NCBI GenBank assembly: GCA_029856045.1
Contig: JAHQWG010000028.1
Location: 32,001-96,000 of the forward strand
DNA length: 64,000 nt
Direction of reading: 5' to 3'
Source of the DNA: Promethearchaeia archaeon
GTDB taxonomy: Archaea > Asgardarchaeota > Lokiarchaeia > Sigyniarchaeales > SOKP01
A program made the position numbers and the translations under genes. Below are positions 1-64,000 of the stretch, one piece after another (the stretch's first letter is position 1; every line of letters begins with the position of its first letter). The notes under the pieces were generated by a model. It did not search any database. It saw nothing but the letters and a program-made list of their open reading frames with translations, and was not told where the DNA came from.

Positions 1-258
1 ATGTATCTATTACGCTATCGATATCACTAGTAGCAGAAAATATGAATTTATTTCCTTCCATTTTTCCATCTAACGAGCTGCTTCCAACTAAATCATAAAC
101 AAACAATCTTAATTTTTCAATATCTTTATTCATCTGTTTAGAAAGATATTTCAAATCTATTTCTCCATTTGTTTTTGCCATTCCTCTTAGAATGTTTTTT
201 AAATCTACCTTTCCCTCTGTTTCTCTAATTGAAGTATAATACTTCTCATCTTTAACTC
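1..258. repeat. Direct repeat copy A of the PCI/WH-coding segment (copy B 1823-2080)
   Basis: Colinear high-identity nucleotide match at offset 1822. Confidence 0.9.
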
Positions 259-1627
259 TTTTCTTCTTAGAAACCTTCACTACTACATAACCAATCCCAA
301 TAACTATACCAAAGATTACCATAACTGTTATGATAAATATGAGTTCTGAAGGAATTCCATCCGAATCAATTTCACCCCCACCGTCATCCGTACCAATACT
401 AAATTTCAAAAGAAATAAATAACTCCATTCATCATCCTGATCCTGTGTTGTTCCTACGACATAAATGTTATCAGAAGAATCAATTGCTACTCCATATCCA
501 GTATCTTTATCACTTTCACCCCATGTTTTATACCACTCTTGATCTCCTGAACTATTATATTTAATTAAAACCATGTTATTACCTGGACCAACACCGAAAC
601 TACATGATAATCCCACGACATAAACATTGTCAAGAGAATCAACTTTTACTCCATATCCTTCATCGTAATGAATTCCGCCCCATGTCTTATTCCATTCATG
701 ATTACCTGCATTGTTATATTTTACAAGCAAGATATAATAATCGCCCGTACCAGGAACTCCAGTTGATTCTACGACATAAATATTATCAGAAGAATCAACT
801 GCTACTCCGTATCCATATTCATCATTACTTCCGCCCCATGTTTTATTCCACTCTTGTACTCCTAAACTGTTATATTTCACAAAAACTACATCACGCTGTT
901 CCTCACCTGTACTCTGGGTATATCCAACAATATAAATGTTATCAGAAGAGTCAATCGCTATTCCCTCCCCTATATAAGTATTTACTCCACCACACGTTCT
1001 ATTCCACTCTTGTATTCCTAAACTATTGTATTTTACAAGAACTATATCAAAACCTCCCACACTGAAACTACTTGTAATTCCCACGATATAAATATTATCG
1101 GAAGAGTCAACTGCTATTCCGCCACCATACTCATATCCACTTCCACCCCACGTTCTATTCCATTCTTGTATTCCTAAACTATTGTATTTTACAAGAACTA
1201 TATCATAACCTCCCACACCGAAACTACTTGTTCTTCCTACGATATAAATATTATCAGAAGAATCAATTACCAATTCACATCCCGAATCGTGTTGATTTCC
1301 GCCCCATGTACTATTCCACTCTTGTGTTCCTGAACTGTTATATTTCGCAAGAACCATATCCCAATCTCCCAGCGTCTCGGTTCTTCCAACAACGTAAATA
1401 TTATCAAAAGAATCAATTGCTACTCCATATCCATAGTCATCGTTACCTCCGTTCCAGGTTTCTTCCCATTCTAAAACCATTGAATTACTTATAGATGGAA
1501 TAATTAATGTAGTTATATTACTTGTTTGTAAATAAAAACCAAAATATAAGCTTGGAAATATAATAAAAATCAAAAATAATGAAAGAGATATGCTCATTAT
1601 TAAATTCGTAATTTTCTTCTTTAGCAA
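1..1627 (-). CDS. Surface beta-propeller (SBBP-type repeat) protein with a TM helix and C-terminal PCI/winged-helix domain; 3' end runs off the window
   Basis: Missing from the ORF track. Read by hand from TTG at 1627: N-terminal hydrophobic segment, repeats such as WNGGNDDYGYGVAIDSFDNIYVVG...KYNSSGTQEWNSTWGG, a TM segment near 290-345, then YYTSIRETEGKVDLKNILRGMAKTNGEIDLKYLSKQMNKDIEKLRLFVYDLVGSSSLDGKMEGNKFIF. Confidence 0.85.
   Translation of the reverse strand, partial: MLKKKITNLIMSISLSLFLIFIIFPSLYFGFYLQTSNITTLIIPSISNSMVLEWEETWNGGNDDYGYGVAIDSFDNIYVVGRTETLGDWDMVLAKYNSSGTQEWNSTWGGNQHDSGCELVIDSSDNIYIVGRTSSFGVGGYDIVLVKYNSLGIQEWNRTWGGSGYEYGGGIAVDSSDNIYIVGITSSFSVGGFDIVLVKYNSLGIQEWNRTCGGVNTYIGEGIAIDSSDNIYIVGYTQSTGEEQRDVVFVKYNSLGVQEWNKTWGGSNDEYGYGVAVDSSDNIYVVESTGVPGTGDYYILLVKYNNAGNHEWNKTWGGIHYDEGYGVKVDSLDNVYVVGLSCSFGVGPGNNMVLIKYNSSGDQEWYKTWGESDKDTGYGVAIDSSDNIYVVGTTQDQDDEWSYLFLLKFSIGTDDGGGEIDSDGIPSELIFIITVMVIFGIVIGIGYVVVKVSKKKRVKDEKYYTSIRETEGKVDLKNILRGMAKTNGEIDLKYLSKQMNKDIEKLRLFVYDLVGSSSLDGKMEGNKFIFSATSDIDSVIDT
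993..1266. repeat. Near-identical tandem propeller-blade repeats, period 156 nt
   Basis: cacgttctattcca(c/t)tcttgtattcctaaactattgtattttacaagaactatatca at 993 and 1149; more diverged copies across about 460-1470. Confidence 0.85.
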
Positions 1628-1772
1628 ATCTCTACCCTTTTACTAACTAATTTAAATATATAAAATATAATTTTTAATGTATTTAAGTTTATTACCATCA
1701 AATCTACATCTTTACATTTAAGTATAAAAAAAATTATATACATGCAAATAATTGAAAGGAAAATCAATCTAT

Positions 1773-2306
1773 TCAAATTTTTCCTTTATCTTGTTTTTCC
1801 CAATCAGCATAACTGTCTAATAGAGTATCTATTGCGTTTTCGATATCAATAGAATCGGATAATATGAATTTATTTCCCTCCATTTTTCCATCTAATGAAC
1901 TACTTCCAACCAAATCATAAACAAACAACCGTAATTTTTCAATATCTTTATTCATTTGTTTAGAAAGATATTTCAAATCGATTTCTCCAGTTGTTTTTAC
2001 CATTCCTCTTAAGATGTTTTTTAAATCGACCTTTCCCTCAGTGTCTCTAATTGAGGTATAATATTCCTCCTTTCTAACTCGTACATTTTTTTGGAGCTTA
2101 CGTTCAATCAGTTCAAATGGTATCATAATTATCAGCAAAAGGATTATATAAGCTATTATGTATGTATACATTTGCTGGATAATACTCAAAATTATACAAA
2201 TAATAAATGTTACACAAATAATTCCCCCTATAGACTCATAAATAACTCTTACAGCTTTCTCCTTTGGGGTATAATCCCTAAATTTTACTTTGAAGTCTTT
2301 AGACAT
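1773..2306 (-). CDS. Two-TM membrane protein with C-terminal PCI/winged-helix domain
   Basis: Two hydrophobic helices, then GEIDLKYLSKQMN...VYDLVGSSSLDGKMEGNKFIL, a PCI-like WH pattern. Confidence 0.8.
   Translation of the reverse strand: MSKDFKVKFRDYTPKEKAVRVIYESIGGIICVTFIICIILSIIQQMYTYIIAYIILLLIIMIPFELIERKLQKNVRVRKEEYYTSIRDTEGKVDLKNILRGMVKTTGEIDLKYLSKQMNKDIEKLRLFVYDLVGSSSLDGKMEGNKFILSDSIDIENAIDTLLDSYADWEKQDKGKI
1823..2080. repeat. Direct repeat copy B of the PCI/WH-coding segment
   Basis: Matches 1-258. Confidence 0.9.
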
Positions 2307-2694
2307 GATTTTACCATAGAATTTAATTTATTAAATCTATTAATAATTAATAATGATTTCTCTGTTTTACTATATATATTTTGATAGTGTCATGCAAAAA
2401 TTTTTTTAAGTTCCAATGAGCGAAGATAAGTTAGGAACATTCACATTTAATTGAATATATAATCTCCTTGTCCTTTTTTCATAAATGTAAAAATAATTTA
2501 AATCATAAAAACTCTTAAATTTATCAAATTTAAGATAACTTTTACATTACTAAATAATATTTAATTTTATGATTATTATTACTCAATGAGATCATATATT
2601 TAAAGAAAAAAGGTGCATGTATTTATTAGATTTGTTTTATTAAATTTATATTGAATTTAATGTAATTTTCAAAAACATTTACAAACGAGTTCCA

Positions 2695-3282
2695 ATGAGT
2701 GAAAATTTAAAATGTAATGTATGTGGTGGAGAAATTTCTGAAGATGATCTTGCATTATTAAAAATTCAGAAAAAAATTGAATGTAGATATTGTAAAAATC
2801 TGATAGTTTTAGATGAAAAGACCGCTAAGATTAAAGAAGATTTATGTTGTGTAATATGTGGGGGTGCTTTAGCGGTTGAAGATCTATCGGAAAAGGCTCT
2901 AGCCTGTAAGTATTGTCAAAATGATTTAGAAGAAATATCTTATAGCGAAGCTAATTATCCAGAAATTTTTAACAGATTAAAAGCCATACCCGAAGAAAAA
3001 ATTATTGAGATTTATAAGACTTTAATGAGAGAGGAGAATTTTGAACAGTTAAATAAAGATGACCAAATTAAATTAAAAAAATTTGGTGAATCTTTTATAC
3101 CAAAAATGAAAGAAATTTATAAAGCGAATAAATGGGATATGGCTACAAAAGCTATTGGATGGTTAGGTCATAGTTTGGGAACCTTATTAGGATTAACAAT
3201 ACTAGGTGGTACAATTGGAGGAGCAGTGGGAGTATTGTTATCAGTATTAGGAGTTGCATTCGTTAGAGGCAAGGCAAAATAA
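2695..3282 (+). CDS. Double Zn-ribbon protein with C-terminal Gly-rich membrane anchor
   Basis: CNVC..CRYC and CVIC..CKYC; C-terminal GTLLGLTILGGTIGGAVGVLLSVLGVAFV. Confidence 0.8.
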   Translation: MSENLKCNVCGGEISEDDLALLKIQKKIECRYCKNLIVLDEKTAKIKEDLCCVICGGALAVEDLSEKALACKYCQNDLEEISYSEANYPEIFNRLKAIPEEKIIEIYKTLMREENFEQLNKDDQIKLKKFGESFIPKMKEIYKANKWDMATKAIGWLGHSLGTLLGLTILGGTIGGAVGVLLSVLGVAFVRGKAK

Positions 3283-3321
3283 ATTGAATAATTTGAAAAT
3301 TTAAGAATTAGATTTAAAATT

Positions 3322-4419
3322 ATGTTAGAATTTAGATTAGTTCCACAATTTCGCAATAATTGTGTGATTCAGGGTAAAAAAGAGTTAGTTAGCAGTTTTA
3401 AAGAAGGAGATACAGTATTTTTATTATCAAAAATTCCAACAAAAACATTTTCTATCTTAACAAAAGTTGAAGGGATTATAGATTCTGATGAGAATCTTAT
3501 CTACATCGATCAAAGGATACTTGGTAAATTAGCAGAAAATGATATGGTGACGATTTTAAAACATAATCCAGCCGAAGCATTAACAATATATTTAGCAATA
3601 TCGGAATCTTTTTCCAGAGTTTTCAGCGGTGATTGGACATCTTTTGCCAAAAAACCATTAGAAAATAAAGTTTTTGATTTTGGACAAGAAGTATCATTTA
3701 TAATTCCCTGGGAAGATGAACATGGAAACCAACTTCCTCCAATTGCTATTTCAGGATTTGTATATTCAACTGTTCCTACACCACCTATAAAAGTTGGATT
3801 ACAAACGAAAATATATTTGAAAAAATTTCCTGAACTACAGCTACAAAAAATAAAACAAACTGGTTTTGAAAAACAAGAAGCACGTGTAAATATATTGGAT
3901 AATGAAATCCAACAAAACATTTTGCACCTTATGCAAACGATTAAACAAAATAATTATCCAACTAAGGCAAATAAATATAAATTTAAAAATGTTAATGCAA
4001 AACAATTATTTGCCTCTATAAACGAGGTTTTTAAAGGATTTCGAGTTGTTGAAGGGCCAACTGAAAAGACATTTGATAGTGAAAATCAATCATTTTTAGG
4101 TTCCATTGTTTATCTTGCTGAAGAAACTACAGATTCTCTGGCAGTTATTGATCTTCAGGTATTAGCAAAAAATCAAAATGGAGAAGTAATACTAATGGTC
4201 ACTGCTAAAGATAATGATGTTGTTTATAATCTGTTAAATAAATATGATTTATTAATTCGCAAAATTAAAATTGGGTTAGAAGAAAAAGCAGAGCTAAAGG
4301 TTGAGATTTGTCCTAGCTGTGGGGCAGATTTACCTCTTGATGATGTGGACTCAGATGGATCTATTGAATGTTTATATTGCCACAGAACCTCAATTATTCC
4401 AAAATCATATAGATACTAG
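3322..4419 (+). CDS. CDC48 N-domain/UFD1-fold protein with platform-like middle domain and C-terminal Zn ribbon; no ATPase domain
   Basis: IYIDQRILGKLAENDMVTI...AEALTIYL...LENKVFDFGQEVSF...VYSTVPTPPIKVGLQTKIYL follows the CDC48_N + CDC48_2 pattern; CPSC..CLYC at the C-terminus; no Walker A. Confidence 0.65.
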   Translation: MLEFRLVPQFRNNCVIQGKKELVSSFKEGDTVFLLSKIPTKTFSILTKVEGIIDSDENLIYIDQRILGKLAENDMVTILKHNPAEALTIYLAISESFSRVFSGDWTSFAKKPLENKVFDFGQEVSFIIPWEDEHGNQLPPIAISGFVYSTVPTPPIKVGLQTKIYLKKFPELQLQKIKQTGFEKQEARVNILDNEIQQNILHLMQTIKQNNYPTKANKYKFKNVNAKQLFASINEVFKGFRVVEGPTEKTFDSENQSFLGSIVYLAEETTDSLAVIDLQVLAKNQNGEVILMVTAKDNDVVYNLLNKYDLLIRKIKIGLEEKAELKVEICPSCGADLPLDDVDSDGSIECLYCHRTSIIPKSYRY

Positions 4420-4450
4420 ATTTTATTCTTATTAAAATTGAGGATATTGA

Positions 4451-5230
4451 ATGGATTCCGATAGATATACACGTTTAAAAGCAATAAAAGAATTTGGTTA
4501 TGATATAAATTGGGATGATCTTAAAAAATACCATGTTGGCATAGTTGGAGTTGGTGGGTTAGGTGCAGTTTCAGCCGAAATGGCTACAAGGTGTGGAATT
4601 GGCAAGATTTCATTGTTTGATTTTGATATTGTAGAAGAAGTTAATCTCAATAGATTATTTTTTAAACCTCAACATGTGGGTTTATTAAAAGTTGAAGCGG
4701 CAAAAAAGATTCTGAAAGAAATAAATCCTGATGTGGAGTTTTTTACTTATCCTAAAGACATTATGGATATGGATTTTGAACCCATATTTGATAAAAAGAT
4801 TCAAGAAATAGATATTATTCTTAATGGAGTTGATAATCTAGCTGCTCGTGAGTATTTGAATATAAAATGCATTAGATTCAAAATACCTTATATAAATGCT
4901 GGTGCATCTAGAAGTGGTCTATCAGGTTATGTCCATCCAATAATCCCTTATAAAACAGCTTGTTCTGCATGCATAAAGCGGATTAATATTGAAAAATCTA
5001 ATGACCGTGGAGAGCCATGCACCGCATCTCTGCCATCAACTATGGCGATATTAGCTAGTATTCAAATTCAAGAACTGCTGAAGTATTTATTGAAATTTGG
5101 GACGATGATCGATTATGTCATGTACAATATGCTTTCTGGAGAATTTTCATATTATAAGACAATCAGAGATAATAAGTGTTCAATTTGTGGAGACTTTAAT
5201 GTTCTAAAGGAAAATGAAAAACATTTATAG
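4451..5230 (+). CDS. uba5: UBA5-like ubiquitin-like-protein activating enzyme (E1, ThiF family)
   Basis: GVGGLG; AEMATRCGIGK; NLNRLFFKP; CSAC/CSIC Zn ligands; catalytic GEPC190TASLPSTM; ELLKYLLKFG. These match UBA5-specific motifs as remembered (AEMLTRCGIGK, NMNRLFFQP, GVCAASLPTTM, NVLKFLLNFG). Confidence 0.88.
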   Translation: MDSDRYTRLKAIKEFGYDINWDDLKKYHVGIVGVGGLGAVSAEMATRCGIGKISLFDFDIVEEVNLNRLFFKPQHVGLLKVEAAKKILKEINPDVEFFTYPKDIMDMDFEPIFDKKIQEIDIILNGVDNLAAREYLNIKCIRFKIPYINAGASRSGLSGYVHPIIPYKTACSACIKRINIEKSNDRGEPCTASLPSTMAILASIQIQELLKYLLKFGTMIDYVMYNMLSGEFSYYKTIRDNKCSICGDFNVLKENEKHL

Positions 5231-5281
5231 TATTATGAAAAAAATCTCTGATAATTTAATTAAAAAACTGGAGGAATAAAA

Positions 5282-6508
5282 ATGGATTTTGTAAAAATTA
5301 CAGAGGATATTTTAAATTTTATTAAAAAGCAGGCCATATTAAGCACTGATGAGATATATGGATGGTTAATTGGATATCAAATGAATAATATTCCATACAT
5401 AATTACCGCTCTCGATTGTCAAAATTATCTACAGCAGTCATACATCAACGCCATCCCTGATCCCCTAGAGATTCAAAAAATTGGTGGCTTAATGCCTCAC
5501 GGGATTGGCATTATTGGTATATATCATTCTCATCCCTTTAAAAGTGAAGTTTTTCATTCTCATACAGACGATGAAACTCTAATAAGCTTAAGTAAACAAC
5601 TTCCAAATTGTGTGTCAATTGTAACAAATGGAAAAGATATTAATTATTATCAAATGGATAAGTCATTTAAATTAGTGGATATTGATCCAAAAATCTGGAA
5701 ACCTGAAATACCAGAATTCTTACCCATTTTTTTTAATAATTCATTTATTATTAATTTAGAGAAAAATCTACTCAATAATGAGAGCCTACATGTAAAAATA
5801 TTTAATAAATTTAAAGATTATTTAGAAGAGAATTGGGATGATTTTAAATTATTCAAAAATAATATAGAAATTTCTTATAATGAAAAAATAAATCAATATT
5901 TTAAATCTTCTCTGGATGGAAATTATCTGGAATTGAAGTTTAAAAATAAAAAGAATATTAATGAATTAATTAAAATTAATGTATTCAATGAAGAAATAGG
6001 CGTTAAAGTTGCAGACCAAGCTGATATGGTTTCTTTGCAATTAAATCTTAAATCCTTAGATCTTTTTTATATTACCGATAAAAATAGTATTAATGAACTC
6101 AGAAATTCAATTAAAATTGAAATAATAAATAATAGTATAATGCCAAAAATCTTTCGATGCTTAATTGATATTGATAATTCTGAATTACGAATACCAAATG
6201 AGCTTTTTCTTAATTTATATGGATTTTTCATAAAAGTTAATTATTATAATCAAGAGATTATTCAAAAATTAAATGATACTTATCCAATCAACAATAATTA
6301 TGAAAATCTTTCGATAAAAAATTGGGAATTTTTAGGTAGGATGTTAAAAATAGTGGATTTATATTTATCTTTAAAAATTGATAAATCTTCAAAAAGGCTT
6401 CTCATCGAATTAGTTGAAAATTTAATTAAATTATCCAAAAATCACAAATGGTATGATAAGATAAAAAAAGTTTTAGATAAACAAAAAGAATCTTTATTAC
6501 GATCATAA
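5282..6508 (+). CDS. JAB1/MPN+ (JAMM) metalloprotease with long C-terminal domain
   Basis: EIYGWLIG...GIYHSHPFKSEVFHSHTD fits E-xn-HxH-x8-S-x2-D. Confidence 0.85.
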   Translation: MDFVKITEDILNFIKKQAILSTDEIYGWLIGYQMNNIPYIITALDCQNYLQQSYINAIPDPLEIQKIGGLMPHGIGIIGIYHSHPFKSEVFHSHTDDETLISLSKQLPNCVSIVTNGKDINYYQMDKSFKLVDIDPKIWKPEIPEFLPIFFNNSFIINLEKNLLNNESLHVKIFNKFKDYLEENWDDFKLFKNNIEISYNEKINQYFKSSLDGNYLELKFKNKKNINELIKINVFNEEIGVKVADQADMVSLQLNLKSLDLFYITDKNSINELRNSIKIEIINNSIMPKIFRCLIDIDNSELRIPNELFLNLYGFFIKVNYYNQEIIQKLNDTYPINNNYENLSIKNWEFLGRMLKIVDLYLSLKIDKSSKRLLIELVENLIKLSKNHKWYDKIKKVLDKQKESLLRS

Positions 6509-6582
6509 TGAATAATTAAATAGATTAAAAAAATTGATTATTATATAATATAAAAATTTAAAAAAATTGAGGGTAGTAGTTA

Positions 6583-7401
6583 ATGGCAAATATTGGCATC
6601 ACTACAGTTTATTTTGTTAATAAGTTTGCTCCAGAAAAAAAACATATTCCATTTCCAGTTTCTCCTTCAATGACAATGGCAGATCTTTTACCAGAGTTAT
6701 CTAAAAAGTTTAATATACATTTACAAAATATTTCAATTGCGGTGCAGGATTCACAAGTTTTAACGATAGAAGAATATTCTTTATCACTAAAGAATTTAAT
6801 TGATAAATTTGGTAAAACATTTGATATTATTGATAGAAATATAGTAGGCACTGAGAAATCTGATGCACAATATTCAGAAAGTCTGGTGGATGAATTAATT
6901 CCTGAGTTTGGAGCCGAATGGGCTAAGATAGGTCCCAAACATCCACGTTGGCAAGAAAGAATAAAAAAAGAAATAGAAAATATCTTAAGATACGTACATT
7001 ATCTAAAAAAACTTTCAAATGAGCCATGGTTTAGATTGGTTCCTTCGAAAAATCCTAGACATAATTACCTCATTTGGAATGGACATATCCTTGTTCCAAA
7101 ACGACCAGAAATAAAATTTGATATCGCAATATTATTAACTTCAGAGTATCCTAAAAATTGCCCACGTTGTTTTGCAGATGACAAAATAATGGATTATTGT
7201 GGAAAACTATATTTTGGTAATGTATGGGAGCAAGAAGGGCATAAATACGTGATGATATGCCATGACCATATGAGTGAAACCACCGCCTGGAAAGAATCAC
7301 TGGGGATTGTTCATTTCTTCATAAGAGAGATTTGGATTTGGTGGATGGCTCAACAAAATTTCATCATTCAAAATTGGGATGAAAAGCATGGTAAAAAGTA
7401 A
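6583..7401 (+). CDS. UFM1-like modifier (aa 1-89, 6583-6849) fused to UFC1-like E2 (aa 90-272)
   Basis: KFGKTFDIIDRNIVG resembles UFM1 KHGSELRIIPRDRVG; GPKHPRWQERIKKEIENILRYV...NEPWFRL resembles UFC1 [23 protein letters not shown]...NDWFRL; YPKNCP; catalytic MIC226HDH. Confidence 0.85.
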   Translation: MANIGITTVYFVNKFAPEKKHIPFPVSPSMTMADLLPELSKKFNIHLQNISIAVQDSQVLTIEEYSLSLKNLIDKFGKTFDIIDRNIVGTEKSDAQYSESLVDELIPEFGAEWAKIGPKHPRWQERIKKEIENILRYVHYLKKLSNEPWFRLVPSKNPRHNYLIWNGHILVPKRPEIKFDIAILLTSEYPKNCPRCFADDKIMDYCGKLYFGNVWEQEGHKYVMICHDHMSETTAWKESLGIVHFFIREIWIWWMAQQNFIIQNWDEKHGKK

Positions 7402-7572
7402 TTACATATAAAATTTTTTAATTTTTTCAATTTATAAAGTTATTTTTTAAATAACAAATGAAGGCGAAATATTATTAAAAGTAAGGTAAAAAAACCTGAA
7501 GAATTAAAAGCATTTACTTACGGAATAAAAAATAGAATATTATCAAATATTAAAAGCATTGAAGCAAAATTA

Positions 7573-8625
7573 ATGAAAATTATTCAATATTATATAAAAT
7601 TGGATAATATGGAGATTAATAATGAATTAGAAAAACTTAGAAGGAATCTATTGAAGTTAAAAGATACTTTAAACGCATATAGAATCCCTCCATCATTAAC
7701 AAAGATTGATAAAATAAAGAAGAACGTTATTAATAAAATAAAAATGGTAATTTTCTATTTAGAATTGATACTGATTGAAACGGAAAAAACTATTTATGAT
7801 TTTGAAGAAAGTACCCTTGATTTCAAGGATAATGATAATATTGAAGAGGTTCTCAATATTTTCTCAGAATGTGATAAAAAGATAAATAATTTATTATTAC
7901 AATTGGATAATTTTGGAGATCTAACTCAATTTAAAAATATTTTCGATTTGATTGAACCTGAAATTGAAAAACTATATCCTAAATCTAAAGATATCGAGAA
8001 AATTTTGAAGCTAAGTAAAAAAGCCAATTTATTAAAAATCGAGAGAGAGAAATTACCAACAATTCTGAAAATTGAAAGGGAAGAAAAGAAAGAAGTAAAA
8101 GAAAAAAAAATTATTCAACCTTTAGAAACTGCAGAAGAAAATAATGAAGTTCTACGTAATATTTTCGAAAGATTCTCCTTAAAGGTTCCAAATAAGAGTC
8201 AATTAATTGATAGTATCGTATCGATTGGGGATTCTAAAATAACAAACGAATTAGGGGGAGTCGTAAAAATAACAGCATTATATAACTTTATAAAAGATGA
8301 GAATAAGGATTTAGATTTTACATTAGACGATTTAAACAAAGTTTTAAAATATATGAGAAAGAAAGGATATATTTCAGATATTGAAGAGATTGAAAATCTA
8401 AAGTTAGTAAAATTTATTCCACTTGAACTATCATCAGATCCAAAATTATTATTAGAATCCGTAGGATTCGAAGGCGTGGAGACTAAAGAAAATTTAATGA
8501 AAAAACTTAATTGGCCAGAATCAAGAGTGGATGAGGTTTTAAGGTTTTTAATTGACAAGGGAATATGCAAATCAGAAAATAATTCTTTAATAAGTGAAAG
8601 ATTTTACTTTCCAGGATTAGTATAG
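7573..8625 (+). CDS. Coiled-coil protein with C-terminal ESCRT-II Vps22/Vps36 (EAP30) tandem winged helices; frame stays open upstream to about 7462
   Basis: GGVVKITALY...DDLNKVLKYM...FIPLELSSDPKLLL...GVETKENLMKKLNWPESRVDEVLRFLIDKG...FYFPGL follows the SNF8/Vps22 pattern. Confidence 0.8.
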   Translation: MKIIQYYIKLDNMEINNELEKLRRNLLKLKDTLNAYRIPPSLTKIDKIKKNVINKIKMVIFYLELILIETEKTIYDFEESTLDFKDNDNIEEVLNIFSECDKKINNLLLQLDNFGDLTQFKNIFDLIEPEIEKLYPKSKDIEKILKLSKKANLLKIEREKLPTILKIEREEKKEVKEKKIIQPLETAEENNEVLRNIFERFSLKVPNKSQLIDSIVSIGDSKITNELGGVVKITALYNFIKDENKDLDFTLDDLNKVLKYMRKKGYISDIEEIENLKLVKFIPLELSSDPKLLLESVGFEGVETKENLMKKLNWPESRVDEVLRFLIDKGICKSENNSLISERFYFPGLV

Positions 8626-8705
8626 AAATTATTTAAAAACATTAATATAGAATAAAGTTTAACAAATAAATTAAAAATAAAATATTTAATAAACGGGTGT
8701 AAAGA

Positions 8706-18138: not shown

Positions 18139-19361
18139 TGATTATTCCAAGCATTGATTTGATGAATAATAAGGCAGTTCAACTTCAACAAGGGAAAACA
18201 AAAATATTAGAAAGAGATGATGTTCTTGAATTGGCAAAAGAATTTCAAAAATATGGAGAAATTGCGGTTATTGATCTTGATGCAGCCCTCAATCAAGGTG
18301 ATAATATTGAACTCATTAAAAAAATTTTAAAAGTTGCGGAGTGTCGTGTTGGAGGTGGAATTCGCACACTTAAAAAGGCAAATCAAATTTTACAATGGGG
18401 TGCAAAAAAAATTTTTATTGGAACTAAAGCATACCCCACATTTCTAAAGGAATTACCTAAAGATCGAATAATTGTTGCAATTGATACGAGGAATAATGTT
18501 GTTGTAAATGAAGGTTGGACAAAACCCACACAAAAGACACCTAAAATGATGATTAAAGAATTAGAAAAATATTGCTCTGAATTTTTATTTACAAATATAA
18601 ATATGGAAGGATTGATGAAAGGGATTGATTTCGATTTAGTTAGAGAATTAAGACAATTAACTAAAAATGAATTTACCGTTGCAGGGGGAATTACAAATCT
18701 TGATGAAATCAGATTTTTAGAGAAATTAAATTGTAATTCACAAATAGGAATGGCAATATACACAGGAAGATTAAATCTTATGGATGCTTTCATCGCAGTT
18801 CTTGATTTTAAAAAAAATAACGGATTAATTCCAACAATTGTGCAAGAGAAAAACGGACAAGTACTAATGCTTGCATATTCCTCAAAGGAATCTTTAAAAC
18901 AAACATTTCAATCAAGAAAAGCAACATATTATAGTCGAACTCGAGAAAAAATTTGGATAAAAGGTGAAACATCAAATAATCATCAAGAATTAATCTATGC
19001 AAGATATGATTGCGATAAAGATACAATACTTTTCAAGGTTAAACAACATAATTTTGCTTGCCATCTGGGACGATATTCTTGTTTTGAACAAAAAAACTTT
19101 ACATTAAATGAGTTATTTGATGTTATCAATTCAAGGTTAAAGGTATATTCAAAAGATTCATATACATCACAAATATCACAAGATGAAGAGAAAATCAAAG
19201 CAAAAATCTTGGAAGAGACAAAGGAAATTTTAAATTATACATCGGTAGACAATCTCATTTGGGAAATCGCTGATTTAACCTACTTCATTCTGGTTTTAAT
19301 GGCAAAGAAAGGGATTTCTCTTAATGATATTAAAAATGAACTATGGAGACGACGAAAATGA
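18138..19361 (+). CDS. hisA: Trifunctional HisA-HisI-HisE fusion
   Basis: [24 protein letters not shown] (HisA); YYSRTR..KGETS..DCDKD..ACHLGRYSCF (HisI); SYT..KILEE..WEIADL (HisE). Confidence 0.9.
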   Translation: MIIPSIDLMNNKAVQLQQGKTKILERDDVLELAKEFQKYGEIAVIDLDAALNQGDNIELIKKILKVAECRVGGGIRTLKKANQILQWGAKKIFIGTKAYPTFLKELPKDRIIVAIDTRNNVVVNEGWTKPTQKTPKMMIKELEKYCSEFLFTNINMEGLMKGIDFDLVRELRQLTKNEFTVAGGITNLDEIRFLEKLNCNSQIGMAIYTGRLNLMDAFIAVLDFKKNNGLIPTIVQEKNGQVLMLAYSSKESLKQTFQSRKATYYSRTREKIWIKGETSNNHQELIYARYDCDKDTILFKVKQHNFACHLGRYSCFEQKNFTLNELFDVINSRLKVYSKDSYTSQISQDEEKIKAKILEETKEILNYTSVDNLIWEIADLTYFILVLMAKKGISLNDIKNELWRRRK

Positions 19362-20395
19362 CTGGTATTCAAATTCAGATGGGAATTCCATCTAAGGGAA
19401 GGATGGGACAGGAAACTGAAAATTTTTTGAATAAATGTGGATTGACAGTAATTCGAAGAAAACGAGAATATCTAGGAAGTATTTTGACAATTCCGGAGAT
19501 TCAACTAATTTTTCAAAGACAAAAGGACATTCTTCGTGGAGTAGAAAATGAGTCTTTAAGTTTTGGAATTATTGGATATGATTTATTAAAAGAATATGCT
19601 AGTTTAACTGGAAATGAAGTTGTAATTCTCCATGACGGACTTGGATTTGGAAAATGTACATTAGAGCTTGCAATTCCTGAAGGATGGAAAGAAGATTCTC
19701 TTGTACAAATTCTTAAGAATAAAAAGAAAATTCGTATTGCAACAAAATACACTCGGCTTGCAAGCCAATTTAAAGAAGTATGCAAGAACCAATTTGAAAT
19801 TATTAATGGAAATGGTTCTATTGAAGTATTCCCAACATTAGGATATTCTGATGCAATAATTGATTTAGTTTCAACTGGGCAAACAATTAAAGATAATCGA
19901 TTGAAACGCATAAGTGGAGGAATAATTCTCAAATCTCAAGCAATCTTCATTGGAAATCGAAAAATGCTTAAAAATCCCAAAATTTTAGCAGTCGCTAAAG
20001 AAATACTTGAATATTTTGAAGCAACAATACGTGCTAATGAATATCTTCAAATTTTTGCAAATATGAAAGAATCTGATCCAAAAAAGATAGCTCAAGCACT
20101 TTTTTCAATTCCTGAATTAGTAGGATTACAAGGACCAACAATTTCACCAGTTTACAAAAAAGATGGGACACTATGGAATGCAATTCACATTATTGTCAAA
20201 AAGAATCAGCTTCAAGAAGCTATTCAATCGCTCAGAAAAATTGGAGGTAGTGGAGTAATTGTTTCACCAGCCTTGTATATTTTTGAAGAAGAACCACCGC
20301 AATACCTTAATCTATTACGTGAAATGCAAAATGAATTAAAAAATAATGGAAAAGGATGTGAGGAAAATGGAGATCCTAACCTTAAAATATTATAA
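19358..20395 (+). CDS. hisG: ATP phosphoribosyltransferase, long form
   Basis: IPSKGRM, LGFGKC, IATKY, IIDLVSTGQTIKDNRL, C-terminal GLQGPTISP regulatory domain; ATGA overlap with the upstream gene. Confidence 0.95.
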   Translation: MTGIQIQMGIPSKGRMGQETENFLNKCGLTVIRRKREYLGSILTIPEIQLIFQRQKDILRGVENESLSFGIIGYDLLKEYASLTGNEVVILHDGLGFGKCTLELAIPEGWKEDSLVQILKNKKKIRIATKYTRLASQFKEVCKNQFEIINGNGSIEVFPTLGYSDAIIDLVSTGQTIKDNRLKRISGGIILKSQAIFIGNRKMLKNPKILAVAKEILEYFEATIRANEYLQIFANMKESDPKKIAQALFSIPELVGLQGPTISPVYKKDGTLWNAIHIIVKKNQLQEAIQSLRKIGGSGVIVSPALYIFEEEPPQYLNLLREMQNELKNNGKGCEENGDPNLKIL

Positions 20396-21617
20396 ACATA
20401 AGCATTTTGATTATGCAGAAATGTTTGAATTAAAAAAAGTTAGAAAAATTTTAAAATCAGTAAAAAGAAATGGAGATTCCGCAATCAAGCACTATACAAA
20501 ACAATTTGATAAAATTAATTTAGAGAAAATTCAAATTCCAGAAGAAAAAATTACAGAAATTTACAAATCTGCTGATCCAAAATTAATTGAACTTCTACAA
20601 TATGCTACAAATCGAATACAACTTTTTGCATCAAAACAACTAGAATCTTTCAAAAATCTTGAAATAAAGATTGAAGATTCAATCATTGGACATAAAATTG
20701 TGCCTATACAAAAAGTAGGATGCTATGTTCCCGGAGGACGTTTTCCTCTTATTTCTACTGCATTGATGACAGTCATTCCTGCAAAAGTAGCTGGAGTGAA
20801 GGAAATATTTGTATGTTCCCCAAAAATTCATTCAATAACAATACTTGCAGCAAAAATTGCTGGTGCGGATCGAATATTCAATATGGGAGGAGTACAGGCA
20901 ATAGCTGCTTTTGCATTCGGAACTGAATCTGTACCAAAAGTCGATAAAATTGTTGGACCTGGTAATAAATATGTTACAGCTGCAAAAAAAGAAGTATACG
21001 GAACAGTGGGAATTGATTTTCTTGCAGGACCTAGTGAAATATTAATTATTGCAGACGAAACGGCTATACCAGAATTTATTGCTGCAGATCTTCTTGCACA
21101 AGCAGAACATGATCCAAATTCTATTCCGGAACTAATTACAACATCTCCTCAACTTGCAGCAAAAGTCAATCAGCAACTAAAATTTCAACTTTCTAATTTA
21201 ACTACAAAAAAAACTGCAGAAAGTGCATTAAAGAATGGAAAAATAATTCTTACAGATTCTATACTAGAAACTGTAAAAATTTCAAATATTATCGCTCCAG
21301 AACATTTAGAAATTCATATTTCCAATCCAGATCTAATAATTGATAAATTATATAATTATGGTTCCTTATTCATTGGGAATTATTCCGCGGAAACATTTGG
21401 AGACTATTGTAGCGGAACTAACCATATACTTCCTACAAATGGGGCAGCACGTTACACAGGAGGATTATCTGTAAAAAATTTCATTAAAATCCAAACTTAT
21501 CAAAAAATTGGCAAGAAAGATGCAAAAAAAATAAGTCAAATTACAGAAAATCTTGCAGAAATAGAAGGATTATATGCACATAAAAATGCATCAATAATTC
21601 GTTTTAAATCTTTGTGA
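20367..21617 (+). CDS. hisD: Histidinol dehydrogenase
   Basis: [47 protein letters not shown]. Confidence 0.96.
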
Positions 21618-21622
21618 AGATT

Positions 21623-22070
21623 TTGGAAGATTTATTATAATATCGCAATCTTTTACAAGTTTTGAAACAAAAAAATCTTTCATAATTAAACCGTCTTCAA
21701 TTATTTCTTTTTCTGGAATTTCTTTTTCAATATGTACGAATTTTATACCTTCTCTATCTCAGATATCAAGAAGTCCTATTTTATTAGCAACAGAAATAAC
21801 ATTTTTTTTTAATTGACCGGGAGAATCACCAATTCTTACAATTTCCATGGACACACCGATGCTTTTTAAATAATTAATAACACCCTCTACAAAAATTGGT
21901 TGAGTACACGCATCTCTGTCAGTAGAAAGCAAGTTTGGCTTTAATAAGATATATTTTGATTCTTTAAAATTAAATAGCAAATCCTTATCAATCAATTAAA
22001 TGGCACTATTAATTGCATCAATAATGCTATCAAAATTTCTTACATTTACAATACTTATTTTAGTTGTCAT
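21623..22070 (-). pseudogene. Truncated, stop-interrupted copy of the DUF362 gene 5' region
   Basis: Aligns to 14055-14502; AAA changed to TAA near 21997 and TGC to TGA at 21759; ends next to the hisD stop. Confidence 0.9.
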
Positions 22071-22134
22071 TGTAAACAGTTAAGGTTTAATTATTGTAAA
22101 AATAATTTTCAAATTCTATTTTCTAATCAAAACT
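21623..22134. repeat. Direct repeat copy 2 right of the his operon
   Basis: Matches 14055-14566. Confidence 0.9.
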
Positions 22135-22830
22135 ATTGAAATTTGCAAATTTAACTCCCTTCCCTTTCATATTAGCCAAAGTTTGGGAGATGTTTCCTTC
22201 TGGTAAATCTATTCCTTTAGTTAAATCAACAATTAAAAATACTTCAAATCCAAAATCAATTCCATCCACTGCTGTGAAATAACAACAATAATCTAATGCG
22301 AGACCACAAATGAAAATTCTTTTAATTTTTAATGATTTCAACAATCCAGAAAGACCAGTTTCGGTTTTTTTATCATTTTCAAGAAAACCAGAGTAGCTAT
22401 CAATTTCTGGATTCATTCCTTTTCGAATAACTGCTCTGGTATGCAATATTTTTAAAGAATTATGAAAATCTGCTCCATGTGTTCCTTGAACGCAGTGATC
22501 AGGCCACAAAACTGGACCAATTGTTTCAGTTTGATATTCATCTCCTGGATTTTTTCCGGGGTGATTACTGGCAAAGGATTTATGAGATTTAGGGTGCCAA
22601 TCTTGCGTCAAAATTATGGAGGCCTCATTTATATAAAATTTTTTGACTATTTGATTAACTCCAGTAATAATTTGATCACCTTCTTCTACGGGTAAGGCAC
22701 CACTTGGCATGAAATCGTTCTGCATATCAACAATAATTAAAGCGTCCTCCTTGGAAATTGTGATATCTTTGACATATTTGATCTCATCAAGATTCAATTT
22801 AATCACTTCTATGAAACTTATAATATTCAA
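22123..22830 (-). CDS. pncA: Nicotinamidase/pyrazinamidase
   Basis: VDMQNDF, QDWHP, WPDHCVQGT, DSYSGF, GLALDYC. Confidence 0.93.
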   Translation of the reverse strand: MNIISFIEVIKLNLDEIKYVKDITISKEDALIIVDMQNDFMPSGALPVEEGDQIITGVNQIVKKFYINEASIILTQDWHPKSHKSFASNHPGKNPGDEYQTETIGPVLWPDHCVQGTHGADFHNSLKILHTRAVIRKGMNPEIDSYSGFLENDKKTETGLSGLLKSLKIKRIFICGLALDYCCYFTAVDGIDFGFEVFLIVDLTKGIDLPEGNISQTLANMKGKGVKFANFNSFD

Positions 22831-22979
22831 ACTTTTTAGTTATTATGTATTAGAAAACTCAAAAATTTAAAAAATAAAATGTATATAGGATTTCATTTTT
22901 TCCCCCCCGAAGAAAACACTTTAAAAAAGAGTTATGTATAAATATCTATAAATTCAAAACTTTTCTTAGGTGATTTAAT

Positions 22980-24710
22980 ATGTTAGATAAAAAAAATAGA
23001 ATTAGGCTTATATCGGTATTATTTATTTTATTTGTATTTATTTTTCAAACGTTGTTCATTATTCAAATAAATACCTCAAATAATTATCCAAATAATTTTT
23101 TGAACTCAACTGAAGTGGAAAAAAATGTGAACATTCGTCCTTCAGCTGAGGAATCATATACTGAACAATGGCTTGGAAATCCTACTTTTGATTCTCCAAT
23201 AGAACCATGGTTTTTACTTGAGGAAGGCGATTTATCGGATGTACAAGCAACTACAAGTCAGAACCAAGGGAATTTAGGAGTTTTGGGAGAGGCGAGAGAA
23301 TTTTCTTTAGTTGTAGACCCCTCAAACGCAATAGAATTGGCAAAATGGGAGACTTTTAAAAAATCTGAATTCGACCTCTATCCACATTCTCATGGTATTA
23401 ATTCATCTGGTTTTTATACTTCACATTTTTGGAAAGAAAGCGGTGGTGGTCAAGATGAAAATACTCCCGCTGTGCGTTGGAAAAGAAATATTACGATGGA
23501 TGTTGAAATGTCAGATTATATAATAACCTCTGCTTCAATCGAGGCACAGTTTAACGCGACAGTTCAAGCTAAAACTCTTACTAATGGTGGTATAGAAGTC
23601 CCTAATGATTATACGAGTGATGAGATGGGCGGATCACAAAATGATACATTGGACCATGCAAGATTTAGTGTTGAGATTTCTAACTTGGAATGCACAAAAA
23701 AATTCGAATTAGCACATAATCAAACTCGCTATTTAGGAGATGACGATGTTATTGGAACTTGGGACAGTTTACCGGATACTCCAATGACAAATAATGTAGA
23801 TGAAGAAGTTTTAATAGCATATTTAACATCAATTTTAGATGATGATCCTTTTCATAAGTCATTTACAATTATTCTAGGAATAGATATTTATTGTGCAGAT
23901 AATTATTTCAGTAGTGATCAAGATAATTGGCAATCTTTAATCATTAGGTATCTTAATTTAACATTTACTTACGAAAAAAAGATAGATCAACTTACAACTG
24001 TTTCTTGGAACCAGATTGGAGATAAATTAAATGATAGAATTTCTGATATCCCAAATGCAACTATTGATGTAAAAAATGCAACACTTAATTTTAGACATAA
24101 AATTGATCAAACTTGGTCCAGTTCATCCCCAAATTCCGAAATCAGAATTAAAATTGGTAATAATAAGCATACGGAAACAATTAAATTAAGTTCTGCAAGC
24201 ACCTCTTTTCAGGAAGCAAAATCTGGAGGATTTGATGTAACTTCCTTAATTTTGAAAGATGTGAATCTTTCACTTTCAATTCAAGTATTTCTGGCAGATG
24301 AATTCGGCTTAGACAGAAATATTACAATTTCAATAGATGATGTTTATCTTTATATTTCATACATTATTTTTACTCCAGACACCCCATTGGAACCAGGACC
24401 AGATTTGAGTTGGCTCATTTATTTATTAATTATTGCAATAATCGCTCTAATTACTATTTTTACTCTATATCAACTGCATTTTAAATATCCTCCGATGGTA
24501 AGGAAAACCAGAAAATTAAGAAAAAAAATTAGAAAGGGAAAACGAGCAAAACCAATATTAATTCATAAACGAGAAGATATTGTTAAAAATCATGTTCAAA
24601 ATCTATTACAAATATTAAAAGTAGAACCAAAACAACCAGAGATTATTGATAAAGGGGAAAAAATTTCTCAAAAAGTAAAAATCAAACAATTACAGAAGGA
24701 GGAGAAATAA
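22980..24710 (+). CDS. Cell-surface protein with N-terminal signal/TM and C-terminal TM plus basic tail
   Basis: Hydrophobic N-terminus, beta-rich S/T/D/N ectodomain with many N-x-S/T sites, TM followed by FKYPPMVRKTRKLRKKI. Confidence 0.75.
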   Translation: MLDKKNRIRLISVLFILFVFIFQTLFIIQINTSNNYPNNFLNSTEVEKNVNIRPSAEESYTEQWLGNPTFDSPIEPWFLLEEGDLSDVQATTSQNQGNLGVLGEAREFSLVVDPSNAIELAKWETFKKSEFDLYPHSHGINSSGFYTSHFWKESGGGQDENTPAVRWKRNITMDVEMSDYIITSASIEAQFNATVQAKTLTNGGIEVPNDYTSDEMGGSQNDTLDHARFSVEISNLECTKKFELAHNQTRYLGDDDVIGTWDSLPDTPMTNNVDEEVLIAYLTSILDDDPFHKSFTIILGIDIYCADNYFSSDQDNWQSLIIRYLNLTFTYEKKIDQLTTVSWNQIGDKLNDRISDIPNATIDVKNATLNFRHKIDQTWSSSSPNSEIRIKIGNNKHTETIKLSSASTSFQEAKSGGFDVTSLILKDVNLSLSIQVFLADEFGLDRNITISIDDVYLYISYIIFTPDTPLEPGPDLSWLIYLLIIAIIALITIFTLYQLHFKYPPMVRKTRKLRKKIRKGKRAKPILIHKREDIVKNHVQNLLQILKVEPKQPEIIDKGEKISQKVKIKQLQKEEK

Positions 24711-25838
24711 ATGCCCCGTGGGTATATTATAACAAAATGGACAGAAGACGAAGGGTTAGTCGCTGAGATCAGCTATCCAGAAGGATTAGAAGTGGATTTG
24801 GATGATATGATGCGAGTTTTCTATGCACACATTACAGGCGCAGGGGAAGCGGGTAGCGTATTAGTAAGACTTGAAAAAGTACATTCTAACGTGTTCAGTT
24901 ATTTTACTGGTATGGAATCAGAGACGCCTTTAATGATAAATTTAATGTTAGAATTAGGAGAAGACCCTGACATGTTTGGTGATGCGGTGATACAAGAAAT
25001 AAATGATACTATTTTATCTTATATTCATCAGAAGGGAACAACTGTTTCTCAGGCTTATGAAATTGTAAAAAAATTAAAAGATTATTTAAAAAATGCATTA
25101 TTTCTTTTAGAGCGTTTAAAAAATCTGACAAAAGAACAAAGGTTGGCACAAATATATAGTAGCGAAAAAGGAAGGAAAATTTTAAAAATTTTACAAGAGA
25201 GAGCACGATCCAGAAAAGAATTACAAGCGATTTTAGAAGTGGAGTTAGGGAAAATTATCTCTAATCTTGAAATAACTTTAGATCCTTTTATTAAGACAGA
25301 TCTTGTAAAACAAGAGTGGATTGAAGGTACATCAGATATTACTTTATTCCTTCTTTCTGATTTTACTTTGTTAAGAACTCCAGTTGTTAAATTAATTGAA
25401 GAAGCTAAAAAAAATCGTCCAACTTCTGAATTAGCGAAAAAATATCTTGAAGAAGTTCAAGGATTCTTTTCAATATACAATCCATCATTTGTAGATAATA
25501 TTAAAATTGCACATAATATGATGAATCCCGATAAATATGATTTTATTACACTATTCAGGGAAAGAGCTTACCCTTTAAATAAAATACCTAAAGGATCAGG
25601 GTCGAGTTTTGTTGAGATTAGTGAATTAATAAAATCAATGGAGAAAGATCATATTATCAAAATTATAAAAGACAGTAAAAATATTGAATGGGTCTTTTTA
25701 TTAACGGATGTATCTGTTCAAACCTTTTATCCGGAATATTTAATTGAAAAAATCCGAAGCGATCGAATGGAAGGAAAATTAAAGAAAGAGATTGCAATTA
25801 AACATTTGGAATTACTTGAGAAAGTATATACAAAATAG
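24711..25838 (+). CDS. Hypothetical protein with putative N-terminal longin/uDENN-like domain and winged helices
   Basis: YIITKWTEDEGLVAEISYP is a uDENN-like start; later WH-like helical pattern. Confidence 0.5.
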   Translation: MPRGYIITKWTEDEGLVAEISYPEGLEVDLDDMMRVFYAHITGAGEAGSVLVRLEKVHSNVFSYFTGMESETPLMINLMLELGEDPDMFGDAVIQEINDTILSYIHQKGTTVSQAYEIVKKLKDYLKNALFLLERLKNLTKEQRLAQIYSSEKGRKILKILQERARSRKELQAILEVELGKIISNLEITLDPFIKTDLVKQEWIEGTSDITLFLLSDFTLLRTPVVKLIEEAKKNRPTSELAKKYLEEVQGFFSIYNPSFVDNIKIAHNMMNPDKYDFITLFRERAYPLNKIPKGSGSSFVEISELIKSMEKDHIIKIIKDSKNIEWVFLLTDVSVQTFYPEYLIEKIRSDRMEGKLKKEIAIKHLELLEKVYTK

Positions 25839-25857
25839 GAGGAGGAGAAAATTTAAG

Positions 25858-27336
25858 ATGTCTTATGAAAAAAATGAATTTAAATCAACCAAAAAAGCGT
25901 TAGAACTTATTGGATTGGCTCCTGATGAGATTAATACCTTTTTTAATATAACTGGAAGAGGTCCCGTAATGGTTGGAGAAATTGCTCTATTATCGAAAGT
26001 AACTGAAGAACGCGCAATGGAAATTGCAAATAATTTACTTGAGAAAGGACTGGTAAGAGTAATTCCTGGGAAAACCCCCCATTATATGGCATTACCCCCA
26101 TATATAGCACTTTTAACTCAAATCCGCCAATTTAAAGAATCAATAAAAGGAATACAACAATCAACCCCTCAAAATTTGCAACAAAGATTTCAAAGCATCG
26201 AGCAACAATCATCAAAGCTCCAAAAATTTGAAGATTATAGAAAATATCTTCAAGAAATGAAAAAAACATTACCAGATCAAATTAAAACGCAATTCAATAA
26301 ATTTGAGAAAGAACTTGAACAAGTGAAAAAGTTTCACCAAGTTAAACAATTTATTCTAAATCTAAAAGAAATTGTTCCCGCAGATATTTTAAAAGAATTT
26401 GAGAAAATGGAAAGTCGTTTAGAAAATATTAAATCCGAAATATCCAATGCTTTTGAAAAGCAGTTTCGAATCGGAGCATTAAAAAGTTTTGCAGAAAAAA
26501 TCACTTCCCGAATAATTTCAAAACAATTTCAAGAAATGACTGTCTCTTTGCGTAATAGATTTGTAGAAACTACTCAGAATATGTTGGATCAAGTTATAAA
26601 ACAATTAGGAACTATTTCAGACACCGCTGGTGAAATTAGTACTGATTTAGGAACGACATTTGAAGAGATTGAATCTGGATTAATAGAAACTTTAAATGGA
26701 TTAGAAAGCCGAATTACGGAGGTTTATGACGACATTGTCAGTGGAATTGAAGAATTGAAAAATACTTTCCAGAAAGAAATTTTTGAAACCCTTCAAGATG
26801 ATATAATACAAAATATTATCAACCAGATGGAAATGTCTGAAGAAACAATGAATGAATTCTGGGAACGATCTAAAAAGGCTTCGATGCTTACTTTTAAAGA
26901 CGTTTGGTTTGTCAGAAGCCCAGAGGGTATGATGGCACAAATTAATGACTTAATATCTCGAGTAAAAATGAGATTCTACATAATCGCACCTAAAATAGAA
27001 AATATTGATATGGTCGCGCTTACTAGTACAAAACCACGTATTAATATAAGAATATCAACCAATTTTAACCTTAGTAATCCATCTCATGTATCTATAATCA
27101 ATCAAATTGAGCAATATCCAAACATTACCATAAGATATTATCCAAGAGAAAATTTATGGGCAATCAATAAAGATTTTGAAGAGGTGGTTGTGTGTGTGAC
27201 CTCAACTACTGATAATGGAAAAATAGAAATAGCCGGAATGGGTTCCGTTCTTGATGAACATATTAAATTATTTGCCGCAGTTTTAGAAGATATTTGGATT
27301 CAAAGTAAAAAACTTGATATGTTAGGAGTAGGATAA
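25858..27336 (+). CDS. TrmB-like protein: N-terminal wHTH, long helical linker, C-terminal PLD-like effector domain
   Basis: IGLAPDEINTF...GEIALLSKV...LLEKGLVRVIPGKTPHYMALPP; VWFVRSPEG...DFEEVVV; AGGAGGAG RBS before ATG 25858. Confidence 0.7.
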   Translation: MSYEKNEFKSTKKALELIGLAPDEINTFFNITGRGPVMVGEIALLSKVTEERAMEIANNLLEKGLVRVIPGKTPHYMALPPYIALLTQIRQFKESIKGIQQSTPQNLQQRFQSIEQQSSKLQKFEDYRKYLQEMKKTLPDQIKTQFNKFEKELEQVKKFHQVKQFILNLKEIVPADILKEFEKMESRLENIKSEISNAFEKQFRIGALKSFAEKITSRIISKQFQEMTVSLRNRFVETTQNMLDQVIKQLGTISDTAGEISTDLGTTFEEIESGLIETLNGLESRITEVYDDIVSGIEELKNTFQKEIFETLQDDIIQNIINQMEMSEETMNEFWERSKKASMLTFKDVWFVRSPEGMMAQINDLISRVKMRFYIIAPKIENIDMVALTSTKPRINIRISTNFNLSNPSHVSIINQIEQYPNITIRYYPRENLWAINKDFEEVVVCVTSTTDNGKIEIAGMGSVLDEHIKLFAAVLEDIWIQSKKLDMLGVG

Positions 27337-27489
27337 AACATTTTTAGGTAATTATTTTAGCCTTTTCAAAACTTTTTATTAATTATTATACTAATATTAA
27401 TAATATCCTAAATATAATACAATTTTAATAGGATAAAAAACGTAATTTATATTAATTAAATAATTGAAAAAAATTTGATGACGTAAAAA

Positions 27490-29259
27490 ATGTACCATAT
27501 AGACGGATCAGACTATTTGAAAGAAAAATGGTATTCTAGAACTATAAGTGTATGTCCAGAATGCATGAAAAGAATCCCCGCAGAACATATTGAAGAGGAT
27601 GGCAAAATTTGGATGCATAAAACATGCCCGGAACATGGCGATTTCAAGGACCTAATTTCATCCTCTGCAAAATATTACAAATGGACGCACTATAAGACAG
27701 ATAAATGGAGCTTTCTTAAAAATGGAGAAGCAAATCCGCCAGATTGTGAAGCAACAGATCCAAGAGGTTGCCCATGGAATTGTGGACTTTGCCCAGAGCA
27801 TTTGTCCACATGTTCGCTGGCATTGATAGATTTAACCAACAGATGTAATTTTAATTGTAATTTTTGCTATGCGAACGTTAGCAAGGCGGGATATCTTGTT
27901 GAGCCATCCCTTGAAGAGATTGATAGGATTATGGCACATTTCCGAGGAAAACCAATTCCTGCCAATGCGATAATGTTTACAGGGGGCGAGCCCACAGTTA
28001 GGAAAGATTTCCCAGAAATTTGTGCTATGGCAAAAAAGCACGGCTTCAAGGAGGTAATAGTTGCAACAAATGGATACGGATTTCAGAAAAAAAATGGTGG
28101 TCTCGAGTTTACCAAGGAATGTTATGAAAAAGGACTCGATACATTATATTTTCAATTTGATGGAATAAATAATGAGACATATGAGAAAACACGTGGCATT
28201 AAAAATTTAATGCCATATAAAGAAAGAGTTATGGAAAATTGCAGAAAAGCGGAGCTAACATCGATTGTTTTAGTTGCTACGATTGCCAGAGGTGTCACAG
28301 ATGTAGAGGTTGGGAATATTATTCAATACGCTATAGATAACATTGATATAGTTCGGGGAATAACATTTCAACCTGTATCTTTGTGCGGGAGAATTTCTTT
28401 TGAGGAAATGACAGATTTAAGGATTACAAATGCTGATGTAATTCAAGAGATTGACAAACAGACGGGTGGAACTGTAAGTATTGAGAATGCATGGTATCCA
28501 TTATCAACAATAGTTGAATTGGGAAGGATAATGTCATTTTTAGCAGGTGTAGAGCCTATTGAATTCACATGTCATCCAGATTGCGGTTTTTCCACATATT
28601 TAGTAGTAGATCCGGAAACAAATACAATGGTTCCAATAATGGATTACTTTGACCCGCTTAAAATCATTGATTTTGCTAATCAATTCTGGGAAAAAATCAA
28701 AAATAAAGAAAAAGAGCCCATAAAGATATTCACGGATTTATTAGGTAATTTTGGTGATGCAGGCAAATCTTTCGGAGAAACATTGGATAAAGGTGCAAAT
28801 TGGTTAGATATGCAACAATTAAGAACTAGATTTTTAATTGGAATGTTACAATATACTAAAAAACCAGGAAAATTAATGGATATGTTTACCAGAGTATTAC
28901 TTAATGCAAGATGGGATAGTATAAGCTCATTCTCACATGGTACACTGCTTATATCAAGTATGCATTTCCAAGATGTTTATAATTTCGATGTAGAAAGAGC
29001 TAAAAGGTGTATTGTTCATTTTGGTATTGCAATGCCTGATGGCACAGTAAAGGAGTGTTCTTTCTGCACAATGAATACATTTCATAGACCTCAAATAGAG
29101 AAAGCTATTGCGAAAAAATTAACAGAAAAAGTAAGAAATGAATTCGATACAACAACGGGAAAGGTTAAGGGAGAAATAATCTCAAAAGAAGAAATAATTA
29201 GTGAAATCCAGCCCAATGGTGGAATACCAAAAAGAGAAGACAGGGAGGATGAAATTTAA
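27490..29259 (+). CDS. tes: Tetraether lipid synthase (Tes/GDGT-MAS, MJ0619-type radical SAM)
   Basis: TISVCPEC...KTCPEHG; GCPWNCGLCPEH; LTNRCNFNCNFCYA; FTCHPDCG; MHFQDVYNFDVERAKRCIVH; FCTMN. Confidence 0.85.
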   Translation: MYHIDGSDYLKEKWYSRTISVCPECMKRIPAEHIEEDGKIWMHKTCPEHGDFKDLISSSAKYYKWTHYKTDKWSFLKNGEANPPDCEATDPRGCPWNCGLCPEHLSTCSLALIDLTNRCNFNCNFCYANVSKAGYLVEPSLEEIDRIMAHFRGKPIPANAIMFTGGEPTVRKDFPEICAMAKKHGFKEVIVATNGYGFQKKNGGLEFTKECYEKGLDTLYFQFDGINNETYEKTRGIKNLMPYKERVMENCRKAELTSIVLVATIARGVTDVEVGNIIQYAIDNIDIVRGITFQPVSLCGRISFEEMTDLRITNADVIQEIDKQTGGTVSIENAWYPLSTIVELGRIMSFLAGVEPIEFTCHPDCGFSTYLVVDPETNTMVPIMDYFDPLKIIDFANQFWEKIKNKEKEPIKIFTDLLGNFGDAGKSFGETLDKGANWLDMQQLRTRFLIGMLQYTKKPGKLMDMFTRVLLNARWDSISSFSHGTLLISSMHFQDVYNFDVERAKRCIVHFGIAMPDGTVKECSFCTMNTFHRPQIEKAIAKKLTEKVRNEFDTTTGKVKGEIISKEEIISEIQPNGGIPKREDREDEI

Positions 29260-29262
29260 ATT

Positions 29263-29535
29263 ATGTCAGAAAAATCATCTGATACCCAACAAAAATTTAG
29301 AACATTAACTGAGCTTAAACCGAGTACAGCTAAAGAATATCAAGATGCAATAATCAAAAGAGTAGATTATTTTGCCAAAACTGGGACTTCGACATTTAAC
29401 AATACTATTGAAAACACAATAGTTAAGGGAGCAAATCTTTTTTTAAATGCTAAGGATAAGATTGATGCAATGTTAGGAGACGAAGTTATGGATAAAGTAC
29501 ATAATGCAATTGAGAAAATTCTTTTGTTGTTTTAA
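29263..29535 (+). CDS. Small hypothetical protein
   Basis: ORF starts 3 nt after tes, with GGAGG upstream. Confidence 0.65.
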   Translation: MSEKSSDTQQKFRTLTELKPSTAKEYQDAIIKRVDYFAKTGTSTFNNTIENTIVKGANLFLNAKDKIDAMLGDEVMDKVHNAIEKILLLF

Positions 29536-29582
29536 ACTCTTTTATTTTTTTTTTACCCAAAATTATTATATGTGAAAAGGAT

Positions 29583-30668
29583 GTGGCGTACTATATTGCG
29601 ACCTTACCTGTAACAATTATTTTTATCATAAATGGGTTTGGACAATTTTTTTATGCCTTAAAATTAAATAAACAATTTCCAGAGGAACATAATTTTAAGA
29701 ATTTTTATTTTATTTTTCTACTATGGATAACTGCAGCGTTATGTTATCCCTTCTTTTATTCAACGGACAATGTTAATATTAGATGGTTTCAGGAATTATC
29801 AAATTTTTTCATTTGTATTTTCACGCCGTCCATAATATTTTTGATACTTCTATATCAATATGCAGTTGTTGTAAAAAAAAATCCAAAAATAAAAGAAAAG
29901 AGAAATATTGAAAGCTTTATTGAAGAATTCGATAATATGCTCGAAAATATCGATGATATAGAATCATATGACCTCAATACAGACATACACAGAAAAACGC
30001 TTCATCTTTTTCCAGCAGGAGTTATTGTTTTATTATGGGTATTTGCTATTTATGTATGGGAAGGTATATGGCATGCAGATCTGATATGGGGGATAAGCGG
30101 GAGGGATTTTGGTGTTTTCTTAATACTAACAGTAGGATATTCAGGTATTCTAGTATTTACCGCTTTAGATTATATTCGATTATCATTTATTTTTAAGAAT
30201 TTAAATATTTATCATCTATTACCGAATAATGTTCTTAACCTTCTAAGTAAGACAATGAAAAGAAATGAATTATTTGTGTTTATTAGACCAGCATCATTGG
30301 TTTTAGCGTTTATACCTGGGTTTTTTTTACCATTTAGTATATTCATTTCGATTGCGTTAATAGCAACTTTAGCTGATGGAGCTGCTTCTATTTTCGGAAA
30401 ACGATTTGGAAGTAGAAATTTCCCTAAACATAGTAAAAAAACAATAATTGGTTATATTAGTGGATTTACTGTCGCTTTCTTAATCGGGATTGTTTGTTTT
30501 TTAATTTTTGAAGAAAATTTAAATTTTTCAGAAATAATTATTATATCATTAGCAGGAGCAATTGTCTTTTTTTTGATTGATATATTAAATCTAGATCTTG
30601 ATGATAACATATTAAATCCATTATTTTGTGCTTTGGTTATGGGAATTTTTTATATATTATTCATATAA
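29583..30668 (+). CDS. CTP-dependent isoprenoid/diacylglycerol kinase family membrane protein (dolichol/phytol kinase, DGK1-like)
   Basis: HRKTLHL; ADGAASIFGKRFG...KKTIIG; LDDNILNP; multiple TM segments. Confidence 0.8.
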   Translation: MAYYIATLPVTIIFIINGFGQFFYALKLNKQFPEEHNFKNFYFIFLLWITAALCYPFFYSTDNVNIRWFQELSNFFICIFTPSIIFLILLYQYAVVVKKNPKIKEKRNIESFIEEFDNMLENIDDIESYDLNTDIHRKTLHLFPAGVIVLLWVFAIYVWEGIWHADLIWGISGRDFGVFLILTVGYSGILVFTALDYIRLSFIFKNLNIYHLLPNNVLNLLSKTMKRNELFVFIRPASLVLAFIPGFFLPFSIFISIALIATLADGAASIFGKRFGSRNFPKHSKKTIIGYISGFTVAFLIGIVCFLIFEENLNFSEIIIISLAGAIVFFLIDILNLDLDDNILNPLFCALVMGIFYILFI

Positions 30669-30772
30669 GGGTCTTCATTTTAAAATTGGATTTTATAATA
30701 GGAATAAAATCTTTAAATCATCATAATTTATAAAAAATTAAAGAGAATCAGTTATTTATTAAAAACTTTAAT

Positions 30773-30843
30773 GCGCTCGTGGTATAGTGGTAGAACTCAG
30801 GCTTCCCAAGCCTGGGACCCGGGTTCGATTCCCGGCGGGCGCA
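30773..30843 (+). tRNA. tRNA-Gly(CCC)
   Basis: Acceptor GCGCTCG/CGGGCGC-A; anticodon arm CAGGC-TTCCCAA-GCCTG; GGTTCGATTCC T-loop; no intron or CCA. Confidence 0.96.
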
Positions 30844-31028
30844 TTTTTTTAAAATTAATTAGAAATATAGGAACCAATGAAAGACTTAAAAGGAAAAAAA
30901 CTGAATGCATTTTCAAGATTTCTTCTCAGAAATTTCGATCAAAAAACACGCACTGAGAAAAAATTTCATGAATGATGTGAGAAGGAGGTATTAAATGCTA
31001 AAAATTCAAATCAATCAATCTTATTTAT

Positions 31029-31493
31029 TTAATCTACATCTACAGTAGCTTTACATTTATTACAACGTTTTGCACCCCTAAATAGTGGGTTCCCACATTC
31101 GGGGCAATGGTATCTTTTTTCTACCTCCTCAACCCATTTTTCGGTACCGAGTTTCCTCCATGCTGGGATATCTTGAAGTATAACTTTTTTACCAACAGGA
31201 ATAGGGAATCTCTCTATCATCTCACATGGAAATTCTTCACACTGATAGCACCCTTCAATCTCTTTCTCCTTTGCACAACTTTTGATGGGGCATGTTTGAC
31301 AGAATTTAAACACAATACCGTCTGAAAGGCACCCTGTACATTGAAGATCTTCCACTTTTTTTGCAAATGGGCCATATGCTTTTAAAAGTACTTGTTTGAA
31401 CTTTTGATTATTGTCTTTATGAGCAATATAAATGGAACATACACCACAATATAAACCACAAGGAGCTAAAAGCTCTTTCTTTATTTTTGACAT
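31029..31493 (-). CDS. DUF3795 Cys-rich protein with C-terminal Zn ribbon
   Basis: APCGLYCGVC, CTGC, CPIKSC, CYQCEEFPC, CPEC..CNKC. Confidence 0.88.
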   Translation of the reverse strand: MSKIKKELLAPCGLYCGVCSIYIAHKDNNQKFKQVLLKAYGPFAKKVEDLQCTGCLSDGIVFKFCQTCPIKSCAKEKEIEGCYQCEEFPCEMIERFPIPVGKKVILQDIPAWRKLGTEKWVEEVEKRYHCPECGNPLFRGAKRCNKCKATVDVD

Positions 31494-31649
31494 CTTAAAT
31501 GCCTCAATATTGAAATAAAATAAATAGTGATTATAATAAAAGGAGATTTTATTTAAACTTGTTCTTTACGAAGAAATTCCTTTTTTAAACCTTATATCTG
31601 AAATAGTTTTCCCATTCTCCTTTCCTAAATCCTATATCTGAAAGATTTA

Positions 31650-31806
31650 GTCAATTTATCTGTTCTAAGCCCTTGCTATTTAAGAAAATCCTTGATAATA
31701 TTTTTTTTCTCATTGGAATAGAAAATCTTTTAATCTTATCAAAAGACGATCCACCACATTGACACCAGCCCTCAATACCTTATTTTTCAACGTAATCTAT
31801 AATTGA
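31650..31806 (-). pseudogene. Degenerate remnant of a DUF3795 paralog
   Basis: Hand translation SIIDYVEK*GIEGWCQCGGSSFDKIKRFSIPMRKKNIIKDFLK*QGLRTDK aligns with PIKSCAKEKEIEGCYQCEEFPCEMIERFPIPVGKKVILQDIPAWRKLGTEK. Confidence 0.7.
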
Positions 31807-31978
31807 ACCCTTTTCGCTTATTTTAAATAAATTCATAACCTATTTGAATAATTGGCAATATTTAATTTTTTGATAATTCCTTACGAATTTGAACTTAAAG
31901 TGTAAGAAAAATTAAAGTAAAGATTTATTAATAGAGATTGTAAAAATTAATACAAAATCTAACGATAAAAAATTAGAA

Positions 31979-33691
31979 GTGAATTTTAGTATGAATCGTG
32001 ATACTGAATTTAAAAATAGAATAATCTTAGTTTGTTTCTTTCTCTCATTATTTATTATTGCGACAATTTTCATGTTCATTACGCCAACTTCGATAAAGGT
32101 TACACGTGGAGATGCAGTTACAACTTCAGATGGTGAGACTATTTCGTTTAATGTATTTGAACCAGTAGGTAGAGAAGCCGAAAAAAAACCAGCTGTAATA
32201 ATTGCTCATGGAATTATGGCAAGTAAAGAAATAATGAATGGATACGCAGTGGAATTAGCTGCTGCGGGTTTCATAGCTGTGCCATTTGATTTCCGAGGTC
32301 ACTCTCAAAGTTCAGGAATTCTTGATACGAGTAAAATACTTGAAGATGTTATAGCAATAAAAGACTACTTAAGTACACGGAGCGATGTGGATATACATAA
32401 TCTCGGTTATATTGCATATAGTATGGGCGGCTTTCCTGGGAATATAATCATTAAAATAGACCCAGATTTCAAATGTTTTATAGGAGTTGGAACGTCATTA
32501 GCTACTAACGCTTCGGATATAAGATTGGGAAATAGTACTGACCCACTTAATGTGTTAATTATTCAGGCAAAATTTGATGAGGCTATTCAATTATCGGGCA
32601 CAAAAGCGGGAATAGGTTTAAGAATAGGTTTGGATGCTAATGATGTTGATGCTAATAAGTTGTATGGGAGTTTTAATGACGGAAATGCTACAAAGATTTT
32701 TTACGATGATAACACAGATCATTTATTATTAGCTTGGGATCAAGATTTCATAAGGGAATCACGTAATTGGGTAATTAATACGTTTTCTTGGGTAAGACCC
32801 GTTGATGAAAACTTTTATGTCAATGCTAGAGGCCTCATCTTGATTCTTCAGTGTATAGGAGGAATTGGATTTTTCTTTCTAATCTTAGAGCCACTCTCTA
32901 ATTTAATTGTGAAAGCAAAGGAAGAAGATAGATATAAAATAGAATTACAAGATGAGACAATAAAAAGTCTTTCAATAAAAACAATTGGTTATTCATTGGG
33001 TCTCGGTGTAATAGGAATGATTATATTAATGCCATTTTTCCTCTTCCTTCCCTTATCTGTAGCAGGGATGATGGCAATGTTTAATTTCGGCTCTGAGTTT
33101 GCACTATTTATTATGCTATGGAGAACAGGTAAAAAAGCAGGTATATCGGTAAAAGAAATGATAAAAGGGGTATTTAAACGACCTCAAGGGAAATTAATGA
33201 GAGAAATCGTATTAGGGGTAATATTAGCAGCAGGGTTGTACATAATAATATATCTTTCGATTGGTTTAAATTATTTTTCTATGGCACCATATTTCATTAA
33301 AATTTTATGGATTCCACCGTATTACGCTGTTTTTTTCATTATTTTTCTAATATCAGGCGTGTTATTTCAATCTATAATTCAAGTAAAATTTGAAACCGAC
33401 CTCAAAAACACATATAAAGTATCGTTATTAATATTCGGTTTTAGATTTGTTTATTTTATAGTCTATATTTTGCTATTGAGTCTTCTAATGCGTTCTACTT
33501 TTTTCCTGCTCTTTACATTCGTAGCCATTCCAATACTTTTGCTGACAAGCTTTGTTTCCACTTTTCTTTATCAAAAAACAGGAAATATTATTCCATCTCT
33601 CATAGTAAATACAACTATATTTGTACTTGTTATTGGCACAGCGTCACCTTTTTTTCTTGGATTAAATATGCTTGCAATATTCAGCCATTAA
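31979..33691 (+). CDS. Alpha/beta-hydrolase with C-terminal multi-TM domain
   Basis: AHGIMASKE, FDFRGHSQS, nucleophile elbow AYSMGG, TDHLL; about 8 TM helices. Confidence 0.8.
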   Translation: MNFSMNRDTEFKNRIILVCFFLSLFIIATIFMFITPTSIKVTRGDAVTTSDGETISFNVFEPVGREAEKKPAVIIAHGIMASKEIMNGYAVELAAAGFIAVPFDFRGHSQSSGILDTSKILEDVIAIKDYLSTRSDVDIHNLGYIAYSMGGFPGNIIIKIDPDFKCFIGVGTSLATNASDIRLGNSTDPLNVLIIQAKFDEAIQLSGTKAGIGLRIGLDANDVDANKLYGSFNDGNATKIFYDDNTDHLLLAWDQDFIRESRNWVINTFSWVRPVDENFYVNARGLILILQCIGGIGFFFLILEPLSNLIVKAKEEDRYKIELQDETIKSLSIKTIGYSLGLGVIGMIILMPFFLFLPLSVAGMMAMFNFGSEFALFIMLWRTGKKAGISVKEMIKGVFKRPQGKLMREIVLGVILAAGLYIIIYLSIGLNYFSMAPYFIKILWIPPYYAVFFIIFLISGVLFQSIIQVKFETDLKNTYKVSLLIFGFRFVYFIVYILLLSLLMRSTFFLLFTFVAIPILLLTSFVSTFLYQKTGNIIPSLIVNTTIFVLVIGTASPFFLGLNMLAIFSH

Positions 33692-33837
33692 ATAAAAAAT
33701 AATTCCAAATTCTTTTTTTTTTATTTTTGAAAGAAGTATATAGCTAAATAATTATTGTTTCATCGTTTTTTAAGAAAAAATCGCTACGATAAATTGTTTC
33801 AACTTCGCTATATTACTCTATTAGCGAGATTTAAGCA

Positions 33838-36027
33838 TTACCAAGATATTCCTTTTCTGAACTTTATATCTGAAATAATTGAGTCCTTTAAATCTTTCGG
33901 AACGGGTTGAAATGAATGAAAGATATTTTGCCAAAATGCTCTACCTGAGGTTTTATTTCTTATATCTTCGGCAAAATCCATGGCGTATCTAACTGGCATA
34001 AAAAAATCAATTAATGTTTGATATTCATTATCTTGAAACATTTTATTAACTTTTAATTGGTATTTAGCCAATAGATTTAATGCTTTTTTTATCAATTCAG
34101 GAGGAAGTTGGATTGTGGTTTGATAAATTGGTTCAAGTAAAACCAATCGAGCCTCATTTAAACCTTTTTTAATAGCATCATATATCATAGTAGTTAATTC
34201 TGAAATTGAACTCTCTTCTTCTTTGGATGAAATGTTAATAGCTTCTATTATAATTTTTATTTCTGTAAGAACCTCACCACAGAGGGGGCCATTCAAACAA
34301 ATTTTATTAATGATGTCAATGATTTTGTTCTTATCTTTGTCATTTAGTTTGATATCCTTAATATCCAACGGAGTATTGATTAATACATTTAAATTATTAT
34401 CACAATTAAGAAATCCTTCAATTTCTTTTGATGGAAGATTAGTTTTTTCTTTTAAAAATTCTTTTAATTTATTTAATGGCTTAATAATTTTATGTTCGCC
34501 AGATCTAAAGAATTGAAGTGTTTTGTGATCTAAGCGTTTGATTTTGATTTGAATTGAATTTTTCCCATTTGGTGAAATGGATGAAATTGATGATGATTTG
34601 GTCATACAGGATTCCTTAAAAACGCTTCGTGGCTTAGACATATCAACTCCAATACCTCTTTTTTTAATTTCATTAACACTAACCTCTAAATGCAATGGTC
34701 CCATTCCAGAGAGCAATAATTCACCAGTTTCTGGACTTTCAGTATATTGCAAATTTGGATCTTCAATAAGTAAATCTTCGATATGAGCTTTTAATGGATC
34801 CAAATCCTTCAGGTATTCGGGTTCCACTGATACAGTAATAACTGGTGTAGTAATGTATTTCACATTTTCAAATGCAATCATTTGATCAGAGAATTTTGTC
34901 TCGATTAGTGTTTCCCCACTTTTTATATTCTTTAAACCTCCAATTGCAGCAATATTTCCAACAGGTATCTCTTCTACAAGGTCTCTTCTTGCACCCATAA
35001 ATATTGCAACAGATTGTATAATCTGTTCATTATTTTCTCTTAAAAGAAATGTTGGATTTTTTATTCTTAATACACCAGAAAATATTCTTCCAGTTCCAAT
35101 TAATCTACCTTTATCATTTATAACTTTACTAAGGCAAATTATTAATGGCCCATTTGGATCACATTCTATCATAGCCTTTCCGATCTCTGAGGTGATATCT
35201 CCTTCCCAAATTTTTTTGATTCGATACTTTTGAGCTTCTTTAGGATTTGGAATGTGATCTACAACCATTTCTAATATTGCTTCATGGATTGGATTTAAGA
35301 CAGCTAGTGATTCAAAACCATTATTAAGATATTTATTTCGTAGGTCTTCAAAAGATATTTTATTTTTCTCGAATATAGATAATGTAAAGCCCCATTTATG
35401 CAGAGCCGAACCAAATGCAACTGTTCCAGCTGCAGGAGACACTTTCCATTCATCTTTAAATTCCGAATCTGCGTATCTTTCAATTAATTTATTAAAATCA
35501 TTTATTATTCGAGAAATTTTTTTCCTAATTTGATTAGGCTTTAATTTTAATTCTCTAAATAATCGATCTAACTTATTAATGAATAGAACAGGCTTTACAC
35601 CTTCTTGTAATGCTTGTTTAATCACCGTTTCTGATTGTGTTATAATTTCCTCCACTGCATCAACTATAACAATAACTCCATCAATCAATCTTAGAGCTCT
35701 TGTAACTTTACCGCTAAAATCTAAATGTCCTGGAGTATCAACTAAATTTATTAAAAATTCCTCGTTTCTACCTAATACTTTCTCATAATATAAAGAGATA
35801 TTAGTTGATTTCATAGTGATACCACGCCTTTGTTCTTCTTCTAAGTAATCTAAAACTCTCGCTTCTCCCGCAAGATCAGGTGAGAGTAATCCAGCTTCAC
35901 TCAAAAGTGAATCAGATAATGTTGTCTTACCATGGTCAATATGGCCAACAAGACCAATATTTCGAATTTTTTCAACTTTATGCATAAGTTTTAAAATCTC
36001 TATGATTTCCTTAGATCTACGAGGCAA
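33838..36027 (-). CDS. Elongation factor 2 paralog (aEF-2p type) lacking the diphthamide His
   Basis: GHIDHGKTT, RGITM, DTPGH, NKLD, GSAL, GMGPLHLE, LLEP; domain IV has no HED..HRG loop. Confidence 0.88.
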   Translation of the reverse strand: MPRRSKEIIEILKLMHKVEKIRNIGLVGHIDHGKTTLSDSLLSEAGLLSPDLAGEARVLDYLEEEQRRGITMKSTNISLYYEKVLGRNEEFLINLVDTPGHLDFSGKVTRALRLIDGVIVIVDAVEEIITQSETVIKQALQEGVKPVLFINKLDRLFRELKLKPNQIRKKISRIINDFNKLIERYADSEFKDEWKVSPAAGTVAFGSALHKWGFTLSIFEKNKISFEDLRNKYLNNGFESLAVLNPIHEAILEMVVDHIPNPKEAQKYRIKKIWEGDITSEIGKAMIECDPNGPLIICLSKVINDKGRLIGTGRIFSGVLRIKNPTFLLRENNEQIIQSVAIFMGARRDLVEEIPVGNIAAIGGLKNIKSGETLIETKFSDQMIAFENVKYITTPVITVSVEPEYLKDLDPLKAHIEDLLIEDPNLQYTESPETGELLLSGMGPLHLEVSVNEIKKRGIGVDMSKPRSVFKESCMTKSSSISSISPNGKNSIQIKIKRLDHKTLQFFRSGEHKIIKPLNKLKEFLKEKTNLPSKEIEGFLNCDNNLNVLINTPLDIKDIKLNDKDKNKIIDIINKICLNGPLCGEVLTEIKIIIEAINISSKEEESSISELTTMIYDAIKKGLNEARLVLLEPIYQTTIQLPPELIKKALNLLAKYQLKVNKMFQDNEYQTLIDFFMPVRYAMDFAEDIRNKTSGRAFWQNIFHSFQPVPKDLKDSIISDIKFRKGISW

Positions 36028-36349
36028 ATTTCAAATCAACGATTTAAGATTAGTTAGTATATAAAGAAATAAATAATCAGTTTAATATCTTATTGTTCTA
36101 ACTTGGGGGGAAATGATTTTAGCAACTCAAGATCTTCGTCATAGAAATTATAATTTACGGAAATTTTTAGAAATTTCACCAATTTAATTCTCAGCTGGGT
36201 CAGATTGCTCATTAAATCATTTCCCTATTTTAATTATTAAATATACATATATAAGAATTCGCTTTATTGAGTAAATTGAGAATTGTTAAAAATTTAACAA
36301 GTTATTTTTAAAGATAAGTTTAGTTTAATAATAATAGGAATATAGAATC

Positions 36350-36910
36350 ATGATGATCACGAAATTTGCTGTTGTTGATATTGAAACTACTCATACTAAT
36401 TCGACCGAGGGAACAATAGTAGAAGTTGGGATTTGTTGTGTAGATTTAGAGAATAAAAAATTTATAAAACTTCTTGATACTATCGTAAGGGAACCTAATT
36501 TTAAGAATTATAATGCATGGATCTTTGATAATTCATCACTTACTATTGAAGATGTTCTAAACGCCCCTGAGTGGGTAGAAATACAGCCTAAAATTATTGA
36601 GATTTTTAAAAGATTTCCAGTTACTGCATATAGTAAGCTTTTTGATTTCACTTGGTTAAAGCATCGTGGGGTATATACAGTAAAAGAACTTCCCGACCCA
36701 ATGCTTGAATCTACTAATATTCTAAAATTATCACAATTAAATCCTGAATTAGGCGAATATAAATGGCCAAAAGTCGAGGAATGTTGGCAATATTATTTTC
36801 CAAATATTCCCTACAGAGAAAGACATCGAGCATATGATGATTGTATCCATGAAGCCGCTATTATTTATGAAATGTATCGTCGTGGGCACTATATTTTGGA
36901 AATAGAGTAA
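36350..36910 (+). CDS. DEDDh 3'-5' exonuclease (DnaQ-like)
   Basis: VVDIETT, AYSKLFD, HRAYDD. Confidence 0.88.
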   Translation: MMITKFAVVDIETTHTNSTEGTIVEVGICCVDLENKKFIKLLDTIVREPNFKNYNAWIFDNSSLTIEDVLNAPEWVEIQPKIIEIFKRFPVTAYSKLFDFTWLKHRGVYTVKELPDPMLESTNILKLSQLNPELGEYKWPKVEECWQYYFPNIPYRERHRAYDDCIHEAAIIYEMYRRGHYILEIE

Positions 36911-36916
36911 TTCCAT

Positions 36917-37126
36917 TCATTCTTTCCTTTTAATAAAATATTCGCAATTTAAAATTGGCATATCCCAAGGTTTTGCAAATCCAATTGCGTTGAATTTCAA
37001 ACAAAGAAGCGGCAGATCTTCTTTAGGACGTTTTGCGAATTTACAGAATAAACAGCTTTTAGAATATTGTTGCTGATAAATTTTTTTTTGGGTTTTTTCT
37101 ATTTTATTTTCAATCAATTTTAACAT
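36917..37126 (-). CDS. Small Cys-containing hypothetical protein
   Basis: CLFC..C..CEYF; only 69 aa. Confidence 0.45.
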   Translation of the reverse strand: MLKLIENKIEKTQKKIYQQQYSKSCLFCKFAKRPKEDLPLLCLKFNAIGFAKPWDMPILNCEYFIKRKE

Positions 37127-37503
37127 CGCTTTTTTGTATTAAATTAACAAAGAAATAAGTATATTTAAAGAAAAAAACAAGGTTGTGTACAAAATTCAGT
37201 GATGACTGACAGGTGAATTCAATTGAAAATTAGATCTCGAACAAACGATTAAGGAAATTTTAAATTAATCCAATAAAAATTATAATAAGAAAAATAATGT
37301 TCTATTTGTTCTGAAGATGAATTTAAATATGCCTTCCATGAAGGAGAAATATTGCCCACAATGGTTTATAAATTTTAATCTTTTTATCAAGGGATTCTCT
37401 AAATTCACTGACATTATTGTAAAGTATGATTAAATTGAATTCGCCAAAACCAGTCTCTTTATCCAAGTTAGGAAATAGAATATTTAAATAATTAATTCTC
37501 TAT

Positions 37504-38277
37504 TTGATCCATAGCATGCTCCAAATTTTTATATTGAACGTTCAATTGGAGTTCATATCGTTTTTCATATTTATTACATTATTGGCGGGAGAATTTTTAA
37601 TTCTTTTTGTATATTATGTTAAAGGAGGATTTCAAAAAGAAAATGCAAAATCTGGCCTATATTTTTTAATTCTGGTTTTTTATTTTATTTATTTTGGTCT
37701 AAGTTTCATAAATCTATTTATTTTTGTAATATCATTTAGTATTTTATTTTATTGGTCCTCTTATATTTATGTAAAATCCGAATTTTCAAATAAAAACGAT
37801 GGTTTATTGCAAATTAATTGGTATTGGTCATCGGTTTTCTTTTATATGTATATGCTTTATTTTTATTTTAAAAATTTTAATACTCTTAATGGACTTATAT
37901 TCTCTTCAATTATTCAAATGATGCTTGTATTATGGCTATATTTTACGTTTAATCGTTATTTATTTAATAAAAAAAAAGCAGTTTCTTTTAGAAACAAAGC
38001 TCGTGAAGAATTAGACAAAAAAAAATATGAAGAGGCATTAAATTTCCTTAAAGAAGCAGTTCAGGCTTCAAACAATATAATCGGCATAACAAAATTAGAG
38101 ACTCAATTGGAGATAGAATTTAAAAATATGGAAACCGCTATTAAAGAAGGTAATTTTAAAAATCTTGAAAACATATTACCTGAAATTATTAATCAGAAGA
38201 CTCAAATTTTAGCATATTTTATTATTTGTTCTATCTTTATATTTATAATAGTCTTATTTCTAATTTTCATTTTTTGA
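37504..38277 (+). CDS. Membrane protein with a TPR-like helix pair
   Basis: About 5 TM segments, KKYEEALNFLKEA, C-terminal TM. Confidence 0.65.
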   Translation: MIHSMLQIFILNVQLEFISFFIFITLLAGEFLILFVYYVKGGFQKENAKSGLYFLILVFYFIYFGLSFINLFIFVISFSILFYWSSYIYVKSEFSNKNDGLLQINWYWSSVFFYMYMLYFYFKNFNTLNGLIFSSIIQMMLVLWLYFTFNRYLFNKKKAVSFRNKAREELDKKKYEEALNFLKEAVQASNNIIGITKLETQLEIEFKNMETAIKEGNFKNLENILPEIINQKTQILAYFIICSIFIFIIVLFLIFIF

Positions 38278-38438
38278 CTATAATTAATATAATAAAATCG
38301 TTTTTGAAAATTTTCTTTATAGAGTAGTTCCCACCAAAAAAGATTAGAATGTTACTTAGCGTTTTAAACCCCATCACTGGATTTTGCAACCACCCAAAAA
38401 CAAAGAAAAAGAATTAAAAAAAAAAGAATTAATTAAAT

Positions 38439-39404
38439 CTACTTTATAAAAGATTTTTTTTTCATTTTAAGCCCTAAATAAAGTATTGATATCAATGAAA
38501 CAATACCAATAATTCCAAATGGAAATCCGGGGATCTCTGACGTTGAAATATCTTGATAAACCTCGCTTGGATATATTGCATTTAGGGTATGTAGATATGT
38601 ATTACTAGTTATATCCTGTTCCTTGGTATTATTATTAAATTCAGACAATGTCATGTTCATATCTAATGTAGCCAAGCGAAGTACATTAGTATTTGCGCCA
38701 TAAAACACTTCTCCTGTCATTATTAATGTTGAATTGGTCCAAGCATTTGATTCTGTAGGATATGAACCAAGCAATTCGATTTGGACACCCAGTGTTATTA
38801 CATAATTTATACTACGTGCGGTTTTTGAGATAACTTCAGTGCTATTAGAAGAGGTTTCAATATCACCCGTTTGTTTATCAATTGACAATAAATTTCCGAA
38901 AACCCAAAAAAAGATAGCAACAAGCATAATTGGAGAATTAACAAATACTAAGGGAACATATTCATTATCAAGGCTAGCCAGAGAAACATCCTTTGCATTC
39001 CAAAATCCTTGATAATGTGTTAAGATAGTATCGTTTATATAATAACTTGAGTTACCTCCCCAAGCCGAAAACCCAGGACCATTTTGATAGTCTGGTGCTG
39101 GCGTCATATCACCATCTCTCTCGTAATACGCACCTGTTATATTCACTGCATTTCCAAAAAATGGATAATTTCCTATTTCTACAGATTCTGCCTTGAATCG
39201 AATATGTGATGTTCGTATAGGAGTATTAAAAGAGTCTCCCAACTGATCTATTCCATATTCATTAATCTTGCTTTTCCAGAGTACAACATTTTCCTCTCCA
39301 TTTTCCCACCAAACATCGTTAATAGTGATAGCTAAAACAGTAGGCATAAAATTCAGATATATTAAAAAGCAAATTGAAATAAGTATTATTTTTTTTTTTA
39401 TCAC
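38439..39404 (-). CDS. Secreted glycoprotein with C-terminal IPGF-TM-basic sorting signal (Loki-CTERM-like)
   Basis: Signal peptide; EIPGFPFGIIGIVSLISILYLGLKMKKK. Confidence 0.78.
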   Translation of the reverse strand: MIKKKIILISICFLIYLNFMPTVLAITINDVWWENGEENVVLWKSKINEYGIDQLGDSFNTPIRTSHIRFKAESVEIGNYPFFGNAVNITGAYYERDGDMTPAPDYQNGPGFSAWGGNSSYYINDTILTHYQGFWNAKDVSLASLDNEYVPLVFVNSPIMLVAIFFWVFGNLLSIDKQTGDIETSSNSTEVISKTARSINYVITLGVQIELLGSYPTESNAWTNSTLIMTGEVFYGANTNVLRLATLDMNMTLSEFNNNTKEQDITSNTYLHTLNAIYPSEVYQDISTSEIPGFPFGIIGIVSLISILYLGLKMKKKSFIK

Positions 39405-39696
39405 TTTATACTACACCCAATAAAAATTTAAATTAGAATTAATCAAAAAATATATCCAAGTTCTTATATTTATTATTTAAGGTTTTTTTTGAATAACAAG
39501 TAAATATTTCGATAATTATAAAATCGAATTCCCTTTAAAATTGATGAAATAGGTGTTAAAAATTCTTGATTATCTTTCTTAAAGATATCCTTTAAACAAA
39601 AAAGTAGCATGTGTTTATAAATATCTAGATAATTAAGTTGTAATGATGAGATTCCTTTATTTTATAAATTCTTTTTAATGAGATTAATAATTGATT

Positions 39697-40331
39697 TTAA
39701 TCCAAATGAACTTCCCCATTAATTCTCACAATCCGACCTTCTACTTTCAATCGGCCATCGCAATATAATTCAATTGCTTTTGGAAAAATTTTATGCTCCC
39801 CTTTAAATTTCTTGCTCCAAGTGTGTCTTCGGTGTCGGTATCATATGCAGGAACACATTTTTGAATAATTATAGGTCCATGATCAGAATGATGATCTACA
39901 AAATGAACAGTACAACCTGATACTTTTACTCCGTATTCTACTGCATCTCGCTGGGCATGCATACCCTTGAATGAAGGGAGAAGGGCTGGGTGTATATTCA
40001 TGACATTTCCTTTAAATTGGTCAAGAAAATATTGGCTTACTAACCTCATGTACCCCACTAAGACAATTAAGTCGCAAGAGTATTCTTTTAGAATCTTTAC
40101 TAATTTTTTATCAAATTCCTCTCTTGTTCCTTTATGTTTATCCGATTCAATTAAATAGTAAGGGATATTAAAGTTCTTAGCACGTTTCATACATAGAGCC
40201 CCCGGTTTATTACAAATGAGTACAACAACTTTTGCTTTATTTTTTAGGATGCCCTCTTCCGTTGCTTTAATAATTGCTTCGAAATTAGATCCCGACCCTG
40301 AAGCTATAGCTCCAATTTTTACAAGTGTCAT
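39697..40331 (-). CDS. purN: Phosphoribosylglycinamide formyltransferase with a -1 frame discontinuity near the 3' end
   Basis: ASGSGSNF, GYMRLV, NIHPALLPSF, GCTVHFV, GPIIIQ; the conserved tail EHKIFPKAIELYCDGRLKVEGRIV lies in the -1 frame past 39798-39810. Confidence 0.9.
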
Positions 40332-40629
40332 GGTTAATCGAATTATTAATTTTTAGAATTTTAAAATTATTTATTATTATAATAAACTTTTTATAATTAT
40401 GCTAATATAGTTTATTTGGAATAAGCTCTTTAATGAAAATTTTATAGCAATTTTATTAATGAAATACAAATAAAAGAGATTTAATCTCTCGTAATAAATA
40501 ATCTCATATTAATCTGATTAATTATATCTTTATTTGATATGTATATATTTTAATGTTTTATTATCATAAATTGCAAATCATATAAATTATTTAATAAATA
40601 AGAAACTGATTCTTTAAATACTGAGTAAA

Positions 40630-42537
40630 ATGAGTTGCGAACGTGAATTAAACAGAATAAAAACTGTAATTAAAAAAAATCTTCCAGAAGAAATAAATAT
40701 AAAAAAGATCGAATTTGAGGGTCCTGATATAGCGGTTTATTCTGAAAATCCTAAAATTTTAATAGAAGAAGCTAATATTTTAAAAGAATTAGCAAAAAAG
40801 ATGCGTAAAAGGATTGTGGTTAGATGGAATGTTGAAAAACGTAGAGATATGGGAGAAACCGAGGAATATATTAAAAATTTAGTTGGAGAAGATGCAGAAA
40901 TTTCAAATATCGAATTTGATGAGAATAAAGGAGAAGTAATTATTGAATCTGTGAAACCAGGATTGGTTATTGGCAAAAAAGGAAATAACTTAACAGAGAT
41001 AAGAAAAAATACATTTTGGCAACCATTAACGATAAGATCTCCACCTATAGACTCTAAAACGATTAAGTTAATTAGAGGTATGTTAAAGACTGAACGCTCT
41101 AAACAAAAGCAAATTCTTCTTAAAATTGGAAAAAGAATACATCGACCTACTCTATTTAACGATTTAAGAATACGAATGACTGCTTTAGGAGGTTTCAGAG
41201 AAGTTGGGAGATCATGTATTTTAATCCAAACAAATGATAGTAATATATTATTAGATTGCGGAATAAATGTTGGAAATAGTAATAATCAATTTCCCTTTTT
41301 TGAGGTCCCACAATTTACAATAAAAGATTTAGATGCAGTTATTTTAAGCCATGCCCATTTAGACCATTCAGGGTTTATTCCATTCCTTTATAAATATGGT
41401 TATCGTGGTCCACTTTATTGTACTCTTCCAACACGTAATTTATCAACAATGCTTCAATTAGATTACATTCAAATCGCTGAGAGAGAAGCACGACCACCTC
41501 CCTATTCAAAAAGGGATGTAAAAACCACTGTACTACATACAATTCCATTATCATATGGGAAAGTTACAGACATCGCTCCAGATGTTAAATTAACATTGCA
41601 TAATTCAGGACATATTCTTGGTGGATCAGTTATTCATTTACATTTTGGAGATGGTGGGTATAATTTTGTTTATACTGGAGATTTTAAATTTCAGAAAACA
41701 AGATTATTAGAACCCGCGTCTGTGAACTTTCCCCGAGTTGAATGTCTTTTGACTGAATCTACTTACGGTGGAGCACAAGATCGAATTCCAAGCCGTCATG
41801 AATCTGAAAAGGAACTTAGAAATGTAGTTAACGCTCATATCAGGAAAGGTGGAAAAATATTAATTCCTGTTTTAGCAGTGGGACGAGCACAAGAATTAAT
41901 CATTATTCTTGAAGAATTTATTTCTCATGGATTAATTGATAAGGTTCCTATTTTTTTAGACGGATTAATCAGTGAAGCGACAGCTATACATACTGCTAAT
42001 CCAGACTTTTTAAGTAGCGATTTAAGAGAAAAAATCCTTCATCAAGGGAAAAATCCTTTTTTAAGTGAATATTTCACAACTATAAATTCAAAAGATGAAC
42101 GAAAGGATGTACTTAAAGGAGGTCCGTGCATTATTTTAGCTACATCTGGAATGTTGATTGGTGGACCTTCATTAATATATTTAAAAGAATTAGCTAACGA
42201 TCCGAAAAATGGATTGATATTTGTATCATATCAAGTTGAAGGAACATTAGGTCGCAGGATTCAAAAAGGTTTTAAAGAATTTCAATACGAAGATACAAGA
42301 GGACGAACCCAACTCGTTAAAATAAATTTAAGTCTTTATACAATAGAGGGATTCAGTGGTCACAGTTCAAGATCGCAAATCTCTCAATATATACGCAAGA
42401 TCAACCCATCTCCCCGTCTAATTATTGTAAATCACGGAGAAGAATCAAAAACGGTGAGTCTTTCATCATTGCTACATAAGAAGCTAAAGCGAACGACTAA
42501 AAGCCCAGCTAATATGGAAACACTTCGTCTAAAATAA
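40630..42537 (+). CDS. fttA: aCPSF1/FttA KH + beta-CASP ribonuclease, transcription termination factor
   Basis: EFEGP, KPGLVIGKKG, GGFREVGRSC, SHAHLDHSG, ESTYG, FSGHS, HGE. Confidence 0.95.
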   Translation: MSCERELNRIKTVIKKNLPEEINIKKIEFEGPDIAVYSENPKILIEEANILKELAKKMRKRIVVRWNVEKRRDMGETEEYIKNLVGEDAEISNIEFDENKGEVIIESVKPGLVIGKKGNNLTEIRKNTFWQPLTIRSPPIDSKTIKLIRGMLKTERSKQKQILLKIGKRIHRPTLFNDLRIRMTALGGFREVGRSCILIQTNDSNILLDCGINVGNSNNQFPFFEVPQFTIKDLDAVILSHAHLDHSGFIPFLYKYGYRGPLYCTLPTRNLSTMLQLDYIQIAEREARPPPYSKRDVKTTVLHTIPLSYGKVTDIAPDVKLTLHNSGHILGGSVIHLHFGDGGYNFVYTGDFKFQKTRLLEPASVNFPRVECLLTESTYGGAQDRIPSRHESEKELRNVVNAHIRKGGKILIPVLAVGRAQELIIILEEFISHGLIDKVPIFLDGLISEATAIHTANPDFLSSDLREKILHQGKNPFLSEYFTTINSKDERKDVLKGGPCIILATSGMLIGGPSLIYLKELANDPKNGLIFVSYQVEGTLGRRIQKGFKEFQYEDTRGRTQLVKINLSLYTIEGFSGHSSRSQISQYIRKINPSPRLIIVNHGEESKTVSLSSLLHKKLKRTTKSPANMETLRLK

Positions 42538-42634
42538 TCATTTCTAAGCGTTAAGTGTAAAATATTTTTTCATAAAAATTATAATAAATCTATTTTTAAT
42601 TTATTAATATCCTCAATAAAATATGTAATTTTTT

Positions 42635-43594
42635 GTGAATTATCTTTTGACGCCAGTTGATAAAGAACATAAAAAGAGACCAAGATATATTTCAATACTT
42701 CGTGTTACTATTCAGATTTTAAGCTTTTTTTTGATTAATTACATAATAATTGAATTAATTTTTCAAATTGATATGGATTTGTTTGAAGGATTAATTAAAA
42801 TCCTCCCCATTTTAAATTCCCCTCGAAATCCAATTTCGAATGGAGCTGGATTTGTGGAAGTTATTGTATACATGATTGGTCAAGCAGAATTTCCATTTTT
42901 AATAATTGGAGTACTGATATTAATATCTTTATTAAGTTCCCGTTTATTTTGTGGATTTATTTGTCCAGTTGGTTCAATTCAAGATTTTTTATCAATATTT
43001 CGTTCAAAGAAAAAACAATTCTCAAGAAAGACTCATAAATTTTTGACTCATATTAAGTTAGTTATATTATTAATCATAATTATTGCGATAATGGCTTTAG
43101 GTATTGCGAAAGTGATAAGCCCAATTTTTTATATCGATTATAAAAATAATTTAGGAGATTTTGCGGATAAACCGCTAGGTTATTTTTCTTTATCTGAATA
43201 TTTATTTGTTTTCCTCCCGGAAATAATTCAAGATATAATTAATTCTGGTGATATCTTAATTTTATTTAATGATTTTGTGACTTTTTTCATATTTTTCTTT
43301 TATATTATAATTCTAATATTTGCAGTGTATTATCCCAGAATGTATTGCAGATATATATGCCCATATGCGGCTTTAAGTTCACTATTTAGTGAATATTCTT
43401 TTTTGAAATTAGCACGTAATCCGGTAAAATGCGCGGGACGAAAAGAGTGTGGGATTTGCGAAAAAGTATGTCCAATGCAGATTAGAATTTTAGATGAAAA
43501 ATTTGAAGGCTTTACCGGGGGAGGGGAATGTATATTATGTTTGAAATGTGTTGAGAAGTGTCCTTTTAATGCTTTAAAATTAAAATTTGGTTAA
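42635..43594 (+). CDS. NapH/MauN-type membrane polyferredoxin
   Basis: RLFCGFICPVG, YCRYICPY, CGICEKVCPM, CILCLKCVEKCP. Confidence 0.88.
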   Translation: MNYLLTPVDKEHKKRPRYISILRVTIQILSFFLINYIIIELIFQIDMDLFEGLIKILPILNSPRNPISNGAGFVEVIVYMIGQAEFPFLIIGVLILISLLSSRLFCGFICPVGSIQDFLSIFRSKKKQFSRKTHKFLTHIKLVILLIIIIAIMALGIAKVISPIFYIDYKNNLGDFADKPLGYFSLSEYLFVFLPEIIQDIINSGDILILFNDFVTFFIFFFYIIILIFAVYYPRMYCRYICPYAALSSLFSEYSFLKLARNPVKCAGRKECGICEKVCPMQIRILDEKFEGFTGGGECILCLKCVEKCPFNALKLKFG

Positions 43595-43612
43595 TTTTTT
43601 AATTAGTATCTT

Positions 43613-44821
43613 TTACTTTTTCACACGTTCAGAAATTTCCTTGAAGTAACCATCACTCATACCTGCGATATAATCCCTCACGATCCAGCCAAGCCTATCT
43701 TGTTCCTTATACTTCTTATAATATTTTGAAAAATCTCTATCGTCTATATATTCTATATGGTCTTTAAAAATGGGTGATTCATGATTCTCCATTTTTAAAT
43801 CTTTTAAAGAGGATTCAAAAATCAAATTGAACTTGTCTCTTAACTTTTCTATAAAAGTCTTACCAGAATTATCTTTGATAGATAAATCCCTTCTTGAATA
43901 AATATAGTCGTAGTTAAATTGTTTTAACTCTTTAAGTGCTTTAAATATTTCGTCAGAATAACCAATATACCCCTCCTTATTCTCAAAACTAAAGTCTATT
44001 AGGTCTTTTATTAAAATATTCATTATTTTACGATTAGTGTCCCCAAGAACTTCTCTACAATTCTCGGGGATTTCAGAACGATTAATAAATTTTAAAAGAA
44101 TGGCATCCTCAATATCTTTCCCTATATAGGAAATTGTATCACAAAATCTAACAACAATACCTTCATAAGACATTGGTATCCTTTTTGTTTTATTTTCGTG
44201 AAAACAATCATTATATTCTTTAAAATGATCATCCCAAGTCTTTCCATTTATTTCCACGGGTTTTAGCCGTTTTTCATTAACTTCACCATCATGACATAAT
44301 ATACCATCTAGAACTTGTAATGTTAAATTTAATCCTTCTGCAGGTTTTGTTGGAAACCTCTTTTCTAGATAAAATAACCATCGAACTCCTTGAGCATTAT
44401 GTATAAAAGTGCCTAAACCGTATTTTTCAGTTATTTCATTTAGAATTTCTTCACCTAGATGTCCATAAGGAGTATGACCAATATCGTGCCCTAGAGCAAT
44501 GGCTTCAATCAAGTCTGTATTTAATGTTAAAATCCTACCAACTTGACGAGCAACTCTAGAAACTAAGGTAACATGTAGCGAACGGTGAGTAATATTAGCA
44601 TTATTTACTTCAAAGAATACTTGCGATTTATCTATATATCGGCTGAAGGAAAGGCTGTGTCCTATTCTATCTACGTCTCTAAAAAAAGGAGGTCTGATAT
44701 CTAAATCCTGATCTTTTTCTTCATAATATCTTGAGGCCATAGAATCTAGAATACCAAGTGGACCAACCGAATTATCTTTAGATAAACGAGCCTTAAATAG
44801 ATTGAATCTATCAATATCCAT
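43613..44821 (-). CDS. HD-domain dNTP triphosphohydrolase (dGTPase-like)
   Basis: RDVDRI, KSQVF, HRSLH, GHDIGHTPYGHLGE, HNAQG, DTISY, DYIAGMSD. Confidence 0.9.
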   Translation of the reverse strand: MDIDRFNLFKARLSKDNSVGPLGILDSMASRYYEEKDQDLDIRPPFFRDVDRIGHSLSFSRYIDKSQVFFEVNNANITHRSLHVTLVSRVARQVGRILTLNTDLIEAIALGHDIGHTPYGHLGEEILNEITEKYGLGTFIHNAQGVRWLFYLEKRFPTKPAEGLNLTLQVLDGILCHDGEVNEKRLKPVEINGKTWDDHFKEYNDCFHENKTKRIPMSYEGIVVRFCDTISYIGKDIEDAILLKFINRSEIPENCREVLGDTNRKIMNILIKDLIDFSFENKEGYIGYSDEIFKALKELKQFNYDYIYSRRDLSIKDNSGKTFIEKLRDKFNLIFESSLKDLKMENHESPIFKDHIEYIDDRDFSKYYKKYKEQDRLGWIVRDYIAGMSDGYFKEISERVKK

Positions 44822-45076
44822 AAAAAATTTGTAAAATTATTAATAATATTAAATTTATTTTAATAATTCTTCATTTAAGTACTTTTCTTCATACCAATAC
44901 CAAAATTCAGGTAAATTCACATTTGGATCACAATTTTTATAACGCTCAAAATCTTCAAAAAATGGTTTATAAATAATGGTGCAAAATTTCTTATCTTTGC
45001 GGGTATTCTTTTGATAGTATGTGGCCCAGATTACGGTCTGCATTACTTTAAAATAATTTAATTAAAAAGTAGGGAA

Positions 45077-45175
45077 AAATATAAAATAGAAGATAAATTA
45101 GGTTGGATTGTTAGAGATTATATTGCAGGAATGAGTGATGGATATTTTAAAGAAATGACAGAATGGGTTAAAAAA
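45077..45175 (+). pseudogene. Inverted remnant of the 3' end of an HD dGTPase paralog
   Basis: KYKIEDKLGWIVRDYIAGMSDGYFKEMTEWVKK versus KYKEQDRLGWIVRDYIAGMSDGYFKEISERVKK at 43616-43714 on the minus strand. Confidence 0.85.
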
Positions 45176-45287
45176 AAAATTAATGAGATTTTAACTATAA
45201 TTATTTATTATTAAATACAAAAATATGAAAAATAAAAGTTCGATAAAATTTTAATTTCATGTTAGATAATATTTAACGTAGATAATT

Positions 45288-45360
45288 AGCTCCGTAGTGT
45301 AGTGGCCAAGCATCTGGGGCTCTGAATCCTGGGACGGCGGTTCGAGTCCGCCCGGAGCTA
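45288..45360 (+). tRNA. tRNA-Gln(CTG)
   Basis: AGCTCCG/CGGAGCT-A acceptor with archaeal Gln-type A1-U72; loop CTCTGAA; GGTTCGAGTCC. Confidence 0.92.
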
Positions 45361-45468
45361 TTTTTTTGATTTGATAGAGATTAATATTAAATATCGACAA
45401 ATACATTAAAATAGTATAATCACTAATTAAGTATAAGAATACCAAAAAATATTAAAAAAATTATTAAA

Positions 45469-45885
45469 ATGCCAATTATTAGTTTTTCAGTTAATGATCA
45501 TTTGAAAAAATTTTTAAATAAATTAGTTACTAAAAAATATTATCCAAATCAGTCAAAAGTTATAAGAGACGCACTATTAAGGCTTATGTCAACAATGGAA
45601 ATTTCAGAAATCGATAGAGATGTAGTAATAGAAAAGATACAAAAGGATATAGTTGGAAACGCAATGATAGTGATAGAAAATGATGATGATCTAACAATTA
45701 AAAAAATTTCCAAGCTAGAAACTGATTTTAAAGAATCTATCGTAGGTAAATCTCAATTCTTATACTCTAAATATAAAACAATATTATTTGTTTTTGAAGG
45801 TGAGGTAGATAGTTTTCATAGTTTTATTTCAGAATTAAATGCTATTGAAAATTTAAAGAATTTTAGATACATAATTATTAGTTAA
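45469..45885 (+). CDS. NikR/CopG-type ribbon-helix-helix regulator
   Basis: MPIISFSV...YPNQSKVIRDAL; ACT-like C-terminal domain without NikR His ligands. Confidence 0.8.
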   Translation: MPIISFSVNDHLKKFLNKLVTKKYYPNQSKVIRDALLRLMSTMEISEIDRDVVIEKIQKDIVGNAMIVIENDDDLTIKKISKLETDFKESIVGKSQFLYSKYKTILFVFEGEVDSFHSFISELNAIENLKNFRYIIIS

Positions 45886-45900
45886 TCTAAAAGAAGAAAT

Positions 45901-48267
45901 TTAGAGTTTCATTGCCCTTCCTATAACATTTTTAAAATTTTCTATGTCATCGGCTAATTTTTCCGCATCATCATCATTAATATTATCTTCTTTACTGTAT
46001 TTATTTAAAGCCGTTAACCAAAACTCAATTCTATCTAAAACGGGGTGACTCTCTCCTAAAATTTTTCTTATTCTCACAAATGTATCTTGAAGCTTAATAC
46101 GGATATTATTTGCACGCCATTTTAACATACAATAATCAGAAATTTCCATTAAATTTTGAGTAATGACCATTATGTCAAGTGTTTTTTCACGTTCTTCAGA
46201 TTTTATTTTTCTAATAATATTTATTTGCTCAAATAAGATTTCAATAATTTTTGCTAACCAACCAGTTAATTGTCCGGGATTACCGCACCAAACTCTTAAT
46301 TCTAGTGATTGATTTTTAGCATTAATAAATATTCTAGTAATTATTCTCCCACCGGTTACTTTTGCTTCAGCACAATACCATGCTTCAGCTTGGTAATTAT
46401 CATCATGCCCGTCTTCATGAGAAGTAACAATGGTAGTTTCAAAACTTTTTAGAGTTCTTTGGGCAGCTCTGAAAGCCAACCGAGGATCGAGATCGGCAAT
46501 CATAAATGCTCTTGCATCACTCGGTAGGTCTTGGATCGCTAATTGACAATCTTCCACATTGTCGAGAGTAGCGATGACTAATGGACATTTTATTTGCACA
46601 TTTTTTTTCTTGAGATATATGGTTTTTTTTTCACCTTTTGGAGACTTATAGATAACTGTTCCACCGATTGAAGATATTCCACATTCACGGGGTTCTAGGT
46701 AAAAATCAACTCCTCTTGAGTTATTAGGTTCAATTACAGGAATTGAAATTATTTCATTTTTTATATTATAACTAGAAGGGGCATCAAGTATAATCTTAAT
46801 AGAGTGAATTGCCACATCATTATGATTTCGAACTACTATTTTAAAGTGTAATTGACCTCCTTGAAAATCATATTCTCTAAGAACTTCAACCTTATCAGAT
46901 AACTTTAAGTCATCAGTTGGAATCTCATCTAATTTTATTGAATATTGAGATGGGATGGGAGTTACTTTTTCAAGAATGAACATTTTATTTAAAGAATCAA
47001 TATATCCTTCAATGGAGCCCCGTGATATCAGAATTGCTAATTTTTCCTCAATATTTGACTCAGTTATTCCTAAACGTCTCGCTAATTCTGTTAATGAAAT
47101 TTTCCTATAAACTTTAGTTACTTCTTTTATTTTGATTTCTAAGTGTTTTTGAGTCATAAATTCTCTTCTCTGAGTAAATACACCCTTAAGTTCTCCACTT
47201 TGTATAAGATTAAATAAAGTTCTCCGATTTAATTCCACAGCGATTTTAAGATCTTCTGAAATTTTATTAAGTTTAAAAATTCCTTTATCTTTTGCATATT
47301 CCTTTATTTCAATATTTAATTGATTTTGGGTGATTATTTCTTTTCCTTTATCTGCAAAAAAAGCAAATAACTTCTCTAATTTCATTAGATTTACGCAAAA
47401 ATTTTTAATATTTTCTTGAGGTAAATCTAATTCTTCACTAAGTTTTATTATTGAAATTCTGCCCTTTAAATTAATAATATCAATTATTTTATCGAAGATA
47501 TATTGTTTAGTATAATATTTCTGCTTGCTTATCGTAAAAGAACCTTTGATTTTATATTCCTTAATCAACTTTAAGATTAATTTTATTATATTATCAGAAC
47601 TCATATCTAACATTGAAGATAGATTTTGATTCTCAATAATTCCATCTTCTTCAATTTTTGAAACAATTTTTTGTTTGATTTCTGATGAGATATAATAAAA
47701 TAAATTATGAATATTATCGGTAATTCCATAAACTTTATTTTCATTAATAAAATTTTTAATAATTCCAACAATCTCGTCTGAACTGACGTTAAACATTGTT
47801 GATAACGTAGTAAAATTAGTAATTGAGGCACTTTTTAATACTGCTAAAAGACATTGGGGGCATACTTCCTTACCTTCGAATTTTCTTAATTTTTTATTGC
47901 ATACTTCATCAAATTTTATTATACCAAGTCTTTTTGCATCTCTAAGAACTCTTTCTTTATAAGGATAAAATATTCCAGGAGATTTTAAATACGAATTCCA
48001 TCCACATTTTTTATCAGTGCATTTTAAATAGAATTGACCAGATGATAATCTATCTAACTGTAGTAGCGCTTTACATTCAGGACATGAACTTCTTTCTATT
48101 ATGGAACAGCGATATCTTAGATCTTTAGCATTAACTCGTGAATAATATAAATTATGATCTTTACAATACCATTTCTCTGTACTAATCACATGGTTTATGC
48201 AAAAGGAAGCTCCACACTTCTCACAAGTAAATACTACGTTTTCATCTTCACAAAATTCGCATTTCAT
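45901..48267 (-). CDS. Zn fingers + tandem PCI/winged-helix repeats (UFL1/DDRGK1-like) + adaptin-ear (GAE/platform)-like domains
   Basis: AN1-like CEFC..CEKC..FCINH; about 5 WH repeats (e.g. GRISIIKLSEELDL, RKISLTELARRLGI..GSIEGYID); Ig-like REYDFQGGQLHFKIVVRN...KCP; platform-like AWYCAEAKV..LELRVW. Confidence 0.7.
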   Translation of the reverse strand: MKCEFCEDENVVFTCEKCGASFCINHVISTEKWYCKDHNLYYSRVNAKDLRYRCSIIERSSCPECKALLQLDRLSSGQFYLKCTDKKCGWNSYLKSPGIFYPYKERVLRDAKRLGIIKFDEVCNKKLRKFEGKEVCPQCLLAVLKSASITNFTTLSTMFNVSSDEIVGIIKNFINENKVYGITDNIHNLFYYISSEIKQKIVSKIEEDGIIENQNLSSMLDMSSDNIIKLILKLIKEYKIKGSFTISKQKYYTKQYIFDKIIDIINLKGRISIIKLSEELDLPQENIKNFCVNLMKLEKLFAFFADKGKEIITQNQLNIEIKEYAKDKGIFKLNKISEDLKIAVELNRRTLFNLIQSGELKGVFTQRREFMTQKHLEIKIKEVTKVYRKISLTELARRLGITESNIEEKLAILISRGSIEGYIDSLNKMFILEKVTPIPSQYSIKLDEIPTDDLKLSDKVEVLREYDFQGGQLHFKIVVRNHNDVAIHSIKIILDAPSSYNIKNEIISIPVIEPNNSRGVDFYLEPRECGISSIGGTVIYKSPKGEKKTIYLKKKNVQIKCPLVIATLDNVEDCQLAIQDLPSDARAFMIADLDPRLAFRAAQRTLKSFETTIVTSHEDGHDDNYQAEAWYCAEAKVTGGRIITRIFINAKNQSLELRVWCGNPGQLTGWLAKIIEILFEQINIIRKIKSEEREKTLDIMVITQNLMEISDYCMLKWRANNIRIKLQDTFVRIRKILGESHPVLDRIEFWLTALNKYSKEDNINDDDAEKLADDIENFKNVIGRAMKL

Positions 48268-48393
48268 TTTTTAAAAACTATTCTTCTTTTAGTAAAGATA
48301 TATATTGCATTATTAAAAATTTTTATAGTCCAATAATTATTATTTAGAAATTTAACCTACAATATGAAAAAAAGAAGTTGGTAATTTATACTC

Positions 48394-49086
48394 CTAAATG
48401 ATAGGAAAAATATCAATTTGAAATATTGAAAGAATTAATATCACAATATTAAAAAAAATTATCAAAATAATCATTATTAGAGAAACTTTATTGGATCTTT
48501 GAGTTTCTATCCTTCTTCTTCTTGAACCAAATTCGCTTATAATTGCTAAAGGGAACAATCCAAGAAATGTGCCTAAAGAAAAGGATAAGATTGTTAACAA
48601 TCCACTTATTAAGCCGTAGCTTAATGTCCAAGTAAAACATTGAGTATAAATTATTATTTCAAATATACATGGGGGAATACCAGCTAAAATCCCAATGATA
48701 TAAGGTGTTCTTTTTCTTTTCCAATCAATATCCATCTTTAATTCATCAGCATATCTAGAATGAGGGGCATAATGGTGAGTAATAATATAAATCAACATAT
48801 AAACTGATACTACACAGCTTATTAATGCCCCGAAAAAATTATTAACATAATTTTCTGTAGGAATCAATGTAAAAATTAAACTAAATAATGAAGTAAGTGT
48901 GCCAATAAGCACATTAGCTGTCATTAGTCCAGCACCATATATTATTAAAGTTATCATACTACTTTTCCAATCCTTACTTATACCAAATGACCAAAAACAA
49001 AAAATTGCTTTATCTTCACACGGCATAATTGTATGTAATAAGCCTATGACAAAAGCTGGCCATAATACAAGCAGTTGTTCAAGAAT
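48394..49086 (-). CDS. NicO/UreH/DsbD_2-like metal transporter membrane protein; probable ATT start at 49086
   Basis: Frame is open upstream of ATG 49026: ILEQLLVLWPAFVIGLLHTIMPCED (GxxH motif); AGGGG RBS before the ATT; GIPPC; SFSLGT. Confidence 0.6.
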   Translation of the reverse strand: MLEQLLVLWPAFVIGLLHTIMPCEDKAIFCFWSFGISKDWKSSMITLIIYGAGLMTANVLIGTLTSLFSLIFTLIPTENYVNNFFGALISCVVSVYMLIYIITHHYAPHSRYADELKMDIDWKRKRTPYIIGILAGIPPCIFEIIIYTQCFTWTLSYGLISGLLTILSFSLGTFLGLFPLAIISEFGSRRRRIETQRSNKVSLIMIILIIFFNIVILILSIFQIDIFPII

Positions 49087-49253
49087 CTTGGATTCCCCTG
49101 AAAAGAAATGTTAAGTTAATATTTAATATATAGATTTGTATCTTCCTTATTTTAAATTTTATATTTAATATTAAGATCTGTTTATTTATTATTATTATTT
49201 TATCTAATTGCCTTTATGATCGAAGAATCTCTTAATAAAATTTTTTGTGATAA

Positions 49254-50519
49254 TTATAACTGATTTCTTCCATTTTTCTTTAATGCAAATTTAATTAATC
49301 CATAGAAACATAATAGTAAGAATATAGTTGGAATAAAATTATAAGGAAATAGGTCGTGAATCAGATACCAGAGACCAGTAAAAAGCATACTAAAAAAACT
49401 CAATCCAAAGAAACCGGGTTTTACATATTTTTTAAAGATTAAAGGGCTATTTGAGGAATAAAAGAATGTGATTGATAAAATTGGTACCAAAATTACAAGG
49501 TGATGGTCCCAACTATCAAAATAAACTAATAACATAATTACTAATCCAAAACTAAAAGCATGAGTTATATCAAATTGTGGATTAACCTTTATAAAATATA
49601 TGAAAATACCAAATATGCCAATTAACATAAAAATTACAAAAAAAACTATAAAAGAACTGCTAGAAATTCCACTTAAATTAAGTGCATTTAAAACCAATCG
49701 CGTAATACTAAATGAATGATTTACAATTTCTGGGGTTGAACCTAAAAAATTTACTTCTAAAAAGCCATTCCATAAACTTGGAATAAATATGAAAAATAAA
49801 ATATTGAAACTTAATGGGAATATAACACCAATCAATCTCAGTATGCTTCTAAAGAAATCAATATTAATTTTTTTATTTTTTAAGTCAATTTTTATTAATA
49901 ATAAAAAAGGAACTATGAAAACTGTTATTGGTTTTATAATTATACTTATTCCTAAGCAAATACCTCCAAGAATTTCCATAAAAAGCGATGTTTTTGTTTT
50001 AAAAAAATAAATCGAAATTAATAGAAAAAAAGTAACAAAAAGGTTGATTTGTCCAAGAATATAATTAATTGAATGCGGAATAATTAAGAGAAAAATGCTA
50101 ATATAAAGAATTACTCTTTTCTTATCCAAGTCTTCAACATTGGAATTTACTGAAATGCATTTAACCATTAATACACAAATCGAATAGGTAGTAATTAAAT
50201 TCAATAATTGGAATCCAATAAAACCTAAATCATAACCTAATAAATAAAATGGGACAAAAATAAATGCGGAGAGCGGAAAATACCTGAACGGCCAATCATA
50301 ATTTGCCTCATTATATAAGTCTGGGAGGTTAGTGATCACCTGTTTTCCTACATTATAATACGTTAAGAAATCGTTTTGATTATGTAAAATAGTAAAAAAT
50401 AATATTAGAGAAAGAGCAAAATAAAATAAATGTATAAAAAATGCGATTTTAAATAATTTTTCATTCCAAAATTCTTTGAAGTTATTCTTTTTGTTTAATA
50501 GAAAAGATTTAAAATCCAT
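49254..50519 (-). CDS. GT87/DUF2029 (GT-C) membrane glycosyltransferase
   Basis: NDFLTYY, FRYFPLSA, LGQIN, IIKP, NHS, SWDHH; many TM segments. Confidence 0.82.
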   Translation of the reverse strand: MDFKSFLLNKKNNFKEFWNEKLFKIAFFIHLFYFALSLILFFTILHNQNDFLTYYNVGKQVITNLPDLYNEANYDWPFRYFPLSAFIFVPFYLLGYDLGFIGFQLLNLITTYSICVLMVKCISVNSNVEDLDKKRVILYISIFLLIIPHSINYILGQINLFVTFFLLISIYFFKTKTSLFMEILGGICLGISIIIKPITVFIVPFLLLIKIDLKNKKINIDFFRSILRLIGVIFPLSFNILFFIFIPSLWNGFLEVNFLGSTPEIVNHSFSITRLVLNALNLSGISSSSFIVFFVIFMLIGIFGIFIYFIKVNPQFDITHAFSFGLVIMLLVYFDSWDHHLVILVPILSITFFYSSNSPLIFKKYVKPGFFGLSFFSMLFTGLWYLIHDLFPYNFIPTIFLLLCFYGLIKFALKKNGRNQL

Positions 50520-50592
50520 TAAGAAAATAGAAAATAATTTTTCAAAAAAGTCTTACTAAAATTTTTTAATTTTAAACTATAAAAGTTAAATT

Positions 50593-52032
50593 ATGTCATT
50601 AATCGATAAAAAAAGACAATTAATAAAAGTTACTTTTGGTGTAATAGTCGGAAATAGAGATGTTTTTCCAGACCAACTTGCAAAATCTGGTAGAGTAGAA
50701 ATTATTGAAGTTTTAAAAGAATTAGGTTGCGATTATGTCATTTTAAATGAAAAGGATACTAGATTTGGAGTTGTAGAAACCCTTTCAGACGCAAAAAAAT
50801 GTGCAAATTTATTTAAAGCCAATCGGGATAAGATTATGGGAATTATTGTTGTTTTACCTAATTTTGGTGATGAGAAAGGAGTTGCAAACTCTATAAAGAT
50901 GGCGGATCTAAATGTTCCGATATTAATTCAAGCCTCATCTGATGATATAAAACAAATGGATCGAAAATTTAGAAGAGATGCTTTTTGTGGGAAAATCTCA
51001 GTATGCAATAATCTATATCAGTATGGAATTCCCTTTACCTTAACAAAATCCCATACATGTCCGATTACTTCAAAAGAATTCAAGAATGATATCATAAAGT
51101 TTGAAGCAATCTGTAGAATCGTTCATAAAGTGAGAAATGCAAGATTGGGACAAATTGGAACAAGACCGGCGGCTTTCAATACGGTTCGATATAGTGAAAA
51201 GATCTTGGAAAAAAATGGAATTTCTATAGAACCAATAGATTTATCAGAAATTCTGGCTGCAATAAATAACTTAAGCAATGATGATTTAGATGTAAAAGAG
51301 ACAGTGGAGTATATAAAAAACTATACAGAAACTAAGATATTCCCTGAAGAAGGTATAATAAAATTAGCCAAATTAACAGTAGTTATAAAAAATTGGGTAA
51401 AGGAGAATGATTTAGATGGTTTTGCATTTCAATGTTGGCCTAGCATTCAAGATAATTTCGGTATTGTGCCTTGTGCAGTATTAAGTATGTTTAGTGAAGG
51501 ATTAATACCGGGGGCATGTGAAGTAGATATTTCTGGATTAATAGGAATGTTAATATTACAATTGGCTTCGAATAACCCTTCAGCAATATTAGATTGGAAT
51601 AATAATTATAAGTATGAAGAAGATAAAATGGTAACATTTCATTGTTCAAATCTACCGAGATCATTTTTAAAAGGAGCACAGATTACAACTCATCCAATTA
51701 TATCTGATGGAAAAGGAGCAGAAAAATCATTCGGCGCTATACAAGGTAGAATTCTTGCTGAATCTTGCACATTTCTTAGAATTGAAACCGATGATATCAA
51801 TGGAAAAATTAAATGTATATTAGGTGAAGGAAAATATACTGAAGATCCTTTACAAACTTTCGGAGGATATGGTGTTCTTCAAATTCCACATTTACAGAAA
51901 TTATTAAAAAAAATTTGCACGAGTGGATTTGCCCATCATGTTGCAGTTACCCTAAATAAAGTAGGAGATATAATAAATGAAGCAATAACCACATATTTAG
52001 GATGGGAAATTGATTATCACACAAAAGAGTAA
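50593..52032 (+). CDS. L-fucose/L-arabinose isomerase family protein
   Basis: NFGDE, DAFCGKIS, QCWP, ACEVD, FHCSN, GFAHH. Confidence 0.85.
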   Translation: MSLIDKKRQLIKVTFGVIVGNRDVFPDQLAKSGRVEIIEVLKELGCDYVILNEKDTRFGVVETLSDAKKCANLFKANRDKIMGIIVVLPNFGDEKGVANSIKMADLNVPILIQASSDDIKQMDRKFRRDAFCGKISVCNNLYQYGIPFTLTKSHTCPITSKEFKNDIIKFEAICRIVHKVRNARLGQIGTRPAAFNTVRYSEKILEKNGISIEPIDLSEILAAINNLSNDDLDVKETVEYIKNYTETKIFPEEGIIKLAKLTVVIKNWVKENDLDGFAFQCWPSIQDNFGIVPCAVLSMFSEGLIPGACEVDISGLIGMLILQLASNNPSAILDWNNNYKYEEDKMVTFHCSNLPRSFLKGAQITTHPIISDGKGAEKSFGAIQGRILAESCTFLRIETDDINGKIKCILGEGKYTEDPLQTFGGYGVLQIPHLQKLLKKICTSGFAHHVAVTLNKVGDIINEAITTYLGWEIDYHTKE

Positions 52033-52061
52033 TAGTTTATTAGAAATTTATCCCATTTTTA

Positions 52062-55000
52062 TTAGAAAAAATATTCAAATACCCAGAAAACTGTAAATAA
52101 TCCAGTAGCTCCGAGTAAAATCCAGAAAAGAAGTTTAATAAACCCACTACTCAGAAATGTTATTGATTTAATGAGTATATTCCTTAACATTTTTACTTTT
52201 CCAACTGTGAAACTATCTTTATTAACAAAAAAAAGATGCTTATTTAAAAGATGCTGATTGTCCATTTGTTGAATTAACCGTTTAACTTTGTTTATCGCTT
52301 TGAATTGTTTATTTTTATCAGGAGAATTTATATGTTTAAAATTAAGAATTGTACCAATCACTTTATATTGAATATCGGTTCCATCTGGTTTTTTTTTTAT
52401 AGAGTCTTTAACAAACTTTAATAAATATTTTAAATTAACAATTTTTTCTGGATCAGGTTCCAAAAATGTTTCTGGTGCTATATATTGGATGAAGACCTTC
52501 TCGTTAAATAAATCGCTGTTAATTATTATTTCAAGATCATTATTTGACAGAGGAGGTATATGTTCTTTAATTTTTTTTAAATCAACAGCAAAGGACTTTC
52601 TGAGATTAAACCCATCACCAATATTATTAATTTGACTATTTTTTAAATATGTATAGAGTTTAAAGCAACCATTTTGATATGTTTTATCTATAAATTTTTC
52701 AATCTCTTTTTGATTTCTTTCCTTGATTTTTACTTTTACATCTTTATAAACATTCAGCACCTCATTTATTATTAATCTCTTTAATTTAATCTCTGTATCA
52801 ATTGTAAATCTCAATTTATTGAAAGTATTCTTGATTTCAAAACCATCTAAATTATAAAAACAATATTTTATCAAATGGTTTAATTTTAACTTATTTAGTC
52901 TGGTAATTTTCTTGTTTATAGATGAAGTCTTTCTTATTAAAGATTCTAAAAGTAGATTCAATTTATTATAAAATGTGATATATTTATCGGCAACTTCTTC
53001 TTCTTTGCTTATTTTTGGTTTTTTAATCGATTTTGATTCAAAATGTTGATGATAATATTCAATTGAGCCATTATAATCGTCCTTTAGAGAAGAAATAAGT
53101 TCGGAATCAAACTCACTTAGATTAATTATTGGGTTCAATTCTAATGCTTTTTTATAGTATTCAAATCCAATTTTTTTCTTCTCTTTTTTAAAATACACTA
53201 CTGCTAAATTTATCATCGCTAATAGGTTATTTGGATTATATTTAAGGGCTTTTTTGAATTTCTTAATAGCCTTTCTAAATAAGTTATTTTTGTAGTAACA
53301 GATTCCAAGATCATTTAAAATAGAAATATCGGAGGTATATATTTGAAGAGCAATTTCGAAATATTTAGCAGCGTAAGAATATCGTTTCTTATTGAAATTA
53401 GAAAAACCAGCATTACATAATTCAATTTTAAAAAATTTTATCAAATCATTTTTTAATCTACTGGATTCTAATACGTCTAAATAAGCTTTCTTTATTTGAT
53501 AATTAAGGTAATTATTAAAATTAAATCCAAGTTTCTGAAGCGTTTTTTTAAAATCGTTAATTTGACTTTTAAATCTTTTATCGTAGGTTTTAATAGGATA
53601 CTTCTCAAATTTTTTAATGTCATAATAGTCATAACTATGATAATCATAATCACGAGGATAGCGAGAATTTTCATATTTCACCATTTCAGATTTGAATTCT
53701 TGTTTAATTTTTTCTGACAAATAAGAAAGATCATCTTTAATAAGACCTTCTAAATTCTCAATTTTATTAAATTCAATTACACCTTTTTTTTTTTCCAATT
53801 TTAGGGTTTTTATTAGATCTCCAACAAAAATAGCAAAAATTGAACTTATAACAATTAAGGTTATCACTAGAGTTATAAATGGATTTAAAAAAGCATTTCT
53901 TGGATTTGAAATCCATGAAATTTCCAATATATCATTAATCCCATCCAAATCGGTATCTTTTTGATTTGGATCTGTAAAATATGTGTTAATCTCCTCCCAA
54001 TCCGATAATCCATCGCCATCTGTGTCAGAGTCATTCGGATTTGTAGTAAAATTTTCTTTTTCTAGAATATCTGCAATAGAATCTCCATCTGAATCTATCT
54101 GATATTTTAGAATATTCATATCATAACCCCCGTTGTTTGTTTTAGCGACAATATATGTATTATTTAAAGAATCAAAGGCAATTCCTCTTCCCACATTTCT
54201 CTCATCTAAACCCCATGTAACATTAGTAATCAAATTACCAGAATCACTAATTGATAAATAGATTAGATTTTTCTCAAAGCTACCATAACTAGAGGTACTT
54301 CCTGTAATATGAATATTATTTAGCGAGTCCAATTGTAAATCAAACCCATCTTCTGATTCAGTTCCACCCCAAGTTTTATTCCAAACTTGCTGACCATCAT
54401 TATCAAATTTAATAAGTAATAAATCGCTCTTATTACTTTCGCTCTGGTTATATCCAACAATATAAAGATTGTTAAGTGAATCAATAGCAATATTTCTTCC
54501 CCATCCATGTTTATTAGCATGCCACTGAGTGTTCCATTTCATATCACCAGTACTATTGAATTTTGTTAAAAATATGTCATTATTACGATTTGTTACGACG
54601 TAAAAGTTGTTATCTTTATCTAAAACAATCCCCTCAGGATTTCTAAATTCTTCTAATGTCCATTTTTTCGACCATTTTTGAGATCCCGAACTGTTAACAT
54701 ATATTATAGTTAATTCTCCATTTAATTCGCCTAAAACATAGACATTATTTAATGAATCTATAGCAATACCTCTTCCATAATCATCATACATTGAAGTCCA
54801 TGTTTTAGACCACTCAAAAATTCCCTGGTTATTAAACTTTAATAAAAAAATATCATATTTTTGATTAGTGGGTTCGGTACTCCCCACAACATAAATATTT
54901 CCATTTGAATCTATTTGCATTTCTGCTGGAAACTCATAATTTGTACCACCCCATGTCTGATTCCAAATTTGAGATCCTTTACTGTTATACTTAACTAGAA

Positions 55001-55283
55001 TAATATCATAACTACCTACACCATAACTTCGCGTGTTACCTACAATAAAAATATTATCTTCAGAATCTATATCAACATCATAAGGGTTATCAGAATAATT
55101 TCCAGGCCACTCTTTATTCCATTCAATAACGTAAGTAGGGTTATCTAAGAATATAGGATTAATGGGATTATAATAACTATGTATAAAACATGTTAACAGC
55201 AAAATTGAGGAGATTGTTAAGATGAAAAATATACTCGAATTTACTAATCTAATTATAATTTTATTAACCAAATTAATAACCAT
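52062..55283 (-). CDS. Receptor-like protein: SBBP propeller, Ca-binding DxDGD repeats, TM, cytoplasmic TPR, C-terminal TM
   Basis: WNQTWGG/IAIDSLNNVY repeats; DSDGDSIAD, DTDGDGLSD, DTDLDGIND; NDLGICYY..AIKKFKKALKYNP. Confidence 0.82.
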   Translation of the reverse strand: MVINLVNKIIIRLVNSSIFFILTISSILLLTCFIHSYYNPINPIFLDNPTYVIEWNKEWPGNYSDNPYDVDIDSEDNIFIVGNTRSYGVGSYDIILVKYNSKGSQIWNQTWGGTNYEFPAEMQIDSNGNIYVVGSTEPTNQKYDIFLLKFNNQGIFEWSKTWTSMYDDYGRGIAIDSLNNVYVLGELNGELTIIYVNSSGSQKWSKKWTLEEFRNPEGIVLDKDNNFYVVTNRNNDIFLTKFNSTGDMKWNTQWHANKHGWGRNIAIDSLNNLYIVGYNQSESNKSDLLLIKFDNDGQQVWNKTWGGTESEDGFDLQLDSLNNIHITGSTSSYGSFEKNLIYLSISDSGNLITNVTWGLDERNVGRGIAFDSLNNTYIVAKTNNGGYDMNILKYQIDSDGDSIADILEKENFTTNPNDSDTDGDGLSDWEEINTYFTDPNQKDTDLDGINDILEISWISNPRNAFLNPFITLVITLIVISSIFAIFVGDLIKTLKLEKKKGVIEFNKIENLEGLIKDDLSYLSEKIKQEFKSEMVKYENSRYPRDYDYHSYDYYDIKKFEKYPIKTYDKRFKSQINDFKKTLQKLGFNFNNYLNYQIKKAYLDVLESSRLKNDLIKFFKIELCNAGFSNFNKKRYSYAAKYFEIALQIYTSDISILNDLGICYYKNNLFRKAIKKFKKALKYNPNNLLAMINLAVVYFKKEKKKIGFEYYKKALELNPIINLSEFDSELISSLKDDYNGSIEYYHQHFESKSIKKPKISKEEEVADKYITFYNKLNLLLESLIRKTSSINKKITRLNKLKLNHLIKYCFYNLDGFEIKNTFNKLRFTIDTEIKLKRLIINEVLNVYKDVKVKIKERNQKEIEKFIDKTYQNGCFKLYTYLKNSQINNIGDGFNLRKSFAVDLKKIKEHIPPLSNNDLEIIINSDLFNEKVFIQYIAPETFLEPDPEKIVNLKYLLKFVKDSIKKKPDGTDIQYKVIGTILNFKHINSPDKNKQFKAINKVKRLIQQMDNQHLLNKHLFFVNKDSFTVGKVKMLRNILIKSITFLSSGFIKLLFWILLGATGLFTVFWVFEYFF

Positions 55284-55382
55284 TGAAATATAGTATAATA
55301 TCGCTTTATATTGCGTTTTTCATATATTTAAAATTACTTTATTAAATGTTAAATTTTTTTAAAATCTAAATTTGACTATATT

Positions 55383-56465
55383 TCATTTTCCTCTTAAAAT
55401 TTCAATCGTTTTATTAAAGAATCCCGATTTAATAGCTTTTAAAGTCTTTTCATTTTTTACAGCCAATAATTGTATTGGATAAAAATCAATGTTTCTGGTA
55501 TTTCTAACTCTTTGTTTTAAAAATTTTTGTATGGCAATTGAGATAGCATATTTTGAAATATCACACCCAATCCATTTGCGATTTAATCTCTGTGCCACTT
55601 GCAAAGTTGTTCCAGAACCACAAAAAAAATCAGCAATTAAATCTCCCTCATTACTTCCTATCTGGATTAATCGTTCTAATAACATCGGATGTTTTTGAGT
55701 AGGATATCCGGTCCATTCCGAAGAAGCTGGTTGAATACAGGGAATTTTCCAAACATCATCGGCTTTTTTATCATGAACAATTCTGTATTTTACATGACCA
55801 TTTTCATCCTTTACATTCTTTAAGACACCATTTACCGATTCTCGCATTAATTGCTTGATTGGTTTATCTCTTTTAAGGCGGAGCTCATTAAAAGTATAAG
55901 ATCTTCCTTTAGAATAAATTAAAATATTATCATGAGCTCTTGGAAGATTATTCTTTCCAGCTGAATATTTATTGTAGTAATACCATATAATTTCATTAAC
56001 AAATCGCTCCTTTCCGAATATTTCATCCAATATTGCCCTTATGTAATGTGAAACGTGCCAATCTAAATGTATAATAATAAGACCATTACTTGCTAAAAGC
56101 TCTTTCATTAAAATTAAACGTTCATACATCATTTGGAGATATGAATCAATATTCTTTCCCCAATTATCTTTATACCCAAATTCCTTAATTATATTTCCAT
56201 CTAACCGAATTTTTAAAATATAATTGGAACCCGTTGCAAAGGGAGGATCAATATAAATTAAATTAATTTTGTCTGTAAATTTTGAGAGTAAATAGAAAAT
56301 TACATGCTTATTATCCCCCCAAAAAAGTTTATTAGACCAGACATTAATCATTTCACCGGAAGAATTAATTGGTCTAATTAACTTTACTCTCTCAAAATTT
56401 ATGCTATTATCCTTTAATTTATTAACGTCTAAATCTTTTTTATTAGTCCAAGAGAGTCTAACCAT
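55383..56465 (-). CDS. Amino-DNA methyltransferase, beta class (type III Mod-like)
   Basis: IYIDPPF precedes DFFCGSGTT; YPTQK. Confidence 0.9.
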   Translation of the reverse strand: MVRLSWTNKKDLDVNKLKDNSINFERVKLIRPINSSGEMINVWSNKLFWGDNKHVIFYLLSKFTDKINLIYIDPPFATGSNYILKIRLDGNIIKEFGYKDNWGKNIDSYLQMMYERLILMKELLASNGLIIIHLDWHVSHYIRAILDEIFGKERFVNEIIWYYYNKYSAGKNNLPRAHDNILIYSKGRSYTFNELRLKRDKPIKQLMRESVNGVLKNVKDENGHVKYRIVHDKKADDVWKIPCIQPASSEWTGYPTQKHPMLLERLIQIGSNEGDLIADFFCGSGTTLQVAQRLNRKWIGCDISKYAISIAIQKFLKQRVRNTRNIDFYPIQLLAVKNEKTLKAIKSGFFNKTIEILRGK

Positions 56466-56515
56466 TTTATTATTCCTAAATAGTAAATAATATTTTTAAA
56501 AATTTACATTTAAAT

Positions 56516-59500
56516 CTAATAATTGTAAGCACCTTGATTTTCGGGATAAATAAACTCGAATTTATTAGTGAGAGATTTATGATTAAGCCATTTTTTTATA
56601 TTTTTATCCCAGAGATGACAATCCAATGGATTCGGATGTTTGAATTTATCAAATAAATTATTAACAAAAAGATCTCCTTTAACTAAATCAAAAAATAAAA
56701 GATAATGTTCTATTCCAAAATAATTGAATAATTGAGTAATAATTTTCTTGAAATGATTAAAGGCGGAATCTGGTAAATAAAATTTCAAAAATAATCCATT
56801 TTCAAATTTAATTATTTTATCATCTTCTTTAAAACAATATTCCCCCTCTATTTCATAAATGAATCCATAATTAAGGAAATTAAAAATCTTAGTAATTATT
56901 TCGATTTGTTCTCGTGTCAAATTCGGTATAATTGCATAAAATTTAAATTTAAGACCTGTATTTTCTCTAAGTTTTATTTGGGGAAAAATTAATTTTTTAT
57001 TAATCAAATCTTTAATGTTGTTTAACCTTGATTTGTGTCTTAATTTTATCATATCTAAAAAATTTTGACCATTAAAATCTATGATGTTCTGGAAATCTTG
57101 GTTGATTTTTCCTTTAATATTTTTATCTTCTCTTTTAGATACATTAAAAACTTTTAAATCAATTGAAGGGTTAAAATTCTTATCAAATAGTATTTTTTGA
57201 ACAAATATTTCAAAAGTCTGGTATCCAAAATAAAAACCATCAGGGCCAATATTAAAATTAAAATTCAATATTGAAAAGATTTTTTTAACTGAAAATGATA
57301 AATATTCATCAATTTCTCTTTTACTTTTTAAAACCCAGTTCAGATATGAGAAATTGGGATTTCTTGAGGGGAAAATGTATTGAAAAAGGTATGAATTTGA
57401 ATTTTCTAATGAAGCTGTATATTTAAGATTTTTAAAACCTAATGGAAATAACATTTTCCAGTCAATTTCATTACCTTCACTTGGTTTTAAGTATAAATAG
57501 TAATTTTCTAAACCAAATGTTGAAAAATTTATAAAAAAATCAATATTTTTAATATATCTAGAATATTTGATAATAGTTGAAAGATCTTTATTCTGAGTAA
57601 GTATATCTTCAAGATTATTGTGTAAATCTCCAATATCTTTAAAAGTTTCTAAACTAGCTAATTCACTCTTTTTTGATTTTAGATTTTCGGCAAATTGTTC
57701 AAAAGATATTTTTTTAAATAAATTTTCGTTTAATTTAATAGATTCGATCTTACTTTCTCTATGATTTGAAAAAAGCTTTTGGTCTTTAACAAGAGCAATA
57801 CTATATTTAGATAGCTCATCAAAAAAATCTGGAGTATAAAAAAAATCATTATTTTCGACATCAAAAAAATCCTCAAGGCTAAAAATCGATATTAGGTACG
57901 AAGTGAGGAATTCTTTTAAAAGAATTAAATCACTCTTAAATAAATTATAAATAAAACCTAGCAAGTTTAATTTTTCTTTGTCATTTAGCTCAACACTATA
58001 TAAATGTAAATAGATATATTTTTTGCCAGTGATTATGTCAATACTTCTATTAATATTTATTCTAGGAAATATTTGTTTGAGAGCATAAATCTTTTTATCT
58101 GCAGCAATAGAATCCTTTATTATTAAAGAATAAAAAATTGGGCAAATTTTTCTGGCAGAAATAGAGGTAATTAAAAATGGAACTGCTCCTGGGGGATCAG
58201 CTTGAACAGTTTGAGTTAATCTTGTATCTATATCTTCAAATGTAATTTTCTTTATTCGATATTCCTTTAAAATTTTTTTTATTTTCTGAATTTTTGAAGA
58301 ATATAAATTTTCCGCTAATTCCTTCTTTGTTAAAATTACTCCAATCGTGTTTAGATTGAAAATTTTAAGCTTTTCAAAAACCTTTAGTAAGCGTAGGGTA
58401 TTTTGATAATTTTCTTTTTTCTTGCCATAATCAGAATATTTATTAAAATAAACAACAAATAAATTAAACACGTCTTTTTTAAGCTTAAAGAAATGATATT
58501 CAATATTTTCTTTGAATTTGGGGCCAATCCCGTTTTGTTCAATAAAATCAAATAGCATATATTCATTTTTTAGTTCTGGGTGGATTTGTAGAAGATTTTC
58601 TACGTGAATTATTAACTTTAAAATGGTAGAAATTTGTTCTTTGATATAAAAAAATCCGAATGATTTATTTAAATTAATAACATTGAGACAAATTTGTTTT
58701 AATTCCGGATTCGCATAAAAAACATTTATAATCTCTTTTAGATCCTTAATATTATTTCTCTGAGTTAATAAATAACTAAATAGATCACTTTTTACTTTCT
58801 TTAATTGTTTCCATTTTTCCTCAAAACTAAAACCAGTGGCGGAGAACCATCTAATTCTATCAAGGAGTATAATATCTAATAGATCCAATTTCTTTTCTTC
58901 TTTAGAAGCATATTTTAGAGAAGGAGAAAATATTAGATGCTCATTAAAATCTTTATCATCTCTAAGTAATAGTTTTTTATTCATAAATTTCTTTTTAAAA
59001 TAATTTAAATTAAGATAGTTTTCATGAAAATCAAATTTTAGTAGAAAAAATTTCTTGATAATCCCAAAATTTTTTAACGTTCTAAAATATTTCTTTAAAT
59101 CATCATTGTATTTCTTAGGTATAACAAAAATTCCTGTAAGTTCAATCCCAAATTTCGATTCTTGGGATCTATTTACCCAATAAAACGGTAAATGCTCTAA
59201 TATTTTTTGTATCCTATAATTTCCTAGTTGAGGGTTAAAATACAAATAACAATAAATCGTATTTAAAAAATAATAATCAGAATTTACTTGATAATTCGGA
59301 GATATCATTGAAAGCGGTAAAAAGTCCTTAAAATACTTGTTAAATTTCTTTGGAGTGAAGGTAGTTTGAATTTTATTCTCTAATGTTAATCTCTTAAAAA
59401 TATCTTTAAAATCTTTTCTTCTTATATACCGTTTTTTAATTTGAAAAATCTCAAAAATGAGGTAAAAAAATTCTAACTCATCTTCATTCTCAAAATGACC

Positions 59501-60055
59501 TTCCATTACGTTATATTTATGAATATCAGCAAAAACATCATATTCCTCATCAAGATTTATAAATAAAAATGAATATTTATGGATATAATCAAATAGAAAT
59601 TTTATATTTTTTATTATTATATTCCCAATTCTAAATCTATATCGAGCGTATAATAGATTTTTTTTAAATTTCTCTTCCCATATATCAAAATTTGGAAGTT
59701 TCCTTAAGATTTCTGAAGTAATTAATAAAATTATTATTATTAAAGTAGAATAATTTTCCAACGATTCAGGAATAAAACAATAAAAAATCTCACGTAAAAG
59801 TATAAATTTAATAATATTTTTTAAATTAAAATCTATTTCCAAAATATATCTTTCTTCCTCATGAATTCTTTTGACTCCAAAATCAATCGAAATATCTTCA
59901 AATTTTATGGAAGTATTATCTTTTATAAGTTCAATTTTATAAGGCTGGCGTAATGGATCTCTTTCTATGTGGCTTCCAATTTCACACAAAAGATAATTAA
60001 ACCAATAATTGATATTTTCTTGAGTAATTTGAGCTTCAAAATATTCTTCTAACAT
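56516..60055 (-). CDS. Large hypothetical protein with repeated Lrp/AsnC-like modules
   Basis: Recurrent motif: PNYQVNSDYYFLNTIYCYL, FFINFSTFGLENYYLYL, PQIKLRENTGLKFKFYAII. Confidence 0.55.
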   Translation of the reverse strand: MLEEYFEAQITQENINYWFNYLLCEIGSHIERDPLRQPYKIELIKDNTSIKFEDISIDFGVKRIHEEERYILEIDFNLKNIIKFILLREIFYCFIPESLENYSTLIIIILLITSEILRKLPNFDIWEEKFKKNLLYARYRFRIGNIIIKNIKFLFDYIHKYSFLFINLDEEYDVFADIHKYNVMEGHFENEDELEFFYLIFEIFQIKKRYIRRKDFKDIFKRLTLENKIQTTFTPKKFNKYFKDFLPLSMISPNYQVNSDYYFLNTIYCYLYFNPQLGNYRIQKILEHLPFYWVNRSQESKFGIELTGIFVIPKKYNDDLKKYFRTLKNFGIIKKFFLLKFDFHENYLNLNYFKKKFMNKKLLLRDDKDFNEHLIFSPSLKYASKEEKKLDLLDIILLDRIRWFSATGFSFEEKWKQLKKVKSDLFSYLLTQRNNIKDLKEIINVFYANPELKQICLNVINLNKSFGFFYIKEQISTILKLIIHVENLLQIHPELKNEYMLFDFIEQNGIGPKFKENIEYHFFKLKKDVFNLFVVYFNKYSDYGKKKENYQNTLRLLKVFEKLKIFNLNTIGVILTKKELAENLYSSKIQKIKKILKEYRIKKITFEDIDTRLTQTVQADPPGAVPFLITSISARKICPIFYSLIIKDSIAADKKIYALKQIFPRININRSIDIITGKKYIYLHLYSVELNDKEKLNLLGFIYNLFKSDLILLKEFLTSYLISIFSLEDFFDVENNDFFYTPDFFDELSKYSIALVKDQKLFSNHRESKIESIKLNENLFKKISFEQFAENLKSKKSELASLETFKDIGDLHNNLEDILTQNKDLSTIIKYSRYIKNIDFFINFSTFGLENYYLYLKPSEGNEIDWKMLFPLGFKNLKYTASLENSNSYLFQYIFPSRNPNFSYLNWVLKSKREIDEYLSFSVKKIFSILNFNFNIGPDGFYFGYQTFEIFVQKILFDKNFNPSIDLKVFNVSKREDKNIKGKINQDFQNIIDFNGQNFLDMIKLRHKSRLNNIKDLINKKLIFPQIKLRENTGLKFKFYAIIPNLTREQIEIITKIFNFLNYGFIYEIEGEYCFKEDDKIIKFENGLFLKFYLPDSAFNHFKKIITQLFNYFGIEHYLLFFDLVKGDLFVNNLFDKFKHPNPLDCHLWDKNIKKWLNHKSLTNKFEFIYPENQGAYNY

Positions 60056-60134
60056 ATTGCAATAGTTATTTTTCTCTAAATTCTCTTTATAATATTAGAT
60101 CTATTTTAATTTTTAAGATTTATTTTCAAAATCT

Positions 60135-61733
60135 TTATTTTTTGAAATATTCACGACATTGACATTGTTTATGTGGGATTACAGGAATTTTTATTATTTC
60201 ATAATTAAATAAATCTACAATGATAAAATGACCTTGAGATGAATTTATATAACCACATATATCATTGATAATGTTCTGCGAAATTATTGAGCCTGTAGCT
60301 ATTACAACATCTCCAATATTTCCTGTTTTTCTAAGAGAATTAAATATAGATTGTTTATTTGTCCTAAACCGCAAATATTTATCTCCAAAAATGCACCTTA
60401 AACAAGCAGTTTCCTCTGGGTAATAGTTGAATAAATCTCCAGTAGTTTGATTTACTACTCCCCAATAAAATGGTTTCTTATTTTTTATACATAGATCATT
60501 AATTAAATAGGGTGCTCCAAATAAATCAAGAGCATTTATAATATAATCACTCATCTTTATAATTTTATTAATTTCATCAATATCCCTTGGATATTCAGCC
60601 TCATTGATTTCTAATATATTTATTTCTTTAGGATAATTTATATTAATATTATGAATTTCTATATTAGCATTCGGGTTTATTTTTAATAATCTTTCTTTAG
60701 CTTTCTTAACTTTTATTTTTCCAATATCTTCTGGTGTATATAATGTTTGTCGATTTAAATTAGATAATTCAATCTTGTCATGATCTACTAAAATGAAATT
60801 ATGAACACCACTATAAATTAATCCTAGTAAAATGTTAGTTCCAATCCCACCAACACCAAAAACAACAACTCTTGCATCTCGAATTTTTTTCTGATTAATC
60901 AGAGGATGTGAAATTTGGCGATCCCATCTTTCAATATCATTATCGTTTAACATTGTATTATTTTGATTTCTAATAGTCTGCTCTATTAGTTTGTAATATT
61001 CATATTGTCTAAGAAAAATCTTTAATTTGACCTCCTTTAATTCACTTTGTTTAAAATATCTTTTTTCCACAATATTTTTTATTATCCTTTTTCTGATGTC
61101 TTCTTCACTTTTTGGAGAAACATATCCTGTTTTTATTTGTTGATCTTTTCTCAAGGATTTTTCTACCTTTCCTTTTTCAAAGAAGATCTCCTTTCCTAAT
61201 CCCTCTGGAATATTCTCTCTTAAATCTAGATCATAATATTCCAAATCTTCTAATTTATTACTGACCTTTACAAAATCTTTTAAAACACATCTAAATTTAA
61301 AATTCAGTTTATTGAGAAGATATTTCATATTTAAATTTCTTGATAATGTATTACAAGTAACCCATTCAAAACCTTTTTCTTCAATTTTTTTTATTGTTTC
61401 TGAAAAAAAATGAGTGCCGATTCCTTTTTTTCTATATTTACTCTTAATAATCACTCCCATATTAACAGATTTTGGAAATATCGGGTTAAAATCGTTTATT
61501 ACCGTATATTCACAAATACCAATAATATCTTTCTTATAATCTTTATTATTAAAGTAAATTACATTAACATAATATTTCGGATTTTTCAGTTGTTTGAAAT
61601 AGAGATTTTGGGGTATCTTAACTGCAAATGAATCGGAGTAATAATCTTCAAAAAGTTCCCATAATAAATCCCTTAATTCAAATTTTTCTTTATATTCTAA
61701 AGTTTTGAATTTTAATGAATCAATAATAACCAT
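60135..61733 (-). CDS. GNAT acetyltransferase fused to ThiF/MoeB adenylyltransferase
   Basis: KYRKKGIGT, N...LNKLNF (GNAT); WDRQ, GVGGIG, DHDKIELSNLNRQ, CLRC..CQC (ThiF). Confidence 0.88.
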   Translation of the reverse strand: MVIIDSLKFKTLEYKEKFELRDLLWELFEDYYSDSFAVKIPQNLYFKQLKNPKYYVNVIYFNNKDYKKDIIGICEYTVINDFNPIFPKSVNMGVIIKSKYRKKGIGTHFFSETIKKIEEKGFEWVTCNTLSRNLNMKYLLNKLNFKFRCVLKDFVKVSNKLEDLEYYDLDLRENIPEGLGKEIFFEKGKVEKSLRKDQQIKTGYVSPKSEEDIRKRIIKNIVEKRYFKQSELKEVKLKIFLRQYEYYKLIEQTIRNQNNTMLNDNDIERWDRQISHPLINQKKIRDARVVVFGVGGIGTNILLGLIYSGVHNFILVDHDKIELSNLNRQTLYTPEDIGKIKVKKAKERLLKINPNANIEIHNININYPKEINILEINEAEYPRDIDEINKIIKMSDYIINALDLFGAPYLINDLCIKNKKPFYWGVVNQTTGDLFNYYPEETACLRCIFGDKYLRFRTNKQSIFNSLRKTGNIGDVVIATGSIISQNIINDICGYINSSQGHFIIVDLFNYEIIKIPVIPHKQCQCREYFKK

Positions 61734-61964
61734 TGTAATATTCTCATTATAATGAATAAATGAAGTCTAAGATATTGTTATTAATTAGATGTATTAAAAC
61801 CATTTATTTTCGAAATTTTTTCTATATCTTAAGAATTTTTAATATTTTAAAGTTTTATTAAGAGTAAGAGTTTAGATTTAATTTTTTATTATTAAAAAAT
61901 TATTTAAATTCTGGTATTATATTCAAGATTAAGTTTAATAAAATAAATTTTTAAACTGATAATT

Positions 61965-62945
61965 ATGGGATTTATTTCTGGATTAAAAGAATTATTTAAG
62001 AAAGGTATTTTTGCTTTTATCTTATTATCGTTTATTCTATCTTGGTTTTTAATCTTATTCGGAATAACTTTCATTCCTTCCGCTAATTTTCAAATTTTTG
62101 CAGGATGGTTTATTGCCATTTTAATTGGATTTAATATAGTTTTATTTATCTTTTCGTTTTTTAAATCTGTTGATAAAATGGGAACAGCTCTAATAATAAT
62201 TGCATTTATAATTTCATTACCCTTATTAATTATTTTTGCTGCAATCGTTGGATTATTTTTTATATTTTGCTTCTTCGCCAATCTTATTTTAACATCATTT
62301 TTCTACTTTAAAGGTTCAATAGACTCCGCTACAAAAGTAGATGATTATTTATATAAAAAGAAAGGCTCCAGAAAAGTAACTCGAACACTAGAATTTTTAA
62401 TTTTTGGAATTCTTGATTTAGGGTTATTAATACTCACAGCTATTTTTTTTAGGAGTATAAACCCAGCAAGCTTTATCATATTCCAAATTATTTTCTATGT
62501 TAATTTAATATTAATAGGATTTGTAATATTGAGACTTTTATTTACAAAAAAATTCGCTGCATATATCACCTTATTTTTTCTATTATCATTATTTTATATT
62601 ATTTACATAATTATTGATATATTTGCTGAAATACTTTTTACCGGTCTTGGAACTTATAATTGGATTTCGTTCTTCATTGATTTGGTTCTATTTTTATATA
62701 TTATTGGGGCGATTTACGACAGAGTTGATTACTTAAAAGAAAAACTCATAATATTTAGAGCAGATACAATTGCTTTATTCGTCATAATAATTAAGCTCCT
62801 CGTAAAAATTAATGAATTATTGAATTTAGGAGCTCCACCAAATGTCACTGAAGAATTGATGGTACTATTTGTATTTATTGCCTTTAATTTGCTAATTGGA
62901 ATTTATTCGATTTTTGCTCATAAAGAGGGAAAAACTGGAAAATAA
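61965..62945 (+). CDS. Multi-pass membrane protein, paralog 1
   Basis: About 9 TM segments; DDYLYKKK..TRTLEFL, KFAAYITLF and RVDYLKEK shared with the next gene. Confidence 0.8.
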   Translation: MGFISGLKELFKKGIFAFILLSFILSWFLILFGITFIPSANFQIFAGWFIAILIGFNIVLFIFSFFKSVDKMGTALIIIAFIISLPLLIIFAAIVGLFFIFCFFANLILTSFFYFKGSIDSATKVDDYLYKKKGSRKVTRTLEFLIFGILDLGLLILTAIFFRSINPASFIIFQIIFYVNLILIGFVILRLLFTKKFAAYITLFFLLSLFYIIYIIIDIFAEILFTGLGTYNWISFFIDLVLFLYIIGAIYDRVDYLKEKLIIFRADTIALFVIIIKLLVKINELLNLGAPPNVTEELMVLFVFIAFNLLIGIYSIFAHKEGKTGK

Positions 62946-62961
62946 TCATCTGGTGAAATCT

Positions 62962-63963
62962 ATGCGTTTCATTTCAGGTATAAAAGAATTATTTAGAAAT
63001 CCATTATATGCGATAATCATAACAACCTTTCTCTTAGCTTGGTTTTTAAGTTTGATCGGATATACCATATTTCCTGAAGTGAATGATTTTAAAAATTTTG
63101 TGTATTTTTTTATCCAGATTTTCATTGGATTTATTTTAGTTTTACTTGTGTTTTCTCTTAAAAAACCAATTAATGAAATGAGTGTAAAATTAATAATAAT
63201 TGCATTTTTAATTGGATTACCTGTTTTATTATTTTTTAGTATATTTGTGTGGCTTTTTTATGGTATTTGTTTTTTTGCTAATACATTTTTTACTTCTTTC
63301 TTTGCCTTTTTAGTGTGTCGTGATACTTCTACTCAACTGGATGATTACTTATATAAAAAAAAGAAATCTAAAATAATCACCCGAACGTTAGAATTTCTAT
63401 TATTCGGTCTTCTTGATTTATGGATTATTAATATTGCCACTGATTTTTTAAGTAATGAGATTGGGGGAATTAAAACCATTTTAAATATTATTTCTATTTT
63501 TTATATAGTGTTAGTTGGATTAGTGATTTTGCGTTTATTATTTAAAAGGAAATTCGCAGCATATATTACTCTATTTTTAATACTTGCCTATTTCTATCTT
63601 TTTTATAATATTCTCAGTTTCATAATTGAAGAAATTTTAATAAATGCTTTATATTTTGTTTGGTTTTCTTTTATTATTGATTTATTACTATTTTTTTATA
63701 TCCTTGGTTCAATTTTCAGCAGAGTTGACTATCTAAAAGAGAAAATAAAAGTATTTTCAGCTGACACGATTTCTTTATTTGTTATAATCATGAAGTTAAT
63801 AGTTCAAATTTCCTACATTTATCCAGACTTACCAGGAGTTAATATTGCCGAGAACGTAGACCTAGAGGGAGCGGTATTATTAATCTTCCTAGCTTGTACG
63901 CTCTTTCTTGGGACACATACAATTTTTACCCATAAGCATGAAGAAGCGATAATACAAGATTAA
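62962..63963 (+). CDS. Multi-pass membrane protein, paralog 2
   Basis: MRFISGIKELF aligns with MGFISGLKELF of paralog 1, which places the start at ATG 62962. Confidence 0.8.
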   Translation: MRFISGIKELFRNPLYAIIITTFLLAWFLSLIGYTIFPEVNDFKNFVYFFIQIFIGFILVLLVFSLKKPINEMSVKLIIIAFLIGLPVLLFFSIFVWLFYGICFFANTFFTSFFAFLVCRDTSTQLDDYLYKKKKSKIITRTLEFLLFGLLDLWIINIATDFLSNEIGGIKTILNIISIFYIVLVGLVILRLLFKRKFAAYITLFLILAYFYLFYNILSFIIEEILINALYFVWFSFIIDLLLFFYILGSIFSRVDYLKEKIKVFSADTISLFVIIMKLIVQISYIYPDLPGVNIAENVDLEGAVLLIFLACTLFLGTHTIFTHKHEEAIIQD

Positions 63964-64000
63964 TCAAATTTTATTAATTCACTATTTATTTACATATTTA

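Follow-up and report, generated by a model that had tools for sequence, protein, structure and literature searches.

A UFM1-like modifier and a UFC1-like E2 are encoded as one polypeptide in the 64,000-nucleotide stretch of archaeal DNA analysed here (hereafter called the window). As an earlier note on this DNA had claimed, they share a single 272-aa open reading frame (6583-7401, plus strand) without an internal stop. In our view the fusion is genuine and recurrent, and it represents a probably neutral polyprotein version of what is probably an Asgard UFM1-type conjugation operon. Instead of a switch, it looks like the ordinary trimming of a precursor, within a system that may have been a forerunner of eukaryotic UFM1 tagging. 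The window DNA is AT-rich, and the relatives are named Promethearchaeota/Lokiarchaeia, together with other Asgard archaea. The genes and domains concerned are listed in Table 1.

Table 1. Genes and domains in and beside the operon, in window coordinates
Feature	Position	Strand	Remarks
Operon gene with CDC48-N-like N-terminal half and C-terminal zinc ribbon	3322..4419	+	possible adaptor
UBA5-like E1	4451..5230	+	GVGGLG nucleotide-binding loop; Cys190 in CTASLP; zinc Cys pairs
JAMM/MPN+ metalloprotease	5282..6508	+	N-terminal about 135 aa; long C-terminal region beyond; candidate maturase and deconjugase
UFM1-like beta-grasp modifier	6583..6849	+	aa 1-89; ends Val88-Gly89, the predicted mature C-terminus; G89 codon 6847-6849
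Polar linker (TEKSDAQ)	6850..6870	+	aa 90-96; variable; counterpart of the free N-terminus of stand-alone E2s; predicted scissile bond G89-T90
UFC1-like E2	6871..7401	+	catalytic Cys226 codon 7258-7260, within invariant C-H-x-H; C206-G-K208 at the TAK position
Coiled-coil and tandem winged-helix protein (EAP30/Vps36-like)	7573..8625	+	possible scaffold or E3-like factor
SPFH/Band 7 protein	8706..9911	+	Pfam Band_7 E 5e-16; usually adjoins the operon (20 of the first 35 loci)

The tail of the modifier reads IIDRNIVG, is closed by G89, and continues as TEKSDAQYSES toward the E2, in which CGKLYFG begins at residue 206 and C226 sits in MICHDH. The spacing between K208 and C226 is 18 residues, as compared to the eight between K108 and C116 of UFC1, which corresponds to an insertion of about 10 aa before the Cys; a gap is found at the same place in the HHalign alignment with eukaryotic-type UFC1 (probability 96.8%). 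The VG end, the polar linker, the catalytic Cys, the CGKLYFG motif, and the insertion thus all lie where the earlier note had placed them. In the AlphaFold2 model of the full protein (pLDDT 89.8, pTM 0.87), the linker region is a coil with lower pLDDT. Cleavage after G89 is predicted to yield products of 10.0 and 22.1 kDa.

Is the fusion a product of faulty assembly? Contigs from three different sequencing studies span positions 6840-6860, the reads of which the earlier note had wanted confirmed, and the ORF is free of indels in all of them: X3 record 3 has 0 differences, X7 record 10 covers the whole stretch, and X4 is the third. On these grounds, an assembly error is excluded. A further 17 full-length fused proteins, with 44-85% identity, also count against such an error. 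The metatranscriptome yielded one 151-nt contig (7089-7239), which lies outside the junction and provides no evidence of expression. The scan for promoters and terminators, which is of the bacterial type, stayed at chance level. An internal start for the E2 was rejected: from G89 to the first conserved E2 residue, the ORF at 6583-7401 contains no ATG, GTG, or TTG. As such a start would in any case leave the modifier unfreed, it offers no alternative route to a free tag.

Both halves can be identified in the model by their structure. The E2 half (residues 94-271) superposes on the UFC1 structure with a Z score of 16.1 and an rmsd of 2.6 Å over 149 aligned residues, and its top 28 VIA rows are all UFC1. 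The tag half (residues 1-90) superposes best on UFM1 (5hkh_A; Z 12.5, rmsd 2.2 Å, 86 aligned), and eight UFM1 entries outrank the first non-UFM1 ubiquitin fold (Z 10.4); Caldiarchaeum ubiquitin reaches Z 9.9. These best matches bear out the assignment of the two halves in the earlier note. At the sequence level, the tag is 14-18% identical to the UFM1 structures, the Pfam Ufm1 profile (PF03671) remains below its cut-off and matches only 2 of 24 family members (best E 0.035), and the tag profile finds no UFM1 match among the PDB sequences. As judged from the model, the N-terminal half is UFM1-like through its fold and its tail, and not through a sequence profile. Folding the tag by itself from a single sequence gave a poor model (pLDDT 59), which was left out of the evidence.

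The E2 half is recognizable in sequence as well. It passes the cut-off of the Pfam UFC1 profile (PF08694; 27.2 versus 25 bits) and matches human UFC1 among the PDB sequences with an E value of 4e-7. C226 is invariant in the family and aligns with the ICL Cys of eukaryotic-type UFC1, in register with C116. At the TAK position, the Lys is kept in 23 of 26 sequences, while the first residue is Cys in 13, Ala in eight, and Thr in five, and the second is mostly Gly; there is no HPN motif. In human UFC1, a Cys in place of T106 (T106C) strongly lowers the activity (PMC12032130), and the chemistry of an E2 with CGK instead of TAK may therefore differ. Among 1.84 billion representatives, 46 proteins were retrieved with a profile: this family, Hodarchaeales pseudo-enzymes, and five eukaryotic-type UFC1 proteins. 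No canonical E2 was identified among the 46, a result that supports a specific link of the family to UFC1. The tree built from the E2 alone carried long-branch warnings, and was not used to place the family relative to eukaryotic UFC1.

How is the junction treated in the relatives? The earlier note had asked whether the homologues are fused or split, and both states occur: some proteins are fused, with about 270 aa, and others are E2s alone, with about 180 aa. Apart from a few rearranged cases, the E2 gene of a split locus immediately follows that of the tag. All 49 distinct split tags have VG at the position of G89; in 38 of them the stop codon follows immediately, and the other 11 carry tails of one to three residues. 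The stop codon of these relatives marks exactly the predicted cut site that had first been proposed. In most split genes the tag stop overlaps or abuts the E2 start, with NTGA at 30 of the 49 stops.

In the non-redundant fusions with the catalytic Cys, the Gly is kept in 26 of 27 (25 VG and one AG). Loss of VG at the junction, which would have spoken against the reading in the earlier note, is thus not what the split tags and nearly all active fusions show. In 26 fusions, the column entropy rises from 0 bits for the Gly to 2.7-3.5 bits for positions +1 to +7. The junction columns of the fusions were anchored on the profile end, and unanchored alignments likewise show G89 to be invariant, as it is in 60 aligned family members. 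About half of the fusions have Ser or Thr at +1; the others have Gly, Met, Asp, Asn, Val, Leu, or Ala. In the seven-member clade of the window, the eight residues up to G89 (including DRNIVG) are invariant, while the linker varies in both sequence and length, with T, V, G, or S at +1. As compared to a relative with 85% identity, the linker differs at five of its seven residues, and aa 82-89 are identical.

The junction VG is absent where the fused E2 lacks the Cys (P0105, P0117-P0119, P0121, P0129, P0130, and L020/P0095), and these proteins serve as a natural negative control. There is one exception: P0091 (L133:1373-2206), a Ubl-E2 fusion directly upstream of a UBA5-like E1, keeps the Cys and has no VG. 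No free tag was found near it on its short 3.6-kb contig. P0091 indicates that a non-cleavable form can exist. Moreover, VG in recent fusions may be kept by descent alone, which counts against our reading.

Several of these proteins and loci have unusual architectures. The Hodarchaeales family of P0117 (L136:6001-7203; also P0118-P0121, P0129, and P0130) consists of proteins of 400-540 aa encoded outside the operon, in which a Ubl-like N-terminus is fused to a UFC1-like domain without the Cys. The 897-aa ORF at L020:3-2693 has SIR2-like and TPR domains, recognized by eye, followed by an E2 with a Cys-to-Ser replacement and a C-terminal Ubl-like domain without a terminal Gly; it looks like a defence-type protein with pseudo-E2 and Ubl modules. 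Two loci, L073 (1981-3594) and L078, contain two tandem E2 genes: the first is fused to the tag in L073, and the tag is separate, with an MVL tail, in its sister L078. A short duplication of the junction at L018:6253-6312 repeats the last codons of the tag and the E2 start, and the E2 gene lies about 60 nt further downstream. Partial E2 copies are also found on two contigs labelled Patescibacteria (L025 and L033), which are possibly misbinned.

Next to the fusion lie the genes for a protease and an E1. The JAMM gene ends 74 nt upstream of the fusion on the same strand, and the two are probably co-expressed, since they are adjacent and co-oriented. Its motif is intact (E24, H82, H84, S93, and a downstream Asp), and the protein scores above the cut-off of Pfam Prok-JAB. 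E24, H82, S83, H84, S93, and D96 are invariant across 41 operon copies, and the motif is intact in fused loci and in split loci. The JAMM gene occurs in 27 of the first 35 loci, and accompanies the tag in nearly every sufficiently long locus. For the E1, the best PDB match is UBA5 (E 2e-54, versus 6e-25 for MoeB), the CTASLP motif aligns with CAASLP, and the E1 motifs are intact in all of the fused loci checked. The CDC48-N-like gene is present in 22 of the first 35 loci, and its product matches the CDC48_N/CDC48_2 cluster with a TM score of 0.66 (by target). The EAP30/Vps36-like protein scores 26.1 bits against Pfam EAP30, just below the cut-off of 26.8.

By gene content, the predicted operon is conserved among the Asgard (Lokiarchaeia) loci. 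Its distribution is patchy: it was found in 37 of 400 genomes of the phylum, in nine of 90 high-quality ones, and in none of four same-genus genomes. PADLOC and NCBIfam returned only generic E1 and JAB matches. In the genome, no match to UFSP (Peptidase C78) was found, a weak negative as the search had no positive control. Elsewhere in the window, 38 kb from the operon, a 788-aa tandem winged-helix protein (45901-48267, minus strand) passes the Pfam E3_UFM1_ligase profile (UFL1; PF09743) with 52 bits. Two membrane-anchored neighbours (2-1627 and 1773-2306, both minus strand) have in common a near-identical C-terminal winged-helix/PCI-like tail, and members of their family also sit within or next to several further copies of the operon.

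Where does the E1 obtain its substrate? Adenylation by an E1 requires a Ubl with a free C-terminal carboxylate. The C-terminus of the fusion itself is variable and has no conserved Gly. The source genome is 100% complete by markers, and no second Gly-ended copy of the tag was found in the nine fusion genomes (this one and eight others, some of them incomplete). Given the intact E1, the lack of a free copy of the tag in these genomes, and the carboxylate requirement, cleavage after G89 would be the simplest source of the substrate. The only other copy of the domain in the source genome is internal to a membrane protein on contig C10 (L034:397-2229, minus strand). This protein of about 611 aa has C-terminal hydrophobic helices, and its UFM1-like domain is 49% identical to the tag and ends in HFAG followed by GG, probably with a further beta-grasp domain before it. 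Similar matches occur in three same-genus genomes without the operon.

Based on these comparisons of sequence, we consider cleavage after G89 very likely. The earlier note had held it to be required, and the VG of all split tags, the Gly of nearly all active fusions, the lack of a free copy in the genomes searched, and the intact E1 and JAMM alongside argue that it very probably is. We propose the following course, which as a whole we regard as likely. For its own modifier, the E2 would play the part of a pro-sequence. The G89-T90 bond would be cut by a JAMM protease, most probably the product of the gene immediately upstream; this would release a UFM1-like tag of 10 kDa, with its C-terminal Gly free, and a UFC1-like E2 of 22 kDa. 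The UBA5-like E1 would then adenylate G89, form a thioester on Cys190, and pass the tag to Cys226 of the E2, which would attach it to a target. The processing is probably constitutive. Release of the modifier and E2 in a 1:1 ratio, as the earlier note had envisaged, would follow if cleavage happens, but it is not special to the fusion, since split tag genes mostly overlap or abut the E2 start.

One point against cleavage comes from the archaeal JAMM CsRpn11, whose activity varies with the folding state of the segment after the Gly (PMC6043591); here, just seven linker residues precede the E2 fold. A prediction of the complex between JAMM (residues 1-139) with Zn and the tag with the linker gave a score of 0.00, which is evidence neither way.

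The fused and split states alternate in the family. The tree was calculated from the tag and E2 without the junction columns (50 rows, 27 of them fused; LG+G4) and is unrooted, so that gains and losses of the fusion are indistinguishable in the minimum of 11 state changes that it requires (bootstrap 10-12), seven of which are forced by well-supported branches. A single fused clade appears in 0 of 200 bootstrap trees, and a single origin of this kind was rejected by the AU test (p-AU 2e-85). The sister pairs L037/L068 and L073/L078 are in unlike states. The clade of the window is fused throughout (seven rows, 100/99 support) down to 64% identity, which indicates that the fusion is not a recent slip. 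On this tree, the fusion is probably a recurring, close-to-neutral alternative to two adjacent genes, and it would be tolerated because the operon protease already trims short tails.

The earlier note had suggested that cleavage acts as the on-switch of the pathway: the fusion would be stored in an inactive state and cut only in response to a cue, for example membrane stress or infection by a virus. The clade of the window has indeed stayed fused over a deep divergence, the patchy operon resembles an accessory or defence module, and the JAMM has a long region beyond its protease domain. However, the state changes number at least 7-11, the sister pairs named above differ in state, the 38 tags that end at VG are mature without a cut, and the linker lacks the conservation expected of a regulatory site. 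In addition, the Bub peptidase of bacteria does not block conjugation, and seems to be mainly a pre-protein maturase (PMC11601596). The case for an on-switch is weak: the tag is produced in its mature form by most relatives, no conserved signal is found in the linker, and the protease gene lies next to the fusion in the same orientation. The alternation of states favours a neutral precursor over such a switch, which we consider distinctly unlikely. Equally unlikely is the wider version, in which the operon is a functional UFMylation cascade of archaea and the sister of the eukaryotic cascade, and the JAMM cut is signal-gated in the stably fused clade of the window, for example in defence or membrane stress. 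If it were true, the pathway would be stored pre-assembled and switched on by proteolysis.

The remaining alternatives concern the protease and the cut itself. The same pre-protein might be cut by another JAMM of the genome, the operon JAMM being mainly a deconjugase. Seven JAMM-domain ORFs are present in the genome, and the six outside the operon speak against the operon JAMM as the protease; some archaeal JAMMs are also promiscuous. On the other hand, the operon JAMM goes with the tag in nearly all loci that are long enough, patchy though the operon is, and in Bub and Caldiarchaeum the trimming is done by the cognate operon JAMMs, and we judge another protease to be unlikely. Could the fusion remain uncut, with the beta-grasp domain as an integral docking domain of the E2, or with the fused operon in decay? 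P0091 would suit this idea, as would the internal copies of the domain in the C10 protein and L020, and the pTM of the model is compatible with domain packing. However, the integral and pseudo-enzyme fusions lose VG where the active ones keep it, an uncut fusion would leave the E1 without a substrate, and synonymous changes outnumber amino-acid changes in both halves relative to the closest relative; an uncut fusion is quite improbable. Least credible, and in our estimate extremely improbable, is self-charging, in which the E2~tag thioester would form without the E1, through an attack on the G89 bond by Cys226 or a +1 nucleophile. The tether between tag and E2 and the frequent Ser/Thr at +1 would allow for it, but +1 is also occupied by a variety of other residues, the E1 and JAMM are kept intact, and the exchange of an amide for a thioester is unfavourable chemistry.

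Our preferred reading, a pre-protein trimmed by the operon JAMM, has a precedent that the earlier note overlooked: in bacterial Type I Bub, the JAMM domain of BubCD cuts BubAB, a Ubl-E2 pre-protein, right after the conserved G229 (PMC11601596). Both systems have the Ubl-E2 order in one polypeptide with a conserved junction Gly, and both encode a JAMM peptidase and a homodimeric UBA5/ThiF-type E1 in the operon. The two systems also differ: the E1 and E2 of Bub lack the catalytic Cys and form Tyr and Ser oxyesters, whereas Cys190 and Cys226 are present here; the JAMM is fused to the E1 in Bub, and is encoded separately here; all Type I Bub operons are fused, while the Asgard fusion comes and goes; and both halves here are of the UFM1/UFC1 type. 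Bub also contains BubE (DUF6527), no match to which was found among the eight neighbouring proteins scanned. The Asgard fusion would thus be Bub-like in its working, yet is not a member of Bub, because its operon has separate genes for E1 and JAMM, and its E1 and E2 each have the catalytic Cys.

The eukaryotic cascade (UBA5, UFC1, UFM1, UFL1-DDRGK1, and UFSP1/2) has in common with the Asgard set the UFM1-like fold, the single-Gly VG end, a UFC1-type E2 without HPN, a minimal E1 of the UBA5 type, and a Gly that would need proteolysis to be exposed. In pro-UFM1, the tail comprises two residues and must be trimmed by the cysteine protease UFSP (PMC10952357), while here an entire E2 takes the place of that tail, and a JAMM is the only candidate protease; the E2 also has C/A/T-G-K instead of TAK and the 10-aa insertion before the Cys. 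The operons of Caldiarchaeum ubiquitin and bacterial Bil also combine a Ubl, E1, E2, and JAMM, with the JAMM maturing the Ubl precursor; in Caldiarchaeum subterraneum, CsRpn11 trims the archaeal ubiquitin precursor (PMC6043591). However, these systems use a Gly-Gly ubiquitin-type modifier, a canonical E2, a short propeptide, and separate genes.

UFC1 and UFM1 have been reported as eukaryote-only (PMC10183829). Ufm1 homologues, some of the matches not full-length, were described in nine Asgard clades (Kostlbacher et al., PMC12962969), and they probably belong to the same family as the tag studied here; the passages of that paper that describe them mention no UFC1, operon, or E2 fusion. In the literature searched, we found no Asgard or archaeal UFC1, no such operon, and no Ubl-E2 fusion of the UFM1 lineage.

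On the sequence evidence, the modifier-E2 polyprotein arose independently of bacterial Bub, and many times. The fusion by itself is a modest novelty, and the operon set of UBA5, UFM1, UFC1, and JAMM carries most of the interest. The system could be sought in the cultured Candidatus Lokiarchaeum ossiferum, which has the split form with a tag ending in VG-GN (L007:5965-6825). Being fused identifies the tag and E2 as a cognate pair, and allows the protease to be assayed on a single gel. Moreover, three adjacent genes supply the tag, the UBA5-like E1, the UFC1-like E2, and the protease, so that a pre-eukaryotic origin of UFMylation chemistry is testable with three proteins. The locus also suggests that the role of UFSP was filled by a JAMM before eukaryotes arose.
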